Origin: Escherichia phage VerenaGrendelmeier_Bas101
Length of the DNA stretch: 64,000 nt
Reading direction: 5' to 3' (one strand)
Sequence record: PQ850631.1
Shown: positions 1-64,000 of the stretch, piece by piece
How positions within the stretch are numbered: position 1 is the stretch's first letter
Layout: every line of letters starts with the position of its first letter
Made by a program: the position numbers and the translations under genes
The notes under the pieces: generated by a model
The model's input: the letters and a program-made list of their open reading frames with translations, nothing else
Told to the model about the DNA's origin: nothing
Databases searched by the model: none

Positions 1-1
1 C

Positions 2-781
2 CCATCCAACGCTATTGCGATGGCCTATCGTCGTGAGATGAAAGGTCTTTGCTATGCGATGATTGACGACTATCAAGCAGGAATTGCTGAGTGGCTTGAA
101 AAGAAGCAGGTGAAAAAGTTCTTTGCGCAAGACTCTGCTGATTCAACTTTTCAGACCTTGATGAAGCGCCTTCAACTGAAATGGGCAAAAGCATTCGCCC
201 GTGTTGGGTCAAAGATTGCTGCAGATTTCATCAAGTCAGTTGAAAAGGGTGCGACTTCTGCTACATTCGCAAGTCTTAAATCTGCAGGAATAGAAGCGCC
301 AAAAGCCACATATAATAAATTCGTTGAGAACACTCTTAAAACAAGCGAGACGTTCAACACGACTCTAGTGACTAAGGTTGGCGAGGATATTCACAACAGG
401 GTGTACGAAGCGGTGATGCTTTCGCTGACTTCGCCAGACCCAGCGCAGCAAGGCACATCCGGCATTCAGGCGGCACTAAGGAATGTAAAACAATTCTCTG
501 CAAAACGCGTAGACCTTATCGCCAAAGACCAAACGAGCAAACTTTATTGCGTATTAAGTGATGAAAGGATGCGACAGAATGGCGTTGAGGAATTTGAGTG
601 GGCGCATTCAGGAGCAGGCAAAGAGCCGCGAATATCACATGAGCACGTCGACGGCATGAGATTCAAGCTTGATGACAAACGCTTATGGGAAGTAGGTGGA
701 GAACTTAAGTTCAAAAAGGGTGACATCGGTCCTCCTGGATGGGCAATACACTGCAAGTGCAGAAAAATACCAATTATCTGA
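2..781 (+). CDS. head morphogenesis protein, MuF/SPP1 gp7-like (5'-partial at window edge)
   Basis: Frame is open from the window start. C-terminal motif HSGAGKEPRISHEHVDGMRF...PPGWAIHCKCR is typical of the Mu F head morphogenesis domain. Confidence 0.65.
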   Translation, partial: PSNAIAMAYRREMKGLCYAMIDDYQAGIAEWLEKKQVKKFFAQDSADSTFQTLMKRLQLKWAKAFARVGSKIAADFIKSVEKGATSATFASLKSAGIEAPKATYNKFVENTLKTSETFNTTLVTKVGEDIHNRVYEAVMLSLTSPDPAQQGTSGIQAALRNVKQFSAKRVDLIAKDQTSKLYCVLSDERMRQNGVEEFEWAHSGAGKEPRISHEHVDGMRFKLDDKRLWEVGGELKFKKGDIGPPGWAIHCKCRKIPII

Positions 782-788
782 GGTCATT

Positions 789-1709
789 ATGACGATACCA
801 ATCAACACATTCCCTCTATCTGGACAAACTCCAGTCTTGCCTGCGGTGTATGCTAATGGCTTGGCAATTGTCTCAGAATTCACTTCTGATAAAAACTTGA
901 TTGTTCCACTGAGCCCGCCGCTTGCATCAGGGTATAACTCAGTAGGTCAATTCTTTATGATTGGCAATGATGGCGATTCGACCAGCAAGCCTAACCTGAC
1001 ATTGTCTGTGCCTAAGATGAACATCACAGACGTTCAAACTGGCTTGACTGCATCAACAATCACCATTGCTTTTGGTGAAGCAGTGATCATAGGTATGGAG
1101 TCTGGAGGGTCGAAAAACGCTGTCGCAGTCAAAGTTGTGAAAACCAGCGGCAACCAATACACGTTACCAGCGGCAACAGCTTCCGTTCTTGGTGGCGTCA
1201 AAATAGGCACCGGAATAAGCGTAGCAGGTGATGGTACAATCAGCGTCACCCAATACTCATTGCCGATTGCCTCAGCATCTACTTTAGGCGGCGTAAAGGT
1301 CGGTACAACTCTATCAATTGATGGGTCTGGTGTGCTTAATGCAGCAGCAAGTACCGTCCAGAATGCCACTAATAGCGTCAGCAATCCTCCAACAACTTTG
1401 GTCAATCTGGCAACCTTAAACCTTCCTGCAGGGAAATGGCTTGTAACAGCAAGTCAGTTGACTGTCGCGACAGCAGGCGTTCAAGCGAATACCGGAATTA
1501 CAGTCAAATTGTCAACAAGCAATTCAGATATTACGGATGATGCATTTGCCATGTCAGCTGGAATTCGGGCTGCAGGTCGCTTCGGCGGCAACATCCCAAC
1601 AAAAGTAATTACTCTTGCCGCGCCTGGTAATGTGTATTTAAACTATCAGTGCACCGACGCGTTGACATCTACCGTTTACGGACAGATCACCGCAATTAAG
1701 CTGAACTAA
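789..1709 (+). CDS. structural protein with tandem fiber-like repeats
   Basis: GAGG RBS 5 nt upstream of ATG. Internal ~32-aa repeats (PAATASVLGGVKIGTGISVAGDGTISV / PIASASTLGGVKVGTTLSIDGSGVL) resemble fiber-type repeats. Confidence 0.55.
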   Translation: MTIPINTFPLSGQTPVLPAVYANGLAIVSEFTSDKNLIVPLSPPLASGYNSVGQFFMIGNDGDSTSKPNLTLSVPKMNITDVQTGLTASTITIAFGEAVIIGMESGGSKNAVAVKVVKTSGNQYTLPAATASVLGGVKIGTGISVAGDGTISVTQYSLPIASASTLGGVKVGTTLSIDGSGVLNAAASTVQNATNSVSNPPTTLVNLATLNLPAGKWLVTASQLTVATAGVQANTGITVKLSTSNSDITDDAFAMSAGIRAAGRFGGNIPTKVITLAAPGNVYLNYQCTDALTSTVYGQITAIKLN

Positions 1710-1719
1710 AGAGGAAGTT

Positions 1720-1857
1720 ATGCAAAAGATTATTCAGTCACGTTATGTTAAAGTGCGAAATATTAATTGCAACTCTTTGCTTTCTTGGAAATGGGCTGTT
1801 TATGACTCGATGTTGATTGGCGTTTTAGTGGCAGGAGTGCTATTTAATATTCACTGA
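1720..1857 (+). CDS. small hydrophobic protein (45 aa)
   Basis: ATG preceded by GAGGAAG RBS; C-terminal hydrophobic stretch MLIGVLVAGVLF. Below the ORF-track size cut-off. Confidence 0.3.
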   Translation: MQKIIQSRYVKVRNINCNSLLSWKWAVYDSMLIGVLVAGVLFNIH

Positions 1858-1890
1858 ATTCATCGGCAAAGGATTGCCGCGAGTTTTATA

Positions 1891-2160
1891 CGTATAATGA
1901 CGTATCATCCGTATCAAGTAAGTTGTTGTTTTCAAAAGAATCTTACGGATGATACGCGTTGCCGCCGTACCATATAGGAATTCAAATAAATTAATTTAAA
2001 ATTATATATCTAATTTAATTTTATTTTTTTATAAACTCTTATATATGAAAAGTATCCGTATCATCCGTATCATCCGTAGCACACCAGTGATAGCGCGACT
2101 TATACACCGATACGGATAAAAATACGCCTCATTTTATCCGTATCATCCGTATCACACTAA
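1891..2160. repeat. iteron-like region: at least 8 copies of the 9-10-mer TCATCCGTA(TCA), both orientations, flanking an AT-rich tract (1981-2050)
   Basis: Copies at 1905-1916, 1943-1953 (rc), 2052-2078 (three tandem), 2109-2118 (rc), 2135-2154. Shares blocks with 54327-54615. Confidence 0.7.
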
Positions 2161-2211
2161 TAAAGGCGCGGCTATATCGGTTGTTATACATATTCAAACC
2201 ATAATTATTGT

Positions 2212-2240
2212 TTGCCTAAGTTTTTTTCATTAGATATAAT
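2212..2240 (+). promoter_or_regulatory. sigma70-like promoter TTGCCT-17-TATAAT for the structural operon
   Basis: -35 at 2212-2217, 17-bp spacer, -10 at 2235-2240, about 25 nt upstream of the 2264 start. Confidence 0.4.
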
Positions 2241-2263
2241 ACACAATACTTATTTGAGGGTGG

Positions 2264-3685
2264 ATGCGAATGCAAACGGCACGCGAAATTGACAAAAATG
2301 GATTCTTGACGATTATGGGTTGTCCAATTTCGTCATTTGGCATTTTTGATTATTCTGCTGGTCAAGTTGGTCTTGATGGTGATCCGAATCGCATCGTAAA
2401 AGTCTATCGCCCTGAGTCAGCGGTGAAAGACCCCGAAGCGATAGATTCATTCAAAAATATCCCTTTCATCGACAATCACGAAATGCTTTCTGGATTTGAA
2501 GGTGATGAGGATAACACGGCACCCGAAGAGTATGGTGTCGATGGCGTTCTAACTGGCAATGTTTATTATGACAAGCCATGGATGCGCGGCGACCTTAAAG
2601 TGTTCAGCCGTCGTCTTAAGAAGGCCATTGATTCTGGAAAGGTTGACTTGTCTTTGGGCTATGACTGTGAATTCATCATACAGTCTGGAGAGTTTGACGG
2701 GCAGCCGTATGAAGTGGTGCAGACAACTCTTCGCGGCAACCACATTGCTCTCGTGGACGTTGGTCGAGTACCAGGTGCACGGGTGCTGGATGGTCGTTGC
2801 TTTGACCATCTTTGTTTGACGACTGTAACACCATCCAACGAGGATTTAGACATGCCAAAACCGTTAAAAGGTAAAGCGCGTGATAATGCTGTTGAACAGC
2901 TGAAATCACTGATCCCTGCGCTCGAACAATTTCTGAATGAAGAGAGTGCTGAAGCTGCTCATCAGGACGAAGTTGAAGTGAAAGCAGAAGAGAAGGACTC
3001 AACCGAAAATCGTGAAGAAGTAATGGTTGATCCAGAAGTCAAGGCAGAAGCAGAAGAAACCCCAGAAGGTGAAGAGAAGTTTGAAGTTGAAACTGAATCT
3101 CACGCTGACGGCGAACTTCCGCAATTGATCAGCCAAATCGAAGCACTTATTGCAAAACTGAAAGGTGGCGCGGTAGGTGATGAAGAAGAAGTTGAAGCCG
3201 AAGTCAAAGACGAAGAAGAAGTTGAAGTCAAGGCTGAAGATGTATCACCTTGCGACAAAGCTGAAGATGTGGTTAGCGGCCTGCAAAACAGCAACGTAAA
3301 GGGGGCTTCGGTCGAAAAAGATGACAAACCGACAAAAGCGGCGAAAGCGTCGCCAGGTCCAGCAAAAGGGGAACACTCAATGGCATCTGATTCAGCAGTT
3401 GCTGCTTTCTACGCTGATTCTGCTCGTAAGAATAGCCTCTACCAGCGCCTGTCTAAAGTTGTTGGTGCCTTTGATCATGCAACTATGGACTCCAAGTCCG
3501 TAGCGAAATATGGCGCTAAAAAGTTAGGCTTGAAGTGCGTTGATGGTGCTGAGTTTGACGTGGTGGATAATTATCTGCGCGGCGTTGAGCACGGTCAAAA
3601 ACAGCGTGTAGTCGCAAAACAAAAGGCCGCTGCGGATTCTGCAGCAACTGACGAAGCATTTGAAGCTTGGTTGAAAGGGGAATAA
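2264..3685 (+). CDS. capsid maturation protease / scaffolding-like protein (DUF2213-like N-terminal domain, acidic repeat C-terminal half)
   Basis: N-terminal 200 aa resemble phage prohead protease-like domains. C-terminal half is highly acidic with tandem EEEVEAEVKDEEEVEVKAED repeats. An in-frame ATG at 2270 has better RBS spacing. Confidence 0.5.
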   Translation: MRMQTAREIDKNGFLTIMGCPISSFGIFDYSAGQVGLDGDPNRIVKVYRPESAVKDPEAIDSFKNIPFIDNHEMLSGFEGDEDNTAPEEYGVDGVLTGNVYYDKPWMRGDLKVFSRRLKKAIDSGKVDLSLGYDCEFIIQSGEFDGQPYEVVQTTLRGNHIALVDVGRVPGARVLDGRCFDHLCLTTVTPSNEDLDMPKPLKGKARDNAVEQLKSLIPALEQFLNEESAEAAHQDEVEVKAEEKDSTENREEVMVDPEVKAEAEETPEGEEKFEVETESHADGELPQLISQIEALIAKLKGGAVGDEEEVEAEVKDEEEVEVKAEDVSPCDKAEDVVSGLQNSNVKGASVEKDDKPTKAAKASPGPAKGEHSMASDSAVAAFYADSARKNSLYQRLSKVVGAFDHATMDSKSVAKYGAKKLGLKCVDGAEFDVVDNYLRGVEHGQKQRVVAKQKAAADSAATDEAFEAWLKGE

Positions 3686-3687
3686 AC

Positions 3688-4305
3688 ATGATTTTCCAAA
3701 CTAGTGTAGGCCGTCAATATACAACTGGCTTTCCTGGCGACATCGTTCGCGACGGCCCACAGCGTGGGAAGCCAGGCCGAATCGTTAGCGCCAACGACGG
3801 TGCAAACGTAAACGCCATCAGCCGTGTGTTTGGTTTTAAGGCTGACGTGTCATTAATGGGTACTGGCCAAACCAAAACCTTGGGCGCGCAGGACTTTGAA
3901 GTTGAACTGGGCGGCACCAATTACTATGGCATCCTTGGCAACAGCAAGCGTTACGCTCTGTATGGCAACTCTACTGGTCCTTTGGGTGCCAGCATGGTTC
4001 TGCCTCAATATAGCGAAGGCGAGTTCTATGATATGTGCACGGGCCTCGTAGTTGAAGTATTCAACCCAAGCACCAGTCCGCAGACGCTGAACTACGGCGA
4101 CCTGCTCGCTTATGTACCTAAAGGCATTTCCAGCGGTAACAACCCGAACAACTTGCCTATCGGTGCAATTATCGCCTATACTGGCTCACTGCCAACTGGC
4201 ATGGTTGCCATTCCAGGCGGTATCGTGATTGACCCGACTGCTATTGCCCTTTCCGGCCCAAGCGTCCAGTCTTCCACTTATACCATTGTACAATTGACTC
4301 GTTAA
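3688..4305 (+). CDS. head protein of unknown function (possible decoration/cement protein)
   Basis: AAGGGG RBS then ATG at 3688; lies between protease/scaffold and major capsid genes. Confidence 0.4.
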   Translation: MIFQTSVGRQYTTGFPGDIVRDGPQRGKPGRIVSANDGANVNAISRVFGFKADVSLMGTGQTKTLGAQDFEVELGGTNYYGILGNSKRYALYGNSTGPLGASMVLPQYSEGEFYDMCTGLVVEVFNPSTSPQTLNYGDLLAYVPKGISSGNNPNNLPIGAIIAYTGSLPTGMVAIPGGIVIDPTAIALSGPSVQSSTYTIVQLTR

Positions 4306-4319
4306 TAGGCAGGTGAATA

Positions 4320-5459
4320 ATGACTCGCATTAGCCAAACACACTCTCGCCTCCCAGCGAGCAAGGTGCGCCCTTTTGATATGCAATCCGTTACTGACGCG
4401 GCTGTTTCCCAGCTTGCTCGTATCGGTATTGTGTTTGATTCCGCGATTGTGCGTGATCAGATTGAGCACTTAAACCGTGCAGGCGCTTTCCGCGTAGGTG
4501 ACGCCGCGTTTACTGCGCCGCAGACTACTCCGTCAATCCCGACCCCGTTGCAATTCCTGCAGCAGTGGCTGCCTGGCTTCGTCAAAATCATGACCGCTGC
4601 TCGTAAAATCGACGAGCTGGTTGGTATTGATACCGTTGGTCAGTGGGAAGATGCAGAAATCGTTCAGGGCATCGTTGAACCAGCTGGCACCGCAGTTGAA
4701 TATGGTGATTTCACATCTATTCCTCTGGCAAGCTGGAACGTAAACTTTGAACGTCGTTCTATCGTTCGTGGCGAAATGGGCATGGCAGTTGGTATGCTGG
4801 AAGAAGGCCGCGCATCCGCTATGCGTCTGAACTCCGCAGAAACCAAGCGCCAGCAGGCTGCTGTATCTCTGGAAATCATGCGTAACGCAATCGGCTTCTA
4901 TGGTTGGTACAACGGGAACAACCGCACATTCGGCTTCCTGAATGATCCAAACCTGCCAGCAGCGATGACTTCCAACACCACTTCCGGCTGGGCTACTGCG
5001 ACTTTCCAACAGGTAACTGCAGACATCCGTTTGATGGTTCGTCAAATTCGTGTGAACTCTCAGGACCAGATTGATCCAGAGAAAGTTGACATGACTCTGG
5101 CGCTGCCGACTAACTCTATCGATTGGCTGTCCAACACCACTGACTTCGGTATTTCTGTACGTGACTGGATCACCCAGACTTATCCGAAGATGAAGATCAA
5201 ATCTGCACCGGAACTCAACGGCGCACTTGGCAGTGACCCGACTTTCTTGAACGTGGCATACCTGTACGCCGATCACATCGATTCCTCAATCGATGGTTCA
5301 AGCGATGATGGTTCCGTATTCAGTCAGCTGGTTCAAACCAAGTTCATGACTCTGGGCGTTGAAAAGCGTGCTAAGAGCTACGTTGAAGACTACGCAAACG
5401 CAACAGCAGGCGTTCTGCTCAAGCGTCCGTTCGCAGTCGTCCGTATGACTGGTATTTAA
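4320..5459 (+). CDS. major capsid protein
   Basis: 379 aa, position after scaffold, strongly optimised codon usage, followed by a hairpin; resembles the DUF2184-type capsid family. Confidence 0.7.
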
Positions 5460-5486
5460 TTGCTGTGATTACACAGTAAAACACAT

Positions 5487-5512
5487 GGGGCGTGGTCGAA
5501 AGGCTTCGCCCC
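5487..5512 (+). terminator. GC-rich hairpin after capsid gene (attenuator/terminator)
   Basis: GGGGCG...CGCCCC stem at 5487-5512; weak U-tract. Confidence 0.4.
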
Positions 5513-5574
5513 ATATCAATAGACCTCAAGGGCTGTAGGGGCTTATCTGAGGCTTATATAAATAGGACTACAAA

Positions 5575-6039
5575 ATGTCAAAATACATCGTTTCAACTAT
5601 GTCTATGTCAGTTAACTACACTTTCTATACGGAAGTGAAAGAAAACCCGAATGCAAAAGCTGGTTCAGGCGCTCTTCCAAATATTCGCAAACAGATTCTA
5701 ATCAAGGGCGGCGCTGGTCTTACTTCAGCAACTTCCGGCTTTGGTGAAATGGCAAAAGGCGCTGACGGTGCACCTTTGTGGACTCCTGAAGGAATCGTCA
5801 CCGTTGTAAGCGATGCAGATTTTGAGCATCTGAAAGATCATCACGTGTTTAAGCAGCATCTTGAAAAAGGTTTGGTGAAAGTCGTAAATCACGACATTGT
5901 TGGCAACCACAAAGCCGTCGCTAAAGAAGTTCGCAGCATGTCAGACGACCCGTTTGCGCCTATGACGCGCGAAACTGCTGACAAGCGCATCAAGGTAAAA
6001 TTGAGCGGCGACCAAGAAGATGATTTGTTCCGCGTTTAA
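5575..6039 (+). CDS. hypothetical structural protein
   Basis: ORF with ATG start in the structural operon. Confidence 0.45.
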   Translation: MSKYIVSTMSMSVNYTFYTEVKENPNAKAGSGALPNIRKQILIKGGAGLTSATSGFGEMAKGADGAPLWTPEGIVTVVSDADFEHLKDHHVFKQHLEKGLVKVVNHDIVGNHKAVAKEVRSMSDDPFAPMTRETADKRIKVKLSGDQEDDLFRV

Positions 6040-6053
6040 ATAAGGTGAATGCC

Positions 6054-6509
6054 ATGTCATTAGATTACGAAAAGTTCAGAATTAAATTTCCACAGTTTGC
6101 TGATCAGGTTAAATTCCCTGACACAACACTTCAAGTATTCTATGACATGGCATGTGAATTTATTGAATCACAAGACAGTCCTTGTCGTGTTTTAAATGGC
6201 AGTAAATTGGAGCTGGCATTGGAATATATGACGGCTCATCTTTTATGCATAGCCGCAGACCAACAAGTGTCTGTGTCTTCTGGTGACGGAGTTGAACAAG
6301 GCGGCTTCGTGACTGGCGCAACAATTGGTGACATCACAGTGAACAAAGTCGCGCCGCCTGCGAGTGATGGCTGGGAATACTGGCTATCAAGCACTCCATA
6401 TGGCATGGCGCTGTGGGCGCTTCTTCAAGCACTGGCCGTTGGCGGCTTGTCATTCGGCGGTCTTCCAGAGCGTGAAGGATTCCGTAAAATTGGTGGGGTA
6501 TTCTGGTGA
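6054..6509 (+). CDS. head-tail connector-like protein (DUF4054-like)
   Basis: AAGGTG RBS 6 nt before ATG at 6054; size and position fit. Confidence 0.4.
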   Translation: MSLDYEKFRIKFPQFADQVKFPDTTLQVFYDMACEFIESQDSPCRVLNGSKLELALEYMTAHLLCIAADQQVSVSSGDGVEQGGFVTGATIGDITVNKVAPPASDGWEYWLSSTPYGMALWALLQALAVGGLSFGGLPEREGFRKIGGVFW

Positions 6510-6892
6510 GGATTCCTGGCGTAAACTTATATCGAGTTGCGACAAAGGTTATCGGTCGCCAACCGATTCAATATTACATGTACAAGGGGCGCACCCTTGA
6601 TAAGATGCGCAACTATGTCACTACATATGAAGAACCAATCACTTTACTTGCTTCGGTGCAGGCTGTACTTCGAAACCAATACGTTGAGCTTGGATTAGAG
6701 CTTCAAAAGAACTATGTCAAAATCTGGGTGGACAAAGACATTGTTGACCTTGACCGCGACGCTTCCGGCGACTATTTTGTGTTTGGTGGCAAAACGTACA
6801 AGATGGAAGATGAAACGACATGGTTTGACCAAGATGGTTGGACGTCTTGCCTTGCCGTGGAAGTAAAACAAAGCTTTCCAGTGTCTACTTGA
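6506..6892 (+). CDS. hypothetical structural protein
   Basis: GTG start overlapping upstream stop (GTGA), suggesting translational coupling. Confidence 0.4.
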   Translation: MRIPGVNLYRVATKVIGRQPIQYYMYKGRTLDKMRNYVTTYEEPITLLASVQAVLRNQYVELGLELQKNYVKIWVDKDIVDLDRDASGDYFVFGGKTYKMEDETTWFDQDGWTSCLAVEVKQSFPVST

Positions 6893-6899
6893 GGTGTAT

Positions 6900-7475
6900 A
6901 TGACAGATGTCGACCTGATTGACATGCTGGCAACGCGAATTGAAGAAGGTCTGGCGGCGTATAGTCGTGCAGACCTTTCTGCTGTTCCGGTCCAGAAAAA
7001 ATACCAACCGACTCAACAGGGCATTCCGACTGGTGATCAGATTTGGTTTAACCTTTTATTCTCAGTTCCATTTGGTTGGTCGATGAGAAAGAATGAATTT
7101 GTCAATGATGAATCTCAATTCGTTAATGGCAAATTTAAAGATATTGAAGATCAGATATACGCAACACGTTTTCAAATTAGCGGTTTATTTCCAGAAGTCC
7201 CTGGCGATCCAGAAAAGCCTACGGCTAATGACGTTTTGACTTATTTAGCAAGATTCATAACCCACAAGGCTAATTTGAGAGATTGGTTTAAAAAGCATCA
7301 AGCTTCAGTATATAGAGTCGACATGAACAACAATGAAAAGTTCTATGACGACATGTCGCAATTTGAATCGTTTCCTTCTTTTGATTTGGTAATCCTTCAC
7401 AGAAACGCAATTTCAATTGACACGCCTGCTGTTGCAAGAGCTGTTAATAACGATTTAGGCGATATTCCGGTGTGA
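6900..7475 (+). CDS. hypothetical structural protein
   Basis: GAGG RBS then ATG at 6900. Confidence 0.45.
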   Translation: MTDVDLIDMLATRIEEGLAAYSRADLSAVPVQKKYQPTQQGIPTGDQIWFNLLFSVPFGWSMRKNEFVNDESQFVNGKFKDIEDQIYATRFQISGLFPEVPGDPEKPTANDVLTYLARFITHKANLRDWFKKHQASVYRVDMNNNEKFYDDMSQFESFPSFDLVILHRNAISIDTPAVARAVNNDLGDIPV

Positions 7476-7476
7476 T

Positions 7477-7962
7477 ATGACAAAATCAAAAATGATAGAA
7501 AAACAGATAAAGGCGCTTCAATCGATGAAGGGTCTTACTGTAGAGGCAGGATGGTTTGATTCTACCAGATACCCTTCAGAAACTGGTGGAGAAGGGATGT
7601 TGGTGTCAGAAGTCGCGCGGCTTAATGAATTTGGTCACATAGCCGTTTTGAACTTTGGACAAGGTCCAGTCAGGGTAGAAGTGCCACCCAGACCATTCAT
7701 GAGATATGCCTATGAATTATTCGTTAGTGAGCGCAGTGAAATAGAGAATAAAATTGCTAAAAAGATTTTTTCCGGTAAAATAGACGCTAGACAGGCATTA
7801 GGTCAGATTGGGCTTGCGATGGAAGCAAAGATTGTCGAATCAATTAAAAACGGACCGTGGCAGCCAAACGCCAGATATACTGTACGTGTGAAGGGATTCG
7901 ACAAACCTTTGATTCACACCAGCCTCATGTGGCAATCTGTCAGCAGCCAAGTCATTAAATAA
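7477..7962 (+). CDS. hypothetical structural protein (possible tail completion/neck)
   Basis: ATG start, tight packing. Confidence 0.4.
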   Translation: MTKSKMIEKQIKALQSMKGLTVEAGWFDSTRYPSETGGEGMLVSEVARLNEFGHIAVLNFGQGPVRVEVPPRPFMRYAYELFVSERSEIENKIAKKIFSGKIDARQALGQIGLAMEAKIVESIKNGPWQPNARYTVRVKGFDKPLIHTSLMWQSVSSQVIK

Positions 7963-7974
7963 GAGGACACCGAC

Positions 7975-9513
7975 GTGATCAGTCAATCTCGTTATATTAA
8001 AATTGTATCAGGGGTCGGAGCAGGCGCGGCTGTTGCAGTTCGCAAACTGTCGCTTCGCATCATGACTTCCAATACAGTCCTGCCGCCGGGCATTGTAGCA
8101 GAATTTTCAACTGCTGATGCCGTTGGATCATATTTCGGTTTTTCTTCCGAAGAATACAAGCGTGCAGCATTGTATTTTGGATTCATCAGCAAGCAAATCA
8201 ACTCGCCTGATTCAATCAGCTTTTCTCGCGTTGTATCCACGGCGATTCCTGCAATGGTTATCGGCGATACTGAGCCTAAAACGCTTGCTACTTTTCAGGC
8301 ATTCACTGGCGCTATCTTAAGCATCACTTATGACGGCACAGACTACCTGACTGACGCCATCAACCTTTCAGCGGCAACAAGCCTTGCCAACGTAGCGGAA
8401 CTTTTGGAAACGGCAATCAACACCAAGTTTGCAGCCGAAGGTGGCACGTCGGTGCCTGCACTTGCTGATGCAGAAGTGTATTGGAATGCCAACACCCAGC
8501 AGTTCACTTTGGAAGCCGCTACGTCGACCGCTGGTGCTGGAAACCTTTCGATTAACGTCACAGGTCAACCGACAGACCCATCTCAGGCGCTTGGTTGGAC
8601 GACTACTGGCACCGTTACGGTTGCTGGCCAGGGTGTAGCAAGTCCGGTAGAAGCCATCGCGGCATCTGTGGAGATTTCCAACAACTTTGGCTCATTCCTT
8701 TTCGCTGGAGCAGACCGAACGCTGGAAGAAATCACAGCCGTTGCAGCTTGGACTCACTCGCAGAACAATATGTACATGTATCTGTTCTCGACTGCATTCG
8801 CCAACATTGGCTCATACTATACCGCACTGAAAGGTTACTCAGGCGTTGGTATGATGATCCGTGCAACCAACCTTGCGAATGATTACATCGACCAGGCACC
8901 TGCTGAAATTCTCGCGGCGACAAACTATAATACTGTAAATGCAACTCAAAACTACATGTACTATCAGTTTGACACGCGAAATGTTACTGTATCGACTGAT
9001 TCACGCGCAGATACTGCTGATCAAAACCGTGCAAACTATATCGGCGCTACTCAGCAAGCTGGTCAAACGCTCGCGTTCTTCCAGCGTGGTGTTCTGATGG
9101 GCGGGTCTACCGCAGCAGTTGACATGAACACTTATGCCAACGAGATGTGGCTTAAATCTGCTATTACTTCTCAGCTGTTCAGCATGTTCTTGAATCTTGG
9201 TCGCGTGCCTGCAAACGAAGAAGGCAAAGCGACTGTCCAAGCCATGATTCAAGTTGCTGTTGACAATGCGAAGGTTAACGGCACCATCTCTGTCGGTAAG
9301 GCGCTGACGGAAATTCAGAAACAGTACATCACGCAAACCTCCGGTGACAACACTGCTTGGCGGCAGGTTGAGACTATCGGTTATTGGTTGACTGTCGATT
9401 TTGACACTGAAACCACTTCCGATAACCGCACCGAATACTATGCAACATACACGCTAATCTACTCTAAAGATGATGCTGTGCGTCGCGTTGAAGGTCGTGA
9501 CGTTCTTATTTAA
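7975..9513 (+). CDS. tail sheath-like protein (DUF3383-like)
   Basis: 512 aa, immediately upstream of tube-like gene; AAGAGGA RBS then GTG. Confidence 0.5.
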   Translation: MISQSRYIKIVSGVGAGAAVAVRKLSLRIMTSNTVLPPGIVAEFSTADAVGSYFGFSSEEYKRAALYFGFISKQINSPDSISFSRVVSTAIPAMVIGDTEPKTLATFQAFTGAILSITYDGTDYLTDAINLSAATSLANVAELLETAINTKFAAEGGTSVPALADAEVYWNANTQQFTLEAATSTAGAGNLSINVTGQPTDPSQALGWTTTGTVTVAGQGVASPVEAIAASVEISNNFGSFLFAGADRTLEEITAVAAWTHSQNNMYMYLFSTAFANIGSYYTALKGYSGVGMMIRATNLANDYIDQAPAEILAATNYNTVNATQNYMYYQFDTRNVTVSTDSRADTADQNRANYIGATQQAGQTLAFFQRGVLMGGSTAAVDMNTYANEMWLKSAITSQLFSMFLNLGRVPANEEGKATVQAMIQVAVDNAKVNGTISVGKALTEIQKQYITQTSGDNTAWRQVETIGYWLTVDFDTETTSDNRTEYYATYTLIYSKDDAVRRVEGRDVLI

Positions 9514-9560
9514 ATAATTGCCGCCGTAACTGGCGGCCATCTCTCTGAGAGGAATCTGTA

Positions 9561-10028
9561 ATGATTAACGTTTCCGGTTTTGGCGCTTCGATTCGTTTGG
9601 TAGCATCAAACACTTTCCCTAATGGTGTGACCCTTTCTGATTTTGCAGATGATGCTGATCCGATTGACGCGCCGGACCTGCAAATCTCTGAGGCTGCAAT
9701 GGGCCTTAACGGTGACTTAGTAGTGTGGAACCGTGCAAACCCGCTTGAAGTAGGTGTGAACATCATCCCTACTTCTGAAAGTGATGTTAACTTGGACGTT
9801 CTTGCAGCTGCAAACCGCGTAGGCAAGCGCAAGAACTCCGCAAAAGACGTGATCACACTTGTGCTGACTTATCCTTCTGGAATGGTTATCACGCTAAACA
9901 AAGGCACCTTGACAACTGGTTCAGTAATTCCTGGCATCCAGTCTCAAGGTCGTGTGAAAACACGTCAATATCGCTTCAAGTTTGAGAACGTAGTCAAAAC
10001 TGGCGTGAGCAACCAAGAGATTTTATAA
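9561..10028 (+). CDS. tail tube-like protein
   Basis: 155 aa directly after sheath-like gene; N-terminus MINVSGFGASIRLVA; paralog of 10979-11476. Confidence 0.5.
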   Translation: MINVSGFGASIRLVASNTFPNGVTLSDFADDADPIDAPDLQISEAAMGLNGDLVVWNRANPLEVGVNIIPTSESDVNLDVLAAANRVGKRKNSAKDVITLVLTYPSGMVITLNKGTLTTGSVIPGIQSQGRVKTRQYRFKFENVVKTGVSNQEIL

Positions 10029-10357
10029 TGTATCAAATACCACTTGACAGCGTACCTAACCAGAATATCAGCTTTAACGTTGACGGTGCATATTGGCAGT
10101 TGCACATTTTTGCCGCTATCGAGCATATGTGTGCCGACGTATATCGCAATGGTGAACTTTTGATTCAAGGGGTGCGCTGTTTTGGTGGTATCCCAATGGT
10201 GCCTTATAAGTATCTCATGATTGGGTACGGTAATTTCATTTTCGACAGCGTACCTGATTATGAAAGGTTTAACTCAGGCGGCTGTAATCTATATTACATG
10301 TCAGAATCTGAGTTGGCTGAATTCCAGGCCACTGCTGAAGCGGAGTTTGCAATTTGA
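10028..10357 (+). CDS. hypothetical protein
   Basis: ATG overlaps upstream stop (TAATG). Confidence 0.4.
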   Translation: MYQIPLDSVPNQNISFNVDGAYWQLHIFAAIEHMCADVYRNGELLIQGVRCFGGIPMVPYKYLMIGYGNFIFDSVPDYERFNSGGCNLYYMSESELAEFQATAEAEFAI

Positions 10358-10710
10358 CAACTCTAACCATTGAAGTGAACGAAAATAATGACCTTTTTCT
10401 ACCTGATGGAAGAAACTTAAATATTCTTTCAGGAGAAAAAGCGATGGTGCAAGTAATCAAGGCCGCGCATCAGATGCGACTTGGTGAAGACTTGTACGAT
10501 ATAGAAAACGGGGTCGATTATTTGGGGACCGTTTTCAAGTCGCCCGTTGACGAAGACGGTGCGCGAAAGTCGATTGCAGATGCTATTCTGAAGAAAGCAG
10601 ACGTTGCCGGAATCGACTCATTGACTGTCACCATCCAAAACGGTATCCTTGGATTCACTGCAGAAGTGGTGACTATTTATGGCGAACGTATAAAGGTGAG
10701 TAATCAATAA
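10354..10710 (+). CDS. hypothetical protein
   Basis: TTG start overlapping upstream stop; start uncertain. Confidence 0.35.
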   Translation: MTTLTIEVNENNDLFLPDGRNLNILSGEKAMVQVIKAAHQMRLGEDLYDIENGVDYLGTVFKSPVDEDGARKSIADAILKKADVAGIDSLTVTIQNGILGFTAEVVTIYGERIKVSNQ

Positions 10711-10976
10711 TGGCACAAGTAATTCATTTTGCAAATGGCGTCATGAAATTTGGCGAAAAATTTGAAGACGCATCAGAGCTGTTTAATAAGAAGGTTGAGC
10801 CTGTTACAGAAATCAAAGAGCAGGTCGAAGAAAAGTCCGTTGAACAAAAACTCGATTTTGATTCCATGAGCGTTTCAGAATTGAAGTCTTATGCCAAAGA
10901 AAATGGCATAGACATCAAGGGTCTTTCTTATAAGGATGAAATTCTTGCTGCAGTTAAATCTGCATCTGCGGAGTAA
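10710..10976 (+). CDS. hypothetical protein
   Basis: AAGGTGAG RBS then ATG at 10710. Confidence 0.4.
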   Translation: MAQVIHFANGVMKFGEKFEDASELFNKKVEPVTEIKEQVEEKSVEQKLDFDSMSVSELKSYAKENGIDIKGLSYKDEILAAVKSASAE

Positions 10977-10978
10977 AC

Positions 10979-11476
10979 ATGGTCAATATTAGTGGATTTG
11001 GCACAAGCATTAGAATTGTCGCTCTTCAATCTTTTCCTGTTGGGCTGAATATCAGTTCTTTGTCTGATGACCAGGATTCGCTAATTATTGAGGAAGTTGA
11101 ATCAGTAGGTTATCAACTTACTTACGACGGCGGCATTTGCATATACGACAAAGCCGCCGTCGTTCGCGTATCCATTGCGGTCATTCCAAACACTGAAGAT
11201 GACATAAATCTTAAGCTTTTATTATCTGCCCGTAAAGGTGGATTCAAGTGGTTGCCAATTCAGGATGTGACATCAATGCTTATTACATATCCTGACGGTG
11301 GAAGGGTGGCATTCTCTAACGGAACAATAATCAGCGGTCCGCTTGGTGACTCCATAGAGCAATCAGGCCGTCGCAAGACAAACCGATACACATTTGTGTT
11401 TGCCAGCTACGGCGGCGCGCAGAGCACGTCTCAAATTGCCAAGGGCGTGGTGCAGAGCATATTGGGGTCCATTTAA
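10979..11476 (+). CDS. tail tube-like protein, paralog
   Basis: N-terminus MVNISGFGTSIRIVALQSFP parallels MINVSGFGASIRLVASNTFP of 9561-10028; similarity continues along the protein. Confidence 0.45.
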   Translation: MVNISGFGTSIRIVALQSFPVGLNISSLSDDQDSLIIEEVESVGYQLTYDGGICIYDKAAVVRVSIAVIPNTEDDINLKLLLSARKGGFKWLPIQDVTSMLITYPDGGRVAFSNGTIISGPLGDSIEQSGRRKTNRYTFVFASYGGAQSTSQIAKGVVQSILGSI

Positions 11477-12009
11477 TGGCTATCGATTTACTGTCATATA
11501 GTCTATCAAACAGAAGCTTCACGATAAAGAGCTTCAACCTTGGAGAAGTATCCACGCTTGGATGGGCCATAGTCAACGTCAAAATAAGACTCCAAGCGAA
11601 GATATTCAAAAACCAAAGGGAAGACGGCAGCTATATTGTCGATGGCAGAGTAAAGATGCCGCGAATACTCACTGTCACCGTGATAGCGCAAACGAAAAGT
11701 GCATCAGATGCAATAGCTAAAATGCTGCAAAACAGGTCGACTATATACACAATTAATTCCCGTGGTCTAATATTCGAACGTATGGTGCTGCAAAATAACA
11801 ACTTCAGCCAGGACGCTGACAATATAACGTCTCAGCCCATACAATTGGTCTTCCATGAGATATTAACACAGCAGGATGTGTCTATTCAAACAGCGCAGGC
11901 AGGCGACTCAACAGTAATAGAGCGCGGCATTGCATACATAAAAGAAACTTCTGCCAGCGTCACTGGCGTCGCTACAAAGGTGATGAATGGTATCAAGGGG
12001 ATGTTCTGA
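11476..12009 (+). CDS. hypothetical tail protein
   Basis: ATG overlapping upstream stop. Confidence 0.4.
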   Translation: MAIDLLSYSLSNRSFTIKSFNLGEVSTLGWAIVNVKIRLQAKIFKNQREDGSYIVDGRVKMPRILTVTVIAQTKSASDAIAKMLQNRSTIYTINSRGLIFERMVLQNNNFSQDADNITSQPIQLVFHEILTQQDVSIQTAQAGDSTVIERGIAYIKETSASVTGVATKVMNGIKGMF

Positions 12010-12569
12010 TGGACTTCGTTTCGATTCTGCTTTCTGGTCAATCTTTGACCATAACGAATGAGTCAACAGGTCTTCCTGTCTGGACAAGGCTTTCACCTGT
12101 TTCTGCAGAAATAACATCCCCAGCAGAAACAACTCAATTCCCTCTTGCTGGTACAGCCATGCAGGTTGTCGAAGTATCAAGCACGTCATCAGTAAGCAAT
12201 TTACAGGCGGCAAAGGTTGTAATGCCAGCCCATATGGCGTTAAACGTAATTTGCAATGACCAGTCTACAATTGAAAATATCATAAATTCATTTGATGATG
12301 ACGAAGTCACATTTTCAATAACTTCACGAAGCATCATTGCCAGTAAAATGTCGATGTCCGACGTTGAAATAACCCAGTCAGAAGAAAACTTGAATGGAGT
12401 CTCAATAGTAATAACCTTCGAGCAAACGTCATTTAGCATTCAAGGAAGCTTCGACCCTAAACAATCTGCAGACGAATCATCAAATGGTGTTGCTATTAAA
12501 GAACCAGTCAGTTTGACTACAACTGTGAGTTCGTTATATAATAAAATAAAATCAACAGTAGGAATATAA
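12009..12569 (+). CDS. hypothetical tail protein
   Basis: ATG overlapping upstream stop. Confidence 0.4.
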   Translation: MDFVSILLSGQSLTITNESTGLPVWTRLSPVSAEITSPAETTQFPLAGTAMQVVEVSSTSSVSNLQAAKVVMPAHMALNVICNDQSTIENIINSFDDDEVTFSITSRSIIASKMSMSDVEITQSEENLNGVSIVITFEQTSFSIQGSFDPKQSADESSNGVAIKEPVSLTTTVSSLYNKIKSTVGI

Positions 12570-12570
12570 A

Positions 12571-12987
12571 ATGAAGATCACCAACAAACAAACTGGTCGT
12601 ACAGTAGAAATTAAAATCAGCAAAATGACTGCGATGGAAGGCTGGAATATTCAGCGTCGCTTTGTCGAATTTGCAATGTCGAAAGACCCTGCTTTTCGTT
12701 CAGAGTATACGATGGAAGTGTTGAGCTTCGCAAAAGTCGAGCTTGATGTGGGCCAAGAAATCCCATTAAGTACTGGTGCACTAATTGACAACCATCTTGG
12801 TGACTGGGAAAACCTTAAAGAAGTCTTCGAAGCAGTCCTCATGGAGAACGGTATAAACCCAGATACTCACGCCGAGCGTGAAGGCTACTGGGAACAAGCT
12901 GGCGGCGAAATGGCTGCAGCATTCATCGGCGAATCGATGCGATTAATCGCGCCATTCCTCAGCGGCGAGACTCCAAACAAGGGGTAA
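12571..12987 (+). CDS. putative tail assembly chaperone
   Basis: Small acidic protein immediately upstream of tape measure gene. Confidence 0.3.
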   Translation: MKITNKQTGRTVEIKISKMTAMEGWNIQRRFVEFAMSKDPAFRSEYTMEVLSFAKVELDVGQEIPLSTGALIDNHLGDWENLKEVFEAVLMENGINPDTHAEREGYWEQAGGEMAAAFIGESMRLIAPFLSGETPNKG

Positions 12988-12990
12988 ACT

Positions 12991-15171
12991 GTGTCTGACT
13001 CATTAGAAAAATTTGTGCTTCAATATACGGTGGACTTGAAAGAGTCCATCAATCGTCTTGAGCAATTGCAAGATAAGGTTGATCAGACAAACAAAAAGGC
13101 GAAATCCGCTGGCAAAGATTTCTCTGGAGCATTCAAAGATGTTTTTGGCGAGCTAAAGCCGCTTACTGGTGAGCTAGGGTCAATTGACGGAATACTTGCG
13201 CGGCTGACATATCGTTTTGCCGCGCTCGTTCCTGTTGTCGCAGGATTGGCCGTCGTCGTCAAATCCATCGTTGATGTTCGAAAAGAATACGAAGCGCAAA
13301 GAAAGCTTGGTTTTGAAGCCGGACTCTCTCCAATGGGCGTCGAACAACTACAACGACAGTTGAATGAAAGTTCAGGTGGCATCCTTGGCGCACAGGGGTC
13401 GCGCGATTTAATCAGCAAAGCTTCTAATCTGGCATTCAATGCATACACCAACCCCGATGTGATGAACAAGGACAACTTGTTGTTGAACAAGATGGGGACA
13501 AGTCCTTTCAACAGTAACGGCGGCATCAAAGACACGAATCAGCTGCTTGATGAAATTGGAACAAAGCTGAGAAGTGTGAATGAGCAAACCGCTCGTGCTA
13601 TTGGTGCTCTGGCAGGTTTTACCGCCGATGAAGTCCGCGCCCTTCGCGAGCGCAACCAGTCTGTGAAAGAAAGCACACGCATAAGCGATGAGGAAACGGC
13701 AAAGCTGCAGCGCCAACAAGCTGCTCTTGAGACTATACGAAATAGTATGGGGCAAATTCAAGAAGATTGGCGGCGTATTGAACTGGTTATCGGTGAAAAC
13801 GTTATGCCTGCATTCTCGACGCTTGTCAGCAAGACCGCCGATACAGTCGAAGGATTCCAGATGATGTTCCAAAGAATGTCTGACGGATGGAGCGAATTTG
13901 TCGACAATTTCATCGCTGACTTGAAACACCCGTTTGATAAACAGGCGGCTGTTAACGAGCGTCACGAGCGTGCCGTTGATAGATGGATCACGCAGATGGC
14001 CGAAGGCGATGTGAAACGCCAGAGGAACCAGGAGCAAAACGCTGCTGAACAACGCTCTGCACAGGCTCTTTTTACTCGCGATATCAACCTGTTTTCAAGT
14101 GCCGTTTCAACCTTTGCTGGCGTGATTGATGAGCGTCAAGCTTGGGCGGCATGGGCAGGTGAAATCGGGCGCAGCGCAGGGCAATCCGCGATGCCTGGAA
14201 CACCAGCATTGAATACTGGCGCGACCGTAGGGAATAATCTTGGGTCAGGGAATCCGACAGCATATGACTCAATATATGAGGAAGCTTCAAAACGCTATGG
14301 CATACCTGTAGCGATGATGAAGGCTGTAACTGAAGTCGAATCTGGATTCAATCCAAATGCTGTGAGCGGAGCAGGCGCGACTGGTTTGATGCAAATCATG
14401 CCTTCTAACTTCAAGGGTCTTGGAATAACAGATGGTAATGATCCTCGACAAAACATTATGGGCGGCGCTCAACTTTTGAAAGAGTATCTGAACGCCGCCA
14501 ACGGCGATTGGAATCTTGCGCTGACGATGTATCACGGCGGCTACGACCGAAGCGGCTGGGGCAAGAACACACGCGCGTATCCTGGAAAGGTGATGGCCGC
14601 TCTCGCCCGACAATCCAATGGCGAGTATGCCACGACAGCGCCGCAAGGTGCACCAGTTACTCCAGTACTTAGCGGTAGCGGAGCGGAAGCGCCAAAGGGC
14701 CGTTATGCACCAGTACAAGGTCAATCGCGCCAAACGGTGCAATACAGGCAATTGCAAGAAGCCATTGCAGGATACCTGAACGTACCAGTTGAGCAGTTGA
14801 TGCAGGGACAAGTCAACAAAGGTGATATTGACTTTGCTCAAACTTACCTTAAGCTTGGCACGCAAAGGGATTATATTAAAAACATGCAACTGGCTTCAAC
14901 TCCAGGTGTAAGACCGAACATTCAAGCCGAAGCTATGAAAAACGCTCGTCTTGCTGCATTCCAACTTGAAGCATTCCAGAAATACGGCGGCGACCTTTCC
15001 GCGAATAGTCGACCTGGTGGGCGTGATATTACTATGGGTCAGAAAAACGTTGTCATCAACATCAACGGCGCTCAAGACCCACGCAGCACGGCATTCGAAA
15101 CGAAACGAGTGCTTGAACAAGATGATATCAACGACATAAACAACCTTACTGCTACACCTTTGAAGTGGTGA
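12991..15171 (+). CDS. tape measure protein with C-terminal lytic transglycosylase (SLT) domain
   Basis: 726 aa; coiled-coil N-terminal part, hydrophobic segment, SLT signature EVESGFNPNAVSGAGATGLMQIM...YHGGYD. Confidence 0.7.
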   Translation: MSDSLEKFVLQYTVDLKESINRLEQLQDKVDQTNKKAKSAGKDFSGAFKDVFGELKPLTGELGSIDGILARLTYRFAALVPVVAGLAVVVKSIVDVRKEYEAQRKLGFEAGLSPMGVEQLQRQLNESSGGILGAQGSRDLISKASNLAFNAYTNPDVMNKDNLLLNKMGTSPFNSNGGIKDTNQLLDEIGTKLRSVNEQTARAIGALAGFTADEVRALRERNQSVKESTRISDEETAKLQRQQAALETIRNSMGQIQEDWRRIELVIGENVMPAFSTLVSKTADTVEGFQMMFQRMSDGWSEFVDNFIADLKHPFDKQAAVNERHERAVDRWITQMAEGDVKRQRNQEQNAAEQRSAQALFTRDINLFSSAVSTFAGVIDERQAWAAWAGEIGRSAGQSAMPGTPALNTGATVGNNLGSGNPTAYDSIYEEASKRYGIPVAMMKAVTEVESGFNPNAVSGAGATGLMQIMPSNFKGLGITDGNDPRQNIMGGAQLLKEYLNAANGDWNLALTMYHGGYDRSGWGKNTRAYPGKVMAALARQSNGEYATTAPQGAPVTPVLSGSGAEAPKGRYAPVQGQSRQTVQYRQLQEAIAGYLNVPVEQLMQGQVNKGDIDFAQTYLKLGTQRDYIKNMQLASTPGVRPNIQAEAMKNARLAAFQLEAFQKYGGDLSANSRPGGRDITMGQKNVVININGAQDPRSTAFETKRVLEQDDINDINNLTATPLKW

Positions 15172-15175
15172 TAAT

Positions 15176-16048
15176 TTGAAAAAGAGAATCCTTAAAGTCA
15201 CCTTATCTATGCCGGATGGCACAAGCCAAGTGCTTGATGAAGGATTGATGCTTAGATGCCGAATCAAAAAGGCAGCACTTTCCGTGCAAAATAAGGCCAC
15301 AATCGAAGTCGCAGGATTGACAGGGTACTTAAGAGAGTACCTGCTTTCCAACTTCACCGCATTCAACAAACGTCTGCGTGATCAAGGCCAATTGGCGGCG
15401 AATTATGTCAACGTAACAATTGAAGCTGGATATAGAGAAGGCAACGTTGTTAGTAGCAACTTAGTCTACAAGGGGCAAGTCACAACGGTCGAGATAACAG
15501 CGCCGCCGCCGAACATCGTCATACGCATCACTTGCTACACCAACCAGATAAACAGGACTAAGTTTATCACTCAAGCTGCACCGTCAAACCCAACATTCAA
15601 AGAGTTTGTGGAGTGGTCGGCAAAGCAAATGGATATTGATACTGTTATATGCGATACTTCGATTAACAATCAGCGCCTTGTTAACCCAGGCCGCACAACA
15701 TATGTTGCAGCCGCCTTGTTGCTTGAGATTCAGAACTATCAAAGGAACTCTATTGCGGCATATATCGATGATGATACGCTCATCGTCAAGGATAAAGACA
15801 AAATTCTGAATCCAGAACAGATAACGGTGATTGAGGAATTTGTCGGAATACCGATGTGGAACGAGTGGGGTGCTGACTTCACTTGCATGTATAACGCGGA
15901 TTTGAAGCTTGCCCAAGGTGTGAAATTCAAATCAGTCTTAAACCCAAGCTTGAACGACACCACATTTGTCATCATGCAACTTGAATATGATTTAGCAAGT
16001 CGTGATGATATATTTACGGTGACGGGCGGCGTTGCACCATCGGCCTAA
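15176..16048 (+). CDS. hypothetical tail/baseplate protein
   Basis: TTG start after RBS-like GTGGTG; position after tape measure. Confidence 0.4.
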   Translation: MKKRILKVTLSMPDGTSQVLDEGLMLRCRIKKAALSVQNKATIEVAGLTGYLREYLLSNFTAFNKRLRDQGQLAANYVNVTIEAGYREGNVVSSNLVYKGQVTTVEITAPPPNIVIRITCYTNQINRTKFITQAAPSNPTFKEFVEWSAKQMDIDTVICDTSINNQRLVNPGRTTYVAAALLLEIQNYQRNSIAAYIDDDTLIVKDKDKILNPEQITVIEEFVGIPMWNEWGADFTCMYNADLKLAQGVKFKSVLNPSLNDTTFVIMQLEYDLASRDDIFTVTGGVAPSA

Positions 16049-16050
16049 AT

Positions 16051-16572
16051 ATGAGAAAGAATAAAGTAATTGAGCTGTTTGGAGTTACTTATGAAATACA
16101 TCAATTCAGCGCAATAGACGCGTTTGAAATGGTTGATGCGATAAGCATATTAACTCCACTTGAATTATTAAGTGAATGTCATGTTATTAAATATGACGGA
16201 ACTAAAGTCAGATTAAACTCTGAGAAGGCCATCAGTGAAGAAGTGAAAAGTGTGCCAAATCACTTGCCGCCCAACCTTGTATTGAAAGTTCTAATGGAAG
16301 CGGTAAAGAAGCACAATTTTGGATTCCTCAGTGATTGGAAAGGCACTAAGATTCCAAATAGATTCTTGGCTGACGTCCCGACCGTAGAGCCTAATTATCT
16401 TGAGCCGATGGTTGCAAGCCTAATAAACAATGGTCTTGCTTCGTTAAAAGAATTGGAAGAATATTATTCATTGCGTGATGCATTCGCTATGTTTGATGGA
16501 CTAATAGCAAAATCACTTAATGAAGCCTACTCAAACGAAGCTGCCATTAAAGAATCAAAGTCAAATCGCTAA
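16051..16572 (+). CDS. hypothetical baseplate protein
   Basis: ATG start. Confidence 0.4.
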   Translation: MRKNKVIELFGVTYEIHQFSAIDAFEMVDAISILTPLELLSECHVIKYDGTKVRLNSEKAISEEVKSVPNHLPPNLVLKVLMEAVKKHNFGFLSDWKGTKIPNRFLADVPTVEPNYLEPMVASLINNGLASLKELEEYYSLRDAFAMFDGLIAKSLNEAYSNEAAIKESKSNR

Positions 16573-16582
16573 AATATTGCTT

Positions 16583-16631
16583 ATAGACTCCTTATAGATT
16601 ATAATTTGTTGATCAGATATAAGGAGTCTAT
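16583..16631 (+). repeat. perfect 14-bp inverted repeat (ATAGACTCCTTATA / TATAAGGAGTCTAT) enclosing the RBS of the spike gene
   Basis: Arms at 16583-16596 and 16618-16631, 21-nt loop; right arm contains AAGGAG and abuts the start codon. Confidence 0.6.
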
Positions 16632-16632
16632 G

Positions 16633-17358
16633 ATGGCAGAGAAGTTAACTCAACTTACAAGCCCCAACCAAACTGACAAATCAAGTATGTTTGCCGCGCT
16701 GCAGGGAATGCTGGATCGTGGCAAGTATACCACTGACGGCATGATTCCTGCACAAGTAATATCTTATGACCGCAAACAGAATTTAGCAGTCATAAAGCCT
16801 GTTATTCATTTCGTAAGTCTTGATGATAAACCAGTGGAGCGTCAACCTCTGGTGTCAATTCCTGTATTGGCAATCGGCGGCGGCGGCTTTGTAATCAACT
16901 TTCCTTTGAAAGAAGGTGATTTGGGCTGGATATTCGCTGGCGACCGCGAGTTGTCGACATTCCTTGAAGAATTGAAGCCGACCGCGCCTACCAATGGTCG
17001 CGTGAAAACTTTCGCTGATGGACTGTTCATACCGGATGTATTCCGAAAATACACCATAAGCGGAGAGGATGCAGGCTCAATGGTAATTCAGTCACTCAGC
17101 GGCGCTGTACGAATTGCATTAAGTGATGACTCGATAAACATAACCGCATCAGCTGGGGTAAACGTGAAAACACCAATCACCACTATCGACCAACAACTGA
17201 TAGTGAATGGAAAGGCAACATTCAATGGTGGTATAGAAGGGAAAGAAGGAACGACGGCAACGCTTCCGACTGGCACCACAATCGGCGGCACAAATGTATC
17301 CACTCACGGGCACATAGGTAACGGACCTGGAAACAGAACTGGGGACATGATAGAATGA
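16633..17358 (+). CDS. baseplate central spike protein (gpV / Mu gp45-like)
   Basis: OB-fold-like region PVLAIGGGGFVINFPLKEGDLGWIFAGD; C-terminal GTNVSTHGHIGNGPGNRTG. Start chosen at ATG with AAGGAG spacing. Confidence 0.55.
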   Translation: MAEKLTQLTSPNQTDKSSMFAALQGMLDRGKYTTDGMIPAQVISYDRKQNLAVIKPVIHFVSLDDKPVERQPLVSIPVLAIGGGGFVINFPLKEGDLGWIFAGDRELSTFLEELKPTAPTNGRVKTFADGLFIPDVFRKYTISGEDAGSMVIQSLSGAVRIALSDDSINITASAGVNVKTPITTIDQQLIVNGKATFNGGIEGKEGTTATLPTGTTIGGTNVSTHGHIGNGPGNRTGDMIE

Positions 17359-18626
17359 GTGCACAATATTCTTACATAGTAAGCACTGGTGTAATAACCA
17401 TCGACACAGCCGATTTGCTGGCTGACGTTCAGAATGAATGGATTGAGTCATTAGGGGTCGGGCTTGACGTTGATGCATCGACACCGCAAGGCACCCTAAT
17501 CGCGACAGAGACTTTGGCAAGAACTTCAGTCATGAAGAACAACGCCGAGCTGGGAAGTCTCATCAACCCTAATTATTCATATGGCGTATACCTTGATGCC
17601 ATCGCGGCACTGCTTGGTATTGAGCGAACGAAAAACATCAGCACGATGTTGAAAGGAATTACCGCAGAAGGAACGCCGCTGTTGGAAATTCCTGCTGGAA
17701 GTTTGCTGACGGATTCAAACGGCACATACTGGTATGTTCTTGAAGACGTTCAAATCACTTCGACTGGCAAGACAAGCAACATGACTCTTGCATCAAAAGA
17801 TTATGGCTCATTTACGGTTGCCCCTGATGAAGAGTTTACAGTGGTGCAAGGTTATGACGTCATCGGATGGTCAAGAACGTATTCAACATCAGCAACGACG
17901 ACTGTGCCAGGAACGCAATACATGGGCGACGGAGCGTTAAAGGCCGCTCGCGTTAAGCGTCTTTACCAGCAGGGCATTGCATCGCTTGGTGCCATTCGCG
18001 CTCGCGCCATGTCGGTCGACGGCGTGGAATCTGTGATGGTCGTGGAGAACGACACGGGATTGCCTGGAACGGTACGCGGCATCACCTTTTCAACGCCTAA
18101 CGGTGTTTGGGTGTGCGCAAGCGGAACTTTCGATAAGCAAGTTTTTGCTGAGACTATTTTCAAAGCGAAAATGGGCGGCCAGCCGTGGGACTTTGGTGCT
18201 GCCAACCAGGGCAATCCAGTCAACTCTCCTGATGGAATAGAAGTTGTCGACGAAGAATCACAACTGTCTTATTTCGTGAAGTTCAACACTGCAGTAATAT
18301 ATGACTTGTATGTCGATATTACTGTTTCAAGAGGCACCGCAACCGCCGATGCGGAATCTATTATTGCCGCTGTGTTGAATTACGGCAATGGCAATTTTAA
18401 CGGTGAGCAAGGGTATACAGTAGGTCAATCTCAATCTTCTTTTGAAATTGCTTCAGCAGTGTCTTGCGAGTATCCAGGCTTGTATATTAAAGATTGCAAA
18501 ATTGCAGCAGTTAAAAGCGGACAGGCAGCGCCAAATTATCCATCCGATTACGGCAGCGAGTGGATTGCCAATCCTTGGGATAAGGCGAATACTATGCGCG
18601 GCTTCATCAACGTTAAATTTGTGTGA
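17355..18626 (+). CDS. baseplate J-like protein
   Basis: 423 aa, position after spike; ATGA overlap with upstream gene. Confidence 0.55.
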   Translation: MSAQYSYIVSTGVITIDTADLLADVQNEWIESLGVGLDVDASTPQGTLIATETLARTSVMKNNAELGSLINPNYSYGVYLDAIAALLGIERTKNISTMLKGITAEGTPLLEIPAGSLLTDSNGTYWYVLEDVQITSTGKTSNMTLASKDYGSFTVAPDEEFTVVQGYDVIGWSRTYSTSATTTVPGTQYMGDGALKAARVKRLYQQGIASLGAIRARAMSVDGVESVMVVENDTGLPGTVRGITFSTPNGVWVCASGTFDKQVFAETIFKAKMGGQPWDFGAANQGNPVNSPDGIEVVDEESQLSYFVKFNTAVIYDLYVDITVSRGTATADAESIIAAVLNYGNGNFNGEQGYTVGQSQSSFEIASAVSCEYPGLYIKDCKIAAVKSGQAAPNYPSDYGSEWIANPWDKANTMRGFINVKFV

Positions 18627-18632
18627 GGAACT

Positions 18633-21371
18633 ATGCAAAAGTTTGACACAAACCTGTTGCAAAACCTTAAGTGGATGCAGAACAATGCACCAAACATTAC
18701 ATCTTTGGTGCAAAAGAAAAGTGACTGGTATGAAAGATACCAAGATCAGTTTTGGACTGACTGGTACAATAACATTTTTAACATTGACACTTGTGATGCA
18801 ATGGGCATTTATATTTGGTGCGACATTCTTTGCATACCAAGAGACTTTGTGGACTTAAGCAATTATGAGCACAACTGGGCGTTTGGACCGACGCGCGACA
18901 ACTTTGAAGGTGCGGACAACATCGGCGGCAACTTCTTTGGTGCTGGCGGGAAGGTTGTAAAGAATATCGAAGAAGCGCGCATACTTCTTAAGCTTCGTTA
19001 TCTGACGCTTACAAGTGATGGCCGCATCGAAAGTATCAACCGCATGCTTAAGTGGATTTTTAACCGTGGAGAGGCTTGGGATTACTCTTCATCACGCTAC
19101 GCATATGTGACCGACAATACTCAAGGTGCGGTGTCTTCATCTGAATCAACAAATGGCTCATTCCTTCTGTACGACTGGCAAGGGTCAACTGAGATTCAGC
19201 ATGATTATAAGCAGATACTTTTAAGCCATGGCAACAACGCCGGGCTGACCATCAGCGGAGTGTCAGGCGCCGTGTCACGGATGGCGCACCCAGATTGGTA
19301 CTCATGGGGGAATGGCTCCGGCACAGGTCTTGTCGGCGGCGACACCAGACAGTATGGCGGCCCTGATTACTATGGACAGTTGTGTGGTGATTACCCAGGC
19401 GAGGCCATAGAGAATTTTGCCAACGCAGTAAGGGTAGTCAAGACTGCTTCAAGCGGTGAGCCTGTGTATTCTTTGGCAAATAATCCAAGCGCCCAATCCA
19501 TTGCGCTTCCTTCGCAGGCTGGCGTTAACGTTTGTTATAGCTTCTACATAAAGGTGCTTTCTGAAAATGTCGCTTCTGTTTCGGTTACAGAGAATAGTGA
19601 TGCATCGAGTAATGGAAAGCTGTTTGACCCCGTCACTGGCCAGTTCAACTTGGACCCGTCATTGAGCTATTTCATCAAAGGCAAATTCGATGGAGTAAGA
19701 AGGGAATCAAACCGTGGTGGCATAAAAGCAATTGGCGGCGATTGGTATCGAATCTGGATTGTAGAGCAGACGGCAACCGCTGCTTCTGGAGTAAGTACCA
19801 GCTTTTCAATAGAGTTGAAGGCGACTGCCGCTGGATCAACTCAAACTCGTGAATTGCCTGAAGGGTCTGATGCTCTTTTGTTTGGATACTCGATTTGCGT
19901 CTGCGACCCTGTTCAGAATCCAAATGGACCTGAGCCTTATTTTTATGGAACGCAAAACCCTCCTTCTGACGGAACAGCAATCCTGTCTGTAACGGCGGGA
20001 ACACTCAATAACATCTCCTGTGCAAACGGACCGCTGACGACAAGAAACGGTGTAGTTGGCGAGTCATTCATGCAACCTGGCTCATCACTTGCATACTCTG
20101 GCTCAATCGGCGGCTACCCGTACCCAGGGAACGCCACGCTGATTGCAGAGACTGATGGAATCAGACGCTCATGGAACGTTAGCAGGCTGGATGGAGTACC
20201 GCCGCCGCCGACCGCCGACTATTACATGGAATACGTCATCGGACCTTATTTCGCCAACAACCTGTCTGACAACTTTAAGACGCTAGTTGGTGACAGGAAT
20301 GAAGGATTCTTGCCAGCAAATGCCGGAATACGCTGGCAGCTTTACCAAGAAGTCGCAGACTTATCTGATATTGATTTGACTGTCAGCGACATAACAGACA
20401 CGCGCGTAGGATTTGAAACGGAAGGTGTTGCGTGGATTAACACTGACGGTATCATCAGAGTTGGCGGCATCAACGAGTGGCCGCTGAACAACTTCAACGG
20501 TGTGATACGCCAGCTTGAATCTTTGAAAGGTGTAAACCAGGTCGTCGACGGCGCGCTTGTCAACGACTATTCAATCTCAAAAGCATCAAGAGATGACTTT
20601 GGTCGTGAAATACCACGCGCGGCAATCACTAACTATTGGCGCTACACACAGCCAAATGACGGTACATCTTTTGGCAATATCATTGAGGATGGCGCAAACA
20701 CTGTCACAGCGATGCCAATCAGCGGTGTGCCCAACCAGTTCCCATCATTCAAGCTTTCCGCTACAATAGGGACTGTGCCAACGTCCGGTTATGCACGCGC
20801 TGTACTTGCTACTAAATACACTGGCACCCTGACTGGCCCTTTGTCATTTATCGCAATAGTCAAAAACAACACGGTTAACGGTCAAAAACTTTTTGTAACT
20901 GTACCGGATGGGATGGGCGGCTATATCCCTAAATTCTACAACATAGGCGCAGGTGATTTGCAACGTATCGAAATTGACCTTGCCGCTGAGATTGTTGAAG
21001 GCGCTACCTGGGATGGATCAACAGGCGGCATCAGCATCGGTTTGATATCAGGGAAAGACTTGCCGACCGAAGTTGGTACTACTCTTGAACTTGATATTTT
21101 AAGCTTGATGCTTGTGTCTGGTAGTACGATGAATGCGCTTGCAATTTCAACAAGCGAAGATTTCGCAAAGAAAACTGCGACTTCTATATACATCAAAAAC
21201 CCAGGATCACTTGCCACTGGAGTTCAATTGATTGCTTCTAATGGTGATGTTGTAGCAACAGTAAACTTTCCGAGAAGTGCTGCTGGTGGTTATGTTTCAA
21301 GCATGAACATAACTGACTTAACTGGTGATTGGGCATCGACCCTTTTATCAAAAATTAAATACATCGTGTAG
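18633..21371 (+). CDS. large baseplate wedge / tail fiber-associated protein
   Basis: 912 aa, GAGGA RBS, position between baseplate J and fiber. Confidence 0.45.
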   Translation: MQKFDTNLLQNLKWMQNNAPNITSLVQKKSDWYERYQDQFWTDWYNNIFNIDTCDAMGIYIWCDILCIPRDFVDLSNYEHNWAFGPTRDNFEGADNIGGNFFGAGGKVVKNIEEARILLKLRYLTLTSDGRIESINRMLKWIFNRGEAWDYSSSRYAYVTDNTQGAVSSSESTNGSFLLYDWQGSTEIQHDYKQILLSHGNNAGLTISGVSGAVSRMAHPDWYSWGNGSGTGLVGGDTRQYGGPDYYGQLCGDYPGEAIENFANAVRVVKTASSGEPVYSLANNPSAQSIALPSQAGVNVCYSFYIKVLSENVASVSVTENSDASSNGKLFDPVTGQFNLDPSLSYFIKGKFDGVRRESNRGGIKAIGGDWYRIWIVEQTATAASGVSTSFSIELKATAAGSTQTRELPEGSDALLFGYSICVCDPVQNPNGPEPYFYGTQNPPSDGTAILSVTAGTLNNISCANGPLTTRNGVVGESFMQPGSSLAYSGSIGGYPYPGNATLIAETDGIRRSWNVSRLDGVPPPPTADYYMEYVIGPYFANNLSDNFKTLVGDRNEGFLPANAGIRWQLYQEVADLSDIDLTVSDITDTRVGFETEGVAWINTDGIIRVGGINEWPLNNFNGVIRQLESLKGVNQVVDGALVNDYSISKASRDDFGREIPRAAITNYWRYTQPNDGTSFGNIIEDGANTVTAMPISGVPNQFPSFKLSATIGTVPTSGYARAVLATKYTGTLTGPLSFIAIVKNNTVNGQKLFVTVPDGMGGYIPKFYNIGAGDLQRIEIDLAAEIVEGATWDGSTGGISIGLISGKDLPTEVGTTLELDILSLMLVSGSTMNALAISTSEDFAKKTATSIYIKNPGSLATGVQLIASNGDVVATVNFPRSAAGGYVSSMNITDLTGDWASTLLSKIKYIV

Positions 21372-21381
21372 AGGAACGGCA

Positions 21382-23169
21382 ATGCCAACACTTATTAACA
21401 GACCTTTCGCGCAAAGCGGTGATGTATCCGTGGTGCCGGATGCAAGTCCAAGCGGTTATGTGAACTTCCAGCGCGGCTACACCCCTGACTATGCACTTGC
21501 GCTGGAAGCCGGAAACGTAGCCGCGAAAGCAGTTGAACGTGAGTCGATGAACTGGTTGCTGAATCTGATCACCGACAACCTTATGTTCATACAGGACCAC
21601 GGCGCTCAACAGTATTTCTCGTCTGACTTGAAGCCAGATGGATACCCGAAAAATGCCATCGTTGTCAGCAACTCTGGCACCCCTTCAGCGCCTGAATGGC
21701 GCATTTTCCAGAGTGTGGTAGACGGCAACACCAGCGCAGTCCCAGCTAACGGCGAAACGGAATCTTGGCAGGAATTGACGCTGCCTAGCGAAGCGAGAAA
21801 ATATATTCCTATGCCTGCTGGCGGCGATGCGCAAAACCCGTATTTTGTTCGCGGACTGATTTCAAACTTTGTGGACTTTGATAATATCACGACTTCCACA
21901 ACTATTGTCATTCAATCTGATGCCGTTGCCGCTCTCTGCTCTAACATCCCGAATGCGGTTGGTGCGACGAAGGTTGCAGGACGTCTCCAGGTTTGCGCTT
22001 GGCAGGTTGATGCGCAGACTTTCGCCCTGCAACAATACACGTCAATGAACGGATATGTTTTCACCCGCTCTTATACGTCTGGTGCTTGGAGTGCTTGGAT
22101 TCAAAATGCAACTGTTCAAGACGTGCAAATCGGCACGCCGAATCTTGCATCAGGTAAAGGCGCACAAGATATAATCCTTACCGTTCCGGCAGGTTATGCA
22201 TGGCCGCCGTCAGCAGGTAGTCGCCTGACAATTGTCAATGATGTAACGACTACCGGACCTGTTACCGTGACCATTGGTGCAAACAAGGTTGCCGTCCTTG
22301 GATTCGACGGCGGCGAGTTGCCAGCAGGGTCCATCGTCGGTCTGCTGCCTTTCACCATTATTTATGACGGAACAGTCTGGCGTCTTCTTCAAGCATTCGG
22401 CGCGGCGCAAATCGGTGTTGATGCTAGTGAGCCGCAACAGTTTGTGACAAAGCGTCAACTCGATGATTTGGCTTCTAAGTTGATCACTATGGGTGATGTA
22501 TTCGAAGTCGGTGAGACTCGATTCTTGACTAATGGCACCAACCCAAACACCAAGCTTGGCGCTTATGGACAGGTGTGGACCAGATTGCCTGATAACATGG
22601 TCATCAGAACATCCGGCACGGCACGAAACGGTCTTGCCACTGGCGGCGCGGACTCCGTCACCCTTACCGCCGCCATGCTTCCTCTGCACAATCACAGCGT
22701 GAACATTACTACGCGACAAAGCGGTCCATGGTCAAATACCACTGGAGATGCGGGCAACCATAACCACACAGGCGATACCAGTCAAAACGGTGCTCACGTG
22801 CACGGAATGGATTCGGCAGGCAACCACCACCATGACAGTAGCTGGGGTGAGGCGAATACGAATGATGCGCGGTATGGCGTGTATGACAATACGCACAACA
22901 ACTTCGGCAGTCGAAAGGGCGGCGACTGGGATAACTACAAATACAACACCTCGACTAACGGCAACCACGTCCACAATATCCAATCTTCTGGGTCACACAC
23001 CCATGGGTTGAATATAAATTACGCTGGCAATCACAGCCATAGCTATACCCTTCCCGCTCACACTCACGATGTGGTCGGTAACACTGGCAACGCAGGGCAG
23101 TCTGTTCCAACGGCTGTCTCAACCCTGCCGCGATATGTCGTCTTGAACGGCTGGTACAGAAGCGCATAA
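21382..23169 (+). CDS. tail fiber protein with C-terminal His-rich HxH repeats
   Basis: GAGGA RBS; C-terminal GNHNHTGDT...AHVHGMD...NHHHD...NHVHNIQ...SHTHGL...NHSHSY...AHTHDV. Confidence 0.65.
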   Translation: MPTLINRPFAQSGDVSVVPDASPSGYVNFQRGYTPDYALALEAGNVAAKAVERESMNWLLNLITDNLMFIQDHGAQQYFSSDLKPDGYPKNAIVVSNSGTPSAPEWRIFQSVVDGNTSAVPANGETESWQELTLPSEARKYIPMPAGGDAQNPYFVRGLISNFVDFDNITTSTTIVIQSDAVAALCSNIPNAVGATKVAGRLQVCAWQVDAQTFALQQYTSMNGYVFTRSYTSGAWSAWIQNATVQDVQIGTPNLASGKGAQDIILTVPAGYAWPPSAGSRLTIVNDVTTTGPVTVTIGANKVAVLGFDGGELPAGSIVGLLPFTIIYDGTVWRLLQAFGAAQIGVDASEPQQFVTKRQLDDLASKLITMGDVFEVGETRFLTNGTNPNTKLGAYGQVWTRLPDNMVIRTSGTARNGLATGGADSVTLTAAMLPLHNHSVNITTRQSGPWSNTTGDAGNHNHTGDTSQNGAHVHGMDSAGNHHHDSSWGEANTNDARYGVYDNTHNNFGSRKGGDWDNYKYNTSTNGNHVHNIQSSGSHTHGLNINYAGNHSHSYTLPAHTHDVVGNTGNAGQSVPTAVSTLPRYVVLNGWYRSA

Positions 23170-23177
23170 GGTGATTT

Positions 23178-23822
23178 ATGATTAATGCAAACGTGATATC
23201 TAAAGGGACCGGATGCAGCATGGATGTCGCAGAGAAATGGGTGGACCCTTTCAAGCAGGCTTGTGAGCACTACGGAATCAAAAGCAAGAACGCCATCGCG
23301 GCGTTGCTTGCAAACGTAGGAGTGGAAACAGGCAGTCTGAAGACATTTGTGGAAAACTTGAATTATTCCGCTCAAGGTCTTGCTAATACATGGCCTAGCC
23401 GTTACAGCGCCAGCGGTCGTTTCGGCGGTGCACCCAACTCCTTGGCATTGTCGATTGCCCGTAAACCAATGGAAATCGCCAATAATACATATGCAAACCG
23501 CATGGGCAACGGTTCGGTAGCATCGGGAGACGGTTGGAAGTACCGTGGCCGTGGTGCCATTCAGCTGACTGGAAAGGATAACTATGCAGATTATTCAAAG
23601 CAATCAGGCTATGACGCATTGAACAATCCTGATATTCTGACTGAACCAAAATACATCGCTGACAGCGCGGCATGGTTCTTTAAGAATAGCGGCTGTATTC
23701 CTCTTGCCGATGCGGGTGCATTTGATTCGACTGTTAAGCGGATTAACGGGGCCGCGCCGAATACGGCTAACCATGGGGATTTGCGACGGAAGCGTTACAA
23801 GGATGCACTAGCAGTTATGTAA
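23178..23822 (+). CDS. endolysin, glycoside hydrolase family 19-like
   Basis: Motif YRGRGAIQLTGKDNYADY and AAWFFKNSG consistent with GH19. Confidence 0.75.
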   Translation: MINANVISKGTGCSMDVAEKWVDPFKQACEHYGIKSKNAIAALLANVGVETGSLKTFVENLNYSAQGLANTWPSRYSASGRFGGAPNSLALSIARKPMEIANNTYANRMGNGSVASGDGWKYRGRGAIQLTGKDNYADYSKQSGYDALNNPDILTEPKYIADSAAWFFKNSGCIPLADAGAFDSTVKRINGAAPNTANHGDLRRKRYKDALAVM

Positions 23823-23823
23823 G

Positions 23824-23854
23824 AAAAAGGCCCATATGGGCCTTTGTTTATTTT
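23824..23854. terminator. bidirectional rho-independent terminator
   Basis: Palindrome GGCCCATATGGGCC flanked by A-tract upstream and T-tract downstream, between convergent genes. Confidence 0.7.
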
Positions 23855-24078
23855 ACGGCTTCAACCTGGACGGGCGGCGCGGAGCTTGTATCAATGTCTG
23901 GCAAGTCGAAGTAATACCCCGCCATGCCAATCACGCCAACAATCGCGGCCCGTGCCACCTTGTTGCTAATTGACTCCCCAATAAGCTTTACCAACAGGGA
24001 CAAGATTTGAGACGTCAAAGCCTTTTTCAGCCTTTTGTTTTCTTCCAAATCTTTCTGCATAACTACCACCCATGTCAA
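23848..24078 (-). CDS. small membrane protein (one TM)
   Basis: Hydrophobic segment AAIVGVIGMAGYYF. Confidence 0.4.
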   Translation of the reverse strand: MTWVVVMQKDLEENKRLKKALTSQILSLLVKLIGESISNKVARAAIVGVIGMAGYYFDLPDIDTSSAPPVQVEAVK

Positions 24079-24617
24079 CGCACATCCTGTGTCTTAACAT
24101 TACCTGAAGCATCTCTTAAGGGCAGTGGATAGTAGGCCATTTGGTAGTCTGATACGCCTTCAACATGATAAAACACGATTACGTCTTTGCTGTTGATGAG
24201 CATGTTAACGACATCTGATTTATCTTCTGGAGTAAGTATGAGTGCGCCGCCTGTCCTGCTGTCTACTGCAACAGGGTATGTCTTGTCGACAAGGCCGCTG
24301 TCCAATGTATTATACCTGACAACGATTTCAGGGGCATCAACTTTTGCAATTGACATTCCGAACACAAACGACACGACTTGGCGACCGCGATCATTCATTA
24401 CGCACATCTTTTCCTTGTCAAACCTTTCCTTTATCACATCGTATTTGTTCCAGCAAAATTCGAACGATTGGCCGTTGTTAAAATATCGAGTTAATACTTT
24501 TGCATTGCTGTTTGGCGGCGTAAACATACTTTCAGCCGCAGCACTTTTGGTGAAGAACAAAACTGTCAGCATAGCCATGATGATGATCAAAACAATCTTT
24601 AAATTTTTTGATTTCAT
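24075..24617 (-). CDS. secreted protein with N-terminal signal peptide
   Basis: MKSKNLKIVLIIIMAMLTVLFFTKSAAAES resembles a Sec signal peptide. Confidence 0.5.
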   Translation of the reverse strand: MKSKNLKIVLIIIMAMLTVLFFTKSAAAESMFTPPNSNAKVLTRYFNNGQSFEFCWNKYDVIKERFDKEKMCVMNDRGRQVVSFVFGMSIAKVDAPEIVVRYNTLDSGLVDKTYPVAVDSRTGGALILTPEDKSDVVNMLINSKDVIVFYHVEGVSDYQMAYYPLPLRDASGNVKTQDVR

Positions 24618-24793
24618 TATAATTCACCTTTTGATTACGAATATTAATAGTATAGGCCGAAGGTTTTGAAAGTAAATAAGGCGAAAGGTAAATAAAAGAA
24701 AAGCCGGAGATTTCCGGCTTTATGTATACACTGCAGATTTAATTCTATAAAACGGCGCGATAGATTATCCGCACCAATTATTTATCCAGTGTC

Positions 24794-25771
24794 TTAAAAA
24801 TACTCCATATCGGTAATATCACGGAAGCATTTATACAAAGCAGAGCGCGGCACATCGACAATGCCAAAGTTAAAGAATTTATATGTAAGATACTTGTTGC
24901 GATAATTCTCGCGATTCTCCCAAAGCATTTTTCTCTCTGCCATAGGCATTGAACCAGCGGAGACGCGGAAAGGAATCATTTCGCCTTTCTCATCAACATA
25001 TTTTGGATTGACGACTACGAATGAGCCAAGGTATCCTTTTGCGACTAATCCTTCAGCCTCTTTTGAACGCTTAGTGCGACCCAACTCATCAATGAATGCT
25101 TCGTTGTTGTTCTCCATCATCTCAACGAAGTCTATGATCAGTCCTTCTTCATCGGTCCACGGCTTGTCCTTCCACACATCACGTGACTTTGGCGTCGCGC
25201 GGCCATGCTTGTATTTACCCGTCCAAGACTTGCCATACAAGCCTTCATAGCCAAGCTGGTCTGCTTCGATTTGCATTGCCGCGTACTGCTCCATATTTTC
25301 GATGTTGCGATATTCGAGAGCGCGAAGGAATGGGCGTCGACCATGGTTGATGAGGTGCTGATTGACTTCAGCAACTCTAGCGCGATAGTTTGCATAACGC
25401 TTTTCAAAAGGCAAATCAGGGTCGCTGAAATCATCAAACACCCACCATGTAAAGTTAGTGATTGCATCAGTATTCATGCATGCAGTATAGGCCTGTTGCA
25501 TGACGTTCTTATCATTTGGATTGCCGTCGATTAGCTCTCCATCAAGTCCGTGAATTAATTCACCCAAGAAGAGGAACTCTTTTTTGATTTGAATGTTTCG
25601 CAGTGCCATGCCGGACGTGCCCATTGGCAAGTTGTCATACGCCATTGCGCGTATGCCATCGACCTTGAATGACAATCCGCAAGGCAGCGGCACGTCTTCG
25701 CCGCGCTCGATTATTTGCTTACGCTGGCAACCCTTCATTGGTTTTAATGCTTTGATTTCTCCTGCCATCAC
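24794..25771 (-). CDS. ATP-dependent DNA ligase
   Basis: Nucleotidyltransferase motif I KVDGIRA; also GELIDG and EGLVAKG. Confidence 0.65.
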   Translation of the reverse strand: MMAGEIKALKPMKGCQRKQIIERGEDVPLPCGLSFKVDGIRAMAYDNLPMGTSGMALRNIQIKKEFLFLGELIHGLDGELIDGNPNDKNVMQQAYTACMNTDAITNFTWWVFDDFSDPDLPFEKRYANYRARVAEVNQHLINHGRRPFLRALEYRNIENMEQYAAMQIEADQLGYEGLYGKSWTGKYKHGRATPKSRDVWKDKPWTDEEGLIIDFVEMMENNNEAFIDELGRTKRSKEAEGLVAKGYLGSFVVVNPKYVDEKGEMIPFRVSAGSMPMAERKMLWENRENYRNKYLTYKFFNFGIVDVPRSALYKCFRDITDMEYF

Positions 25772-26361
25772 TCAAACTCCTTATTCATCACTTGTTCCAG
25801 CGCATAGGCGTAAGCCTGATCAGTCGATTTGATGAATGTGCCGTTGTACATGACACCTTTTCGGTCTTTAATGTCTTCGTAGGCCGCTTGCGCACAGTCG
25901 GATAAGCGAAGGCCATAATCATGAGCTACGCCGGAAAGGTAATCGGATGCGGCCATGATGGTCACGTCAATATCCATGGTCTGATTCTTAGCGATTGCAT
26001 CACCAAGTCGTCCAAGGGTCTTTGCCAGGCGAAGGATAAATGAATGAGGGTGAGCACCTTTATCAGCGCAACCGCCGCCATTAATGTTTTCGATTTCAGT
26101 ACCGTTTTGCGCTGCCAGGATGGTCAACACAACAAGGCAATCGCCGATGTCGTCCTTAATTGCTGCCTGCAAGTCACAGATGGCTTGCTCTGTATATCCA
26201 ATTTCAGGGTCGAAGAACACAAGGTCATGGAGTTGATCAACGTGGTCGGTTAACTCCCCGAACTCGCTGATAAGCTTCGGGTATTGGTCCTTAAGGTCGC
26301 AACCTTGGATGATGTTACGGTCAGAAGCCCACTGGCGAATGTTTGCATAAATCTGTTTCAT
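25768..26361 (-). CDS. MazG-like nucleotide pyrophosphohydrolase
   Basis: IRQWASDRNI, LISEFGELTDHV and IGDCLVVLTILAAQNG match the MazG-type EExxE helical pattern. Confidence 0.5.
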   Translation of the reverse strand: MKQIYANIRQWASDRNIIQGCDLKDQYPKLISEFGELTDHVDQLHDLVFFDPEIGYTEQAICDLQAAIKDDIGDCLVVLTILAAQNGTEIENINGGGCADKGAHPHSFILRLAKTLGRLGDAIAKNQTMDIDVTIMAASDYLSGVAHDYGLRLSDCAQAAYEDIKDRKGVMYNGTFIKSTDQAYAYALEQVMNKEFE

Positions 26362-26876
26362 TTATTTTCCTTTGATGCATTGAATTGATCGATTTTTATT
26401 TTAGCCTGATTATAAGTATCAATCAAGCTATTAACTTTCTCTTTTAATCGATTTGTTTCTGCGGCGAACTGAACAAGAAAACTGACATCTTCTTCTGATA
26501 GTCCACAGTTTCCTTCTGGGATAGAGAGGCGTCCAGTGGTCGCAGAGTCGGGCATACTCCTGAGTAACTCACGGGAGCAGCTGAGTTGCGCGCGCAACTT
26601 GATATTCCCAGACTTGTAACGAGCAATAGTGTCATCAGCAACCAGTTGCGCTTCCTGGCGACCCTTCTCATATGCCGATGCCGATTCAACCTGTAAAGAT
26701 GCAATTTGCTCTTCGAGTGCATTTATCTTGTCCTTACGCTCATTAAGCGATGTCAGATATTGATTATCCTTGACCAGTGATGCGTTGGTTTGCTGCAGGT
26801 CTTCAACGTATGATCCAGCGGCAAACGCGCCAACAAGGGCCAGAATCTTCAGGAGCGGTACAATTCTTTCTATCAT
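26358..26876 (-). CDS. Rz: i-spanin (Rz-like)
   Basis: N-terminal TM (ILALVGAFAAGSYV) followed by coiled-coil periplasmic domain; contains an embedded lipoprotein ORF. Confidence 0.65.
   Translation of the reverse strand: MIERIVPLLKILALVGAFAAGSYVEDLQQTNASLVKDNQYLTSLNERKDKINALEEQIASLQVESASAYEKGRQEAQLVADDTIARYKSGNIKLRAQLSCSRELLRSMPDSATTGRLSIPEGNCGLSEEDVSFLVQFAAETNRLKEKVNSLIDTYNQAKIKIDQFNASKENK
26444..26671 (-). CDS. Rz1: o-spanin (Rz1-like) lipoprotein, embedded in the Rz frame
   Basis: Alternative frame inside 26358-26876: MRRVARKRNWLLMTLLLVTSLGISSC with lipobox Cys; Pro-containing mature part. Confidence 0.55.
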   Translation of the reverse strand: MRRVARKRNWLLMTLLLVTSLGISSCARNSAAPVSYSGVCPTLRPLDASLSQKETVDYQKKMSVFLFSSPQKQID

Positions 26877-26894
26877 GATGCACCAGATAAATAA

Positions 26895-26916
26895 AAGGCC
26901 GCCAATCGGCAGCCTT
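26895..26916 (-). terminator. rho-independent terminator (minus strand)
   Basis: 9-bp stem with one mismatch; minus-strand transcript followed by UUUUAUUUAU. Confidence 0.5.
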
Positions 26917-26933
26917 GTTGATTTGATTGTCGA

Positions 26934-27794
26934 TTAAAACTCTTCTGCGTCGGTCGGAGTTTCATTGACAGGACCAGCGGCACCGCTTGCTTCTTCCTGC
27001 TTGCTGCGGTCAATGTTAACGTTGCCGCCAACTACGTCATTGTGGAATGCCTTGGCGACTTCGTACAGACCTTTATCCTGCACCAGACCTTCCAGCTCAA
27101 ACTTAAGAACTGACCAGGTGTTGCCGTCTTTGGACTGAGATGCAGTGCCCATGCGAACAATGTTCATAAAGGTCGGCGGCGTTTTCAGACCCTGCGGAGT
27201 CTGAACTTTCTTCTGCTGCAGAGCGGTCATCAGCATGCGAGACGGCTTGATCATGGAAGAAGTCAGAGACAGCATTGCGCTACCAAATTCACCAGTTTCT
27301 TCGTTCAACAGAATTACGAAGTGGTTGCGTGTATCTGCGTAGTAAGGCGATTTCTTCTCGTGCACCTTGCCGTTTTCGTCCGGCACGAATACCTTACCGT
27401 TGATCTCAACAGCGCGGCCTGCCGCGACTTCTGCATCAACGTGCTCTTTGGTGAATTCACCTTTAAAGCCTTTATCATCGGACTCGCGACCGCCCCAAAG
27501 GATGAAGGTGCGTTTGAATGCGCAAGGGATGATCTGCACGCCTTTCTTGCCGTCATACAACTCACCAGTAACGGTGTTGTAAAGCATGCCAGCTTTTGCG
27601 CCAGGAACGTGTTTTGGATCATCTTCGTCGACCATAGGAGACATCTTCTGCAGTACGACGATAAAAGGAATGGCATACGCATCGGCATCGGCACCTTCAA
27701 AACCAGCGCCAAAATCGGTCATGTCGACAAAATCAGCCATAGCGGACATCTGGGTGTTTTTCACTGCAACTTCGGTGGTTTCTTTCTTAGACAT
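26934..27794 (-). CDS. putative single-stranded DNA-binding protein (acidic C-terminal tail ending in Phe)
   Basis: 286 aa; C-terminus ...NETPTDAEEF resembles the T7 gp2.5-type acidic tail with terminal aromatic residue. Confidence 0.4.
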   Translation of the reverse strand: MSKKETTEVAVKNTQMSAMADFVDMTDFGAGFEGADADAYAIPFIVVLQKMSPMVDEDDPKHVPGAKAGMLYNTVTGELYDGKKGVQIIPCAFKRTFILWGGRESDDKGFKGEFTKEHVDAEVAAGRAVEINGKVFVPDENGKVHEKKSPYYADTRNHFVILLNEETGEFGSAMLSLTSSMIKPSRMLMTALQQKKVQTPQGLKTPPTFMNIVRMGTASQSKDGNTWSVLKFELEGLVQDKGLYEVAKAFHNDVVGGNVNIDRSKQEEASGAAGPVNETPTDAEEF

Positions 27795-27853
27795 TTGATA
27801 TTTTCCTATAGTATCAAGTTTCGTGGCAACCTGATTTCAAGATAAAGGTTAAA

Positions 27854-28411
27854 TTACTTTTTGCTTTTAGGCAAGGTTATTTTAGCTTCTTTGTATTCAA
27901 AAACGCTAATATCTTCACTAACTGGATTGCCCGCTTCCAGCTGTTCTTTTACAAACGACTTCAGTGTAGCAGAATGAACGCCTTGTTTCAACGTGGCTTC
28001 AACACCATCTTCACGCAGTGCGGCAACAATCTCTTGCGCCTGTTCGATTTCTTCGCGACCGAACTCAGCCGTGACGCTGGACTTGATCAAGCCGCCGTAA
28101 CCGTTGTTGACAAGCCAATCGAAAACTTTTAATTCGTTTTCTTTCTTGATTGAAGCATTCACCTTGGACTCGACTTTGATTTTGGTCTTGTCCTCAAGCT
28201 TGATTTCAGACACACCAAGCTCATCCATTACGCCAGGAAGCAGAACAGTTTTGATTTCACTGATGCGCTGCTTTTGCATATCAGCTTCATCTTCAAGCTC
28301 TGTCAAAGCTTCTTGGCGTTCTGCCAGTTCAGATACTAAGCGCGCAAGGCGCTCTTGAATGCTCTCAGGAGCGACCTGCGGCAAATCATCTTCCCAATTA
28401 ATATTGCTCAT
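27854..28411 (-). CDS. hypothetical protein with N-terminal coiled coil
   Basis: 185 aa, acidic, coiled-coil N-terminus. Confidence 0.4.
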   Translation of the reverse strand: MSNINWEDDLPQVAPESIQERLARLVSELAERQEALTELEDEADMQKQRISEIKTVLLPGVMDELGVSEIKLEDKTKIKVESKVNASIKKENELKVFDWLVNNGYGGLIKSSVTAEFGREEIEQAQEIVAALREDGVEATLKQGVHSATLKSFVKEQLEAGNPVSEDISVFEYKEAKITLPKSKK

Positions 28412-28671
28412 ATTTTACCTTCTTGCATTAGCCCTTCAACACGGGTCATTTGATAACGTTCAGGTTTCCAAGCCGCCAAAGCCTTCTCAGCGCCTTTTAA
28501 GGTTTTATATGCCTTGATGCCAGGCATAATAACGGTATTCACCCCAGCACCGTTGCCATAATCAAACTCTTTAACAACGCGGAACATTCCGTCAATTTCT
28601 TTGACCAAAAGACGTTTGAAAGCGATTGCGCCAGTAGCTTCATTTTTGTAACGTTCAAGGATGCGTACCAT
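28408..28671 (-). CDS. hypothetical protein
   Basis: 87 aa ORF, overlapping stop/start with neighbour. Confidence 0.4.
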   Translation of the reverse strand: MVRILERYKNEATGAIAFKRLLVKEIDGMFRVVKEFDYGNGAGVNTVIMPGIKAYKTLKGAEKALAAWKPERYQMTRVEGLMQEGKI

Positions 28672-28747
28672 TTTGTATTCCTCTGTTTCGTTTCTATGAA
28701 TTAATTATGACTCATCTTCCGTGACAAGTCAAATTATTTTTTTGATA

Positions 28748-30271
28748 TTAATTCATCTTTTTGCCGTCGAGGATGTGATCAGCAAGCATAGACTTCATAC
28801 TTAGTGATCGCTGAATTTCTTCGTCGATGGTATCAACACCAATAAAATCAACATACAACACGCTTGATTTGGTGCCGATGCGGTGATTTCGGTCTTCGGA
28901 TTGCTTGCGCAGCTCGTTGTCATAGTTGCAAGAATAATAGATTGCCAAGTCGGCAGCGGTAAGCGTGATTCCGATGCCTGCCGCTGCAGCGTGGCAAACC
29001 AACACCTGTGTTCCACCATTCGCGACTGTGTTCTTCTGGAAGTCATCAATTAAGAACTCGCGCTGCTCTTTGGACGTTTCACCGTTGTATACACCAGTGA
29101 CCACGCCTTCAGACCCAAGCCAGTCCTTAATCTGGTTCATCTCTTCCTTAAAGATGGCCCAAACGATGAATTTGCGCTCTGGGTCGTCTTCCAGCACCCC
29201 TTCCACATAGTCCTTAAAGGCCGTGAATCGTGGGTTGTCTTCCATGTAGACCATCTCATCATACACCTTAACAAAGCCTGATGTCACCTGCTTCATCTTA
29301 GTGCGAGATGCGATCATCTCAAACTTAACGTTTTCTTCTTCGCCTTTGTACTCCATCAGATAGTTGTACTCATTCTTGAGTTCATCGTATACATCGCGCT
29401 GCTTAGGAGACAACTCGAAGTCGATAAACTTGTACACCTTCTCTGGAAGGTCCGGCAAGTATTCCGCTTTTGTCGCACGGAAATAGTGCGGCTCCATCAG
29501 CCGGATAAGCTTGTCAAGGTTTTTATACATCGGTCGGCCAAACTGGTCTTTGCGCGGCACTTGCGGAATGCCATAACCGTTGCCGCCGATTTTCTTGAGA
29601 ATGGCCTGCATCTCTGGGTCGTGCGCTTCAAGCAGCACTGTGAATTCAGAGTTGAATGCACGGAACGATTTGGTGCCGAGCAAGCCAGCTTCAAGGAAGT
29701 GATACTGCATGTAAATATCAGCAGGCGAGCGCGGCAGCGGCGTGCCGGAAAGTATGCGACGGGCCTTTGCCAGCCGTCCCAATTCTACAACCTTGATGGA
29801 GCGTTTGGCTGTGTTATTTTTGATACGCGTCGATTCGTCAATGATCATCAAACAGCGGTACTTCTTCAGGACAGACTCGATGTGTTGATAACCGACTGGT
29901 GTGTTGACAGTATCGATGTTGAATGAGAAGATGCGCGCAGGCACTTCACCTTCAGGATAGTGATCAGCAAACATCTTCTCCCAAATGGCTTTACCCTTTT
30001 TAGTTTTCATCTTGTCATTTCCGCGCCAGTAATGACCAATCCATTTAATGGAAAGGTGTTCTGGTGCTTCACGACGAATCCAGTTCGAGTGGACACCGTT
30101 AGGAGCGATGACAACCATGGCATCAAATGCGCCAGCGGCGAAGTGTTTTTCAAACTCTGCCAAAGCAGTCCAGGTTTTACCAAGACCCTGTTCCATAAAA
30201 TAAGCAAAGTATTTTCTGCGGCCTGCTTTATCAAGCGCCAATAATTGGTGGCGCATCCCTTGTGTTTTCAT
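28748..30271 (-). CDS. SNF2-family helicase
   Basis: Walker A QGLGKT, DExx-like IIDESTRIKN, LSGTPLP, motif VI EDRNHRIG. Confidence 0.7.
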   Translation of the reverse strand: MKTQGMRHQLLALDKAGRRKYFAYFMEQGLGKTWTALAEFEKHFAAGAFDAMVVIAPNGVHSNWIRREAPEHLSIKWIGHYWRGNDKMKTKKGKAIWEKMFADHYPEGEVPARIFSFNIDTVNTPVGYQHIESVLKKYRCLMIIDESTRIKNNTAKRSIKVVELGRLAKARRILSGTPLPRSPADIYMQYHFLEAGLLGTKSFRAFNSEFTVLLEAHDPEMQAILKKIGGNGYGIPQVPRKDQFGRPMYKNLDKLIRLMEPHYFRATKAEYLPDLPEKVYKFIDFELSPKQRDVYDELKNEYNYLMEYKGEEENVKFEMIASRTKMKQVTSGFVKVYDEMVYMEDNPRFTAFKDYVEGVLEDDPERKFIVWAIFKEEMNQIKDWLGSEGVVTGVYNGETSKEQREFLIDDFQKNTVANGGTQVLVCHAAAAGIGITLTAADLAIYYSCNYDNELRKQSEDRNHRIGTKSSVLYVDFIGVDTIDEEIQRSLSMKSMLADHILDGKKMN

Positions 30272-30690
30272 GACAATTCCTCTAAATACTTGATGATGTG
30301 ATGAATAGTTCCCTTCACGATTATCTCACGTTGAACGTCTGCAATATTATAACGCTTTAATTCAATAGAAGGGTGGACTAAATAAAACATCTTCTCAGAA
30401 TCAACCTTAAGCAGAACAAATGATGGGTATTTCCAATCATTCCACGAAGAAAGAAAGCTGCATTGGCCTTTCTCAAATGCATTTCTGAAAGGTGCAGTGG
30501 TGGCCCTTGCAGGCCACGATTCAAAGAACTTCATTTCAAGCCAAAAGCCGCGCCCTTTCCGGTTTGTGCCGATTACGTCCGGCACGCCATCACCAGTCAT
30601 CGACTCGATTCTTTGAAGCTTCAATACCGATTCTGAATGCTTCTTCAAAGGCACGAATATGTATTTCTGCTCACGGTTATTTGTTGCCAT
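30268..30690 (-). CDS. VRR-NUC domain nuclease
   Basis: GVPDVIG...GFWLEMKF matches the PD-(D/E)xK VRR-NUC pattern. Confidence 0.6.
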   Translation of the reverse strand: MATNNREQKYIFVPLKKHSESVLKLQRIESMTGDGVPDVIGTNRKGRGFWLEMKFFESWPARATTAPFRNAFEKGQCSFLSSWNDWKYPSFVLLKVDSEKMFYLVHPSIELKRYNIADVQREIIVKGTIHHIIKYLEELS

Positions 30691-33574
30691 CTGGATACAC
30701 CTGTTTGATCACATCAACGATGAACATGTCAATGCCTTCAAGCTTACGACCTTTCATCAGGAAGAATGCGCCGTTCCCGACGTTTTCAGCAATGTACTTC
30801 CCGTACTTCTGGAACTTCTCTGGACGAATCCTGAAGCGCATTGGCGAGTCGGTCGAGTCGTCTTTGCACATAAGGTCGATGAACTGAGTCTCAAGCTTGT
30901 TCCCGTACTGGTCAAACTCTGCGTAGCGGCCATCAGCTTGAAGACCCTTTTTAAGCTTTCCGTGCTTTGTATAAATGCCGCGCTCAAGACGTTTACGGAT
31001 GCGTGTTGCTTCGTTCTCGTCTGCAAGCACTTTCTTTGTCAACTTGCCGATTACTATTGCGCGCTCGTCATCACCGACTTCCTTCATCTGGCGTATTGAA
31101 GCACCGGAAGTAACGCCAATCAGATAGGGGTCATTATACGCCCAGCCGAACTTGGTGTGCATCTCTGTAAGGTCGCCGTATTTAACTTCAGCATTGGCCA
31201 ATGCACCCTTTTGCTTTTGCGTTAAGGTTCCGGCTTCACGTGCTTCGATATACTTCATCGCCTTCACCATTCCGTACCCTTTCGCGTTCATGATGCCGCC
31301 GATTAGCTTTCCGTTCGCGATGGTCCAGTTCATCGAAGAGTGATCAGGGTCGATTGGAACGTAATCCACGCCTTCCTTCGCAAGTTCACGTAATATCGCA
31401 ATCGTCTGGTCTTCGTCCTTAGCAGCGCGTAAGCAGGCAGCGGCAAATTCCAACGGGTAGTGTCGCTTAAGCCACAAGGTCCAGTAGGTCACGACCGCGT
31501 ATGACACGGAGTGTGACTTGTTAAAGCCCCATGACCCGAACGTAGCCATCGCTTGCCAAAGCTTTCTTGCATCCGCTTCCGGTACGCCGTTATTGATTGC
31601 GCCTGCAACAAAGTCCTCGCCAAGCTTGTTAAAGTATTCTTCACCCTTACGGCCTGACATCGCCTTACGTACAGCGGACGTTTTCGCCCAGTCAAATGAA
31701 CCAATCTCTTTAACAACGGCCATGATTTGCTCTTGGTAAAGAAACACGCCGTAAGTCTCTTTTAAGTATGGCTCAAGCTGCGGCACGTCGTATTCAATCG
31801 GCGCACGCCCTGCCGCGCGTTCAATGTATTTCTGGGCCATACCGGATGACAACGGGCCAGGTCGACCCAAAGCTGTCAGGTTGTCGATTTTGTTAAAGTT
31901 ATCGACGTGAACAAAGTTTGTTACTGAACGTACAGCATCACCTTCAAACTGGAAGATGCCTGACATCTTGTTTTCGTTAAGAATGTCAAGGACGCTTTGA
32001 TCATCAAGCTTGATTCCGTAGAGCGTTTCAGCATCAATAACGCCTGTATCAGAAATAATGCCGAGAGTACGAAGGCCCAACGCATCAAGCTTCAAAAGGT
32101 TAAGGTATTCGCTGTCAGGCTTATCGATTTGCGCAATCCCTTCTGCAGTTACAGTACAGTAATCAGAGATTGGGTCATTACACACAATGATTCCCGCTGC
32201 GTGAACACCTGTGTGAGACGGGTGAATCTCAAGGTCACCCATGCAACGCGCGGCGTCAGGATATTTCGCCACGAACTCTTGACCCGTGGTCGTTGTTGCA
32301 AAGGTATCCTCCAGGCCGTGACCATAACGGGCGTCACCGGATGAGTATTCAAGCAGTGCGTTTTTAATGTTGGCCGTTTCGTGGTATCCAATGTTGAACT
32401 TCTTACCAACCTGCGCCATTACTGAGTTGGCCTTAAGCGTGTTGATGTTGCCAAGCTTTGCAACGTTCATTTCGCCGTATTTCTCTTTAAGATAATCAAA
32501 CACCATATAGCGTTTGGTATCTTCAAAGTCGATGTCGATGTCAGGAAGGTCGGCGCGGCTTACGTCGATGAATCGGGCAAACAGTAGCTTATACGGGATT
32601 GGGTCCACTTCCGTGATGCCGAGGCAATAGCAAACAAGTGAACCAGCCGATGAGCCGCGCGCAGGACCGACGAGCATTTTTGTTTTTGCGAATCGCACAA
32701 GGTCCGCTACCACCAGAAAGTATGAGTCGAAATCTTTCAGCTGAATCTGGTGAATCTCTTCGTTGAAGCGGTCCTCATATTCCTGAGTCCATTCTTTGAT
32801 GTGACCTGCTTTTAGACGGTACTCCATCCCCTCACGAGCAAGCTTTACCATGTCACCAGCAAGGTGAATAATCGGTGCCTTACGCAATTTCAAGTCAAGT
32901 CCGACTATGCCGTTTGCTATGTCAACAGCATTGGCCGTTGCCTGATCAAGTTCATCTTCAGTCAAGATGCCTTTAAGCTGTTTGCGCAAGTCTTCCGCGT
33001 CAACGATGCAATGCGGCTTGACCGTGTCGCGCACTTCCCAAGCATAAGCAAAGTCAACGTGCTCAGGTGAAGGCATGTGGTTGTATCCGGTTAAAACCAG
33101 CGGCCTTCCACCGCTACGATGAGCCAATGCCTGGCGCTTTGCCAAAAGGAACGATGATGGGTTGACGTCTATATAGTCGTAGTCCTCTGGCCGCAGCAAC
33201 TCCACGGCACCGCCACAGAATTTAACGACGCCATCGAGCGCACCGAACTCTGCACGGGTAAGCCCACCGCGCTGCGTTGAAAGTGTTGTAGCATTGTAAA
33301 AAGATTTTAAGTCAAGGGCCAATATCCAAGCCTTCGGTTTGAATCCCTTTTTAGGGTCCGCATCAGGGTCGATGATTGGAATCTCCATCCCAAACATAGG
33401 CTTAATATCATTTTTCTGGCATTCCTTTTCCCAGCGAACGTGACCCCATGTGTTGTTATCAACTAATGCCGCGACTTCGCAGCCCAACTCTTTGAGCCGT
33501 GCTATAATTTCAGGATGCCGTCCATAAACTTCTTTGAACGTGTAACCGCTGCGAACTCTCAATTGTGGAAACAT
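30677..33574 (-). CDS. dnaE: DNA polymerase III alpha subunit-like (DnaE family)
   Basis: 965 aa; PHP-like N-terminus; catalytic block GPARGSSAGSLVCYCLGITEVDP...DLPDIDIDFE parallels E. coli DnaE. Confidence 0.8.
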   Translation of the reverse strand: MFPQLRVRSGYTFKEVYGRHPEIIARLKELGCEVAALVDNNTWGHVRWEKECQKNDIKPMFGMEIPIIDPDADPKKGFKPKAWILALDLKSFYNATTLSTQRGGLTRAEFGALDGVVKFCGGAVELLRPEDYDYIDVNPSSFLLAKRQALAHRSGGRPLVLTGYNHMPSPEHVDFAYAWEVRDTVKPHCIVDAEDLRKQLKGILTEDELDQATANAVDIANGIVGLDLKLRKAPIIHLAGDMVKLAREGMEYRLKAGHIKEWTQEYEDRFNEEIHQIQLKDFDSYFLVVADLVRFAKTKMLVGPARGSSAGSLVCYCLGITEVDPIPYKLLFARFIDVSRADLPDIDIDFEDTKRYMVFDYLKEKYGEMNVAKLGNINTLKANSVMAQVGKKFNIGYHETANIKNALLEYSSGDARYGHGLEDTFATTTTGQEFVAKYPDAARCMGDLEIHPSHTGVHAAGIIVCNDPISDYCTVTAEGIAQIDKPDSEYLNLLKLDALGLRTLGIISDTGVIDAETLYGIKLDDQSVLDILNENKMSGIFQFEGDAVRSVTNFVHVDNFNKIDNLTALGRPGPLSSGMAQKYIERAAGRAPIEYDVPQLEPYLKETYGVFLYQEQIMAVVKEIGSFDWAKTSAVRKAMSGRKGEEYFNKLGEDFVAGAINNGVPEADARKLWQAMATFGSWGFNKSHSVSYAVVTYWTLWLKRHYPLEFAAACLRAAKDEDQTIAILRELAKEGVDYVPIDPDHSSMNWTIANGKLIGGIMNAKGYGMVKAMKYIEAREAGTLTQKQKGALANAEVKYGDLTEMHTKFGWAYNDPYLIGVTSGASIRQMKEVGDDERAIVIGKLTKKVLADENEATRIRKRLERGIYTKHGKLKKGLQADGRYAEFDQYGNKLETQFIDLMCKDDSTDSPMRFRIRPEKFQKYGKYIAENVGNGAFFLMKGRKLEGIDMFIVDVIKQVYPDGNK

Positions 33575-34116
33575 TATTTACTCCAGATGTCATATACGCC
33601 AATTTGTTGGCAGACTTTGTGCAGTAATATTACGTCGTCTAATGCACGGTGTTTCTGTTCATATTTTCCGAAATATAATTCATACAGCTCTTGAAGCTTA
33701 ACTCTTCGGCCAAAAATAGGCAAGGTTTGCTCAACTGTACAAATGTTTATTTCTGGAAAATTAACATCATCAAGCGTAAGTCCTTCGCGCTGTAGTGCAT
33801 AATCAAGAATGTTTTTATCGAACGCATGGTTGTGCGCGATAGTGGCATCCGTCTTCTTGAAGATTTCTTTTAGCTGCGGGACAAAATTGATGAATGGTGG
33901 ATTGCACTCAAGGTCTTCATTTGTTAATCCGGTAATCTTTGTGATAATTTCTTCAATCACGATTTCAGGATTAATTATGAATTCAAACGTTTCAAGAATC
34001 TCTTTGCCGTCTGTCAACAGACCTGCAAATTCAATAGGGCGCGGCTGCATCCCAAGCGGCGCTTTCGGGTGCACGGTCAATCCGGTTGTTTCGAAGTCAT
34101 AAGGGAGAAATAACAC
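33574..34116 (-). CDS. dnaQ: DnaQ-like 3'-5' proofreading exonuclease
   Basis: Exo motifs DFETTGL, AHNHAFD, HRALDD. Confidence 0.75.
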   Translation of the reverse strand: MLFLPYDFETTGLTVHPKAPLGMQPRPIEFAGLLTDGKEILETFEFIINPEIVIEEIITKITGLTNEDLECNPPFINFVPQLKEIFKKTDATIAHNHAFDKNILDYALQREGLTLDDVNFPEINICTVEQTLPIFGRRVKLQELYELYFGKYEQKHRALDDVILLHKVCQQIGVYDIWSK

Positions 34117-34139
34117 ATTAGCCTCCTACAAAAAGGCCG

Positions 34140-34159
34140 CCCATTAGGACGGCCACATA
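34140..34159 (-). terminator. rho-independent terminator (minus strand)
   Basis: 8-bp stem with one GU wobble; minus-strand transcript followed by UUUUUG, then AGGAGG RBS of the exonuclease gene. Confidence 0.55.
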
Positions 34160-34170
34160 TTCACGATTTG

Positions 34171-34722
34171 TTATACAGTGTACGGAGTACCGTCTTGATT
34201 CAACCGCACGATGAACTTAAGGTCAACACCAATGATTTCACGCGTATCAAAGATCACATAGTTGTAACGACGCTGACCAGCAATGTTTGGGTTGGTGTGA
34301 GAGTCGGTCACAACTTCCTGTGCAACCTGAATGCCTTCTTCGCTAAAGAACTTACGCCATTCAGCAAGTTCAGCGGCAGTCACGTGCATGCCAAGGTGGC
34401 TGACCTGATTGTCATGCGCATCGATATATTCGATGTTTTCGTTAATCCAGTTGCAGCCCATTGTGTAGTCAAGGATTTCAAGCTCAAGAGGCTTACCAGC
34501 GCCGCCATCAGTACCGTTGCCAGCCTGATAGTTGAAGCGCAAGTCAGCTTCATTGGTACAATCGTCGCGACGACCTTTAAAGTCATCAGCTTCAAATACG
34601 CGACCAGTAGCAACAACATGATCATGGAACCATTCTGTCAGGCCGATTTTAGCCAAGAAATCCTGTGCGCGCTGAGCATCTGGAATTGACAGGGCGATTT
34701 GTTCAATTTTAAAATGTGGCAT
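34171..34722 (-). CDS. VOC (glyoxalase/bleomycin-resistance)-like protein
   Basis: 183 aa; N-terminal HFKIEQIALSIPDAQRAQDFLAKIGL resembles VOC beta-alpha-beta modules. Confidence 0.3.
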   Translation of the reverse strand: MPHFKIEQIALSIPDAQRAQDFLAKIGLTEWFHDHVVATGRVFEADDFKGRRDDCTNEADLRFNYQAGNGTDGGAGKPLELEILDYTMGCNWINENIEYIDAHDNQVSHLGMHVTAAELAEWRKFFSEEGIQVAQEVVTDSHTNPNIAGQRRYNYVIFDTREIIGVDLKFIVRLNQDGTPYTV

Positions 34723-34818
34723 TTTGTTTCCTTAATTAAATATTATTGATTAATTACTGTGTTGTCTTCGTCCTGTTTCTTTTCAGGAGCGGGTGTGACA
34801 ACTTCAAATGTTCGTGAT

Positions 34819-35502
34819 TTATTTACCGAATGGAATATCAGTACCAGACATAAAGCGCCATGCGCCCGTAATTAAGATATGGCGAATGAAGTCAGCAATT
34901 ACTTGCGGCTCAGTCTCCAATCCGTTCATCAATGCCTTTTTCTGGTATTCAGCAGCATACTCAGGAGTCCAGCCGCGAGTCGCGCAAACAGCATCTTCAA
35001 TCTGTTTGGACATGCCAGTACCACGTAGCTTGTTAGGACTAATAGAAAATACCGTGATCCCGTATTTAGGCGTAAGCTCGTGAGCCATCTGCTTGCTAAT
35101 CATAAGCGCAGCGGCCTTGGAAGCATTATAACACAAGCTGGACGTCATAGGAATATGCGCAGCGTTGGAAACGATATTGATCACAAAACCTTTGTTGTCG
35201 ATAAGACTTTTCAGCGCGGCTTGAGTCGTGTTGACGAAAGAGAAGGCGTTGGTGTGCATAACGCGATTGAACTCTTCGTAGTTAACATCTTCAAACCAGT
35301 TGTTGGAGTTGACGCCAGCACAGTTGATCAAGCCTTCTACATCATATGGGCTTAAAATTTCTTTCATCTGTTTCGCGTCGCGGACGTCATATCCGTATGC
35401 TGAATCGATTCCAAGCACGTTATGACCGTAAGCGCCAAGGGTGTCAAAAATAGATTTACCAAGACCGGAATTGGAACCTGTTACAACAATTACTTTTTTC
35501 AT
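34819..35502 (-). CDS. short-chain dehydrogenase/reductase (SDR)
   Basis: Cofactor motif VTGSNSGLGKS and catalytic YNASK. Confidence 0.7.
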   Translation of the reverse strand: MKKVIVVTGSNSGLGKSIFDTLGAYGHNVLGIDSAYGYDVRDAKQMKEILSPYDVEGLINCAGVNSNNWFEDVNYEEFNRVMHTNAFSFVNTTQAALKSLIDNKGFVINIVSNAAHIPMTSSLCYNASKAAALMISKQMAHELTPKYGITVFSISPNKLRGTGMSKQIEDAVCATRGWTPEYAAEYQKKALMNGLETEPQVIADFIRHILITGAWRFMSGTDIPFGK

Positions 35503-35567
35503 TTATTTATCCTTTTTGGACTTCATTTCGATGAGATAAATATAACTCATCGAAACGCACAAGTAAA

Positions 35568-36440
35568 CTATTTATTGAAATTAATATTGTGGGTGTTGAC
35601 GAGACGTTCACACATGGCGCTGTAAACACCATCATCGTGTATAGAGTCTTCGTGCTTCAGGCCGCTGATTGCAAAGCGTGTAAGCTTGACAATCTTAAGC
35701 TCGAACAGATGCCACATGTGGTAGTCTTCCGGCGTTTTCAACGTTACGCCATTAGGGAAAAGCACCTGCATAACCTGGCCTACCATCACAGCGTTATCGC
35801 CATAGACAGCGTTACGCTCACGGAAAGTCGCGGCCATCGCATCAAGAATATCGGCGGCGGTTGCCGGAGATTGTTTGATTTCCACTGCTTTAGTCTCTTC
35901 TTGCCCCGTTGCGCTTGGATCAACTGCTAATCGTTGCACTACTTCACCTGCCTTGCAAAGATTAAATGTAAAAGCGATTTTATTTTGAGCAACGGAATTA
36001 TAATCCATAGCTTCTTTACGCATCGCCGCGAGTACGTCTTGTCTGTCGTCAAACACATTAATGATTCGATAATCGCCGTGACGCAATGCGTAATATAGCC
36101 ATTCAGACTTCATAATAGTTGATGGACGTTTGTCGCCATAGTCTCTCATCTTGATTGTAAATTCATCAAAAGGGAAAACATTGTCCAGACGTTCAAAAGT
36201 CACTTGTCTGTATTTTTCTGGCCTTGCAGTCCAATATTCAACCGCCTCACCGCGAAGAGATGCCGACTCTACTGCTGATGCAATGTGAGGATAGAACTGA
36301 TCATAACCAATACCGCTGTAATAATCATCATAGTCTGACAACGGACCTGCCACCTTGATGCGGTCTAAGCGCCAACGGTCATCAAACAGCGTTCCGTCAA
36401 GGTCGAATACGTTTAAAATTTCGCTGTTTTTAATGCTCAT
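35568..36440 (-). CDS. HAD-family phosphatase fused to a C-terminal domain of unknown function
   Basis: Motif I FDLDGTLFDD, later NVFDDRQDV; ~140-aa C-terminal extension. Confidence 0.55.
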   Translation of the reverse strand: MSIKNSEILNVFDLDGTLFDDRWRLDRIKVAGPLSDYDDYYSGIGYDQFYPHIASAVESASLRGEAVEYWTARPEKYRQVTFERLDNVFPFDEFTIKMRDYGDKRPSTIMKSEWLYYALRHGDYRIINVFDDRQDVLAAMRKEAMDYNSVAQNKIAFTFNLCKAGEVVQRLAVDPSATGQEETKAVEIKQSPATAADILDAMAATFRERNAVYGDNAVMVGQVMQVLFPNGVTLKTPEDYHMWHLFELKIVKLTRFAISGLKHEDSIHDDGVYSAMCERLVNTHNINFNK

Positions 36441-37240
36441 CCTTTTGATACTCCATCTTTAGCAACTGGATTGTTGGTGATTGGCATCGCACTCCAAAAC
36501 TGGATGCGTAACTCTTCTTGCTGTGCCGTGGTATCCATCCAATCACGATACCAAGGGCAATGGGCTTTGCCATGACGAGGAAACGCGCATTTACCCATAC
36601 CGATGCATTGCGGCTGTAATAATGGATTTGCCCACGGGTGCACCTTGAGGACTTCCGCAACCATTGCTCGGAATACTTCTTGATACTCGCCTTGTGTGCG
36701 CGTGCACAAGCGGTTGGAAGCCATCTGTTGCAGCGTTCGCAAGTTGAACTTTGCCATGATATGCGTTTGCATATTAGAAGGCAACACGGCACGTGCATCT
36801 TGAATCTCTGCGCCAGCCGCGCGAAGCTCTTGATACAAAGCATCGATAGTCGCCATCGCATCATCCCACTTCTCTGCCAGTTCAGCGGCCTTCTCGTCAT
36901 GACGAGTCCATCCCTTTGGATCATCCTCTGGGTAAGTAAACTTAGCAGGGCGAATCGCATCAAATGCAGACGACTCCTGAGCGCGGCTGGTGCGTTCTTG
37001 ATATGCGCCTGTGCGTGTGCGCACCATCTGATGGGTCATATTCTTTGATACATCAGTGATGTCAAAGATATAGTCCACAAAGTCAAAAGGCGACTTGATT
37101 GTATCAAGCATGTAGCGCCAGTGCTCTTGCTTCTCTGATTCTGTCATCTCAGAGACTGGCTTACCAGTCATGCGCGTGTTCTTTGTTTCCAGCAAAAGGT
37201 CAAGTGCATCTTGGGTGTATCGAATTAATTCAACTTTCAT
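36437..37240 (-). CDS. thyX: ThyX-like flavin-dependent thymidylate synthase (variant RTR motif, C-terminal Cys/His extension)
   Basis: RTRTGAYQERTSR aligns with the ThyX RHR-X7-8-S motif; ARAVLPSNMQTHIMAKFNLRTLQQM aligns with the ThyX LP/N.R.L block; extra C-terminus QCIGMGKCAFPRHGKAHC. Confidence 0.55.
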   Translation of the reverse strand: MKVELIRYTQDALDLLLETKNTRMTGKPVSEMTESEKQEHWRYMLDTIKSPFDFVDYIFDITDVSKNMTHQMVRTRTGAYQERTSRAQESSAFDAIRPAKFTYPEDDPKGWTRHDEKAAELAEKWDDAMATIDALYQELRAAGAEIQDARAVLPSNMQTHIMAKFNLRTLQQMASNRLCTRTQGEYQEVFRAMVAEVLKVHPWANPLLQPQCIGMGKCAFPRHGKAHCPWYRDWMDTTAQQEELRIQFWSAMPITNNPVAKDGVSKG

Positions 37241-37253
37241 TTTAATTATCCTA

Positions 37254-37700
37254 TTAACGGTAATTCACTAGTTGCTGATCACCAGAGAAGGTGCAATGAT
37301 AAACGAATTGTGCGTTATAAAGCAACTGAAAACTTTTCTTTGGTTCATTATTAGAACTCATTGATGTAAAGATTTCTGCACCAGAACGGTTTTCACCAAT
37401 CAGGTTAATAAAGCCGCCAGTTGAACGAGGCTGAACGAAAGTGAAACGCTGCATCCACGGAGTCCGGTTGGCACCTTTTCCGGTGAATCCCTGAATCTGA
37501 ATATTCAGACCTTCTTGCTCGTTCACACCGATGTAAGTGGTAATTGTTGCGCCAGTCGTCGCTGCGGTCTTGCCGTCCATCGCTTCGCAATCGTAAACAG
37601 CGATTGAATCGGAAGTACGGACAGCGGCTTCAGTCGCTTCCATATACATGGTTCCGAGAATAGCAGTCGCGGCAAGCGCGATTCCAGTGATGCGTTTCAT
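37254..37700 (-). CDS. secreted protein with signal peptide, unknown function
   Basis: MKRITGIALAATAILGTMYMEATEAA signal-like N-terminus; two Cys. Confidence 0.5.
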   Translation of the reverse strand: MKRITGIALAATAILGTMYMEATEAAVRTSDSIAVYDCEAMDGKTAATTGATITTYIGVNEQEGLNIQIQGFTGKGANRTPWMQRFTFVQPRSTGGFINLIGENRSGAEIFTSMSSNNEPKKSFQLLYNAQFVYHCTFSGDQQLVNYR

Positions 37701-37720
37701 TTTCGTTTCCTCTATGAGTT

Positions 37721-37757
37721 CTGCTTCAATGATTAAAGTATACGCCCATTGAAGCAG
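37721..37757. promoter_or_regulatory. 11-bp-stem hairpin in intergenic region
   Basis: CTGCTTCAATG ... CATTGAAGCAG, 15-nt loop, directly upstream of the RBS of the 37254-37700 gene on the minus strand. Confidence 0.5.
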
Positions 37758-37765
37758 AAAGCAAA

Positions 37766-38761
37766 TTATTTATTAGCAATATAAGCAAATTTTTGATAGT
37801 TATTTGCTTTGATGAGTTTTTCAACTTCAGCAAGGTCATGAGCGACGTCATCAAGCAAAATGTTTCGCCAAGTAGCGAATCGACCGACACTGAATACGTT
37901 CAAATCCATAGTCAACTGGAGCAGTAAGGCGTGGCGCAAGTCTTTCGGAATGTCGACAATTTTGCCATACTTCTGGTCAACCTTTTCAACTTCTTCCAAA
38001 GAGATGTCATTCCATGAAAGACCAAAAGCGGTAAGAACTTCATCCACTTCTGCACGCAGCTTCATGTCGCGATAACGTGTAATGCCGCCAGCGGCTTCAA
38101 CTGCTGCCGCGCTGACGCTTACCAATGGAATTGTTTCAATGATCAGCGTGTCACCAGTGATTGATGCGCGGTAAGTCCTTACAGAATAGTCAGGGAAGTA
38201 AATTGTTTGATACAACTCACACTTGCGCTTAATCTTAAAACGATAAACGCGAATATTTGCCTTATCAAACGAGAAGTCGAGCTTTTGATCAATACCAGCA
38301 AGCTTCATCATGACTGGCAGCGGCGATGTGTTGATGATTGGCGTCTCGCTATAGCCGCAAAGCGTGTCGACCGGAGTATTAAAGAATATACGGTCACCCA
38401 GTTTATCGACAAGTTGATCATAAAAGTCATCCGGCGCTATGTAGCGCGTAGCAGTTTGAAGCTTCATGATTGAGCGGCTGCCAAACTGGTTGGTGACTTT
38501 CATAGAGTACATATTGGCAAGGTTGATTGGGCAATGGTCGTGATAGTAGTTACCGCGAAAATACACGGCCTTGTCAACTGTCACTGCCTTAAAAGGGATT
38601 CCGGTAATACGGCTTACTTCTTCGCCGCGAAAGCGTAGCAGCGCCTTGTGCTGTGGCGCTCGCTCCCCTGCTTCGTACACAATAGAGTTCGGGAAGTGAC
38701 ACGCGGTAATAAGTCCTGCCAAACCGCCGCCGATAATCATTACAGGTTGTTTCATGTTCAT
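37766..38761 (-). CDS. FAD/NAD(P)-binding flavoprotein, UDP-galactopyranose mutase-like
   Basis: Rossmann motif IIGGGLAGL then acidic residue; C-terminal VGRFATWRNILLDDVAHD resembles the Glf-type C-terminus. Confidence 0.4.
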   Translation of the reverse strand: MNMKQPVMIIGGGLAGLITACHFPNSIVYEAGERAPQHKALLRFRGEEVSRITGIPFKAVTVDKAVYFRGNYYHDHCPINLANMYSMKVTNQFGSRSIMKLQTATRYIAPDDFYDQLVDKLGDRIFFNTPVDTLCGYSETPIINTSPLPVMMKLAGIDQKLDFSFDKANIRVYRFKIKRKCELYQTIYFPDYSVRTYRASITGDTLIIETIPLVSVSAAAVEAAGGITRYRDMKLRAEVDEVLTAFGLSWNDISLEEVEKVDQKYGKIVDIPKDLRHALLLQLTMDLNVFSVGRFATWRNILLDDVAHDLAEVEKLIKANNYQKFAYIANK

Positions 38762-38840
38762 TTGTCCTTTGTGGGTGATATGAGAAGTATAATAGCTAAA
38801 TTATTTTACAGCAACAAGTCATTTCTATTTAGTACAGACG

Positions 38841-38868
38841 AAAAAAAGACCCACAACAAGTGTGGGTC
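38841..38868 (-). terminator. rho-independent terminator (minus strand)
   Basis: GACCCACA...TGTGGGTC stem; minus-strand transcript followed by seven U. Confidence 0.65.
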
Positions 38869-38896
38869 AATTACCGCTATATAACCGTCCTACAGG

Positions 38897-39742
38897 TTAT
38901 TCCGCTTGATCACCGTCTTCAGCATCGTCGTTGGATTCAACATCGACAAACTCGATGTGGCCCATCTCTTCCAGCTTGCTCAGGTAGGAGCGAACGGAAG
39001 CGCCAAACAGTTGATCTTTAACTTTCTCGCCCAGCTCATCGATAGACTGTGCCACGCCAACTTCGCCTTCTTTGATCGCAGCCAGAACGCGTCCACGGGT
39101 GGAATGCTCTTGCGGCTGGCTCAGGCCATTACCAGTGTAGATGAAGTGAGTAGCTTTTGCACGACGCTGACCGTTTGCCTTTTTAGCAGCCTTACGTTCT
39201 GCGATGGCTTTGCGACGTTCTTCAGCTTCTTTCTTACGCTGTTCTTTCTGCTGTTCTGCAGCTTCTTTCGCCGCAATCTTAGCAGCTTCACGCTCTGCCT
39301 TGCGTTTCGCTTTAGCTTCTTCTTTGGCCTTCTCTTTTTCGGCCTTCGCTGCAGCACGGGCTTGATCACGCTCTGCTTTCTTAGCAGCAGCTTGTTCAGC
39401 TTTCAGGCGCTTGGCTTCTTCTTTAGCCTTTGCCTTTTCGATTTCTTTCGCTGCTTTAGCGGCTTCACGCTCTGCTTTCTTAGCAGCGGCCTTTTCTGCA
39501 CGCTCTTTAGCTTTCTTGGCTGCTTCTTCAGCACGCTTCTGAGCCTTCTCATCAGCAGCCTGCTTGCGTTTCAGCGCAGCTTCTTCACGCTTGGCTTGTT
39601 TTTCCTGCTCACGCTTCTGGCGTTTTTCTTCGGCTTCTTTCTTTTTAGCCAGGCGTTTTTCTTCAGCCACGCGACGACGTTCTGCTGCAGCTGCTTGTTT
39701 TTCTTCTTTAGATAATACTTTGATTGCTTCGGCCATGTTCAC
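38897..39742 (-). CDS. Lys/Glu/Ala-rich protein (long predicted single alpha-helix) with small C-terminal globular domain
   Basis: About 200 aa of KEEKQAAAAERRRVAEEKRLAKKKEAEEKR-type low complexity, then an ~80-aa C-terminal domain. Confidence 0.5.
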   Translation of the reverse strand: MNMAEAIKVLSKEEKQAAAAERRRVAEEKRLAKKKEAEEKRQKREQEKQAKREEAALKRKQAADEKAQKRAEEAAKKAKERAEKAAAKKAEREAAKAAKEIEKAKAKEEAKRLKAEQAAAKKAERDQARAAAKAEKEKAKEEAKAKRKAEREAAKIAAKEAAEQQKEQRKKEAEERRKAIAERKAAKKANGQRRAKATHFIYTGNGLSQPQEHSTRGRVLAAIKEGEVGVAQSIDELGEKVKDQLFGASVRSYLSKLEEMGHIEFVDVESNDDAEDGDQAE

Positions 39743-39895
39743 AGTCCTTAAATAAATTAGTTTATTTTATATTCCCCGTTTGGGATAACTTAATTATGCC
39801 TTCAGTCGCCGCCAGTAGCAACTAAAAACTATGGCGGCGATGCCACTTTAATTAAACTGATTTTCAGTTTTATTTTTCGTAAATTTACGTCAACA

Positions 39896-41080
39896 TTAAC
39901 GCGCTTTCAAATCACGGTACACGGTCAGATTCTTCTTAGCACGGGTGATTGCGGTGTACATCATCTTGGAGTACGGAACGCCGCGCAAGATTTCTTCCAG
40001 CACGCACACATTATCCCACTCGCTGCCTTGCGATTTGTGCACCGTGATGACATAGCCATAGTCCATCCCGCCAACAGCGCGTTGCGCTTCTTTGCGCACT
40101 TCCTGATCAGTAGAGAAGGAAAGAGGATTAATCTTAACCTTTATATCTTTACCATCAGTCAATGAACGCAAGTTGACATACATTATTTCATTCGACTCAT
40201 CTTCATCCCTTTCAAAGTCCGGCACTGGCTCATAGCCAATAACAATCCCTTGCTCGCCATTACAGAATCCTGGCCCGTGTTGGTTGAAGGTGCAAATAAC
40301 CTTCTCGCCGATTCCTGGCATTGGTGTTATACGTCCGCTCACTTGCCGTAATAATGAATTCCATTTATCTTTGGTGCTATTATAGGAGCAAATAATTTGA
40401 TCATCTTCGCCCATGAATTTCTTCAATGCAGTAACGCGCGGCGATTCTGCCAATACTTTGACGTCATCGTATTCACGCGGAGGAAGGCGGTTGCCTTGGC
40501 GAACGAAGAAGGAAGCACGGATGATGTTGGACTCTTTCCCTTGCCGCATGATTTCTGTTAACAGTACGTCAACGGCTTCTTCGGTAAAGTAGGCGGCGGC
40601 TTTTACCGGAGGGACTTGTCCAATGTCGCCTAATGCCAGCACAGGGATGCGGTGATCAAGAAGGCGCTCTGTGTCCCACTCGCCAACCATTGAAGCTTCA
40701 TCAAGGACTACAAGATGCGGCTTTTCGTCCAGCTTTGACTTTCTCGAGAATATTGGCTCATTGTCGTCATTTACGCCGCGCACGTTATAGATGAACTGGT
40801 GAAGGGTCTTAGCGCCACGACAACCTTTTTGCTTTAATCTGCTTGCAGCCTTTCCGGTCGGCGCAATATAGATAGCGCCGTACTCACCGACACAACGGCG
40901 CACAATCTCGCGAGCAATAGAGGTTTTACCAGTCCCTGCATAGCCAGCGATGAAAAACACGCGCTTCGTCGTTTTACCGTCTTGCAATCGCTTGTACCAT
41001 GCAACGGCCTTTTCGATGGCGTCAATTTGTTGCGCGTTAAACTGAATCACTGGCTCATCATTAAATTCTGGAATGTTCAT
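39896..41080 (-). CDS. SF1 helicase, Dda/RecD-like
   Basis: Walker A GYAGTGKTS, Walker B VVLDEASMV, C-terminal VITVHKSQGSEWDNV and YTAITRAKKNL. Confidence 0.7.
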   Translation of the reverse strand: MNIPEFNDEPVIQFNAQQIDAIEKAVAWYKRLQDGKTTKRVFFIAGYAGTGKTSIAREIVRRCVGEYGAIYIAPTGKAASRLKQKGCRGAKTLHQFIYNVRGVNDDNEPIFSRKSKLDEKPHLVVLDEASMVGEWDTERLLDHRIPVLALGDIGQVPPVKAAAYFTEEAVDVLLTEIMRQGKESNIIRASFFVRQGNRLPPREYDDVKVLAESPRVTALKKFMGEDDQIICSYNSTKDKWNSLLRQVSGRITPMPGIGEKVICTFNQHGPGFCNGEQGIVIGYEPVPDFERDEDESNEIMYVNLRSLTDGKDIKVKINPLSFSTDQEVRKEAQRAVGGMDYGYVITVHKSQGSEWDNVCVLEEILRGVPYSKMMYTAITRAKKNLTVYRDLKAR

Positions 41081-41406
41081 TATAACTCCACTACGCTGTC
41101 AAGGTCCAGATATACTGGAATAAAATGGCAATCTTCTTTTCGTTCAAACATCTCACCATCAACATGGCTGAAGAAAACAGTTGTATTTGGTATCTTCCAT
41201 CCTTTCTCGTCGCGCACTAAGTACGCCATGGATTCAACAGGGATGTGCAGCGATACCGGATTTGCGGCAAAAATAAATTTGATTCTGTCTGGTTGACCCA
41301 GGAATCGCATGATTGTTAGGCTTGAATTCAATCTTGTATTAAGGAAGGACTCAACGATTCCGACGTGTGTTGCACGTTCGCGTTGCTTCGTCTCTTTTTC
41401 GTTCAT
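41080..41406 (-). CDS. hypothetical protein
   Basis: First gene of the leftward block; ATGA overlap with helicase gene. Confidence 0.4.
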   Translation of the reverse strand: MNEKETKQRERATHVGIVESFLNTRLNSSLTIMRFLGQPDRIKFIFAANPVSLHIPVESMAYLVRDEKGWKIPNTTVFFSHVDGEMFERKEDCHFIPVYLDLDSVVEL

Positions 41407-41444
41407 TTCAGGCGACCTTTGTTAGTGCGGAAATATTTTCTGAT

Positions 41445-41473
41445 AGTATAATTGCAGATATAGTATAAAGCAA
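41445..41473 (-). promoter_or_regulatory. sigma70-like promoter for the leftward block (TTGCTT-17-TATACT on minus strand)
   Basis: -10 complement at 41445-41450, -35 complement at 41468-41473. Confidence 0.4.
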
Positions 41474-41509
41474 AGTAAATCGAAATTGTGAACTAAATGG
41501 TAAATATTG

Positions 41510-41537
41510 TTGACTTTGTATCACTCAATATTATACT
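41510..41537 (+). promoter_or_regulatory. sigma70-like promoter for the rightward early block (TTGACT-16-TATACT)
   Basis: -35 at 41510-41515, -10 at 41532-41537, about 30 nt upstream of the primase gene. Confidence 0.45.
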
Positions 41538-41566
41538 GCAGGTATTGATCACCGAAGGAAAGAAAG

Positions 41567-42649
41567 ATGGCTAGTTTAAGAGAAGAAGCAAAAATAATTG
41601 AAGAGTTTTTAACAGAACTCCAAAGAGGCATCCCAGAAGATGAGCGCGTCATGACGGTGTTTGCTCCTGAAGCAACGGTACAGACCGACGAGCGCGGCAA
41701 GAAGATCAACAGCAGCTTCTGGCCTAAGCCTTGGAAGTTGGGCAAGCCGCTCATGCAGCACCAAAACGGCTATGCTTGCATCAGTTCAATGCGTAAGTCT
41801 CCCAACCCAAAGACGGGTGAGATGCGATACTGGCGTACAGAGTCGGCCTTTGGTCACGGCATGGCGATGATGGTCGACGACATCGGTCACGGTAAAGGGT
41901 CCAAAGGCGATTTAGATTTGGAGTTCTTTTTCGAGCGACTGAAGCCGACTGTCATAGTCGAGACGTCACCGAACAACCACCAGCTTTGGTACTTCTTTAA
42001 AGAACCGATTGACCATCTTATTCAGTTCAAAGCATTTCTTGGGTCTTTCGTTAACATGGTACTCAAGAAGGGCGGCGACAACACGATTAAAGACGTAACG
42101 CGCGTTGGCCGTGTTCCTGGGTGCATCAACAACAAGCGTGTGACTCACGACGGCCCCTATAAATATGTCGATGAGAACGGCGACCCGTTCCGCTGCCGAC
42201 TTGTCCATGCAGACTACTCCTTGCGCTACACCATCGAAGACATCTGTCAGGCATTCGGCTTTCACGTCGTTATGCCGCAAAAGCGTGAGATTCAAATTGA
42301 CGTAGATGAATACAAGTACGATGCTGTTTGGTATAAAATAGCCCAGCAGATTCTAGCGCGCAACAAGATGGGTGAAGGGTCTGATGGCGACGTCATCGAG
42401 AATATGTCAGGCAAGTGCCGCATAATCTGCCCTTGGGGTGAAGAACACACCAACGGCGACCCGTATGGCGCTTACTTTCGCGGCCCTATCCCTGGTGCAG
42501 AACATGAGTTTGTGTTCGGTTGCGCCCACGACTGTCACCGGAAAGGGGAAGGCAAGAAAGGTTGGACTGCTTTTGTTGAAGCAATCGTCATGCCTTATAT
42601 TGAGAATCAACTTGACATGATAAATCGTCGTGCAGGTGGCATAAAATAG
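41567..42649 (+). CDS. AEP-family primase-polymerase with C-terminal zinc-binding motif
   Basis: AEP motifs MMVDDIG, SPNNHQLWYFF and RVGRVPGCINNK (R.PG..N.K); C-terminal CPWGEEH...CAHDCH. Confidence 0.55.
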   Translation: MASLREEAKIIEEFLTELQRGIPEDERVMTVFAPEATVQTDERGKKINSSFWPKPWKLGKPLMQHQNGYACISSMRKSPNPKTGEMRYWRTESAFGHGMAMMVDDIGHGKGSKGDLDLEFFFERLKPTVIVETSPNNHQLWYFFKEPIDHLIQFKAFLGSFVNMVLKKGGDNTIKDVTRVGRVPGCINNKRVTHDGPYKYVDENGDPFRCRLVHADYSLRYTIEDICQAFGFHVVMPQKREIQIDVDEYKYDAVWYKIAQQILARNKMGEGSDGDVIENMSGKCRIICPWGEEHTNGDPYGAYFRGPIPGAEHEFVFGCAHDCHRKGEGKKGWTAFVEAIVMPYIENQLDMINRRAGGIK

Positions 42650-42707
42650 TTTGCTTTTATTTTCATAGCAACTATAATCATTTTATGAACTGAAGCAGAG
42701 GTGATTC

Positions 42708-42854
42708 ATGCAAAGCGAAGAATTGAACATCGAGGTTGAATGTCTGTTAAAGTCGTTAGAACCTAAACCAGCAGAGCTTCCGACCCTTCAAGGAGTCACG
42801 GCTCACCATCAAGCGGCTGCGGCCAAACACTACTCTGAATTTGTTAAGGAATAA
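42708..42854 (+). CDS. small hypothetical protein (48 aa)
   Basis: GAGGTG RBS, ATG at 42708, fills the gap between flanking genes. Confidence 0.3.
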   Translation: MQSEELNIEVECLLKSLEPKPAELPTLQGVTAHHQAAAAKHYSEFVKE

Positions 42855-42856
42855 AA

Positions 42857-43147
42857 ATGAACGAACCAAAAATGATGACCGTTGAAGAAGCACAAAAGCT
42901 TCGTGTTGAAAACGAGCTTAAGCTTGTCAACCAGATTCTCCCCTTGTTTGCAGGCTACGCAGTGGAGGAAGTTGTTGGTGCAATCCTTAACGTATCAACG
43001 CATGTCGCTATGAATCTTCAGGCCGAACGATTCAATACGCTGCTGACTATTAAAAACCTTACGGTCAGTGCAACGTTCACCGTTGAGCCAGTCAATTTTG
43101 ACGAAGCTTCAGCCGCAATTCAACAGCAAAGAGATCAAGAGGTGTAG
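42857..43147 (+). CDS. hypothetical protein
   Basis: ATG start. Confidence 0.4.
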   Translation: MNEPKMMTVEEAQKLRVENELKLVNQILPLFAGYAVEEVVGAILNVSTHVAMNLQAERFNTLLTIKNLTVSATFTVEPVNFDEASAAIQQQRDQEV

Positions 43148-43148
43148 C

Positions 43149-43412
43149 ATGGGTGCTTTCCGTAATGAGTTCACCTGGAACGTTACCAGCAATCTCTCGA
43201 CTTGTCCTAACTGTGCAAGCGATGTTATCAAGGTGCGGCAGCATCGCAACGCGGAGGAAGGTGCCTGGGAGGATGGCGACCTTGTAGAATGCCAGTGCTG
43301 CTCTCATGAAGGTGTTGTGGAGCTTTACGCTGGCGAAGGTTGCCCACCAGCAGAACGCACAGCACGCGTTGAATGGGATGCAACAGACTCCATTGGTGAT
43401 CCTCAACAGTAA
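43149..43412 (+). CDS. small zinc-ribbon-like protein
   Basis: CPNC...CQCC cysteine pairs; start at ATG after the upstream stop. Confidence 0.4.
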   Translation: MGAFRNEFTWNVTSNLSTCPNCASDVIKVRQHRNAEEGAWEDGDLVECQCCSHEGVVELYAGEGCPPAERTARVEWDATDSIGDPQQ

Positions 43413-43430
43413 ATTTAGGTATAGATACTT

Positions 43431-43535
43431 ATGAAAGCCGTAAAGAAATACACATTAATCATTTCCCTTGTTATCATCCTGGGGCTATTATATGTATTGG
43501 ATATGGCATATTATTTGGCAGGGGTGAGTAAATGA
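43431..43535 (+). CDS. very small membrane peptide (34 aa)
   Basis: MKAVKKYTLIISLVIILGLLYVLDMAYYLAGVSK; ATGA overlap with next gene. Confidence 0.25.
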   Translation: MKAVKKYTLIISLVIILGLLYVLDMAYYLAGVSK

Positions 43536-43822
43536 ATATTGTAATTCTTTATGGTGAAAATATCAGCGATGACGACATCGAAGTTGCCGTTGATGTTTAC
43601 GGTATCGATGAGGTGAAACGTGTTGAAGAAATTAGTGGCGCAAATCTCAATGAGATTGTCAAAGAAGCTGGTTGCCCTTCGGAAGAGATTCTGGTGGTTA
43701 CTAACGATGACCTGTCTTCTATGGATCATTTGCGCCGCATCTTCACCGATTGCCAATACCTTCATGCTGTTCAATCAGTAAACAAATTGAGAAAGGCATA
43801 CGCCAACCAATTTCCTTGCTGA
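43532..43822 (+). CDS. hypothetical protein
   Basis: ATG start. Confidence 0.4.
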   Translation: MNIVILYGENISDDDIEVAVDVYGIDEVKRVEEISGANLNEIVKEAGCPSEEILVVTNDDLSSMDHLRRIFTDCQYLHAVQSVNKLRKAYANQFPC

Positions 43823-43872
43823 TAGTTCACCAGTTATATTGCTTTAAATTGAGTTTTACTATATTAATATAC

Positions 43873-43897
43873 AACGCCAGATTTCTGGCGTTTATTT
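43873..43897 (+). terminator. rho-independent terminator
   Basis: CGCCAG...CTGGCG stem followed by TTTATTT. Confidence 0.6.
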
Positions 43898-43958
43898 ACC
43901 GCACCCTGAAAGGATATATCCATGCAACAATATAACAAAGCCGTATCAGGAGGATTAA

Positions 43959-45629
43959 ATGTCAATTAATAATGACAATCTTCCAGAGGATACAGGTGAT
44001 GAATTTGGTGCAATCTTTGACGAAATTCAAGATGCAGGCGTTTCGGAAGAAATGCAGGCAGCAGAGCAGCAAGGCACCAGAGCTAAAATCAGCCTTCAAC
44101 ACAAAGCCGTTGAAAAAGATTCAGAGCGCATGGAGTGTTACGGTGAAGAAGACTTGGTTGAAAGAGCACGCTTGCTCGCCTCACTTCAGGTAATCAAGTT
44201 CCCTCACTACAAGCCGACCAAAGATGACTTCGTTCTACAGGCAGACCGGACGAGTGACATGAACCGCTATGCGGTGTTCGACGCGTTGTTTGATAAGGGA
44301 AGTGGCATTGTTCCATTCCCTCACAAAGATACTTTTCGTGGGCGCTTAGTCGACCATCGCGGCGAAACATTCACTGACCGTACCTTGGAAGTCACAGAGA
44401 TAGTTGCCGCTGTCGACGCAGCAGGGCTGTCTAACCCAAACTCACGTCAGGTTGCTCAATCCTATAAGGAATGGGCCATGCGTTATCAGCGCGACGACCT
44501 GATGGACTTCTTCTACAAGAAGCTGCCTGAATGGGACGGTACTGCGCGCATCGAGAAATACCTTATCGAGCTATTCCGACCGTTCGATACAGAGTTAAAC
44601 CGACAAATCGGTGTGTATTTTTGGCTATCGCTCTACAACCGCCTGACCAACCCTGGCTGTCAAGCGCCAATCTCCATCGCGCTCATCGGCGGCCAGAACG
44701 CAGGGAAGAGTTATTTTAGCAAGCTGCTTTGCGAAGCTATTATGAACGACCGCCACGCAACACCGATTCCGTTGAACTTAGCCGCGCAAAACTTCAACCC
44801 GTTCTTGCGAGCTATTACGGGTCGCTCGATTATCGCGAACGTCGGCGAGATGACAGGCTTTAAAAAGGCCGACATCGAAAACATGAAAGCATTCCTGACT
44901 AAGACGGAAGATGACCTGGACTTCAAATTTGAAGATACGCAGGTTAAACCACGCCAGTGGATTGCTATCATGGACGGCAACGAATACGCAGGCATGCAGC
45001 GTGATGACACGGGCAACCGTCGTGTGTATCCTATCTTTGTTGGCCAACTCGCCGACAAGGACGGGCAACCGAACTGGTCGAAAGATTTCCAAGCTGACCT
45101 TTCCACTTTGAAAGAAGACGTTTGGCAGCTTATGGCTGAGTGCGCTGCGTGGATGGAGAAGCACGGCGAAGCAGGCTATAACGCGTTTGTTGGTGAAACA
45201 TCTCGCATGCTTACTGAGTTCAGTAAAAACGAGATGGAACGCGCTCGCGGCGTTATCCGTGATGAGATGGTTGACAACGACCTTGTTGAAGTCGTCATCA
45301 CCGCGCCTTATGATCGACATCACAGCGGACGCTGGCACATCACCAGTGGTGCTATTGCTATGGGATTCAGAGCGAAGTGCGGCAAGTCGCCTTTCTCTCG
45401 TACCCTTGCGCCGCACATGTCGAAGCTTGGTTTTGAGCCTGCAACCTATCGCAACCAGCGCGGTTACTTTACGCCGCTGATTAAGAATGAAGCAGGGGAA
45501 TACATTTCTGATTTGATGACCATCTTAGCGTATCTTATCCGCGATGAGTCTGACCCTGAAGATATTGAATTCTTGAAGAAGGTTATCGAGCGTAAACGTT
45601 CTTTGGGAAGAGATAAGGATGAATTCTGA
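43959..45629 (+). CDS. P-loop NTPase, VirE/D5-like primase-associated helicase
   Basis: 556 aa; Walker A IALIGGQNAGKSY; AGGAGGA RBS. Confidence 0.5.
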   Translation: MSINNDNLPEDTGDEFGAIFDEIQDAGVSEEMQAAEQQGTRAKISLQHKAVEKDSERMECYGEEDLVERARLLASLQVIKFPHYKPTKDDFVLQADRTSDMNRYAVFDALFDKGSGIVPFPHKDTFRGRLVDHRGETFTDRTLEVTEIVAAVDAAGLSNPNSRQVAQSYKEWAMRYQRDDLMDFFYKKLPEWDGTARIEKYLIELFRPFDTELNRQIGVYFWLSLYNRLTNPGCQAPISIALIGGQNAGKSYFSKLLCEAIMNDRHATPIPLNLAAQNFNPFLRAITGRSIIANVGEMTGFKKADIENMKAFLTKTEDDLDFKFEDTQVKPRQWIAIMDGNEYAGMQRDDTGNRRVYPIFVGQLADKDGQPNWSKDFQADLSTLKEDVWQLMAECAAWMEKHGEAGYNAFVGETSRMLTEFSKNEMERARGVIRDEMVDNDLVEVVITAPYDRHHSGRWHITSGAIAMGFRAKCGKSPFSRTLAPHMSKLGFEPATYRNQRGYFTPLIKNEAGEYISDLMTILAYLIRDESDPEDIEFLKKVIERKRSLGRDKDEF

Positions 45630-46276
45630 TGAATAAAGCAATCAACATCGCTAAATTCTTTCAACATCTTGGTGAACTGAACAAAGAAAGTGACGTTCAC
45701 GGCGAAGAAATGAACCGGATGATCTCAACCGTGTTGCGTGGCTTTGGTTATGATAAGGACTCAATCACTTGCAAGCGTACAAAGCTTGTTGATGAGTCTT
45801 ATCTTTACTACGTAGAGTTGCGCATCGGGAAAGATGTGATGATCATTGACCCTAAACTGGAAGGGGCGCACTGTTTTGGCGCTCACCCTCGTGCGAGTGA
45901 ATTCAAGGGTCGCGGTCGCAACCGAATCCAGAAGCTTGATGACGCAGGTGACTTGAACATTGCCATGTTCCTTAAAGAGTTCCTTGCGCTACCGAAGGTT
46001 GCATCATCCACTGGTCGTGATGACCCTTGCAAGATTGGATTCCGAACTAAAGATTTGCGCAATGCGCTACGCAAGAAGGGATTTGTGCCTTCTTATGACA
46101 ACGTCGCCGCGCTGATGGCTTCAATGGAGGAAGCTGAAGCGATGGACAAGGTGCGCGGCTATTTCCTGAATACAGGCTTCACCATGTATGAATGGCACAC
46201 GAAGGGATTGACTGTCGCCGACTTCATCTATTCATTAGAGCAGAAGTATGTACGCAATATGCAGGCCACAGGATAA
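45629..46276 (+). CDS. hypothetical protein
   Basis: ATGA overlap with upstream gene. Confidence 0.45.
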   Translation: MNKAINIAKFFQHLGELNKESDVHGEEMNRMISTVLRGFGYDKDSITCKRTKLVDESYLYYVELRIGKDVMIIDPKLEGAHCFGAHPRASEFKGRGRNRIQKLDDAGDLNIAMFLKEFLALPKVASSTGRDDPCKIGFRTKDLRNALRKKGFVPSYDNVAALMASMEEAEAMDKVRGYFLNTGFTMYEWHTKGLTVADFIYSLEQKYVRNMQATG

Positions 46277-46315
46277 TTATCATCAAAATATTTGCTTTTC
46301 TGACGAGGTGATATT

Positions 46316-46540
46316 ATGATTAATTTAGACAGGATTGAGTTAGCACTTAGTACCTTAATCAAATATTACCAGTTTGCTTTTAAGGCTAGTTTGTTCGGCT
46401 TGTTCAATCCTCATCAAGCAGCAAAGGCGCGAAGCAATGCTAACCGCCTGCGCTGTACTGGTATAGTTATCCACGACCGGATATTGACAGAGGGTAGATT
46501 CAGCCATGAATACACAAGGGAGAATAACAAAGCAACGTAG
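46316..46540 (+). CDS. hypothetical protein
   Basis: GAGGTG RBS, ATG start. Confidence 0.4.
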   Translation: MINLDRIELALSTLIKYYQFAFKASLFGLFNPHQAAKARSNANRLRCTGIVIHDRILTEGRFSHEYTRENNKAT

Positions 46541-46715
46541 GGCTTTACAAGTCCTCATCCACTACCTGTCACGCCTTTATCCAACGGCGCACGAGCAGAA
46601 TCCATCAACGGGTCACCTGTTTAAGCGCCGTAACCTTTCGTTGAAAACATTCGCTTTAATCCAATACGACCGCTACCTGGACGGGCGCTACTGCGGCCCG
46701 AAGGATTCTCTATGA
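46506..46715 (+). CDS. hypothetical protein
   Basis: Fills the gap; overlaps neighbours at both ends. Confidence 0.3.
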   Translation: MNTQGRITKQRRALQVLIHYLSRLYPTAHEQNPSTGHLFKRRNLSLKTFALIQYDRYLDGRYCGPKDSL

Positions 46716-46990
46716 TTACTACATACAAAGTATTCTTTGTCAAGTGCACATCATCTATTGATGACCAATTTACTGCTGACAAGAATTATCCCGTGATTTC
46801 TGAGTCAAGGCTAGATATAATCTTGAATGATCATGAGATCTATGAGCCGATGCCAGCGACTGCGTTTGATGTTATCGGTCACGTTCGGATTAAGACGAAT
46901 GTTGAGACGATGCATGACCCGTTGTTCAAGAAGCAAATCAAGAATGCTATGCAAGACTTTTGCGCGGCTATGTTTAAATATTATAAGTGA
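46712..46990 (+). CDS. hypothetical protein
   Basis: ATG start. Confidence 0.4.
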   Translation: MITTYKVFFVKCTSSIDDQFTADKNYPVISESRLDIILNDHEIYEPMPATAFDVIGHVRIKTNVETMHDPLFKKQIKNAMQDFCAAMFKYYK

Positions 46991-46997
46991 GTTGAAG

Positions 46998-47219
46998 ATG
47001 AGCAAGAAAACCCTTAAGGCTGGCGACCGTATCCGTTGGGTATCAGGACAACATGTGCGAGCAGGAACCATCCTTGAGCTGGATGAATACCTTACCGATT
47101 CTCGCGGTCGCAATCATTACCGTGTAAGAATCGATACAGTAAAAGAAGATGACAAATCAATGGTTGGTGAAGTGGTCATCGTTACTCCACGTCAAATTAA
47201 GGCGGCTTGTGAAGCATGA
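46998..47219 (+). CDS. hypothetical protein
   Basis: ATG at 46998. Confidence 0.4.
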   Translation: MSKKTLKAGDRIRWVSGQHVRAGTILELDEYLTDSRGRNHYRVRIDTVKEDDKSMVGEVVIVTPRQIKAACEA

Positions 47220-47371
47220 ATAAATATCAATTTAGCGATAATAAAATCAGTAAGGCAGATGCAATCAAGCAGCTTCGCCGCGTACTTGAAGCCAGCGGAC
47301 ATACGAAAGAGCGTGCACGCGTCCTGGCCAAAGAGCATTATAAACGTTTTGTGTCACAAATCAGAGGTTAA
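47216..47371 (+). CDS. small hypothetical protein (51 aa)
   Basis: ATG overlapping upstream stop; fills the gap to 47374. Confidence 0.35.
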   Translation: MNKYQFSDNKISKADAIKQLRRVLEASGHTKERARVLAKEHYKRFVSQIRG

Positions 47372-47373
47372 TT

Positions 47374-47865
47374 ATGATCATTCATCGCCCTTTAATGTTA
47401 AACAAAGAAGAGTGTGAAGAAATTTTACACGCATTGAGACGTGCAGAGGCAGATGTCAACATTCGTGTAAAGGTAAGAAACTTTATCATGAATGAGTTTA
47501 AAGGTTATGATGTTGACTATGCCATCGATAAATTACTGAATCGAAACGTCAAGGGTGCAACAAGACCTATTCACCATCAATCACGTTGCGTAAGAGTTCC
47601 TATTAAAACTTATGTTGATAAAAAGCCGCGCCTTAAGCCAATTGACATATTTGACATAAAGAACGGCTACTCAATCATAAGCAAGGACGCGGAAGAGGGT
47701 GCAATTCCTGTCAATGGCCGAGTGATTCACGTGTCGCACGATGCTGATCAGACTTTAATTCAATGGGTAAGGTTTGATAACACTGGCGGCGGCAAATATC
47801 GCTACTATGGCGACGAGCGATTCACCACTAAATTCTATAAGGTACTCGACCATGGCTCATGTTAA
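47374..47865 (+). CDS. hypothetical protein
   Basis: ATG start. Confidence 0.45.
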   Translation: MIIHRPLMLNKEECEEILHALRRAEADVNIRVKVRNFIMNEFKGYDVDYAIDKLLNRNVKGATRPIHHQSRCVRVPIKTYVDKKPRLKPIDIFDIKNGYSIISKDAEEGAIPVNGRVIHVSHDADQTLIQWVRFDNTGGGKYRYYGDERFTTKFYKVLDHGSC

Positions 47866-48199
47866 AGACGAAGTGCTGTTTGGCGCAGAGATTAAGAAAC
47901 GTGTCAGAGAAATGGCAGGAGAAGAAAGAATGAAGTCGCTGCGAAAAGGTTTTGATCACATCAATGGCGTATCCGGCACGAAGGAGATGGGCGTGTTGGT
48001 AAAAGACATTCGCATTGGCGATGTCATGGTCATCGACCGACAAGCGCGCGTCGTTATCCAGGTACAGCCGAACGATGATGAAGGTTGTGTCCTATTGAAG
48101 CTGAAGAAGCTTTCATCCAGCCCAGCGAAAGCCGTCATCAAGAAGGTATGGCCCGAAGGATTACGCAAACTCATTCGTCGACCCGTGGAGAATGTTTAA
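47852..48199 (+). CDS. hypothetical protein
   Basis: Internal ATG chosen to minimise overlap with upstream gene. Confidence 0.4.
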   Translation: MAHVKDEVLFGAEIKKRVREMAGEERMKSLRKGFDHINGVSGTKEMGVLVKDIRIGDVMVIDRQARVVIQVQPNDDEGCVLLKLKKLSSSPAKAVIKKVWPEGLRKLIRRPVENV

Positions 48200-48435
48200 T
48201 GGAAGATTATATCAACGCTATGTATATGGCATTCTATGTCGTGCAACTTCCCAATGGCGCGGTATTTTATGGCGAGTATACCTTTGACGTTCAATATGAC
48301 GTTTCAGAGCGTACAGTGTTAACAAGGGAGTTGATTGCGGACCTTAAGGACGACATCAAACGCGTCGCGCGGCAGCAGTTCAATTTGGATGACACAGTCA
48401 TCGTTCGAATTACCGGAATAACAGAGGTGCAGTGA
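48199..48435 (+). CDS. hypothetical protein
   Basis: TAATG overlap. Confidence 0.4.
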   Translation: MEDYINAMYMAFYVVQLPNGAVFYGEYTFDVQYDVSERTVLTRELIADLKDDIKRVARQQFNLDDTVIVRITGITEVQ

Positions 48436-48764
48436 TGACCCGTGATCAGATACTCGCCGCGCATGAGCGTGGACTGATAAAGGAAGTGTGGAAGAAGGCC
48501 AATGCATTTGCTGATTCTTATTACTTCTTAAAGAAGTGCATAAAAGAAAATGCAAGAATGGGCAACACAGTATTGACTTTCAATCTTCTGTCTTATGGCG
48601 AAAGGCTTAATGCAATATATGCTTGTAGACTAGCCAGCATGAAGTTTGATAGAGGAAATGACGGAGAGTTGACCATCTATCGATTCTCTCACCGGACGGG
48701 TGATACAAAGATAACAAGGACACGTGAACAGATAGAGATTGACCTACTCCACTATGTAAAATGA
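48435..48764 (+). CDS. hypothetical protein
   Basis: AGAGGTG RBS, ATG at 48435. Confidence 0.4.
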   Translation: MTRDQILAAHERGLIKEVWKKANAFADSYYFLKKCIKENARMGNTVLTFNLLSYGERLNAIYACRLASMKFDRGNDGELTIYRFSHRTGDTKITRTREQIEIDLLHYVK

Positions 48765-48769
48765 ATATC

Positions 48770-48849
48770 AAAAAGGTGAGCTAAATGCTTGCCTTTTCTT
48801 TTATCAATACCTATACTCTTTTCATCAAGACGAACAATTGAGGTGAATT
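48770..48849 (+). promoter_or_regulatory. terminator-promoter cassette, copy A (hairpin overlapping -35, TTGCCT-17-TATACT)
   Basis: AAAAGGTGAGCTAAATGCTTGCCTTTT hairpin plus T-tract; -35 at 48789-48794, -10 at 48812-48817; homologous to 50021-50097. Confidence 0.5.
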
Positions 48850-49167
48850 ATGATTTACTTAGGAATGGACCAGGAACAAAACGAGTTGCTAGGAAGCGTG
48901 TTAAACGTAGACTTGAACACAGCTGTACACATCAAGCCTTGGCCAGAGGACCACGGCGACGTAGTTGTACCCGTTGCGCCTTGGACGCGTTACGTGGCCA
49001 TTGACAATGACGGCCTCGTACATTGTTATTCAGAAAAGCCGACTTACTTCGAAAAGTATCACCAATGGCTGATGACTGGATGGGCAAAGGTGCGCTGTTG
49101 CGGCGAAGTCAGTCTGGAAGGCTGGAGCTTCGAGGCTAGTGAATCGTGTGTCGAGGTGAAATTATGA
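48850..49167 (+). CDS. hypothetical protein (shares a domain with 52644-53135)
   Basis: RYVAIDNDGLVHCYSEKPTYFEKYHQWL parallels RFVARDSNGTIWAYEEKPVWEERRGQWL. Confidence 0.45.
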   Translation: MIYLGMDQEQNELLGSVLNVDLNTAVHIKPWPEDHGDVVVPVAPWTRYVAIDNDGLVHCYSEKPTYFEKYHQWLMTGWAKVRCCGEVSLEGWSFEASESCVEVKL

Positions 49168-49382
49168 ATGCCGCGCTGGGTAAGTTGTCGTTCAATAAGC
49201 GTAACGAATTGCGCATGGTGTCGCGCTTTCAACAAACGCATTTATCACTAATCAAGATTGCAAACAAGGCCTACTCTCTAAATTGTCCTGAAGAAGAATG
49301 GAAAGAATTGAATGAGCGTCATAAACAATTACAAAAGGCTGCATTTAAGCTGCAGCAATATGCTATGGAGTATGCAAAATGA
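49164..49382 (+). CDS. hypothetical protein
   Basis: ATGA overlap. Confidence 0.4.
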   Translation: MNAALGKLSFNKRNELRMVSRFQQTHLSLIKIANKAYSLNCPEEEWKELNERHKQLQKAAFKLQQYAMEYAK

Positions 49383-49762
49383 GAATGAAGCGTTGCCCTT
49401 ACTGCCACGATGTGATGCATCTTCCACACGAAGAGTTTGTGCAGCACATGACTAACTGTGATAAGAATCCTAAGAGCGAAAGCCAACTTGAAGAAAGAAT
49501 GTTCTTGGTGTCATTCAAAGCTTCTGCTTATGAAGTGCAACGTTCTTACGGCGCACCAAGTACGATTTACTGTCCAACAACGTTGAGAAGCGACATCGAC
49601 TCAATTCAGCTTTCGACTTGGATTAACGTTAAGGAAGGAGTCACGCCTCACTTTATTGCGCGCATTCAATCTCAGATTCTACAAATCAAGCGCGAATACA
49701 ACCGTGACATCACTGAAGTGAAGGTGTTGTCTATCACGCCGATGAATAAGGAGATGCCGTGA
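49379..49762 (+). CDS. hypothetical protein with N-terminal Cys/His motif
   Basis: CPYCH...H...C near the N-terminus. Confidence 0.4.
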   Translation: MRMKRCPYCHDVMHLPHEEFVQHMTNCDKNPKSESQLEERMFLVSFKASAYEVQRSYGAPSTIYCPTTLRSDIDSIQLSTWINVKEGVTPHFIARIQSQILQIKREYNRDITEVKVLSITPMNKEMP

Positions 49763-50019
49763 ACAAGGGTCCGATGACGAAGTTGGCCGTTGCCGCGCGG
49801 AAGCTTCGACAAGCCGTTAATGGGTCGCGGCCCGTGGCATTAACACTCGACGACGCAAAGGCACTGGTAGAGCTACTCGACGAGCACAACCGACGCAAGA
49901 ATCTGGAGAACACATTACGCTGGCGCGTTACTCCGAAAGGGCGGGAGAGTGAAAAGAAAGCTTACTTGCGACGCAAACTAAGGTCAGTCGGCCTCCACGA
50001 AGAAGCAAAGAATATTTAA
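49759..50019 (+). CDS. hypothetical protein
   Basis: GTG start after AAGGAG. Confidence 0.35.
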   Translation: MNKGPMTKLAVAARKLRQAVNGSRPVALTLDDAKALVELLDEHNRRKNLENTLRWRVTPKGRESEKKAYLRRKLRSVGLHEEAKNI

Positions 50020-50020
50020 T

Positions 50021-50097
50021 TCAAAAAGGTGAGCTATATGCTTGCCTTTTTATTTGACTGTATTATACTTAGTTCATCAAGCAAAGGAGATTTGATT
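50021..50097 (+). promoter_or_regulatory. terminator-promoter cassette, copy B (TTGCCT-17-TATACT)
   Basis: AAAAGGTGAGCTATATGCTTGCCTTTTT; -35 at 50044-50049, -10 at 50067-50072; then AAGGAGA RBS of next gene. Confidence 0.5.
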
Positions 50098-50349
50098 ATG
50101 CGTATCAAACCAGCAACCCATCGAGTCCAAGACCTAAGTGGCTTTCTTGAGAAGCAAATTAACATTAATGAATTGAAAGGTGATATTTCAGCGTATTTTT
50201 CAATTAAGCAGATGCAGTTGGATGCGCAAGAAGATGGTGATATGGAAATGGCTGCTGCATTTGGATCAAGTATGAGACAGATTCGTGAGAAGTATGACGA
50301 AAGAGTTTGGAAAAAAGAGATTGGATTGATTCAAGCAAAGGAGAAATGA
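50098..50349 (+). CDS. hypothetical protein
   Basis: AAGGAGA RBS, ATG at 50098. Confidence 0.45.
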   Translation: MRIKPATHRVQDLSGFLEKQININELKGDISAYFSIKQMQLDAQEDGDMEMAAAFGSSMRQIREKYDERVWKKEIGLIQAKEK

Positions 50350-50657
50350 TTATGAGTTACGACGAAAGGTTTGGCAGAAGCGTATTGTTTCATGATGCTG
50401 TTTGGATGGACAGCCAAGATGTTGTCTGCGTAGCGTTGAATGAATCTTATAACGGTGTGCTCAAGCCGTTCAAAATCGGTGAGACATACGAGCTGTTTCA
50501 CGGATGGTTGACGCGTCGCAACAACCTTCCTGATATGGAAGTCTGGTGGATAGAATACAAGGGTCAGGCTCATCGGTGCAAGGTTGTAGAGATGCACGGC
50601 GTCAAATACTATCAATCGATTATCAGCGGCTTTGTTTTTAAAGAGGGTGAGATATGA
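50346..50657 (+). CDS. hypothetical protein
   Basis: ATG overlapping upstream stop. Confidence 0.4.
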   Translation: MIMSYDERFGRSVLFHDAVWMDSQDVVCVALNESYNGVLKPFKIGETYELFHGWLTRRNNLPDMEVWWIEYKGQAHRCKVVEMHGVKYYQSIISGFVFKEGEI

Positions 50658-50959
50658 GCACCGAAGCGATGAAGAGCAAGTTGTTGAAGGTGATGCAGGC
50701 CGCTGTCGAGTGCGGCGCTATTCAGGATTTCAAAGAGACGCAAGAAGGCGGTGAGCCAGTATTCTTCTTCAAGAACAAGAAAGGTGCGGCGGCTGCGGTG
50801 ATGCTCTTGAAGAACAGCGACACGACCTTTATCCTTTGCGCAGGCGGTTATGACCTTGTTGCCGATGACTCTTACATCACCTGCGCGACGGGTATTAATC
50901 CTATGTTAACGTTCGAGCGTCGCGGTATTCGTGTTGCGACATTTGGAGGCTGTTTATGA
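50654..50959 (+). CDS. hypothetical protein
   Basis: ATG start with RBS. Confidence 0.4.
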   Translation: MSTEAMKSKLLKVMQAAVECGAIQDFKETQEGGEPVFFFKNKKGAAAAVMLLKNSDTTFILCAGGYDLVADDSYITCATGINPMLTFERRGIRVATFGGCL

Positions 50960-51252
50960 AACTAAGTTTAGCACAAGTCCAAACATTATACCGTATGGAA
51001 GACGGGACGCGATATATGTTGCGTGGCGATTGCAAGAAGGCTCATGAGAAGCGCCCATCGCTGTTTCATGACGTCAATGCACCATCAATCCCTGTCTTGT
51101 TTCGCCTTGGGCTTGTTGATTGGGCGGTTCAAGGAGAAAAAGACCCAAGGCTATATTCATTTGTGGTGATGACAAAGAAGGGTCGCGAGGCATTACAAGG
51201 AATTAAAGAGAATATGAGAAGAGGAAAATACTATTATGACATCCAACCTTAA
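50956..51252 (+). CDS. hypothetical protein
   Basis: ATG start with GGAGG RBS. Confidence 0.4.
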   Translation: MKLSLAQVQTLYRMEDGTRYMLRGDCKKAHEKRPSLFHDVNAPSIPVLFRLGLVDWAVQGEKDPRLYSFVVMTKKGREALQGIKENMRRGKYYYDIQP

Positions 51253-51472
51253 AGCCCGTTTATTATTCATCAAGCCGCATGTGCCGTATAAGATTAGTAA
51301 GCGCACCTGGCTTAACATTTACAACCGCAGCGGCAACCGTTGTTTGTACAAGGCAAAGCGGCGCAAGAAGGTATATTTAAAGGCTGTGATGTCGCAACCC
51401 GTTGATGCATTCAACATCGGCGAAAATGAATTGTCAATCGGCTATCAAATTGAACTAGGAGTAAAGAAATGA
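51236..51472 (+). CDS. hypothetical basic protein
   Basis: ATG start; Lys/Arg-rich. Confidence 0.35.
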   Translation: MTSNLKARLLFIKPHVPYKISKRTWLNIYNRSGNRCLYKAKRRKKVYLKAVMSQPVDAFNIGENELSIGYQIELGVKK

Positions 51473-51978
51473 AAATCGAACAACTCGAAGCAGTATTGGC
51501 AATGGCTGTTAAAGCAGGCGCAATCAAAAGCTGGCATCGCGAGAAGTCGGATGATGGCGCGCATTTTTGTCGCAACTTCTATATCGTCGGCAACCTTAAC
51601 GACCACTACACCATCGAGTGGTATATTAACATGATGACGCTTAAGTCGCGCACCATGGAGCTTTGGTTTGATGACGTTTGCCTTTCTCATAGCCACCCGT
51701 GCTACGACGTTGCGCTTGGATTCTTTTACAAAAGCAACCAACCAATCGCCCACATCGGTGAGAAGCATGAGCATTTGAAGGATAAGCAAAAGACTGCTGA
51801 CGGCTGGATTGATTGGGACGGCAGCGACTCGAATCCAGTACCAGGTAAGAAAGTTATGTATAAGCTTCGAGACGGTTATGAATCAAGAAGGCCTGTACTT
51901 TCGGATAGTATGACATGGGAAATTGTCGGTAGACCTTTTGGCGACGACATCATCGCTTATCGCGTCGTGGAGGAATAA
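51469..51978 (+). CDS. hypothetical protein (C-terminal domain shared with 53132-53551)
   Basis: C-terminus NPVPGKKVMYKLRDG...DIIAYRVVEE parallels NPVPGEIVEYKLRNG...DIIAYRVVKEG. Confidence 0.45.
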   Translation: MKIEQLEAVLAMAVKAGAIKSWHREKSDDGAHFCRNFYIVGNLNDHYTIEWYINMMTLKSRTMELWFDDVCLSHSHPCYDVALGFFYKSNQPIAHIGEKHEHLKDKQKTADGWIDWDGSDSNPVPGKKVMYKLRDGYESRRPVLSDSMTWEIVGRPFGDDIIAYRVVEE

Positions 51979-52319
51979 TGGAAGAGCAAGAAGGACGTGA
52001 GCTAACGTTCGACGAGCAGATGCAAGAGCTTCAGCGCACATCGCCGCTGCGCGGTAAGGTTGTTGACATCGAGGCGAGCAAGTCCAATCTCACTCAGTGG
52101 CGGCTCAAGTGCACCAGCACAAGCAAAGAACTGTCGAGCTTCAAAGTCGGTCAGACCTATTTGCTTTATGAGGCAAAAGGACTTATTATTGATGGAAGGC
52201 AAATTGTCTTCACGGTAGTCAGCGGAATGCGTTGGTTCGTGAAGCGTGATGTCGAGGGCCGTGACATGTTTGTCGCAGGCTTTCCAGAAACAAGATTCCA
52301 ATTGGAGAAGGTTAAATGA
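51978..52319 (+). CDS. hypothetical protein
   Basis: ATG start. Confidence 0.4.
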   Translation: MEEQEGRELTFDEQMQELQRTSPLRGKVVDIEASKSNLTQWRLKCTSTSKELSSFKVGQTYLLYEAKGLIIDGRQIVFTVVSGMRWFVKRDVEGRDMFVAGFPETRFQLEKVK

Positions 52320-52651
52320 AATTGAAATGGTACGTGGACCCTGAGCCGACAGGCTCATACAGGTCATTCCAACGTCGCGGCTGGCCGATTTGTTACAGCG
52401 GTAATCCCGATAAAGAAGACTGCGAGATGCTCGCCGCGATAGTAAGTCTTAATCATGACGGCTATGAAGGCCACTACGCGAGAGCAACCAACCTTCGGCT
52501 CAAGGTGCGCATCCATTTCAAGGTCGCAGGCGAGGACCGCACAGGACTCTCCAAGGAAGAGTTCAGCAGCATTGCCGAAGCAAAGGCATGGCTCAAGGCA
52601 TTCTATAAGAACAACCTAAATTTTATCCAACTAAGGACGCATCATGACTAA
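52316..52651 (+). CDS. hypothetical protein
   Basis: ATG start. Confidence 0.4.
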   Translation: MKLKWYVDPEPTGSYRSFQRRGWPICYSGNPDKEDCEMLAAIVSLNHDGYEGHYARATNLRLKVRIHFKVAGEDRTGLSKEEFSSIAEAKAWLKAFYKNNLNFIQLRTHHD

Positions 52652-53135
52652 CAAAACGCAACGCATCAATTTTGAAGGTAAAGAATACGAAATAGACGCT
52701 CGTGCAAGATTCGTCGCGCGTGACTCTAACGGAACCATCTGGGCGTACGAGGAAAAACCTGTATGGGAAGAGCGGCGCGGCCAGTGGTTGTATGAAACAT
52801 GCGGTTCAGTTTGGTGCGAGCGCATCGACCAAGTGAAGACGTTTGAAAAGAACAGGCCATCATCACGTGATTCATTGAAGGAAGTCGAATCAATCAAAAT
52901 CAAAGACCCAGCGCCGTCGACCGATAAACAATACGCAGTCGGGCAACGTGACATCGAGCAACTCGACGAGGGCGGCTATTATACGCGCCACATCCATGCC
53001 ATGACTCAAGAAGGACTTTACAGCAAGTCGGACATCGCCGCTGAACTGGCCCATCGTGACTTACAAATCGACCTTCTCAAGATAGAAGTGCAGAACTTAC
53101 GAAACACCCTGTTAAATACTTGGAGCTTAAAATGA
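52644..53135 (+). CDS. hypothetical protein (shares a domain with 48850-49167)
   Basis: See 48850-49167. Confidence 0.45.
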   Translation: MTNKTQRINFEGKEYEIDARARFVARDSNGTIWAYEEKPVWEERRGQWLYETCGSVWCERIDQVKTFEKNRPSSRDSLKEVESIKIKDPAPSTDKQYAVGQRDIEQLDEGGYYTRHIHAMTQEGLYSKSDIAAELAHRDLQIDLLKIEVQNLRNTLLNTWSLK

Positions 53136-53551
53136 TACAGCGTTACGATGTTGATTATTGCACGCAGCACGCTTGCACTTGTGAAGTTGTAAAGGATGAT
53201 GAAGGCGGCTATGTTGAATATGAGGACTATGAATCACTACTCAAGCTTAATGAGTCGCTAACAAAAGAGATTGAGCAATACCGCGAGCGCATCAAAGTCG
53301 CTGAAGATATTATCAAGCTTTTTAGCGAGGCTGTTGAGAAATACAAGGAGCGCAACGTACCGATTAAGGAGGAAGCGTGGACCGTGTGGCGTGGTGGCGA
53401 TAATCCGGTGCCTGGTGAGATTGTTGAATACAAGCTGCGCAATGGAGGTGATAAAGTTCTGTCGAGACTTTCTGATCATCTTCACTGGGGTCATATAGGC
53501 GCGTTAAAGGGCAGCGACATCATTGCTTATCGGGTCGTTAAGGAGGGGTGA
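53132..53551 (+). CDS. hypothetical protein (C-terminal domain shared with 51469-51978)
   Basis: ATGA overlap; Cys-rich N-terminus CTQHACTC. Confidence 0.45.
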   Translation: MIQRYDVDYCTQHACTCEVVKDDEGGYVEYEDYESLLKLNESLTKEIEQYRERIKVAEDIIKLFSEAVEKYKERNVPIKEEAWTVWRGGDNPVPGEIVEYKLRNGGDKVLSRLSDHLHWGHIGALKGSDIIAYRVVKEG

Positions 53552-54000
53552 TGGGCAAACGGCTTATCGCCGCTGGTTGGGCCATACCGAAGTGGGGCCA
53601 TCGTGCGCATTACTTTGACGAAGGAGAAGGGCAAAGCCTTTGTGGTCGCGCAACATATTTCGGTGATGAGCGCGTCAGCGGCGATTATATCGATTCGCTT
53701 TTAGGTAAAGGTGATTGCAAGAAGTGCCAAAATATATTAAGAGATATTCTTACGCAAAAAGGATTGCTTGAGCTTGATGAATCGGAAGAAGTAATTGATC
53801 TTAAGCTGGAAGCCAATCACCTTATTAATATGTTCAAGAATTATTACTTAACTAATATGCGCTCAAAGATGCGTAAGGAAGTAATAGAAGAGGTACTCAC
53901 TTACAATCCTTTAAGGATGAATAAAACTAAATTGAAGAAGTTTAATATAATGATAAGGAAGGAATTTAAAAGGCTTGGAGTGAAGAATTTTATATTTTAA
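53551..54000 (+). CDS. hypothetical protein
   Basis: AGGAGG RBS; CxxC...CxxC-like cysteines; last gene before terminator. Confidence 0.4.
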   Translation: MGKRLIAAGWAIPKWGHRAHYFDEGEGQSLCGRATYFGDERVSGDYIDSLLGKGDCKKCQNILRDILTQKGLLELDESEEVIDLKLEANHLINMFKNYYLTNMRSKMRKEVIEEVLTYNPLRMNKTKLKKFNIMIRKEFKRLGVKNFIF

Positions 54001-54016
54001 TAGTGATTAATGTTAA

Positions 54017-54038
54017 GAGGGCCGATTGGCCCTTTTTG
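54017..54038 (+). terminator. rho-independent terminator ending the early block
   Basis: GGGCCGATTGGCCC followed by TTTTT. Confidence 0.65.
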
Positions 54039-54039
54039 T

Positions 54040-54290
54040 TTGCCTGTGGTATGTGAGGATTTATTATCGGATAAAGCGATTGATTTGTGCAAATCTATTA
54101 GAGGGTCATGGGTAGTGAGGATTGTGACGTGAATTTTGTGTCTTGAATATGTGTGCGAATCTGGAAGATTATTGTACTGTGGTGCTGTGGGATTGTAGAG
54201 GGAATCACTAGGAATTGGAGCGTGTACCGTGGTGTGTGGTCCTGTAGGCTGCGCCGTCTATGGGATTGTCGCTTGAAATTAAAAAGGAGA
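54040..54290. repeat. non-coding GT-rich tract with GGGATTGT / GAGGATTGT repeats
   Basis: Strong G+T skew on plus strand; no ORF; repeats near 54118, 54192, 54262. Confidence 0.5.
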
Positions 54291-54326
54291 TATAGTTAGC
54301 TGGCTAACCTTACGCATAGAATTTAA

Positions 54327-54615
54327 GCGTATAATGACGTAAGATTTGGACCTATCCGTAGTTCACTCCACACACTTCTATGGTGCGCCGCGACTGGGTT
54401 CAGTGGTACATCTTACGGATGATACGGATGATACGCGTCGCCGCTATACTTTATACAACTTTGAAAAAAACAATTAACTCCATTTTGAATTAATTTAAAT
54501 TAATTTTTTTCTACATCCTCATACTTATACTAAACTTATATTTATACGTATTATCCGTAAGATATAAGTAAAAACAAAGACTTGCGGCAATACGGATGAT
54601 ACGTCACGATACGCT
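54327..54615. repeat. second iteron-like region homologous to 1891-2160
   Basis: Shared blocks GCGTATAATGACGTA, ATCTTACGGATGATACG...GCCGC, AT-rich AATTAATTTAAA tract, TATCCGTA copies. Confidence 0.65.
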
Positions 54616-54778
54616 TCAACCAGCCAGCAGCGGCTAAGTCATTGATTTGCATAACAAGCGACGAAAGGGATGGATTTCTTTTATACGTATCAAACAGTAC
54701 ACCACGCACCACGGTCCGTTATCCATCCAGCACTATGATTTGTGTACGTTTATAGCCATAATGAACATCAATCTGCAC

Positions 54779-54807
54779 TTGAATATAATGTCCATCCATT
54801 GTATAAT
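54779..54807 (+). promoter_or_regulatory. sigma70-like promoter TTGAAT-17-TATAAT
   Basis: -35 at 54779-54784, -10 at 54802-54807, upstream of the TerS-like ORF. Confidence 0.35.
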
Positions 54808-54817
54808 TCACACTATT

Positions 54818-56298
54818 AATTTGCACTATGGGATTTTGCACTATGAGTCAAGATTATGTAGCGATGCCTGAAGACTTTGAAGACCCGCGATTCGCAGAGC
54901 ACAATCAGGCTTTATTCGATGAGTTCATTGACCTTGTTATTCAGGGCCATGACATGCGCGCAGCTTTTGCACTAGTATTTGGAATGGAAGTTGCAACGGA
55001 TAACTACACTGGCCAGCGAATCCTTTGCACGCAACGCAATCCATACTACAAGATGCGCTTCAAAAAGCGTATGGAAGAGATGCCACTCAAGGATTTGTGG
55101 AGCGTAAAAGGTGCAATTCACAATTTGGTCAAGCTTGTGCGTGATCCAGAAGTCGCGGCGTCAGCCAAGCTTAATGCTATTCGTGAACTGAATATCATCT
55201 ATGGCATCACGATGATTGATGAAAACGGCAATAGTAAAATGGGCCGTTCTATGGACGATTTCTACAAGGATTTTGGAGAGGCGGCCAAAGAAGGCGAGCA
55301 ATTCTCCCGCCACTAGCCAATTTGCACTATAAAACGGCCCTAGAACACATTGTCTCCACTTCTAGGGCCATCGGTAATACGACGGGGAAGGTTGCAACCG
55401 TAAACGCGTTAGAAAGTGTATTATTATAAGTCATCTTTTAGTCACCTTACGTAACAATTTACGACCTTCAACCGTCCAATCGAACGACTCCACCAGCAGA
55501 TTCGCACTATAACCTAAGATGATGCGCCCTTTCTCGTTATCGACCCGCCAACAAGTCTCGAATAGCATTCGATTTGCACTATTAACTATCGCCGCAACGC
55601 GCGTTGGGTAAACGCAATTTGCACTATGGTCGTAAAGGGATAAGGTGCGACCACTTCCGATGGACAATGTAGCGATGAGAATAAGCGTATTCATAAGCCA
55701 CCAATTTGCACTATGAAAAGCGACCCCGAAGGGCCGCCATTCGATTAGATAATCTGGAATGTGTAGGACTTGTTGCCGAACTCAAAGTTCAAGCGTCCAG
55801 CTTCTTTAAGCTTCATGCGGAAGCGAATGTGCTTACTATCCGGTAAGCCCAGCGCGGCGAACGCCACGCGGACCGATTTGAACTCGCCTACACCCTCGAC
55901 CATAACGCCGTTACGCGTGAGACGCTTTTGCGCCACTTCCTTGTTATCCCAACTTTTTGCAATACCTTCGCTATTCGAACGGCGATGGGAAGGAGTTCCA
56001 TTTTGCACTACGCAATTTGCACTATCGTTTAGGCCGCTTTTAACGAAGGCTTCATACTCTTCGTCGGTCATCGCGTCGAGTTCTTCCTGGGTCGGCTCGG
56101 CCTTTTTAACGACCGCACGCGCCTTATGCGTTTTTACATCGCTGGACACTTCCTCGCGCGGCTTCGCGTCGGGAATGGGCGATTCGTTGGACGGCTCATC
56201 GAGCGCGTTTAAGGACTCGATTAACGCGATTACGCGAGTCTCGGCGGTACGGCGGTCCGCAAATTTCTTAATCGGCTTCGAACCGGAATTTGCATTAT
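54818..56298 (+). repeat. strand-specific array of about 10 copies of the 12-mer AATTTGCACTAT (and one-mismatch variants)
   Basis: Copies at 54818, 54833, 55319, 55499, 55571, 55616, 55703, 55999, 56014, 56287, all in the same orientation, irregular spacing, crossing coding and non-coding DNA. Confidence 0.75.
54828..55316 (+). CDS. terminase small subunit-like DNA-binding protein (orphan; start ambiguous 54828/54843)
   Basis: HTH-like GHDMRAAFALVFG followed by LKDLWSVKGAIHNLVKLVRDPEVAASAKLNAIRELNIIYGIT; no large terminase gene adjacent. Confidence 0.35.
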   Translation: MGFCTMSQDYVAMPEDFEDPRFAEHNQALFDEFIDLVIQGHDMRAAFALVFGMEVATDNYTGQRILCTQRNPYYKMRFKKRMEEMPLKDLWSVKGAIHNLVKLVRDPEVAASAKLNAIRELNIIYGITMIDENGNSKMGRSMDDFYKDFGEAAKEGEQFSRH

Positions 56299-56371
56299 AA
56301 AATGCAACGAGGTCGGCGGTCTTAGTTGCGATAACGTCGCCGCTAGTCGAGAAACGATTTAAGCTAACCAT
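55745..56371 (-). CDS. hypothetical protein (208 aa)
   Basis: Long ORF with codon usage distinct from the structural genes (AAG, CGC, TCG-rich); contains embedded 12-mer copies. Confidence 0.4.
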   Translation of the reverse strand: MVSLNRFSTSGDVIATKTADLVAFYNANSGSKPIKKFADRRTAETRVIALIESLNALDEPSNESPIPDAKPREEVSSDVKTHKARAVVKKAEPTQEELDAMTDEEYEAFVKSGLNDSANCVVQNGTPSHRRSNSEGIAKSWDNKEVAQKRLTRNGVMVEGVGEFKSVRVAFAALGLPDSKHIRFRMKLKEAGRLNFEFGNKSYTFQII

Positions 56372-56451
56372 AATGAACTCCTATTTGTTAGGGCGCTAGG
56401 CGCGAAAGAATTTTATTAAAGCGCCGCGCGCGACGCTCTAAAAATCCTCTC

Positions 56452-56766
56452 TTACTCTTCGTCGTCTTCGATTAATTCGAGGGCGAAGGCGTAAGCTTTG
56501 CTATCGTAATTAACTAAAACGGCGAGTTCGAACTCGTTAATAAACGCCGTTTTACCGCATAAATTTAATTCCGCATCGACTTCGAAGAATCCGTTTTCGT
56601 CGCGCTCTAAGCGAGAAGCAGCGAGTTGCTCGATTACCGTCGCGTCGTTAATTTCTTCGCCTAAGCGAACGCCGGAGAATTTCGCGAGAATTTCGCCGTA
56701 AGTAAGCGTAACGCCCTGGACTTCGGCGGTTGCGTTTTCGAGGGTAAAGCGGGTAACGATAGCCAT
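56452..56766 (-). CDS. small acidic protein (104 aa)
   Basis: Strongly acidic, ends ...LIEDDEE. Confidence 0.45.
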   Translation of the reverse strand: MAIVTRFTLENATAEVQGVTLTYGEILAKFSGVRLGEEINDATVIEQLAASRLERDENGFFEVDAELNLCGKTAFINEFELAVLVNYDSKAYAFALELIEDDEE

Positions 56767-56906
56767 AATAAACTCCTAGTTGGGAGAGGCGTTAACGACC
56801 TATTCGTTAACTCATCCCGTCCCGATATGAGTACATTATAATATAGTGTAGAAAAAAGTAAAGCACTTTTTCGATAAAAATGCGATAAATTATTTTATCT
56901 TTTTTC

Positions 56907-56934
56907 TTTACTTCTTCGTACACTCGCGTATACT
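56907..56934 (+). promoter_or_regulatory. sigma70-like promoter TTTACT-16-TATACT with conserved GTACACT spacer and TTGTTTATATCGAGA leader
   Basis: Near-identical architecture to 57305-57333. Confidence 0.45.
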
Positions 56935-56988
56935 TGTTTATATCGAGACGGGCGATGGCCCTTCCTTCTACTAGCATCGGGAGTTTTA

Positions 56989-57293
56989 TTATGACCACTT
57001 TAATCTCTTCTATCCTTACTTACGACGAAGACCGTTTAACCGTTCGCTCTCTTATCGCCGCCGTTAACGCGGAACTAGAATCCACCATTATTAAGGTCCG
57101 CGCGGTCGCTTTCGTCGGCCTTTCCTTCGACGATATTAAGTACGCCGAACGTAGCGCCATCCGCTTCGCGAAGACCGACGACGAAGCCGTTACCCTTATC
57201 GAGACGGTTACGCCGCGCGGCGAAGCGTTAATTATCGTCGAGTATATCGACGTAGAAGGCGATAAGGCTTATAAATATTTTATTGCAGAATAA
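56989..57293 (+). CDS. small acidic protein (101 aa)
   Basis: ATG at 56989; acidic. Confidence 0.45.
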
Positions 57294-57304
57294 CGAAAAA
57301 GTGC

Positions 57305-57333
57305 TTTACTTCTTCGTACACTAAGACTATAAT
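57305..57333 (+). promoter_or_regulatory. sigma70-like promoter TTTACT-17-TATAAT, paralog of 56907-56934
   Basis: Shares CTTTACTTCTTCGTACACT and the GTTTTATATCGAGAG leader. Confidence 0.45.
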
Positions 57334-57400
57334 GTTTTATATCGAGAGGGGATGAGGTAGCGAATAGGTCGCTACCCGCCCGACCAACTAGGAGATTATT

Positions 57401-57691
57401 ATGATTACTTTAGCCGCTATCCGTTCCGCTCGCGTCGAGACTTCCGAAAACTCTAACGTATTTGGCGAAACCTTAGAGAGCGTTTATCTCTCTAACGTAG
57501 ACGCAACTATCGAACCTATTTATGAGCCGATCAACTTCCTCGACCTTTACAAGTATCGCGACGAGGACATCGTATCATCCCGCGTAACGATTAACGGCTT
57601 CGTCTATACGATTACCGAAATCGGCGGCGAATATCTCGCTGTACCGCAACTCGGCGGCGAAGTAACTTATTTTAAAATTGTCTCCTTATAA
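57401..57691 (+). CDS. small acidic protein (96 aa)
   Basis: GGAG RBS, ATG at 57401. Confidence 0.45.
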   Translation: MITLAAIRSARVETSENSNVFGETLESVYLSNVDATIEPIYEPINFLDLYKYRDEDIVSSRVTINGFVYTITEIGGEYLAVPQLGGEVTYFKIVSL

Positions 57692-57710
57692 TATCCTTCC
57701 GTTACTAATA

Positions 57711-57736
57711 GGCCGCGCTTAGTCGCGGCTTTTCTT
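57711..57736 (+). terminator. rho-independent terminator
   Basis: GCCGCG...CGCGGC stem followed by TTTTCTT. Confidence 0.6.
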
Positions 57737-57854
57737 CGTCCCTATCTCGATGCGCTTCTCCGCGAAAACTCCTTTATCCTTCCCTTCGTCGTCGCATAAT
57801 CTTCGTCGAGATGCGCCTTAGTTCGCATAACAGGTATTACGTTAAATGGAGAAC

Positions 57855-57931
57855 ATCGCGTAAGTCCTTGTTTTATATAGACACCTATATCGGACCGTTA
57901 GGGCGGGTCGCGTAAGTCGTTGTTTTATAAA
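57855..57931 (+). repeat. direct repeat pair TCGCGTAAGTC(C/G)TTGTTTTATA
   Basis: Copies at 57855-57879 and 57907-57931; shares TTGTTTTATA with the leaders of the two promoters upstream. Confidence 0.55.
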
Positions 57932-58055
57932 GGCGCAAAACTTTCCCTTCGTTCCGAACTAAAACGAGGAATATGCCGACCCTTCGCCCGAAAATAGTAC
58001 GCATGCGAAATCACATGCATCTCGAATAATCCCCACCGATATTATCCTACACGCA

Positions 58056-58118
58056 ATCATTCGCTTTCGAATCATTATGCTTCATATTATTATGCGTCGA
58101 ATCATTCGCTTTCGAATT
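58056..58118 (+). repeat. direct repeat pair AATCATTCGCTTTCGAAT
   Basis: Copies at 58056-58073 and 58101-58118, each with a TTCGAA palindrome. Confidence 0.55.
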
Positions 58119-58205
58119 GTAACGCTGGAAACTGTAACGGCGATTGATTATTGCGTTCGTGTGGTTTTTAGGGCATGGGTCTTTTGGTGCGTTTTGGTGC
58201 TTGAT

Positions 58206-58318
58206 GGAATTTGCGGTACACTAATCAAAATACGACACATTTGGTCCACTAACTTTTCAAAGAAAAAGTCCTAGACAGTACCGTACTATTTTGTACCCAC
58301 AGGAATTTGCAGTACACT
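58206..58318 (+). repeat. direct repeat pair GGAATTTGC(G/A)GTACACT
   Basis: Copies at 58206-58222 and 58302-58318; combines the AATTTGC core with the GTACACT promoter-spacer motif. Confidence 0.5.
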
Positions 58319-58388
58319 CCTGCGCGGCAGGCAAAATAAAGGGCCGCCCTAAGCGACCCACGATTCATGGTTAAATCAGCAACACCCA

Positions 58389-58769
58389 CTATTCACTCTT
58401 ATGGGCATCACCAAATCCATCAGCAATCTGGCTGATCAACGACTCAATGGACACAGTTTTACCAATTGATCGAGCGGTTATGGCGAGCATATTATCAATC
58501 AAACCACGATTGGCTTCACATGTTCCAGGCTTTAATTCATCTTTAGGACCACCAAAAAGCTGGTCGCGCAGACTTTCAAGAGAACGCTCAATATTTTCCA
58601 ACTTCTCTTCTAAATCGGATTGGCGACGTAAAACCCACGTCAAGTCACGGTTGCCAACTTCCAATCCATCAGAATAGCAAGGTGGAGCGTCAATTTTGAT
58701 GCTGGAACCAAAAGCAGTGCCGCTGCCTTTAGTATAAGTATGGCTCATAGAATCATTTTTATTTGACAT
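58389..58769 (-). CDS. hypothetical protein (126 aa)
   Basis: Start set at internal ATG with AAAGG RBS; the longer ORF-track N-terminus reads through a terminator hairpin. Confidence 0.4.
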   Translation of the reverse strand: MSNKNDSMSHTYTKGSGTAFGSSIKIDAPPCYSDGLEVGNRDLTWVLRRQSDLEEKLENIERSLESLRDQLFGGPKDELKPGTCEANRGLIDNMLAITARSIGKTVSIESLISQIADGFGDAHKSE

Positions 58770-58814
58770 ATCATTACCTTTAATATTTGGGTGATTAACA
58801 ATAACTATAATAAA

Positions 58815-58829
58815 GCCGCATAGCGCGGC
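58815..58829 (-). terminator. small GC hairpin plus U-tract (minus strand)
   Basis: GCCGC...GCGGC; minus-strand transcript followed by UUUAUUAU. Confidence 0.35.
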
Positions 58830-58831
58830 AT

Positions 58832-59092
58832 TCAAATCGATTTATTAATTGTGACGATTGGATTCATCAATCGATACCAATTGCGCAGGGTCGCCGGATA
58901 CCGTTGAGCCGATGATACCCATCTGAGAGAAAATTCTGAATAAACTTCTTTCCAGTACTTGCGCGCAGCTTTCTGGGCTTGCCCTTTGCGCTTATAACTT
59001 TTGCCTTGAAAGATGAAGCGGTCTTTTGGAGCGTAATACTCCACCACACCTTCCAGCCATTGTAAGAATGCTACTGATTCATTTTGATTCAT
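58832..59092 (-). CDS. hypothetical protein (86 aa)
   Basis: GAGGT RBS upstream of ATG on minus strand. Confidence 0.4.
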   Translation of the reverse strand: MNQNESVAFLQWLEGVVEYYAPKDRFIFQGKSYKRKGQAQKAARKYWKEVYSEFSLRWVSSAQRYPATLRNWYRLMNPIVTINKSI

Positions 59093-59099
59093 GTTAACC

Positions 59100-59495
59100 T
59101 CAATATTTTAATAAGAAAGCACCCAACCAACTTTCCTCGACCTCGCGGCCAGTAGCCACACGGTCGGTCTTGGCTATGGGTCTGGATTCGCCGCAGGGCA
59201 ACCCGTCCTGTAGATGTGTACTATTGCCAATTCTCACCATGACCTTTCCATCAGGGTCGATATAAGCGCGACAACCCATGATTTCGAGTCGTTGTAGACA
59301 CTGGCGAATCGTTTTCAGCTTCTCACCGGACCGGATAGAGCGCGGTCGCGACCGCTGACCGTTTTTATTCACTGTACGCTTGACGACCGGAATCTCATTG
59401 GTGCGTTGCGGCTTGGGTCGGTAATAAGCCTCTTCGCCAGGAGTCGCACCTGGCGTTAATTCGCGCTTGAGAGCCTTTTCAATATCGATGATCAT
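59100..59495 (-). CDS. hypothetical basic protein (131 aa)
   Basis: Arg/Lys-rich ORF. Confidence 0.4.
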   Translation of the reverse strand: MIIDIEKALKRELTPGATPGEEAYYRPKPQRTNEIPVVKRTVNKNGQRSRPRSIRSGEKLKTIRQCLQRLEIMGCRAYIDPDGKVMVRIGNSTHLQDGLPCGESRPIAKTDRVATGREVEESWLGAFLLKY

Positions 59496-59589
59496 AATTC
59501 ATGCCGCAGCAGCGTGGATGATTGCGTAAACGATTCCAAACAGGGCGACAATACAAACCGTGCCCCAAAATGCAAAGCGTCGCGCCTCT

Positions 59590-59877
59590 TTATCCATTAG
59601 AGCCTTCTCCGCTGTTAATGTTGTCCAAAATCAAGGTTGGAATTTCATCTTGAGTCCTGACTTTGTAATGCGAAGGCATTTTGCTTTCTAACAATGCCTG
59701 TTCAGCTTCTCCCTTTGTCTCAAAGAGCGGGATGCACCAATCAACTGCATTGCCGTGTTCATCACCCTTGACGGCCTTCAAAAAGACAAGGCGCTTGTCC
59801 GCAGGGTCGATGCCGCAAATTAAGTATTTTGGAAGAGATTTTGCTTTCTGAGCTTTATCAATATCTTCAAATTTCAT
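59590..59877 (-). CDS. hypothetical protein (95 aa)
   Basis: Start at ATG with GAGGTG RBS. Confidence 0.4.
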   Translation of the reverse strand: MKFEDIDKAQKAKSLPKYLICGIDPADKRLVFLKAVKGDEHGNAVDWCIPLFETKGEAEQALLESKMPSHYKVRTQDEIPTLILDNINSGEGSNG

Positions 59878-59958
59878 AAAACACCTCACTTGTTAACGTA
59901 TAATGAGTATAACTTAATAGCGCATAAAGTAAAGGCGCTTTTCAGCGCCTTGAGTGAA

Positions 59959-62292
59959 TTATTTCGCTGCTTTTAGCGCGGCTATCTCTGCCTCTAGTGA
60001 CTCGACCTTTTTCATCAACTCCTGTACCACGTGCATCGTATCCAAAAGCATAGGTGTCGTATCAAGTTGTTTTTGTTCAACTTCGACACCTTCACTCGGA
60101 TAGAATTTAATCGTCTTAACATACAAAGGATCAATAATCTCTGCCTGTTGAGCGATAATACCCCTTCTTATCCTTTCCTTTTCATCATTGTTGTATATGA
60201 ACGTTACATACTCCAGCGATGAAAGGTTGCTCCATGCTTTTTCAACCGTTCCTGGTTTTATGTCATGCTTCAAATTCTCATCAGAGATGGCATTCTTCTG
60301 AAGCGTGTAAAAACTATCTGATCCAAGAATTGACACAGAGAAGAATACATCATGAGAGTTTGGCTGGATGTTCATCCTTGTTTGGTATTGCGCGTTATCG
60401 TCACCTACGACAAGCCAAGTCCCCTGAGCAAAACTTCCATTATTATTGTGGATCAAACCGTGATGAAGAGTGGTCGCATAGCCTGTATCTACTTGTTGAC
60501 CGCCGCTAAAAAGGCTGTTGAATGCATAGTTTTGACCTATTGACTGTCTCACCGTTGCATAAGTGCCGATTCTTGTGCCAGTCTCATTCCAAGACATGAG
60601 ACTTCCGTATCTTGCTGCGTATCGGTCGCTACTCAGGGTTCCTGAATCATCAAACGCAAGGTCTTTTGTAACTCCTTTTGTTTTGTTATATACAGATAAA
60701 ATTGCATAATAAAAGCCATCCATGTATGCATCGCACCGAAGCCCAGCATCAGCCTCAACGACGGTTCCGATTTTGTATTGAGCCCTTATCTGACCAGATG
60801 ATGCCTTGACTCCAGAACCTGGGCGAACGGAGTCAGCATTGATGACCTGCCATTGCGTATCCGCGGCAACGAATCCACCCGATGCACGAATCACCCAAAC
60901 TCCGACGAAGTTGCGCGGAACAATTTCCGCTGCTGAACGACCATAAACAGGACTGCAGCGAGAAGCGTCAAAGTTTGTTTGTATGAATCTTGACCCAGAG
61001 CCTGCTGCCGCAGGAGAGTCACCCGAAGTTATTGACTGAAAAGCACCATTAGTTGCCACCTGGCTTGGTGCAGAAGCCAGCGTCACCATTGTGTGCGGCG
61101 CTGAGTAAATTATATTTGGAGCGCCTGATTCAGACACAACCCCGTTGGATGATGAATTCCCACCGTCACCCCTGCCAAATAAGGCCTGTATGGAACCAGT
61201 TTGAACACCGTTCCTGTCAGGCACTCGAAACGTCGTCGTTCCGTTGCCCAGAGAATATTTGCCGCGTTTTGCTGGGTCTGCTAACCAATCTGCATCAGCA
61301 ATAGGTGAAAGCATTTGCGCATACGCCCAAAGCTCAGGCCAATCAGCACGATTGAGTAGTTGACCGTCAGCGACGACTTCATAAGGTTGAATATAAGCGC
61401 GGCTGTCGCGTAAGTGGAAGTCGCCGACGCCATAGTTCATCACGCCGTTCATACTTGGGCCAACGGTGCCTGTGTTCACCAAGTTCTCAACCCAACGCTT
61501 CGTAGTAGCATCATAGTCGTTAACTGGGTCGCCAGCGAGCGGCGTTGATCCTTGAGGGCGTATGTTCAACCAAGCCTGAGCATTATCTGCAGAGCCTGTG
61601 CCGCCCATGGAAGTTGGCACGATGTCTTGATCAGCGACTGCGCCAAATCCAAAGGCCGACTTCACACCATCAATAGTTGTCTGGCCTGTGCCGCCGTTAG
61701 CTACTGGGATTACGGTTGACTCGGAATAAATCATGACCCAAGAAGACCATGATTGAGTTTCCATGGTGAATCTTCTTTGATATGTATTGTTGGAATCGAA
61801 TGTCGTATATCGTTGAATGCAACTTTCTGATATAACGCCTGTCTGCAATACTTCTAATACTCCTGCTTGCTGCGCAGGGTAATTCAAAGCTGAAGATGCA
61901 CCACCGTTTGAATTTTGGAAGTACTGCCCAAACCAAGTCCCTGTAAGCGCATTAAGATTCATGCCGGATGGAACAATCCCAAAGTTTCGGACAGTGCCCG
62001 TCAAAGTCGCGGCAGTAGTTCGAATGGAAAGCATATCGCCCGCCGCCCATGCACGAGCTGCAGTACCTTCCTGCGCACGCTGCACGGTTAGAACGTTTCC
62101 AACAACGGCTGTTACTGTGACGATTTCGAACTGGAGGCCTGTTGCAGCGTCGACGATTGTCGCCACTACACGCTCGTTTGCGCCCAAGGTCGGAAAGCCC
62201 GACCCTGAGCGGATTGTGATTGTGGTGCCTGAAGTCGTCGTTGGCTGAGCGAGCGCGACCTCAAAGTTGTTTTTGAATATTAGCCTTGGCAT
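59959..62292 (-). CDS. tail fiber / tailspike protein with C-terminal intramolecular chaperone (peptidase S74-like) domain
   Basis: 777 aa; C-terminal SDENLKHDIKP...LEYVTFIYNND...RRGIIAQQAEIIDPLYV and terminal coiled coil. Confidence 0.65.
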   Translation of the reverse strand: MPRLIFKNNFEVALAQPTTTSGTTITIRSGSGFPTLGANERVVATIVDAATGLQFEIVTVTAVVGNVLTVQRAQEGTAARAWAAGDMLSIRTTAATLTGTVRNFGIVPSGMNLNALTGTWFGQYFQNSNGGASSALNYPAQQAGVLEVLQTGVISESCIQRYTTFDSNNTYQRRFTMETQSWSSWVMIYSESTVIPVANGGTGQTTIDGVKSAFGFGAVADQDIVPTSMGGTGSADNAQAWLNIRPQGSTPLAGDPVNDYDATTKRWVENLVNTGTVGPSMNGVMNYGVGDFHLRDSRAYIQPYEVVADGQLLNRADWPELWAYAQMLSPIADADWLADPAKRGKYSLGNGTTTFRVPDRNGVQTGSIQALFGRGDGGNSSSNGVVSESGAPNIIYSAPHTMVTLASAPSQVATNGAFQSITSGDSPAAAGSGSRFIQTNFDASRCSPVYGRSAAEIVPRNFVGVWVIRASGGFVAADTQWQVINADSVRPGSGVKASSGQIRAQYKIGTVVEADAGLRCDAYMDGFYYAILSVYNKTKGVTKDLAFDDSGTLSSDRYAARYGSLMSWNETGTRIGTYATVRQSIGQNYAFNSLFSGGQQVDTGYATTLHHGLIHNNNGSFAQGTWLVVGDDNAQYQTRMNIQPNSHDVFFSVSILGSDSFYTLQKNAISDENLKHDIKPGTVEKAWSNLSSLEYVTFIYNNDEKERIRRGIIAQQAEIIDPLYVKTIKFYPSEGVEVEQKQLDTTPMLLDTMHVVQELMKKVESLEAEIAALKAAK

Positions 62293-62330
62293 TTTACGGT
62301 CCTCGTTTTGTCGACAACCGTATTATAACC

Positions 62331-62672
62331 TTAATTTCTTTTGAGAGGAATATGACGGTGGCTGCCATTATTTGGTTTAATAATGAGCATAAAAACGATT
62401 AGAAAGATGATGGCTGATATACTTAATTCAATCAGCGCGGCTTGAGATATAGATTGATCTTCATGATACTGCTTTTGCATTTCTGCTTTCTTCTGAGCGC
62501 AAACTTCAGGTGATATGTAATCACCTTTTGAGTTGCCATAATAAATTTCGCCGTTTTCAGAAATCAGTCTGCCGCAAATATCCGTTTCAGCCTTTGCGCT
62601 CGACATCATAATAACGGTGCCGATGATAGCGGCGATAGTCCAGATTAACAGTTGTGATAAAGTGTTGTTCAT
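62331..62672 (-). CDS. membrane protein with N-terminal signal peptide and C-terminal TM anchor
   Basis: Start at ATG with AGAGG RBS; MNNTLSQLLIWTIAAIIGTVIMMSSAKA; C-terminal LIELSISAIIFLIVFMLII. Confidence 0.45.
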   Translation of the reverse strand: MNNTLSQLLIWTIAAIIGTVIMMSSAKAETDICGRLISENGEIYYGNSKGDYISPEVCAQKKAEMQKQYHEDQSISQAALIELSISAIIFLIVFMLIIKPNNGSHRHIPLKRN

Positions 62673-62868
62673 GATAACCTCTTTAAATTCCCTTCCCATA
62701 TCGGGAAGGGTGAATATTATTCTACTCGAAAGAACAGGCGCGTACCACACAGCGAGTCCCAACGGCCTTCACCATCCCATACCGACCCAACGCCAGCGGT
62801 GATAACCCCAGCAGAATTGGCGGCATTGGCCCAGGCGAGACGTTTCAGCTTCCAACTGCACCAACGAT

Positions 62869-63105
62869 TCACAGGTCATCTCCTAACTGTAAAATAGAGC
62901 CTGCATAAATGATCGCTAGAGCTAAAGGCGCACCGCTTCCAACTTCTCTATTCTCTTTAATTTGAAGAGTATCCTTAAGGAATTGAAGTTGCACGTTAAA
63001 TTCACTTTCGACTCCAAGAGATACGGCCAATCCCCTTATGGACTCAGCAAAAACTTTTGTCAAGACTTCTTGGGGGATATCAACTGTAATTTTTTCACTT
63101 GCCAT
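62869..63105 (-). CDS. hypothetical protein
   Basis: Start at ATG (alternative TTG at 63123). Confidence 0.35.
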   Translation of the reverse strand: MASEKITVDIPQEVLTKVFAESIRGLAVSLGVESEFNVQLQFLKDTLQIKENREVGSGAPLALAIIYAGSILQLGDDL

Positions 63106-63316
63106 TTTCTTTCCACTCCACAAATGTGCTATCGCTTGTTTCTCTATTTAGCAGGTATCTGCCGCGCATTCCATGAAGGCTAAACTCAACCGTCGATGGA
63201 TTAGATTTTGAAAGCCATATAGGTTGCCCGTCGAATGGACCGCCTATGCACGTGTATTTAGCTTTTGGCTCACTCCTTTTGGGCCGTTTCGCCCGCTCTT
63301 TGATTGATAGTCTCAT
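63095..63316 (-). CDS. hypothetical basic protein
   Basis: 73 aa ORF. Confidence 0.35.
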   Translation of the reverse strand: MRLSIKERAKRPKRSEPKAKYTCIGGPFDGQPIWLSKSNPSTVEFSLHGMRGRYLLNRETSDSTFVEWKENGK

Positions 63317-63531
63317 CAGTCTTCACCTTGAGATTCCAGACAAGTAAGGACAAGCCAAGTCATCGGAAGAATCAAAACCAGAGAAATGAGGGACCAGATA
63401 GACCAGCACAGGATGACAGACTTGAATGTGTGAACGTCGCCAAACGCAGCAGTAAAACAGAATCCCATTACAAATGCAATAGCTGTGGAATGGTTATCTA
63501 TGGCTTTGATGGCGCGGTCGATGAGTTTCAT
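63316..63531 (-). CDS. small two-TM membrane protein (holin-like candidate)
   Basis: 71 aa, two hydrophobic segments (AIAFVMGFCFTAAFG; ILCWSIWSLISLVLILPMTWLVL), charged C-terminus. Confidence 0.4.
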   Translation of the reverse strand: MKLIDRAIKAIDNHSTAIAFVMGFCFTAAFGDVHTFKSVILCWSIWSLISLVLILPMTWLVLTCLESQGED

Positions 63532-63619
63532 ATTACCTCCGATTTTGAGTTAATATGATTATAACGCAGAGTTTCAGAAAGGCAAACTTTTTGTGAATTA
63601 TGCCGTCCATGGCATCGTA

Positions 63620-63850
63620 TCAGTGTGAAGACGCAATTAATGTGCCACTTCCCTTTGCGAAAATCTCAACGCCTGGCGGGATTGTGACTGTACCAACAAC
63701 TGCGATTCCGATCAAATTGTCATCGGCCTTTTCCCCAAAACAAATCTCAGCGGCACCGCCGCGAACTTGAATAAGTGCTCCTGATACGTTTTCAGCAACA
63801 GAGATTACGGAAGTATAAGAGGGAGTGAGTTGAATGTTGACTAGGGCCAT
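63620..63850 (-). CDS. hypothetical protein
   Basis: AGGAG RBS upstream of ATG on minus strand. Confidence 0.4.
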   Translation of the reverse strand: MALVNIQLTPSYTSVISVAENVSGALIQVRGGAAEICFGEKADDNLIGIAVVGTVTIPPGVEIFAKGSGTLIASSH

Positions 63851-63871
63851 GGTTTACTCCTGATAAAAAAA

Positions 63872-63891
63872 TGGCCAGAAAGAATCTGGCC
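63872..63891 (-). terminator. hairpin plus U-tract immediately upstream of the 63850 gene (minus strand)
   Basis: GGCCAGA...TCTGGCC; minus-strand transcript followed by seven U. Confidence 0.45.
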
Positions 63892-64000
63892 GAAAGATCA
63901 CCCTTTATCCACTACTAAGCTGGAATCATAATTTTACTTGATATAGCTTGCACAAGCAAACTATAATATGAATAAAATATCAACACATAATTGGAAAGTC

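What the first reader, a model, noticed from the sequence alone, without database searches (positions are those of the whole stretch)
36437..37240. ThyX-like protein with RTR in place of the RHR signature and a Cys/His-rich C-terminal extension
The protein aligns with the ThyX core (xRxRx7-8S block and the AR.VLP.N...N.R.L block), but the signature reads RTRTGAYQERTS, not RHR..., and there is an extra ~60-aa C-terminus with QCIGMGKC...HGKAHC. Substitution in the signature plus a possible metal-binding tail suggests altered substrate or chemistry, such as a different pyrimidine C5 modification.
Basis: partly seen in the sequence, partly recalled or inferred. Interest (0 to 1): 0.6.

Follow-up and report, generated by a model that had tools for sequence, protein, structure and literature searches.

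The report
Variant phage ThyX with partner flavoprotein
A phage gene annotated as flavin-dependent thymidylate synthase lacks three hallmark active-site residues, has a conserved four-cysteine site, and always sits beside a second flavoprotein and a phosphatase; related phages carry a sugar-modified thymine whose biosynthesis is unknown, so this may be a partner-dependent thymidylate synthase or the entry enzyme for that modification.

Summary
Window 36437-37240 (-) encodes a 267-aa ThyX-fold protein (Pfam Thy1, E=1e-30) with RTR in place of RHR and a ~60-aa Cys-containing tail. The window is a Wifcevirus (E. coli myovirus), a distant relative of Pseudomonas PB1-like phages.

- RTR/RNR/RQR/RSR variants occur in about half of the 150 nearest family representatives.
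- The tail plus Cys179 forms an all-or-none four-cysteine motif. Canonical housekeeping bacterial ThyX also have it. The tail histidines are not conserved.

What sets this subtype apart is loss of T. maritima His53 (to Phe) and of the "strictly conserved" Tyr91 (to Ala). It also always co-occurs, usually adjacent, with a UDP-galactopyranose-mutase/protoporphyrinogen-oxidase-like flavoprotein (37766-38761) and a HAD phosphatase (35568-36440). This holds across about 360 phage genomes of several lineages and is not seen with canonical ThyX.

Pbunavirus relatives carrying the same three genes were recently shown to have hypermodified thymidine at TG sites, with no biosynthetic genes named. Wifceviruses resist most restriction systems for unknown reasons.

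Best guess: a partner-dependent thymidylate synthase (~0.45). Rival: a non-dTMP C5 product that feeds hypermodification (~0.33). No biochemistry exists.

The parts
36437..37240 (-). ThyX-fold protein, 267 aa (variant subtype: Phe54, Thr75, Ala87; four Cys)
   Evidence: ORF. Pfam Thy1 E=1.2e-30. TIGR02170 scores 83.1 bits, below its 87.9 cut-off. AF2 model pLDDT 90.4. Foldseek finds ThyX structures only, TM 0.73-0.75 on the target.
36983..37021 (-). Signature block R74-T75-R76...T84-S85-R86 (canonical RHRx7S-G-R); the next codon, 36980-36982, is Ala87 (T. maritima Tyr91)
   Evidence: Alignment to T. maritima ThyX. R74, T75, R76, R86 and A87 are invariant in 97 relatives. Codons read.
37079..37081 (-). 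Phe54, at the position of T. maritima His53 (the folate/flavin-stacking histidine)
   Evidence: Invariant in 97 relatives. Role of His53 from PMC11940539.
36704..36706 (-). Cys179, the first of four co-occurring cysteines, two residues after Arg177 (= T. maritima Arg174)
   Evidence: Invariant. In the 150 nearest representatives the four Cys are all present (81) or all absent, with 2 partial cases among full-length sequences.
36440..36628 (-). C-terminal extension (aa ~205-267) carrying Cys212 (36605-36607), Cys218 (36587-36589) and Cys228 (36557-36559), in the pattern C-x5-C-x9-C
   Evidence: pLDDT is 94-96 over aa 200-250. No solved ThyX contains this motif.
37766..38761 (-). Partner flavoprotein, 331 aa, N-terminal GxGxxG; UDP-galactopyranose mutase / protoporphyrinogen oxidase / amine oxidase fold
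35568..36440 (-). HAD (PNKP-type) phosphatase with a conserved ~100-aa C-terminal domain; its start codon overlaps the ThyX stop
   Evidence: Pfam HAD_PNKP E=7.6e-10. The C-terminal domain occurs in 363 phage records from the same taxa. Present next to the variant ThyX in LMA2, F8, 14-1, L003 and RHph_TM61.
34171..35502 (-). Wifcevirus-specific insert between the HAD and exonuclease genes: an SDR/FabG-like reductase (34819-35502) and a weak VOC/glyoxalase-like protein (34171-34722). Whether they belong to the module is not shown.
   Evidence: Pfam adh_short E=2.6e-31 and Glyoxalase_4 E=0.004. Absent at this position in Pbunavirus LMA2 and F8.

Best explanation
The ORF encodes an active, strongly constrained enzyme of the ThyX (flavin-dependent thymidylate synthase) fold.

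Shown. It keeps the residues that in T. maritima ThyX hold FAD and the phosphate and uracil ring of dUMP: Gln75, Arg78, Arg80, Glu86, Arg90, Arg147, Asn163, Arg165 and Arg174 correspond to Q71, R74, R76, E82, R86, R150, N166, R168 and R177.

Inferred. It still binds FAD and dUMP and delivers a one-carbon unit to C5. My best single guess is that the product is dTMP, supplying thymidylate for a phage genome that is more AT-rich than its host.

It belongs to a distinct subtype.
- The folate/flavin-stacking His53 is Phe, the middle His of RHR is Thr, and the proposed general acid Tyr91 is Ala. These replacements are themselves invariant in the clade.
- This subtype, and not canonical ThyX, always comes with a UGM/protoporphyrinogen-oxidase-like flavoprotein and a HAD phosphatase.
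- I infer that the flavoprotein is a functional partner. It may supply electrons or the one-carbon unit, or finish the reaction, so compensating for the lost His53-Tyr91 gating and acid function.

The C-terminal tail together with Cys179 forms a four-cysteine site, either structural Zn or an Fe-S cluster (inferred, not tested). It ties the loop after the catalytic Arg177 to the tail. This site is inherited from a large ThyX subfamily that includes housekeeping bacterial enzymes, so it is not what makes this protein special.
For: - Family and fold.
- Conserved substrate and cofactor residues, and invariance of F54, T75 and A87 in 97 relatives down to about 57% identity.
- Inteins interrupt some homologues, as they do in essential nucleotide and DNA enzymes.
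- The four Cys are all-or-none (81 representatives with all four, 2 partial among full-length sequences).
- The four Cys also occur in canonical H/RHR/Y enzymes from Chloroflexi, WOR-3, Bacteroidetes and other MAGs, and in a bacterial chromosome next to L31, RF-1 and PrmC.
- Partner co-occurrence: 361 and 363 phage records from the same taxa (Pseudomonas 292, Escherichia 26, Serratia 9 in all three searches); none of the Gordonia, Mycobacterium, Clostridium, Bacillus, Streptomyces or Sulfolobus groups that carry ThyX hits appears among the taxa listed for the partner.
- The partner lies within about 2 kb of the ThyX gene in Pbunavirus, a Vibrio podophage, Rhizobium jumbo phages and four metagenomic contigs. 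It is absent from two canonical-ThyX contexts.
- There is no ThyA homologue in the window.
- There is none in the whole 203-kb RHph_TM61 genome, which encodes RNR, dUTPase and dCMP deaminase, so the variant is the only thymidylate-synthase-family gene there.
- Window GC is 46.2% and the LMA2 locus 55.8%. Both are below their hosts (own knowledge).
Against: - No member of this subtype has been assayed. The thymidylate synthase label rests on homology alone.
- Tyr91 is described as strictly conserved, and its mutation slows the methylation half-reaction about 1000-fold (PMC11940539). The S88 position is also relaxed (S, T or A) across the subtype.
- The protein scores below NCBIfam's thyX equivalog cut-off.
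- No ThyX is known to need a protein partner.
- Pbunaviruses with the same three genes have about a quarter of their thymidines hypermodified, with no biosynthetic genes identified.
- Wifceviruses resist EcoRI and EcoRV despite 38 and 10 site counts.
Confidence: 0.45

Rival explanations
1. The variant ThyX does not end at dTMP. With its flavoprotein and HAD partners it makes the C5-functionalised deoxyuridylate that PB1-like phages need for their sugar-type thymidine hypermodification. This could be 5-hydroxymethyl-dUMP, formed when water rather than flavin hydride captures the exocyclic-methylene intermediate. It could also be an alkoxymethyl adduct, or arise by flavin-dependent oxidation of the thymine methyl. 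Wifcevirus DNA would then be hypermodified too.
For: - Pbunavirus F8 and 14-1 replace about a quarter of T, in TG context, with nucleosides of mass 362 and 390 (PMC12191111).
- By my arithmetic these masses equal 5-hmdU + tetritol - H2O and 5-hmdU + pentose - H2O.
- 26.6-26.9% of T lie in TG in F8, 14-1 and LMA2, and 26.4% in this window.
- Both phages carry the three genes.
- Known thymidine hypermodifications start from 5-hmdUMP made by a ThyA-family enzyme (PMC8989533). No ThyA homologue is present in the window.
- The residues lost (Tyr91, His53) are those assigned to carbinolamine breakdown and flavin/folate gating.
- The HAD gene and its small neighbours are the most divergent genes (78-82%, against 94-99% elsewhere) between F8 and 14-1, which differ in the appended sugar.
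- Native Nanopore sequencing fails on Pbunavirus.
- No paper in the library names the biosynthetic genes.
Against: - About three quarters of Pbunavirus T is ordinary thymidine, and the modification is site-specific (TG). This needs post-replicative, DNA-level enzymes, and no kinase, aGPT-Pplase or glycosyltransferase was found here.
- The same three genes occur in many other phages not known to be modified.
- In RHph_TM61 the variant is the only candidate thymidylate synthase beside RNR, dUTPase and dCMP deaminase.
- Wifcevirus resists EcoRI and EcoRV, whose sites lack TG, whereas F8 is cut by EcoRI. The Pbunavirus pattern does not transfer directly.
- There is no direct evidence that Wifcevirus DNA is modified.
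Confidence: 0.33
2. It is an ordinary, self-sufficient ThyX that makes dTMP with NADPH and CH2-THF. The substitutions are neutral lineage drift, the Cys site is a structural zinc, and the neighbouring flavoprotein and phosphatase are unrelated replication-module genes.
For: - Pfam and PHROG assignments.
- Conserved Arg, Gln and Asn set.
- Phe can stack on a pterin as His does (inference).
- The gene sits among replication genes: DNA polymerase, exonuclease, helicases and ligase.
Against: - The partner is kept within about 2 kb of the gene in at least five distantly related phage backgrounds, including 40-kb podophages and 200-kb jumbo phages. It is absent from all canonical-ThyX contexts examined.
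- The replacements F54, T75 and A87 are invariant rather than drifting.
- The Tyr91 mutation costs about 1000-fold in the canonical enzyme.
Confidence: 0.12
3. It acts on a different nucleotide, as PolB methylates UMP in polyoxin biosynthesis. Candidates are dCMP, UMP, or a base within DNA.
For: - ThyX-fold enzymes with other substrates exist (PolB; own knowledge, PDB 4p5a appears).
- Loss of Tyr91 from the active-site loop that closes over dUMP could open the site (speculation).
Against: - Arg177 (T. maritima Arg174) and Gln71, which read the uracil ring, and the phosphate-binding Arg86, Arg150 and Thr84/Ser85 are conserved.
- In RHph_TM61 the gene lies beside the dUMP-producing dUTPase, and a dCMP deaminase is encoded elsewhere in the genome.
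Confidence: 0.05
4. It is an inactive ThyX relic kept for a structural or regulatory role.
For: Three hallmark residues are missing, and the score is below the equivalog cut-off.
Against: The remaining active-site residues and the replacement residues themselves are invariant across hundreds of phages. Inteins target the gene in relatives.
Confidence: 0.02

Closest known systems
Canonical flavin-dependent thymidylate synthase ThyX (T. maritima TM0449, M. tuberculosis Rv2754c, PBCV-1 A674R)
   Same: - Same fold (Foldseek TM 0.73-0.75 on the target) and a full-length Pfam Thy1 match.
- The same Arg, Gln and Asn residues for FAD and dUMP.
- A phage or cellular nucleotide-metabolism context.
   Different: - Only 17-22% identity.
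- His53 to Phe, His79 to Thr, Tyr91 to Ala, Ser88 to Thr, His178 to Arg.
- An added ~60-aa tail with a four-Cys motif.
- Below the TIGR02170 cut-off.
- Obligate genomic association with a second flavoprotein and a HAD phosphatase.
Four-cysteine ThyX subfamily of bacteria and archaea (e.g. P0265 from NCBI assembly GCA_964455935.1; MAG proteins named FAD-dependent thymidylate synthase from Chloroflexi, WOR-3 and Methanobacteriota)
   Same: The same R-x-C ... C-x5-C-x(5-11)-C arrangement, with the first Cys two residues after the catalytic Arg and the others in a short C-terminal tail.
   Different: - These proteins keep His53, RHR, Ser88 and Tyr91.
- The two contexts examined (a bacterial chromosome, and a phage-like contig with FolD-like and dNMP kinase genes) have no partner flavoprotein.
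- No member has a solved structure, and I found no paper describing the site.
ThyA-family dUMP hydroxymethyltransferases of phages with 5-hmdU-derived hypermodified thymidine (SPO1, M6, ViI, PhiW-14)
   Same: A possible functional analogue: a thymidylate-synthase homologue diverted to make the precursor of modified thymidine. The relatives (Pbunavirus) do carry hypermodified T.
   Different: An unrelated fold and cofactor logic (a flavin relay rather than a Cys nucleophile). No activity has been shown. None of the known downstream genes (5-hmdU DNA kinase, aGPT-Pplase) was detected here.
UDP-galactopyranose mutase / protoporphyrinogen oxidase / flavin amine oxidase superfamily (for the 331-aa partner)
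   Different: - Only 10-17% identity.
- 100-170 residues shorter than most matches.
- No Pfam family.
- Substrate unknown.

Membership tests
ThyX / Thy1 (flavin-dependent thymidylate synthase) superfamily | Sequence match to the Thy1 domain above Pfam's gathering score | tested here: met
   PF02511 scores 107.1 bits against a cut-off of 24.8, covering profile positions 2-191 of 191.
ThyX / Thy1 superfamily | ThyX fold | tested here: met
   The AF2 model (pLDDT 90.4) matches only ThyX structures at the top (E about 1e-10, TM 0.73-0.75 on the target).
ThyX equivalog (NCBIfam TIGR02170, same function) | Score at or above the curated equivalog cut-off | tested here: not met
   83.1 bits against a cut-off of 87.9.
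Canonical ThyX | ThyX signature RHRx7-8S | tested here: not met
   The sequence reads RTRTGAYQERTS. Thr75 is invariant in 97 relatives.
Canonical ThyX | His53 (stacks on the folate pterin and on reduced flavin) and Tyr91 ('strictly conserved' proposed general acid), T. maritima numbering | tested here: not met
   Phe54 and Ala87, both invariant in the clade. Roles from PMC11940539.
Canonical ThyX | Residues binding the dUMP phosphate and uracil and the FAD (Gln75, Arg78, Arg80, Glu86, Arg90, Arg147, Asn163, Arg165, Arg174) | tested here: met
   All are present as Q71, R74, R76, E82, R86, R150, N166, R168 and R177.
Canonical ThyX | Catalyses dUMP + CH2-THF + NADPH -> dTMP; complements thyA | not testable with these tools
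   I found no assay of any member of this subtype in the literature searched.
Four-cysteine ThyX subfamily (defined here) | Cys two residues after the catalytic Arg, plus a C-x5-C-x(5-11)-C tail, all four co-occurring | tested here: met
   C179, C212, C218 and C228 are invariant. The pattern is all-or-none in 150 representatives.
Four-cysteine ThyX subfamily | The four Cys form one metal site (Zn or Fe-S) | not testable with these tools
Only co-occurrence and high pLDDT of the tail support it.
Thymidine-hypermodification pathway (5-hmdU route of Lee et al.) | Phage-encoded ThyA-family dUMP hydroxymethyltransferase | tested here: not met
   tblastn with E. coli ThyA against the window gives a best E of 0.47.
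Thymidine-hypermodification pathway | 5-hmdU DNA kinase, aGPT-Pplase, or a glycosyltransferase | tested here: inconclusive
   No such Pfam hit among 36 window ORFs scanned. Many small ORFs were not scanned, and divergent enzymes could be missed.
Thymidine-hypermodification pathway | Non-canonical thymidine in virion DNA | not testable with these tools
   Shown for Pbunavirus F8 and 14-1. For Wifcevirus there is only indirect RM-resistance data.

The most novel reading that the evidence does not exclude
The variant ThyX, together with its UGM/PPO-like flavoprotein and HAD phosphatase, is the missing biosynthetic entry point of the sugar-type thymidine hypermodification recently found in PB1-like phages. 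It would be a ThyX-fold, flavin-dependent enzyme whose product is a 5-hydroxymethyl- or alkoxymethyl-deoxyuridylate (or that oxidises the thymine methyl) rather than dTMP. Wifcevirus genomes would then be hypermodified as well, which would explain their unexplained restriction resistance. The four-Cys site would be a redox Fe-S cluster that keeps the flavin in the required state.
Probability: 0.33. Interest if true: 0.85.

Novelty: new variant of a known kind. Interest (0 to 1): 0.65.

Why it matters
This gene is annotated simply as "thymidylate synthase" in hundreds of phage genomes, including the Pbunaviruses that are among the Pseudomonas phages most used in therapy. If the analysis here is right, three things follow.

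1. There is a large ThyX subtype that lacks residues considered essential (His53, Tyr91). It apparently depends on a second flavoprotein, which would change the accepted picture of how flavin-dependent thymidylate synthases work.

2. A widespread four-cysteine, probably metal-binding, ThyX subfamily has no structure and no description, even though ThyX is an antibiotic target. The subfamily includes housekeeping bacterial enzymes.

3. The three-gene module is the most obvious unexplored candidate for the origin of the hypermodified thymidine reported in Pbunavirus in 2025, whose genes are unknown. It could also explain the restriction resistance of Wifcevirus. That question can now be tested directly with three knock-outs and one enzyme assay.

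Tried and rejected
- **Tail histidines as ligands:** rejected. H223 and H227 vary (Y, W, K, R, Q) within close relatives.
- **RTR as the distinguishing feature:** rejected. The partner flavoprotein and the loss of His53 and Tyr91 also occur with RHR (P0134, P0148, P0179) and with RNR (Vibrio and Rhizobium phages).
- **The four-Cys tail as a marker of new chemistry:** rejected. It occurs in canonical housekeeping ThyX.
- **Fusion partners in long homologues:** uninformative. They are inteins or N-terminal extensions without Pfam domains.
- **AlphaFold-database fold search:** the library was unavailable.
- **Cys-Cys distances:** model coordinates are not exposed, so they could not be measured.
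- **C-terminal domain of the HAD protein:** no Pfam hit and no PDB sequence hit. Its identity remains unknown.
- **ThyA in the window and in the whole RHph_TM61 genome:** none found.
- **Other modification enzymes in the window:** none recognised.
- **Literature on an Fe-S or Zn ThyX, or on ThyX in hypermodification:** nothing relevant.
- **EcoCFT_II recognition sequence:** I tried to obtain it, to test whether TG-containing sites explain the Wifcevirus restriction pattern. It is given only in a figure that is not held. EcoRI and EcoRV resistance despite TG-free sites already argues against a simple TG-only model for Wifcevirus.
- **First attempt at listing of cluster members:** failed because of queueing and was repeated successfully.
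Full report
**1. What is there**

Window 36437-37240 (minus strand) is a 267-aa ORF with a good ribosome-binding site. Its stop codon overlaps the start of the downstream gene by 4 nt.
- It matches Pfam Thy1/ThyX over the whole profile (E=1.2e-30).
- It matches PHROG 85 "thymidylate synthase".
- It scores 83.1 bits against NCBIfam's thyX equivalog model, below the 87.9 cut-off.
- The only solved relatives are ThyX enzymes, at E about 1e-4 by sequence.
- An AlphaFold model built on 97 homologues (pLDDT 90.4, pTM 0.84) matches ThyX structures only, with TM 0.73-0.75 on the target and 17-22% identity.

The window itself is a Wifcevirus. It is about 95% identical at the nucleotide level to E. coli phages SP13, F13, WFC and Bas98-100. 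Orthologues of the protein (49% identity, full length) are found in all PB1-like Pseudomonas phages (292 records).

**2. Checking the observation**

The alignment to T. maritima ThyX confirms RTR in place of RHR and a tail of about 60 aa.
- His53 is Phe54.
- Tyr91 is Ala87.
- Ser88 is Thr84, followed by Ser85.
- His178 is Arg181.

Everything that holds the dUMP phosphate, the uracil ring and FAD is retained: Gln75, Arg78, Arg80, Glu86, Arg90, Arg147, Asn163, Arg165 and Arg174.

In 97 relatives down to about 57% identity, F54, T75, A87 and all of these Arg, Gln and Asn residues are invariant. The active site is therefore under purifying selection and is not decaying. In the tail, the conserved residues are C212, C218 and C228. 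The two histidines of "HGKAHC" are not conserved. A fourth invariant cysteine, C179, lies two residues after Arg177.

**3. How unusual are RTR and the Cys tail?**

A full HMMER scan of 1.84 billion representatives gave 1625 relatives. I aligned the best 150.
- The four cysteines are all present in 81 sequences. Otherwise they are all absent, with 2 partial cases among full-length sequences.
- The middle residue of RxR is T, H, Q, S or N in the four-Cys group. It is mostly T in a no-Cys group of about 250 aa.
- So RTR-type signatures are common in this radiation and independent of the tail.

A subset of four-Cys proteins has a fully canonical H...RHR...SQRY active site. Searching with one of them (P0265) returned at least 8000 relatives. 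The top 120 are all RHR and are named FAD-dependent thymidylate synthase, from Chloroflexi, WOR-3, Bacteroidetes, Zixibacteria, Armatimonadota and a Methanobacteriota MAG, on contigs up to 201 kb. The 82 caught by a pattern search, and all 12 tails then read by eye, carry R-[LT]-C...K-C-x2-L-G-Y-C-x-E-x3-C. P0265 itself lies in a bacterial chromosome between ribosomal protein L31 and RF-1/PrmC.

The four-Cys site is therefore an old subfamily feature of bona fide housekeeping ThyX. No solved ThyX has it, and I found no paper describing it. Whether it binds Zn or an Fe-S cluster cannot be decided here.

**4. What does distinguish this protein**

Across the representatives, His53 and Tyr91 are kept together or lost together (H with Y, F with a non-Tyr residue). 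That agrees with the 2025 structural work on T. maritima ThyX (PMC11940539):
- His53 stacks on the folate pterin or on reduced flavin.
- His53 hydrogen-bonds Tyr91.
- Tyr91 and Ser88 are "strictly conserved".
- Tyr91 mutation slows flavin oxidation in the methylation reaction about 1000-fold.

Homologues of the partner lie within about 2 kb of the variant ThyX, directly upstream or separated by a few small ORFs, in all of these:
- Pbunavirus LMA2, F8 and 14-1 (39% identity).
- A Vibrio podophage of 40 kb (35.5%).
- Rhizobium jumbo phages (34%).
- Four metagenomic contigs. Two of these have ThyX proteins that keep RHR.

Two canonical His53/Tyr91 contexts lack the partner.

In the phage collection, the flavoprotein occurs in 361 records and the C-terminal domain of the downstream HAD phosphatase in 363. 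The taxon counts match those of the variant ThyX: Pseudomonas 292, Escherichia 26 and Serratia 9 in all three searches, and Rhizobium 8, 9 and 10. The Gordonia, Mycobacterium, Clostridium, Bacillus, Streptomyces and Sulfolobus groups, which account for most of the remaining ThyX hits, do not appear among the taxa listed for either partner.

The unit is therefore a three-gene module: flavoprotein, variant ThyX, and HAD phosphatase with its C-terminal domain. In Wifcevirus an SDR and a weak VOC-like gene are inserted next to it.

**5. Link to DNA modification in relatives**

Several independent reports bear on this.
- Yee et al. (bioRxiv 2025, PMC12191111) showed that Pbunavirus F8 and 14-1 carry a hypermodified thymidine. 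It replaces about a quarter of T, in TG context. The nucleoside masses are 362 ("erythrose/threose sugar alcohol derivative") and 390 ("circularized aldopentose derivative").
- That paper names no biosynthetic genes and never mentions ThyX.
- No later paper in the library identifies the pathway.
[quoted passage not shown] This is despite 38 EcoRI, 10 EcoRV and 87 EcoCFT_II site counts in Bas100.

My own arithmetic and counts:
- 5-hmdU (258) + tetritol (122) - 18 = 362.
- 5-hmdU (258) + pentose (150) - 18 = 390.
- 26.6-26.9% of T are in TG in the F8, 14-1 and LMA2 loci, and 26.4% in this window.

All known thymidine hypermodifications start from 5-hmdUMP made by a ThyA-family enzyme (PMC8989533). 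There is no ThyA homologue in this window, which covers almost the whole genome.

Between F8 and 14-1, which differ in the appended sugar, the HAD gene and its small neighbours are the most divergent genes in the region. They are 78-82% identical, against 94-99% for polymerase, exonuclease, helicase, ThyX and the flavoprotein.

**6. Weighing the readings**

For a plain dTMP-forming role:
- The substrate and cofactor residues are intact.
- The phage genomes are more AT-rich than their hosts.
- I read the complete 203-kb genome of Rhizobium phage RHph_TM61. It encodes RNR, dUTPase, dCMP deaminase, a 5'-nucleotidase and DHFR. The variant ThyX is its only thymidylate-synthase-family gene.

Against a canonical mechanism:
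- The His53-Tyr91 pair is lost.
- The Ser88 position is relaxed.
- The enzyme has an obligate flavoprotein neighbour.

For a non-dTMP product:
- The hypermodified thymidine in Pbunavirus has no known biosynthetic genes.
- Wifcevirus has an unexplained restriction-resistance phenotype.

Against a non-dTMP product:
- Three quarters of Pbunavirus T is ordinary, and the modification is site-specific. This needs DNA-level enzymes that I did not find.
- Wifcevirus resists EcoRI and EcoRV, whose sites have no TG, while F8 is cut by EcoRI.

My estimates are:
- Partner-dependent thymidylate synthase: about 0.45.
- Hypermodification-precursor enzyme: about 0.33.
- Ordinary stand-alone ThyX: 0.12.
- Other substrates: 0.05.
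- Inactive relic: 0.02.

**7. Verdict**

The protein is a new variant of a known kind. It lacks His53, His79 and Tyr91, carries the four-Cys site, and is tied to a partner flavoprotein. It sits in a conserved module that is the obvious candidate to test for the unexplained thymidine hypermodification of PB1-like phages. Nothing here is biochemical, and every functional statement beyond fold, residue conservation and gene co-occurrence is inference.

Noticed in passing
[not shown]
   Followed up: yes
window 35568-36440 (-); F8 gp57 and 14-1 ORF57 (L008 7772-8836, L009 8114-9130): A HAD (PNKP-type) phosphatase with a conserved C-terminal domain of about 100 aa and unknown identity. It is translationally coupled to the ThyX-like gene. 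It is only about 80% identical between Pbunavirus F8 and 14-1, where neighbouring replication genes are 94-99% identical, and those two phages differ in the sugar attached to their modified thymidine.
   Followed up: partly
window 34171-35502 (-): An SDR/FabG-like reductase and a weak VOC/glyoxalase-like protein are inserted between the HAD and exonuclease genes in Wifcevirus. They are absent at this position in Pbunavirus. They could tailor a modification, or they could be unrelated morons.
   Followed up: partly
window 37254-37700 (-): A 148-aa protein with an N-terminal signal-peptide-like segment lies between the ThyX-like and flavoprotein genes. It has no Pfam or PHROG hit and no counterpart in Pbunavirus, where five small ORFs occupy this space.
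   Followed up: no
window 38897-39742 (-), with a mirror ORF at 38906-39715 (+): A 281-aa Lys/Ala/Glu-rich low-complexity protein, annotated 'TolA' in some records, with a conserved C-terminal part (53% identity to F8 gp66). The long antisense ORF is probably a composition artefact.
   Followed up: no
homologues P0158, P0167, P0267: Inteins interrupt some four-Cys ThyX homologues just before the RxR region (Thy1 profile positions about 65-71).
   Followed up: no
whole window: There is no XbaI site (TCTAGA) in 64 kb, although roughly 18 would be expected from base composition. The TA dinucleotide is at 0.70 of expectation, and TG/CA at 1.14.
   Followed up: no
window 26934-28411 (-); L003 2248-4053: Pam3 gp34-like (PF23977) and Pam3 gp33-like (DUF7307) genes lie in the replication module here and in F8. 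In metagenomic contig L003 they sit immediately upstream of the flavoprotein-ThyX-HAD module. Their function is unknown.
   Followed up: no
Rhizobium phage RHph_TM61, MN988561.1 608-1123 (L015): This phage encodes a dihydrofolate reductase but no ThyA. Its only thymidylate-synthase-family gene is the variant ThyX. Canonical ThyX releases THF, not DHF (own knowledge), so the DHFR is unexpected. It might hint at different folate chemistry.
   Followed up: partly
BASEL S2 table for Bas98-100 vs window: Wifceviruses are highly sensitive to EcoP1_I (AGACC; 82-90 sites). They resist EcoCFT_II (87-93 sites), EcoRI (36-38) and EcoRV (6-10). This pattern is unexplained, and a TG-only thymidine modification would not account for it.
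   Followed up: partly

What the first reader, a model, noticed from the sequence alone, without database searches (positions are those of the whole stretch)
37766..38761. UDP-galactopyranose mutase-like flavoprotein in a phage replication block
An N-terminal dinucleotide-binding motif (IIGGGLAGL) and a C-terminal VGRFATWRNILLDDVAHD block resemble Glf-type mutases, but the protein is shorter (331 aa) and divergent. A sugar-nucleotide mutase in a phage could feed DNA glycosylation or a seroconversion function.
Basis: inference. Interest (0 to 1): 0.5.

Follow-up and report, generated by a model that had tools for sequence, protein, structure and literature searches.

The report
ThyX-linked mini UGM-like phage flavoprotein
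A small, phage-only flavoprotein distantly related to UDP-galactopyranose mutase always sits just upstream of the thymidylate synthase ThyX, in a phage group whose relatives were recently shown to carry sugar-decorated thymines made by unknown genes, so it is a prime, testable candidate for that DNA-modification pathway rather than an ordinary sugar mutase.

The parts
37766..38761 (-). Target gene: 331-aa FAD-type flavoprotein of the phage-only family phrog_4828, a truncated UGM-superfamily member
38711..38737 (-). Codons for residues 9-17, IIGGGLAGL (GxGxxG dinucleotide-binding motif). Invariant E30 lies at the end of the second strand.
   Evidence: weak NAD_binding_8 hits in 25 of 39 members
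37835..37888 (-). Codons for residues 292-309, VGRFATWRNILLDDVAHD. This block is homologous to the UGM C-terminal motif (AfUGM G446-R447-F-G-S-W-R-Y453). R294 corresponds to R447; N300 replaces Y453.
38150..38209 (-). Codons for residues about 185-204, QTIYFPDYSVRTYRASITGD. This block aligns with AfUGM 314-333. Y188 corresponds to Y317 and R198 to the essential R327.
38848..38868 (-). Strong intrinsic-terminator-like hairpin upstream of the target; it ends the preceding transcription unit.
   Evidence: a terminator is annotated at the same relative position in phage Mansfield
38800..38827 (-). Weak sigma-70-like promoter match between the terminator and the target start codon
   Evidence: 9 of 12 matches; a consensus match only
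37254..37700 (-). 148-aa ORF with a signal-peptide-like N-terminus, lying between the target and ThyX. The clustering found no counterpart in the other loci, so it looks like a Wifcevirus-specific insert that is probably not part of the pathway.
36437..37240 (-). ThyX (flavin-dependent thymidylate synthase family), divergent; the near-constant downstream partner of the target
   Evidence: (Thy1, E 1.2e-30)
35568..36440 (-). HAD/PNKP-type phosphatase fused to a C-terminal domain of about 80-100 aa resembling DUF6378. That domain co-occurs with the target and ThyX in all lineages examined.
34819..35502 (-). Short-chain dehydrogenase/reductase (FabG-like). Present in Wifcevirus and many relatives; absent from PB1 and 14-1.
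34171..34722 (-). VOC/glyoxalase-superfamily protein (weak match), last gene of the unit. Absent from PB1 and 14-1.
34135..34154 (-). Strong intrinsic-terminator-like hairpin closing the enzyme operon of about 4.6 kb, just before the DnaQ exonuclease and Pol III genes
   Evidence: a terminator is annotated at the same relative position in Mansfield

Best explanation
The gene encodes an FAD-binding enzyme that descends from the UDP-galactopyranose mutase lineage. It has lost most of the uridine-binding helical domain and the UDP- and galactose-contacting residues. It has kept the flavin-proximal catalytic core: the His loop H38, Y85, Y188, the essential phosphate/sugar-binding R198, R294, and probably E209.

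It is a dedicated genomic partner of phage ThyX and heads a terminator-bounded enzyme operon. I propose that it works in the thymidine-hypermodification pathway of the Pbunavirus/Wifcevirus supergroup, which puts sugar-alcohol or pentose-type adducts on about a quarter of thymines. In this model it uses UGM-type reduced-flavin chemistry (flavin N5 attack on an anomeric carbon that bears a phosphate or diphosphate leaving group) to open, contract or activate the sugar-phosphate donor that ends up on the C5 side chain of thymine. ThyX supplies the C5 one-carbon unit.

Shown here: the gene, the fold, the conserved core, the loss of UDP-Galp determinants, and the ThyX linkage. Taken from the literature: the DNA modification in the relatives F8 and 14-1. 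Inferred: that this gene belongs to that pathway, its substrate, and that the Wifcevirus in the window is modified at all.
For: 2. Catalytic core. It is 99-100% conserved across 264 family members: H38=H63, Y85=Y162, Y188=Y317, R198=R327, R294=R447. R327 is essential and binds the beta-phosphate and the sugar, and Y317 binds the alpha-phosphate (PMC3322874). A phosphate-linked sugar positioned next to the flavin is therefore the parsimonious ligand type.
3. Linkage to thymidylate metabolism. ThyX lies on the same strand downstream in 78 of 82 loci (median gap 358 nt, 24 loci with a gap of 100 nt or less). Three of the four exceptions are truncated contigs. ThyX also follows the target in 6 of 6 MAG contigs down to 29% identity, in a 40-kb Ralstonia phage that lacks the HAD, SDR and VOC genes, and in a 207-kb Rhizobium jumbo phage.
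4. Distribution. The family is phage-only: 6 hits, all MAG contigs, in 185,579 species genomes.
5. Operon. In the window the target heads an enzyme operon bounded by strong terminators, as annotated in Mansfield.
6. DNA modification in relatives. F8 and 14-1 both carry the gene. Their DNA contains thymidine-derived nucleosides of 362 and 390 U that replace about a quarter of T in TG context, read as a tetrose sugar-alcohol and a cyclic pentose derivative. The authors say the family lacks known modification genes (PMC12191111).
7. Nanopore evidence. Native Nanopore reads of Pbunavirus are of genus-specifically poor quality, and PCR amplification rescues them.
8. Restriction. [quoted passage not shown]
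9. Precedent. A flavoprotein has a documented role in thymidine hypermodification (PaMx11 gp47, PMC8989533).
Against: - The link to DNA modification is guilt by association. No experiment ties this gene to the adduct.
- The modification was measured in Pbunavirus F8 and 14-1, not in a Wifcevirus. Both reports are preprints.
- F8 and 14-1 make different adducts, yet PB1-type and 14-1 orthologs are 96% identical. This protein therefore cannot by itself determine the sugar.
- TG-motif specificity implies a step at the DNA level. No transferase or sequence-reading enzyme has been identified.
- Gene order in this phage supergroup is rigid overall: HAD 74 of 82, exonuclease 57 of 82, Pol III 54 of 82. 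Part of the ThyX linkage may be inherited synteny of a replication/nucleotide module rather than functional coupling.
- F8 DNA is cut by EcoRI in vitro, whereas Wifcevirus resists EcoRI in vivo. The Wifcevirus phenotype is therefore not explained by a TG-only modification.
- The palindrome-avoidance test was confounded by GC content.
Confidence: 0.4

Rival explanations
1. It is a classical UDP-galactopyranose mutase (UDP-Galp to UDP-Galf), as annotated in phage Mansfield and PCCM_PaP006 and. It would supply Galf for glycosylating DNA or a surface glycan.
Confidence: 0.08
2. It is an accessory flavoprotein for plain dTMP synthesis, with no role in DNA modification. For example, it could be an NAD(P)H-dependent reductase or activator that keeps ThyX's flavin reduced, or an enzyme acting on a uracil or thymine nucleotide to boost dTMP supply for very fast replication.
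For: The ThyX adjacency is near-universal and survives in the minimal 40-kb genome. Structurally it is closest to eukaryote-type UGMs, and several Foldseek top hits are AfUGM structures in complex with NAD(P)H. From my own knowledge, eukaryote-type UGMs are reduced directly by NAD(P)H. Y188 (=Y317) is a eukaryote-type residue. In the Rhizobium jumbo phage the gene lies in a nucleotide-metabolism region with NUDIX, dUTPase and RNR genes. Wifcevirus is reported to replicate unusually fast.
Against: From established knowledge, ThyX enzymes oxidise NADPH themselves, and many ThyX-encoding phages lack this family. The invariant R198/H38/Y188 pocket argues for a small phosphorylated substrate rather than protein-to-protein electron transfer. 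This reading leaves the demonstrated Pbunavirus hypermodification without any candidate gene.
Confidence: 0.2
3. It acts directly on DNA within the hypermodification pathway, as a flavin-dependent oxidase or lyase. It would oxidise the thymine C5-methyl or a sugar hydroxyl of the DNA-borne adduct, in a role like PaMx11 gp47 or DprE1, rather than process a soluble sugar donor.
For: There is a precedent for an FAD oxidoreductase acting on hypermodified T in DNA. Thirteen basic positions are conserved at 90% or more, which is compatible with nucleic-acid binding. TG-motif specificity requires DNA-level enzymes. In Wifcevirus the operon also holds a phosphatase and an SDR, an enzyme set reminiscent of phosphoribosyl transfer followed by dephosphorylation, oxidation and reduction (the analogy is from my own knowledge).
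Against: The residues retained are those of UGM's sugar-diphosphate site, not of amine oxidases or MnmC. There is no detectable sequence similarity to PaMx11-type enzymes: the tblastn hits are confined to this family. No DNA-binding domain is evident in the model.
Confidence: 0.15
4. It is an unrelated oxidoreductase of the amine-oxidase/protoporphyrinogen-oxidase/renalase type that happens to sit in the replication module. For example, it could be a metabolite-repair or redox auxiliary gene.
Against: The two blocks shared in register (GRFxxWR and YFP...YRA[ST]I) and the His loop are features of UGMs. That they are absent from PPOX and MAO is my recollection, not something tested here. The profile-profile match is full length. 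Conservation only in phages and always with ThyX is hard to reconcile with a generic redox function.
Confidence: 0.07

Closest known systems
Eukaryote-type UDP-galactopyranose mutase (A. fumigatus UGM, PDB 3UTE/3UKA; T. cruzi UGM, 4DSG)
   Different: It has 331 aa against about 480-510. AfUGM segments 45-59, 111-158, 169-193 and 456-468 have no counterpart, which removes most of helical domain 2 and the mobile flap that carries R182. The replacements are W167 to T/S/L, N207 to D/E, W315 to T, Y419 to V/I/A and Y453 to N. Identity is about 16-17%. There is no PF01593 hit. The family is phage-only and linked to ThyX.
Bacterial Glf-type UGM (E. coli Glf 1I8T; Pfam PF03275)
   Same: It shares the GxGxxG motif and the C-terminal GR(L/F)xx(Y/W)(K/R) motif. 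R340 corresponds to R294.
Genuine phage-encoded UGM feeding DNA glycosylation (Rhizobium phage RL38J1 gp084; Lee et al. 2026, PMC13326640)
   Same: Both are phage flavoproteins of the UGM superfamily that are plausibly connected with sugar-modified pyrimidines in virion DNA.
PaMx11 gp47, a flavin-dependent glycinylthymine lyase (MnmC1-like) of thymidine hypermodification (Lee et al. 2021, PMC8989533)
   Same: Both are FAD-dependent enzymes of the two-dinucleotide-binding-domain flavoprotein superfamily encoded by Pseudomonas phages. gp47 shows that such enzymes take part in thymidine hypermodification.
   Different: There is no detectable sequence relationship. gp47 lies next to a 5-hmdU DNA kinase and an amino-acid:DNA transferase, and neither is known in Pbunavirus or Wifcevirus. 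The chemistry differs: amine oxidation against UGM-type covalent flavin chemistry.
Protoporphyrinogen oxidase (M. xanthus 2IVD, human 4IVM)
   Different: The UGM-type sequence blocks and the His loop are, from my recollection, absent from PPOX. That comparison was not run here. A tetrapyrrole function has no support from the gene's context.

Membership tests
UDP-galactopyranose mutase (functional family, all classes) | FAD-binding Rossmann motif GxGxxG with an acidic residue at the end of strand 2 | tested here: met
   IIGGGLAGL at residues 9-17. G11, G13, G16 and E30 are invariant. The Rossmann fold appears in the AF2 model.
UDP-galactopyranose mutase (functional family, all classes) | His-loop histidine next to flavin N5 (AfUGM H63 / EcUGM H56), conserved in all five solved UGMs | tested here: met
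   H38 aligns with H63 and is 99% conserved in 264 members.
UDP-galactopyranose mutase (functional family, all classes) | Essential active-site arginine that binds the beta-phosphate and galactose (AfUGM R327 / KpUGM R280) | tested here: met
   R198 lies in the block YFP..YRASI, aligns with R327, and is 100% conserved.
UDP-galactopyranose mutase (functional family, all classes) | C-terminal GR motif arginine (AfUGM R447 / EcUGM R340) | tested here: met
   R294 is 100% conserved, and both the eukaryotic and the bacterial profile alignments agree on it.
UDP-galactopyranose mutase (functional family, all classes) | Conserved Tyr of the uridine-binding helix (AfUGM Y162 / KpUGM Y155) | tested here: met
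   Y85 is 100% conserved and aligns with Y162.
UDP-galactopyranose mutase (functional family, all classes) | Conserved Trp of the uridine pocket (AfUGM W167 / KpUGM W160) | tested here: not met
   The aligned position 90 is T 45%, S 17%, L 12%.
UDP-galactopyranose mutase (functional family, all classes) | Mobile-flap arginine essential for activity (AfUGM R182 / KpUGM R174) | tested here: inconclusive
   AfUGM 169-193 has no aligned counterpart. A conserved R96 in the loop 91-103 could substitute, but that is only my reading by eye.
UDP-galactopyranose mutase (functional family, all classes) | Diphosphate-binding tyrosines (AfUGM Y419 and Y453 / EcUGM Y311 and Y346) | tested here: not met
   Y419/Y311 aligns with V269 (V 43%, I 13%, A 13%). 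Y453/Y346 aligns with N300 (N 92%). Both profile alignments agree.
UDP-galactopyranose mutase (functional family, all classes) | Conserved glutamate (AfUGM E373 / EcUGM E298) | tested here: inconclusive
   hhalign leaves E373 unaligned. Invariant E209, at the end of the hairpin RASITGDTLIIE, is a plausible equivalent by eye.
UDP-galactopyranose mutase (functional family, all classes) | Five-helix domain 2, which forms the uridine-binding site | tested here: not met
   AfUGM 111-132, 135-158 and 169-193 have no counterpart. Only one helix (residues 79-90) remains between the beta-meander and strand 104-108.
UDP-galactopyranose mutase (functional family, all classes) | UDP-Galp to UDP-Galf interconversion with reduced FAD | not testable with these tools
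   This needs an enzyme assay.
UDP-galactopyranose mutase (functional family, all classes) | A consumer of the product (a galactofuranosyltransferase) in the same genome or cluster | tested here: not met
   No glycosyltransferase or sugar-nucleotide gene is annotated in about 62 kb of the curated Mansfield genome. No such cluster appears among the conserved neighbours in 82 loci.
Bacterial Glf (Pfam PF03275 GLF) | A match to the GLF domain model | tested here: not met
   0 of 39 members match at E<=10. As a positive control, E. coli Glf relatives all carry PF03275.
Eukaryote-type UGM (Pfam signature PF01593 + PF13450) | Amino_oxidase (PF01593) and NAD_binding_8 matches, as seen in fungal UGMs | tested here: not met
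   Fungal UGMs carry PF01593 and PF13450. The phage family shows only sub-threshold PF13450 hits (best E 0.018) and no PF01593 hit.
PHROG phrog_4828 (phage protein family of unknown function) | A full-length match to the family profile | tested here: met
   E 3.6e-148, residues 1-331 against profile positions 1-333 of 333.
Known thymidine-hypermodification systems (5-hmdU pathway of Lee et al. 2018 and 2021) | ThyA-family dUMP hydroxymethylase, 5-hmdU DNA kinase (P-loop) and aGPT-Pplase transferase | not tested
   I did not search for these directly. None is annotated in Mansfield, and the END-nuclease preprint states that Pbunavirus lacks genes previously implicated in modification. If the pathway exists here, it is of a different kind.

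The most novel reading that the evidence does not exclude
The UGM-like flavoprotein and the divergent ThyX together form a new kind of pyrimidine C5-alkylating system. UGM chemistry makes a covalent flavin-N5/sugar-C1 iminium, and ThyX chemistry transfers a flavin-N5-bound electrophilic carbon to C5 of uracil. Combined, they could attach a sugar carbon chain directly to C5.

By my own arithmetic, the measured nucleoside masses fit this as well as they fit an ether of 5-hmdU:
- 362.3 = dU minus H plus 1-deoxypentitol-1-yl (C14H22N2O9), isomeric with 5-hmdU plus a tetritol minus water.
- 390.3 = dU minus H plus a C-linked hexosyl group (C15H22N2O10), isomeric with 5-hmdU plus a pentose minus water.

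If this is right, these phages make C-glycoside-type thymine analogues through a flavin-iminium relay. That would be a DNA-modification chemistry with no known precedent, and it would explain why no transferase, kinase or hydroxymethylase is found.
Probability: 0.1. Interest if true: 0.9.

Novelty: new variant of a known kind. Interest (0 to 1): 0.7.

Why it matters
Pbunaviruses are among the phages most used for Pseudomonas phage therapy, and Wifceviruses are fast-replicating coliphages. A 2025 preprint showed that Pbunavirus DNA carries previously unsuspected sugar-derived thymidine hypermodifications, which a new class of defence nucleases senses. The genes responsible are unknown. A second preprint shows that the modification disturbs Nanopore sequencing. 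The BASEL study flagged the restriction resistance of Wifcevirus as unexplained.

This analysis puts forward a concrete, conserved and experimentally tractable candidate set: the UGM-like flavoprotein, ThyX and a DUF6378-like domain, plus a phosphatase, an SDR and a VOC-family protein in Wifcevirus. If confirmed, it would define a thymidine-hypermodification route that uses none of the known parts (ThyA-type hydroxymethylase, 5-hmdU kinase, aGPT-Pplase). It would also give UGM-type covalent flavin catalysis a new biological role, and provide genetic handles for engineering therapeutic phages that evade or resist defence systems.

If refuted, the result still corrects a recurring mis-annotation ('UDP-galactopyranose mutase', 'polysaccharide deacetylase', 'polyamide oxidase') of a protein present in more than 360 sequenced phages.

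Tried and rejected
- Direct family assignment failed. Pfam, NCBIfam and a PDB sequence search with the single protein found nothing. A 39-sequence profile against PDB sequences matched only the GxGxxG stretch, not significantly.
- hhalign of the small alignment against single UGM sequences gave little: only the N-terminus for E. coli Glf (Prob 3%), and only the C-terminal block for AfUGM (Prob 18%). A signal appeared only with a 264-sequence family alignment against family profiles.
- The alignment to the bacterial profile is unreliable in its middle section. I used only its C-terminal part.
- Foldseek against the PDB could not separate UGM from MAO, PPOX or renalase. The afdb50 library was unavailable. 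BFVD returned only uncharacterised members of the same family.
- No natural fusion of the family with ThyX turned up. All representatives listed are about 260-340 aa.
- I first thought phage K8 was PB1-like. It is a 93-kb phage of another group, so I discarded it.
- Restriction-site avoidance does not explain Wifcevirus RM resistance, because the sites are present.
- I tested whether palindromes with TG/CA escape avoidance. The contrast was positive (p 0.011), but the control showed an equal effect for AA/TT and strong GC confounding. I count it as weak evidence only.
- The domain conserved with the target and ThyX could be identified only as weakly DUF6378-like (E 0.0064), and it has no PDB relative.
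- I rejected seroconversion: the phage is virulent, no transferase is present, and the gene is conserved across hosts with unrelated surface glycans.
Full report
**Observation**

IIGGGLAGL is residues 9-17 and VGRFATWRNILLDDVAHD is residues 292-309. In an alignment of 39 diverse homologs, both blocks are made almost entirely of invariant columns.

The window is a Wifcevirus coliphage, 95% identical in nucleotides to SP13, F13, WFC and the BASEL isolates Bas98-100. The gene lies in the replication block: Dda-like helicase, RepB-type primase, DnaQ exonuclease, Pol III alpha and SNF2 helicase.

It is clearly a real gene. It matches phrog_4828 (function unknown) end to end at E 3.6e-148. It has 1,912 homologs and 1,138 representatives at 50% identity, of which the 150 listed are about 260-340 aa. 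It occurs in 361 phage records, 292 of them Pseudomonas phages of the PB1/Pbunavirus type.

**What the protein is**

No Pfam or NCBIfam model matches. When all 39 alignment members were scanned at E<=10, only sub-threshold hits to the generic Rossmann model NAD_binding_8 appeared, and none to GLF (PF03275) or Amino_oxidase.

To test UGM membership residue by residue, I obtained authentic sequences. E. coli K-12 Glf came from the genome record. AfUGM was verified against chain 3UTE.

With a 264-sequence family alignment, hhalign matches a eukaryote-type UGM profile over the full length (Prob 91%, E 1e-6). It matches a bacterial Glf profile only weakly (Prob 32%).

Two blocks align in register:
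- phage GRFATWRN with AfUGM G446-R447-F-G-S-W-R-Y453;
- phage Y188-F-P-x7-Y-R198-A-S-I with AfUGM Y317-F-P-x7-Y-R327-A-T-I.

**Membership test**

Table 2 of van Straaten et al. (PMC3322874) lists the active-site residues shared by five solved UGMs. Nine are identical in all five: H63, Y162, W167, R182, R327, E373, Y419, R447 and Y453. R182 and R327 are experimentally essential.

Mapping these onto the family gives the following:
- Kept at 99-100%: H38 (=H63), Y85 (=Y162), R198 (=R327) and R294 (=R447), plus the eukaryote-type Y188 (=Y317, an alpha-phosphate ligand).
- Plausibly kept: E209 may correspond to E373, by eye only.
- Lost: W167 becomes T/S/L, Y419 becomes V/I/A, and Y453 becomes N (92%). 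Among the less conserved positions of the same table, N207 becomes D/E and W315 becomes T.
- Deleted: AfUGM segments 111-158 and 169-193 have no counterpart. These make up most of the uridine-binding helical domain and the flap that carries R182.

So the flavin-proximal catalytic core of UGM is preserved, and the determinants for UDP and galactose are not.

I therefore do not file the protein as a UDP-galactopyranose mutase, although it is a homolog and probably works in a UGM-like way.

**Context**

I fetched 80 viral contigs and clustered all their ORFs without prior assumptions. The cluster that travels most faithfully with the target is ThyX:
- It is present in 78 of 82 loci, always on the same strand and downstream.
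- The median gap is 358 nt, and 24 loci have a gap of 100 nt or less.
- Three of the four exceptions are contigs truncated within about 800 nt of the target. The fourth (L018) is rearranged.

The family is essentially absent from cellular genomes. A pattern-based scan found 6 hits among 185,579 species, all on MAG contigs. All six, down to 29% identity, have ThyX immediately downstream.

The pair also occurs in two other kinds of genome:
- a 40.6-kb Ralstonia phage that lacks the other enzymes of the module;
- 207-kb Rhizobium jumbo phages, within a nucleotide-metabolism region.

A third element co-occurs in every lineage examined. It is the domain of about 80-100 aa that forms the C-terminus of the window's HAD phosphatase. 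It stands alone in the Ralstonia phage and weakly resembles DUF6378.

In the window, two strong terminator hairpins (38868-38848 and 34154-34135, minus strand) bracket a unit of about 4.6 kb. The unit holds the target, a 148-aa signal-peptide ORF, ThyX, the HAD/DUF6378-like protein, an SDR and a VOC/glyoxalase-like protein. This agrees with the terminators annotated in Mansfield. PB1 and 14-1 lack the SDR and VOC genes.

The ThyX itself is divergent. Compared with T. maritima ThyX it has H53F, RHR changed to RTR, S88T and Y91A, while the dUMP-binding arginines are kept.

**Literature that changes the picture**

[quoted passage not shown] EcoRI, EcoRV and EcoKI sites are present in the window: 15, 5 and 7.
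- A 2026 preprint finds genus-specific low-quality native Nanopore reads for Pbunavirus. PCR amplification rescues them, and the authors attribute the effect to unknown modified bases.
- The END-nuclease preprint (PMC12191111) is the most important. It shows by restriction digests and LC-MS that F8 and 14-1 DNA contains thymidine-derived nucleosides of 362 and 390 U. These replace about a quarter of T in a TG context. [quoted passage not shown] They note that Pbunavirus lacks any gene previously implicated in modification.
- Both F8 and 14-1 carry the target family next to ThyX.
- No paper in the searchable library assigns genes to this modification.
- Flavoproteins already have a documented role in thymidine hypermodification (PaMx11 gp47, PMC8989533).
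- An older report notes that PB1-like DNA is cut by EcoRI, HindIII, Sau3A and AluI, incompletely by the first two (PMC3634792). That fits a partial, motif-restricted modification.

**Interpretation**

The modified base is thymine, the adduct is sugar-derived, and no known modification genes are present. The one supergroup-specific enzyme pair consists of a thymidylate-synthase-family flavoenzyme and a remodelled sugar-nucleotide-mutase-family flavoenzyme.

I therefore consider it most likely (about 0.4) that the protein handles the sugar-(di)phosphate donor of this pathway by UGM-type reduced-flavin chemistry. A further 0.15 goes to a DNA-level oxidase or lyase role within the same pathway.

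The alternatives are a ThyX accessory function with no role in modification (0.2), a classical UGM (0.08) and an unrelated oxidoreductase (0.07).

The caveats are substantial:
- The assignment rests on association alone.
- The modification has not been measured in any Wifcevirus.
- Two of the key sources are preprints.
- PB1-type and 14-1 orthologs are 96% identical although F8 and 14-1 make different adducts.
- Gene order in this phage supergroup is generally rigid.
- My genome-level test for protection of TG sites was confounded by GC content.

**Most novel reading not excluded**

UGM forms a flavin-N5/sugar-C1 iminium, and ThyX relays a flavin-N5-bound carbon to C5 of uracil. The reported masses fit C-linked products as well as they fit ethers of 5-hmdU (my arithmetic): 5-(1-deoxypentitol-1-yl)-dU is 362.3, and 5-C-hexosyl-dU is 390.3. 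A flavin-iminium relay that builds C-glycoside-type thymine analogues would be a new chemistry (probability about 0.1).

**Verdict**

I rate it a new variant of a known kind. Interest is 0.7, because it turns a recently opened question, the genetic basis of Pbunavirus and Wifcevirus DNA hypermodification, into a directly testable one.

Noticed in passing
window, whole 64 kb: GATC is strongly under-represented (108 observed against about 255-280 expected), and GGATCC is absent (0 against 9). Several GC-rich palindromes are also absent or nearly so (TCCGGA, AGCGCT, CGGCCG, GGTACC at 0; CCGCGG, GGCGCC at 1). HindIII sites, CAGCAG and GAAGA are over-represented.
   Followed up: partly
window 37254-37700 (-): A 148-aa ORF sits between the target and ThyX. 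It has a signal-peptide-like N-terminus (MKRITGIALAATAILG...) and no hit in any family library. The neighbourhood clustering found no counterpart in the other loci, so it looks like a moron-like insertion in Wifcevirus.
   Followed up: no
window 38897-39742 (-): A 281-aa protein extremely rich in Lys, Ala and Glu lies just upstream of the target. Some records annotate it as 'TolA protein' (phrog_4765, unknown function). Its C-terminal 85 residues are 54% identical to PB1 and 14-1 ORF66.
   Followed up: no
window 36437-37240 (-): The ThyX is divergent. Against T. maritima ThyX it has H53F, the RHR motif as RTR, S88T and Y91A. It also has a Cys-rich C-terminal extension (QPQCIGMGKCAFPRHGKAHCPWY). 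The match to solved ThyX structures is only E of about 1e-4, although the Pfam Thy1 match is E 1e-30.
   Followed up: partly
window 35568-36440 (-), C-terminal ~100 aa; L092:8909-9211; L004:11720-11950: The C-terminal domain of the HAD/PNKP-type phosphatase weakly resembles DUF6378 (E 0.0064). This domain, not the phosphatase, is what co-occurs with the target and ThyX in all lineages examined. It is a standalone 100-aa ORF in Ralstonia phage PY059YO380.
   Followed up: partly
window 34135-34154 and 38848-38868 (-): Two strong terminator-like hairpins bracket a 4.6-kb operon made up only of metabolic enzymes, set inside the replication module.
   Followed up: yes
window 34171-35502 (-) compared with L003 (PB1) and L093 (14-1): The SDR and VOC/glyoxalase-like genes are present in Wifcevirus and in about 50 of 82 related loci, but absent from PB1 and 14-1. 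If the operon makes a DNA adduct, Wifcevirus probably makes a different one from Pbunavirus.
   Followed up: partly
L004 (Rhizobium phage RHph_Y65) 5950-6912 and 11243-11965; H146 (phage Cisa): Public annotations of this family and its neighbour are inconsistent and probably wrong. The flavoprotein is called 'polysaccharide deacetylase', 'polyamide oxidase', 'galactopyranose' and 'UDP-galactopyranose mutase'. The HAD/DUF6378-like protein is called 'phosphoheptose isomerase'.
   Followed up: partly
L018 (IMGVR_UViG_3300020045_015028) 1831-4634: This is the only locus with adequate flank in which ThyX does not follow the target. The SDR and HAD genes are inverted onto the opposite strand, which suggests a local rearrangement.
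   Followed up: no
window 25768-26361 (-): A 197-aa ORF lies next to the DNA ligase. Its Mansfield ortholog is annotated as a MazG-like nucleotide pyrophosphohydrolase, although Pfam gave no hit here. A dNTP pyrophosphatase would fit a scheme that manipulates the dTTP pool.
   Followed up: no
window, dinucleotide statistics: 26.4% of all T residues are followed by G. That is close to the 'approximately one quarter of thymidines' reported as modified in a TG motif in Pbunavirus F8 and 14-1.
   Followed up: partly

What the first reader, a model, noticed from the sequence alone, without database searches (positions are those of the whole stretch)
38897..39742. Protein with about 200 residues of pure K/E/A/R/Q sequence and a small C-terminal domain
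The first two thirds consist almost entirely of Lys, Glu, Ala, Arg and Gln in short repeats, predicting a long single alpha-helix or coiled coil; the last ~80 aa look globular. The underlying DNA carries internal direct repeats such as CGCTCTGCTTTCTTAGCAGC, so length may vary by slippage. This could be a molecular ruler or spacer, a nucleoid-associated protein, or a membrane-tethering protein; it sits between a Dda-like helicase and the flavoprotein.
Basis: seen in the sequence. Interest (0 to 1): 0.5.

Follow-up and report, generated by a model that had tools for sequence, protein, structure and literature searches.

The report
Phage protein: charge-striped helix plus winged helix
This is a real, strongly conserved and probably abundant phage protein of unknown function: a 26-nm single helix with a positive stripe on one side and a negative stripe on the other, joined to a small winged-helix domain, most likely binding DNA rather than being the "TolA protein" databases call it.

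Summary
The window is Escherichia phage HansTraber_Bas100 (Wifcevirus, family Lindbergviridae). The ORF is real: minus strand, ATG at 39736, 279 aa.

Residues 11-195 are 94% K/E/A/R/Q. AlphaFold2 gives one unbroken helix (residues 10-186), a basic linker (RRAKATH), a winged-helix domain (197-264) and an acidic tail.

The "low-complexity" helix is highly ordered:
- K/R follow an 11/3-residue (hendecad) periodicity, z about 14-16, with no heptad signal.
- D/E lie on the opposite face.
- The pattern and its phase relative to the C-terminal domain hold in about 25 divergent homologues.
- E. coli TolA has the same composition but lacks the pattern.

Ten Wifcevirus orthologues are all 279 aa, and pN/pS in the helix is 0.008. 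Slippage-driven length variation is therefore not supported.

The "TolA protein" label is a composition artefact. Codon bias matches or exceeds that of the major capsid protein. A published study detected the orthologue in CsCl-purified virions.

The family occurs only in PB1-like phages, always in the replication module downstream of the Dda-like helicase.

Best reading, inferred and not shown: an abundant DNA-binding architectural protein. Function remains untested.

The parts
38897..39736 (-). CDS of the 279-aa protein (stop codon 38897-38899); equals Bas100_0052
   Evidence: Third-position bias of substitutions is 9/1/78. pN/pS is 0.028. Matches PHROG 4765 with E 2e-84.
39179..39709 (-). 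Residues 10-186: one continuous charged alpha-helix of about 26.5 nm. K/R sit in hendecad columns 0, 3, 7 and 10; D/E sit on the opposite face; Ala is spread evenly.
   Evidence: AlphaFold2 helix H10-186. K/R periodicity at 3.67 residues has z 14-16 and D/E z 8-9. 43 of 65 K/R but only 2 of 40 D/E fall in the four stripe columns.
39149..39178 (-). Residues 187-196: hinge and conserved basic arm, ANGQRRAKATH (family motif G-x-R-R-x-K/R-A-T-H)
   Evidence: R11 and R12 of alignment A3 are invariant or nearly invariant. pLDDT dips here.
38945..39148 (-). Residues 197-264: winged-helix domain (beta-H1-beta-H2-H3-beta). Its most conserved element is helix 3, SVRSYLSKLEEMGH.
38900..38944 (-). Residues 265-279: disordered acidic tail; the last residue is Glu
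   Evidence: Net charge -8. pLDDT below 50. pN/pS 0.22. The terminal residue is Glu in 16 of 28 homologues.
39745..39749 (-). Shine-Dalgarno AAGGA, 8 nt upstream of the ATG
   Evidence: Sequence read. Annotated as a ribosome-binding site in phage Mansfield.
39793..39821 (-). Promoter-like site TTGCTA-17-CATAAT, a consensus match only
   Evidence: It lies in a 159-nt intergenic region that is 99% identical across 9 Wifceviruses.
39806..39840 (-). Inverted repeat TCGCCGCCA-N17-TGGCGGCGA. One pair varies C-G / T.G / T-A among relatives.
38838..38868 (-). Intrinsic terminator directly after the gene (8-bp stem, then T7)
   Evidence: Annotated as a terminator in WFC, WFH and Mansfield.
39369..39487 (+).

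Best explanation
Shown by computation. The gene encodes a cytoplasmic protein conserved across the PB1-like phages (Lindbergviridae). It has three parts:
- A 177-residue uninterrupted alpha-helix whose charges are sorted with hendecad (11/3) periodicity. A nearly straight Lys/Arg stripe runs down one face, a Glu/Asp stripe runs down the opposite face, and alanine fills the rest.
- A short hinge with a conserved basic arm (G-x-RR-x-K-A-T-H).
- A winged-helix domain followed by an acidic tail that usually ends in Glu.

The helix is neither a canonical coiled coil nor unconstrained low complexity. Within the genus its sequence and length are almost frozen. Between genera the composition, the periodicity and the phase relative to the C-terminal domain are kept. 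Codon usage, its own ribosome-binding site and terminator, and its detection by mass spectrometry point to high expression.

Inferred, not shown. The protein is an abundant DNA-associated architectural protein made with the replication genes.
- The winged helix and the basic arm anchor it on DNA.
- The 26-nm positive stripe (about 43 positive charges) lies against or bridges DNA or another polyanion.
- The negative face and acidic tail point outward and keep the complexes soluble, or regulate binding.
- Its presence in CsCl-purified virions would then be carry-over or co-packaging with DNA.
For: Structure:
- AlphaFold2 predicts helix 10-186 and the winged helix 197-264.

Charge pattern:
- K/R periodicity at 3.67 residues has z 14-16 in Bas100 and up to 28 in homologues. 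It is the best period in about 25 of 30 homologues, with no 3.5 signal.
- The K/R and D/E faces are 178 degrees apart.
- The stripe phase relative to the RRxKATH motif is conserved in 27 homologues (resultant 0.81).
- E. coli TolA domain II has the same composition but no such periodicity.

Constraint: pN/pS is 0.008 in the helix against a pS of 0.12, and 10 of 10 orthologues are 279 aa.

Conserved basic residues cluster at the arm, at the start of H1 and on H3: R191, R192, R214, R249 and K254.

Expression:
- 25 of 25 Arg codons are CGY and 9 of 10 Leu codons are CTG. This equals or exceeds the major capsid gene.
- The gene has its own Shine-Dalgarno and terminator.
- The orthologue vB_Eco4M-7 gp83 gave 7 peptides and a score of 1197 in CsCl-purified virions. 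ECML-117 gp81 was also detected (PMC7048862).
- LBL3 ORF66 is annotated as a structural protein.

Context:
- The gene always lies in the replication/nucleotide module downstream of the Dda-like helicase, in 9 contexts.
- No SSB or histone-like protein is annotated in the genome.

Weak similarity of the C-terminal domain to the nucleoid protein YejK/NA37: Pfam E 0.0055 in 3 of 26 members, and hhalign probability 49%.
Against: - No DNA binding has been measured for any family member.
- Net charge of the helix varies from -3 to +26 among homologues. A simple polycation model therefore fails.
- No 22-24-residue periodicity matching the DNA helical repeat was found.
- The virion proteomics also picked up other replication-module proteins, so contamination is possible.
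- The YejK similarity is below threshold, and the YejK C-domain is described as all-helical with no known structural relatives (PMC11229321).
- Oligomeric state could not be modelled.
Confidence: 0.4

Rival explanations
1. Protein-protein adaptor of the replication machinery. The winged helix and the acidic tail bind partner proteins, as the RPA32 C-terminal winged helix or SSB tails do. A candidate partner is the neighbouring Dda-like helicase or the polymerase. The long helix acts as a rigid arm or electrostatic landing strip, and DNA is not the primary ligand.
For: - The winged helix is acidic.
- The tail usually ends in Glu (16 of 28), reminiscent of a recognised C-terminal tip.
- The gene is constantly placed in the replication module after the SF1 helicase.
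- No SSB is annotated.
Against: - The helicase is not always immediately adjacent: 1 to 5 small genes intervene in L020 and in the P0012 contig.
- The tail is the least constrained part (pN/pS 0.22) and differs in length and sequence between genera.
- Conserved basic residues on the arm, H1 and H3 fit nucleic-acid binding better.
- Capsid-like codon bias suggests stoichiometric rather than catalytic amounts.
Confidence: 0.2
2. A genuine virion component: an internal head protein packaged with the genome, and possibly ejected into the cell, encoded outside the structural module.
For: - The protein was detected in CsCl-purified virions of two Wifceviruses. In vB_Eco4M-7 its score (1197) is higher than that of the portal protein (PMC7048862).
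- LBL3 ORF66 and several relatives are annotated 'putative structural protein'.
- Trypsin would cut the K/R-rich helix into very short peptides, so 7 peptides implies abundance (inference).
Against: - The same preparations contained a helicase, a glyoxalase-family protein and a reductase.
- The main texts of the cryo-EM atlases of the Pbunaviruses E217 and Pa193 do not mention this protein in the passages searched, and the Pa193 scaffold is gp24.
- The gene lies in the replication-gene cluster on the strand opposite the structural genes.
- The original LBL3 proteomics paper could not be read.
Confidence: 0.15
3. A sequence-specific winged-helix transcription regulator, for example of its own promoter or of middle/late genes, with the helix as an oligomerisation or spacing device.
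For: - Helix 3 has the classic recognition-helix signature (xVRSYLSKLEExGhI) and is the most conserved segment.
- The upstream intergenic region is 99% conserved. It contains an inverted repeat overlapping a promoter-like site.
- No other transcription factor is annotated.
Against: - Capsid-like codon bias and abundance do not fit a regulator.
- The inverted repeat varies C-G / T.G / T-A, which suggests an RNA hairpin rather than a protein operator.
- No common inverted repeat was found upstream in the other genera.
- A face-to-face symmetric dimer through a K/R face is electrostatically implausible (inference).
Confidence: 0.08
4. The first reader's ruler or spacer whose length is tuned by repeat slippage.
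For: - Helix length differs between genera, from roughly 100 to 185 residues in full-length homologues.
- DNA repeats are spaced in multiples of 33 nt.
Against: - There is no length variation within Wifcevirus (10 of 10 are 279 aa; 28 records span 1198-1201 nt) or between two Pbunaviruses.
- pN/pS is 0.008 in the helix.
- There is no conserved module at the N-terminal end to be spaced from the winged helix.
- The tape measure is assigned to another gene in Pa193.
Confidence: 0.05
5. A TolA homologue or mimic, or a membrane-tethering protein, as many GenBank records name it.
For: - Without composition correction, BLASTP to E. coli TolA gives E 1e-32 and 48% identity.
- The composition is similar to TolA domain II.
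Against: - The BLASTP hit disappears with composition-based statistics and SEG.
- No Pfam or NCBIfam TolA model matches.
- There is no N-terminal transmembrane anchor or signal peptide.
- The C-terminal domain is a winged helix, not TolA domain III.
- TolA lacks the 3.67 periodicity.
- The helix has no hydrophobic face.
Confidence: 0.02

Closest known systems
Charged single alpha-helix (ER/K-type SAH) domains, e.g. in myosin VI/X and caldesmon (own knowledge)
   Same: A very long, highly charged helix with almost no bulky hydrophobic residues and no heptad seam. It is predicted as one continuous helix. Opposite-charge i+3/i+4 pairs are modestly enriched (z 2.3) and same-charge pairs are depleted (z -2.7).
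   Different: Charges are not arranged in alternating E4/K4-type blocks around the helix. They are sorted onto two opposite faces with strict 11/3 periodicity. The helix is 31% Ala. It is attached to only one globular domain, so it does not act as a spacer between two.
TolA domain II (Tol-Pal system)
   Same: A K/E/A-rich, long helical region of similar composition. This is the source of the 'TolA protein' label in many phage records.
   Different: - No transmembrane anchor and no TolA C-terminal domain.
- No model hit.
- The similarity vanishes under composition correction, and TolA has no 3.67 periodicity.

It is not a member.
Bacterial nucleoid proteins built as an N-terminal helical region, a linker and a C-terminal DNA-binding domain (H-NS, MvaT, Lsr2; Rok, which has a winged-helix C-terminal domain). 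Also the plasmid protein KfrA (winged helix plus a long alanine-rich helical tail). Own knowledge.
   Same: The overall architecture: a long helical part, a basic linker and a small DNA-binding-type fold. The protein is abundant and encoded by a mobile element.
   Different: - No sequence relationship was detected.
- The helix here lacks a hydrophobic oligomerisation seam.
- The domain order is reversed relative to KfrA.
- The acidic tail has no counterpart.
- DNA binding is untested.
YejK / NA37 nucleoid-associated protein (PF04245; PDB 9be2)
   Same: Weak local similarity covers 39 columns (H1-beta-H2 of the C-terminal domain against YejK 213-251). It lies just upstream of the YejK helix carrying the DNA-binding residues R276, R280 and K284.
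   Different: All scores are below curated thresholds, and hhalign probability is only 49%. The YejK C-domain is described as all-helical, within a two-domain clamp. This is a lead only.
11-residue-repeat amphipathic helices (apolipoproteins, alpha-synuclein, group 3 LEA proteins) and right-handed hendecad coiled coils (own knowledge)
   Same: The same 11/3 periodicity, which gives nearly straight stripes along the helix. The composition is rich in Ala, Lys and Glu, like LEA 11-mers.
   Different: The positions that would form a hydrophobic face or core are occupied by Lys/Arg. No Pfam LEA, apolipoprotein or synuclein model matches. There is no hydrophobic face for lipid binding.
Linker histone H1/H5 (own knowledge)
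   Same: A winged-helix globular domain joined to a long Lys/Ala-rich extension, in an abundant DNA-associated protein.
   Different: H1 tails are Pro-containing, disordered polycations without acidic residues. Here the extension is a structured helix with an equally ordered acidic face, and its net charge varies from -3 to +26 among homologues.

Membership tests
PHROG 4765 (phage protein family of unknown function) | Full-length match to the family profile | tested here: met
   E 2.4e-84, residues 1-279 against profile positions 14-271 of 294.
TolA (Tol-Pal) | N-terminal transmembrane anchor (domain I) | tested here: not met
   The N-terminus MAEAIKVLSKEEK is not a hydrophobic stretch, and residues 11-195 hold only 7 bulky hydrophobic residues (hendecad layout).
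TolA (Tol-Pal) | C-terminal TolA domain III, or a match to TolA family models | tested here: not met
   No Pfam family at E up to 1. No NCBIfam TolA model. The C-terminal domain folds as a winged helix.
TolA (Tol-Pal) | Sequence similarity that survives composition correction | tested here: not met
   BLASTP against E. coli TolA gives no hit with composition-based statistics and SEG, and E 1e-32 without them.
Winged helix-turn-helix fold | H1-strand-H2-turn-H3-strand topology with a small antiparallel sheet | tested here: met
Winged helix-turn-helix fold | DNA binding through helix 3 and the wing | not testable with these tools
   Only conserved basic residues (R191, R192, R214, R249, K254) can be pointed to.
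Canonical (heptad) coiled coil | 3.5-residue periodicity of hydrophobic residues | tested here: not met
   At period 3.5, z is -0.9 to 0.1 for Ala, for hydrophobic residues and for charges. The same holds in homologues.
ER/K charged single alpha-helix | High E/K/R content, no hydrophobic seam, enrichment of i to i+3/i+4 opposite-charge pairs | tested here: inconclusive
   Composition and lack of a seam are met. Opposite-charge pairs have z 2.3 and same-charge pairs z -2.7. The dominant charge period is 3.67, not the 6-9 residues typical of block patterns. Monomeric state was not testable.
NA37 / YejK nucleoid-associated protein (PF04245) | Match to the family model above the curated threshold | tested here: inconclusive
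   3 of 26 C-terminal domains hit NA37, best E 0.0055, below gathering. PDB 9be2 gives E 0.35. hhalign gives 49% probability over 39 columns.
Phage scaffolding protein | Encoded in the head module; identified as the scaffold in related virions | tested here: not met
   The gene lies in the replication module on the opposite strand. In the Pbunavirus Pa193 the scaffold-like density was assigned to gp24, whereas this family is gp84.
Anti-phage defence or counter-defence families (PADLOC) | Match to any model | tested here: not met
   0 families at E up to 1.

The most novel reading that the evidence does not exclude
The family is a previously unrecognised kind of viral chromatin protein. A 'Janus' helix, with a straight basic stripe backed by an acidic stripe, coats or aligns phage DNA. 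It does so in register with a winged-helix anchor, and it is co-packaged with the genome into the capsid. This would give the PB1-like phages, including the therapeutic Pbunaviruses, their own DNA-organising protein with a binding mode unlike HU, H-NS, histones or protamines.
Probability: 0.2. Interest if true: 0.7.

Novelty: new variant of a known kind. Interest (0 to 1): 0.45.

Why it matters
- The protein is conserved across the Lindbergviridae genera examined. This family includes the Pbunaviruses widely used in phage therapy and the very fast-replicating Wifceviruses. The protein appears highly expressed, yet it is annotated as hypothetical, 'TolA protein' or 'structural protein'.
- Showing that the TolA name is a composition artefact removes a misleading label from hundreds of records.
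- The finding that an apparently low-complexity K/E/A/R region is in fact a precisely phased hendecad helix under near-absolute purifying selection gives concrete, cheap experiments: DNA binding, stripe charge-reversal mutants and localisation.
- If the DNA-architectural reading is right, this would be a new structural solution for organising viral DNA. It could also help explain why these phages lack a recognisable SSB or histone-like gene.

Tried and rejected
- **Database searches with nothing significant.** Pfam, NCBIfam and PADLOC scans of the full protein and the C-terminal domain found nothing. A sequence search of the PDB with the C-terminal domain found nothing, and the profile search gave only E of 0.35 or worse.
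- **Limited homologue recovery.** Word-indexed homology search returned only 4 and 8 proteins. The exhaustive HMMER search gave 27 cluster representatives.
- **Fold searches.** The afdb50 library was unavailable. BFVD returned only family members. The full-length model against the PDB gave no match with E below 0.3.
- **TolA homology rejected**.
- **Heptad coiled coil rejected**.
- **Slippage rejected.** Tandem-repeat slippage and length polymorphism are not seen within genera.
- **No DNA-repeat periodicity.** K/R show no periodicity at 22-24 or 33 residues in 25 homologues.
- **No shared operator.** No common inverted repeat was found upstream of the gene across genera.
- **YejK link inconclusive.** Profile-profile probability is 49%, and the YejK C-domain is described as all-helical.
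- **Scaffold role rejected.** The Pa193 scaffold is gp24.
- **Literature gaps.** The original PB1-like proteomics paper (J Bacteriol 2009) could not be read. The Pa193 supplementary tables are not held. No paper in the library discusses this gene's function.
Full report
**Identity of the window and the gene.** The 1.2-kb region around the finding is 99.9% identical to Escherichia phage HansTraber_Bas100. It is 95.7-98.7% identical to 27 other Wifcevirus records. Wifcevirus belongs to the recently created family Lindbergviridae, the PB1-like myoviruses (PMC12451628).

The ORF listed at 38897..39742 on the minus strand starts at a GTG. An ATG two codons downstream (39736) is preceded by AAGGA at the right distance. 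Every annotated GenBank orthologue examined uses that 840-nt CDS.

The protein is Bas100_0052, 279 aa, annotated 'hypothetical protein'. Other records call it 'TolA protein' or 'putative structural protein'.

**Check of the observation.** Residues 11-195 are 31% Ala, 24% Lys, 21% Glu, 12% Arg and 6% Gln, or 94% in total. There is no Pro, and net charge is +27. The last 84 residues have ordinary composition and end in an acidic tail.

Further imperfect repeats are spaced 33, 96, 99 and 102 nt apart. Tandem Repeats Finder sees only a trivial 15-nt doublet.

The reading frame is secure. Among ten orthologues, variable sites fall 9/1/78 on codon positions 1/2/3, and pN/pS is 0.028. Peptides of the orthologue were found by mass spectrometry. 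The long plus-strand ORF 38906..39715 is a mirror artefact.

**Structure.** AlphaFold2 was run on an alignment of family members. It gives one unbroken helix from residue 10 to 186 (pLDDT up to 98), then a lower-confidence linker. A compact domain follows, with topology strand-H1-strand-H2-H3-strand, and then a disordered tail.

Helix 3 (SVRSYLSKLEEMGH) is the most conserved element. Conserved basic residues sit in the arm (R191, R192), at the start of H1 (R214) and on H3 (R249, K254). No solved structure or BFVD model outside the family shares the whole architecture.

**The helix is not low-complexity noise.** Fourier analysis shows that Lys/Arg recur with a period of 3.67 residues (11/3, a hendecad), with z about 14-16 against shuffles. 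Asp/Glu do the same with z 8-9, and there is no signal at the heptad period 3.5.

Written in rows of eleven, the register holds without a stutter for all 177 residues. K/R fill columns 0, 3, 7 and 10: 43 of 65, against 23.6 expected. Only 2 of 40 acidic residues fall in those columns.

The mean directions of the basic and acidic residues are 178 degrees apart, and Ala is spread evenly. The helix is thus two-faced: a nearly straight basic stripe backed by an acidic stripe. It is 26.5 nm long, and on a 3.6-residue helix the stripe turns roughly once over that length.

The same K/R period (3.63-3.70) is the strongest one in about 25 of 30 homologues, with z up to 28, although their helices are hardly alignable. 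The phase of the stripe measured from the conserved RRxKATH motif is conserved in 27 homologues (resultant 0.81). Shared ancestry, and growth by 11- or 33-residue duplications, contribute to this.

E. coli TolA domain II served as a composition-matched control and shows no 3.67 periodicity (z -0.3). I found no conserved longer periodicity at 22-24 or 33 residues.

**Evolutionary constraint and the slippage idea.** Ten Wifcevirus orthologues are all 279 aa. The helix has two amino-acid changes in total against 12% synonymous divergence.
- Helix: pN/pS 0.008.
- Winged helix: pN/pS 0.038.
- Tail: pN/pS 0.22.

All 28 genus records span 1198-1201 nt for the 1201-nt query. Two Pbunavirus orthologues differ only in the annotated start. 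Length does differ between genera. Repeat-number variation by slippage is therefore not seen on the timescale sampled, and the helix is the most constrained part of the protein.

**Distribution and context.** An exhaustive HMMER search of 1.84 billion representative proteins with the C-terminal domain finds only 27 clusters. In every full-length member the domain is C-terminal, behind a charged helix.

tblastn finds the domain in 356 phage records. These are Pbunavirus, Wifcevirus, Bcepfunavirus, Myosmarvirus and Carpasinavirus, plus Pantoea and Aeromonas phages. BFVD adds Tabernariusvirus.

In nine genomic contexts the gene lies in the replication/nucleotide module, downstream of the SF1 Dda/RecD-like helicase. 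It is either adjacent to the helicase or separated from it by one to five small genes. In eight of the nine it is directly followed by a protein of about 315-333 aa with no Pfam hit, and then, after a few other genes, by ThyX. It has its own Shine-Dalgarno and a strong intrinsic terminator.

**Expression.** All 25 Arg codons are CGT or CGC, and 9 of 10 Leu codons are CTG. This equals or exceeds the bias of the major capsid gene and is well above the neighbouring replication genes.

In a published study, CsCl-purified virions of vB_Eco4M-7 contained the orthologue gp83 ('TolA protein'). It gave 7 peptides, 25.8% coverage and a score of 1197, above the portal protein. ECML-117 virions contained gp81 (PMC7048862). 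Because trypsin would shred the K/R-rich helix, that coverage essentially means the C-terminal third (inference).

The same preparations also contained a helicase, a glyoxalase-family protein and a reductase. A Pbunavirus study likewise found replication proteins in particles. True packaging therefore cannot be separated from carry-over. The LBL3 orthologue is annotated as a structural protein, but I could not read the original paper.

**What it is not.**
- TolA: no transmembrane anchor and no TolA domain III. No Pfam or NCBIfam match was found. The BLASTP hit to E. coli TolA (E 1e-32 uncorrected) disappears with composition-based statistics.
- Heptad coiled coil: rejected by the periodicity data.
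- Head scaffold: in Pa193 that density was assigned to gp24, whereas this family is gp84.
- Known defence or counter-defence family: no match.

**Most likely function.** I favour an abundant DNA-associated architectural protein, with confidence about 0.4.
- The shown steps are the structure, the charge geometry, the constraint, the context and the signs of abundance.
- The inferred steps are that the winged helix and basic arm bind DNA, and that the basic stripe contacts DNA or another polyanion.
- Also inferred: the acidic face and tail point outward, and virion detection reflects association with DNA.

A weak and inconclusive similarity of the C-terminal domain to the nucleoid protein YejK points the same way. 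NA37 gives E 0.0055 in 3 of 26 members, PDB 9be2 gives E 0.35, and hhalign gives 49% probability. The matched segment lies just before the YejK helix whose R276/R280/K284 are needed for DNA binding (PMC11229321).

Several points count against this reading:
- The winged helix is acidic overall.
- Many of its structural neighbours bind proteins or RNA rather than DNA.
- Helix net charge ranges from -3 to +26 among homologues.
- No binding data exist.

Rival readings are a replisome adaptor (0.2), a true internal virion protein (0.15), a sequence-specific regulator (0.08), a length-variable ruler (0.05) and a TolA-like tether (0.02).

**Novelty and verdict.** The family is already catalogued (PHROG 4765), but it is uncharacterised and often mislabelled. 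A winged helix attached to a long charged helix resembles known nucleoid-protein and KfrA-type layouts. I know of no precedent for a strictly hendecad-phased, two-faced charge pattern under near-absolute purifying selection, and the literature I could search describes none.

I rate it a new variant of a known kind, of moderate interest (0.45). The interest would rise if DNA coating or co-packaging were shown.

Noticed in passing
window 39737-39895 (minus strand), especially 39806-39840: The 159-nt intergenic region upstream of the gene is 99% identical in 9 Wifceviruses, whereas synonymous sites in the CDS differ by 12%. One pair of its 9-bp inverted repeat (17-nt loop) varies C-G / T.G / T-A among phages. 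This looks like covariation in an RNA hairpin, and it overlaps a promoter-like TTGCTA-17-CATAAT.
   Followed up: partly
homologues P0008, P0009, P0010, P0012, P0015, P0024, P0006 (N-termini): Distant family members begin with His-rich segments (e.g. MSHGHHHHTQDAGHTHG) ahead of the charged helix. Bas100 lacks this. It may be a metal-binding site.
   Followed up: no
window 38900-38944 (residues 265-279) and the C-termini of homologues: The acidic tail varies in length and sequence, but the last residue is Glu in 16 of 28 homologues, often as ...AE. This hints at a recognised C-terminal tip.
   Followed up: partly
A gene of similar size (315-333 aa) directly follows the target gene in 8 of 9 genomic contexts. 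The phage Mansfield record calls it UDP-galactopyranose mutase on the basis of HHpred.
   Followed up: partly
whole Bas100 record (L008, L022): No single-stranded DNA-binding protein, histone-like protein or transcription factor is annotated among the 111 features. The phage nonetheless encodes a polymerase, three helicases, two primases and a ligase.
   Followed up: no
window, whole length: The 9-mer TCGCCGCCA, allowing one mismatch, occurs 44 times against 14.4 +/- 4.4 in shuffles. Many of the copies before about 25 kb are on the minus strand. The cause was not examined and may be a codon effect.
   Followed up: no
window 37254-37700 (minus strand): A 148-aa ORF inside the nucleotide-metabolism cluster has a signal-peptide-like N-terminus (MKRITGIALAATAILGTMY...) and no Pfam hit.
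   Followed up: no
window 38906-39715 (plus strand): A 269-aa F/L/S/C-rich ORF lies antisense to the gene. It is a mirror artefact of the biased codon content and not a gene, because substitutions follow the minus-strand frame.
   Followed up: yes
published proteomics of vB_Eco4M-7 and ECML-117 (PMC7048862): Several other replication-module proteins were found in CsCl-purified virions with good scores: a glyoxalase-family protein, 31-kDa and 21-kDa unknowns, and a 3-oxoacyl reductase. Either these preparations carry over abundant early proteins, or Wifceviruses package non-structural proteins.
   Followed up: no
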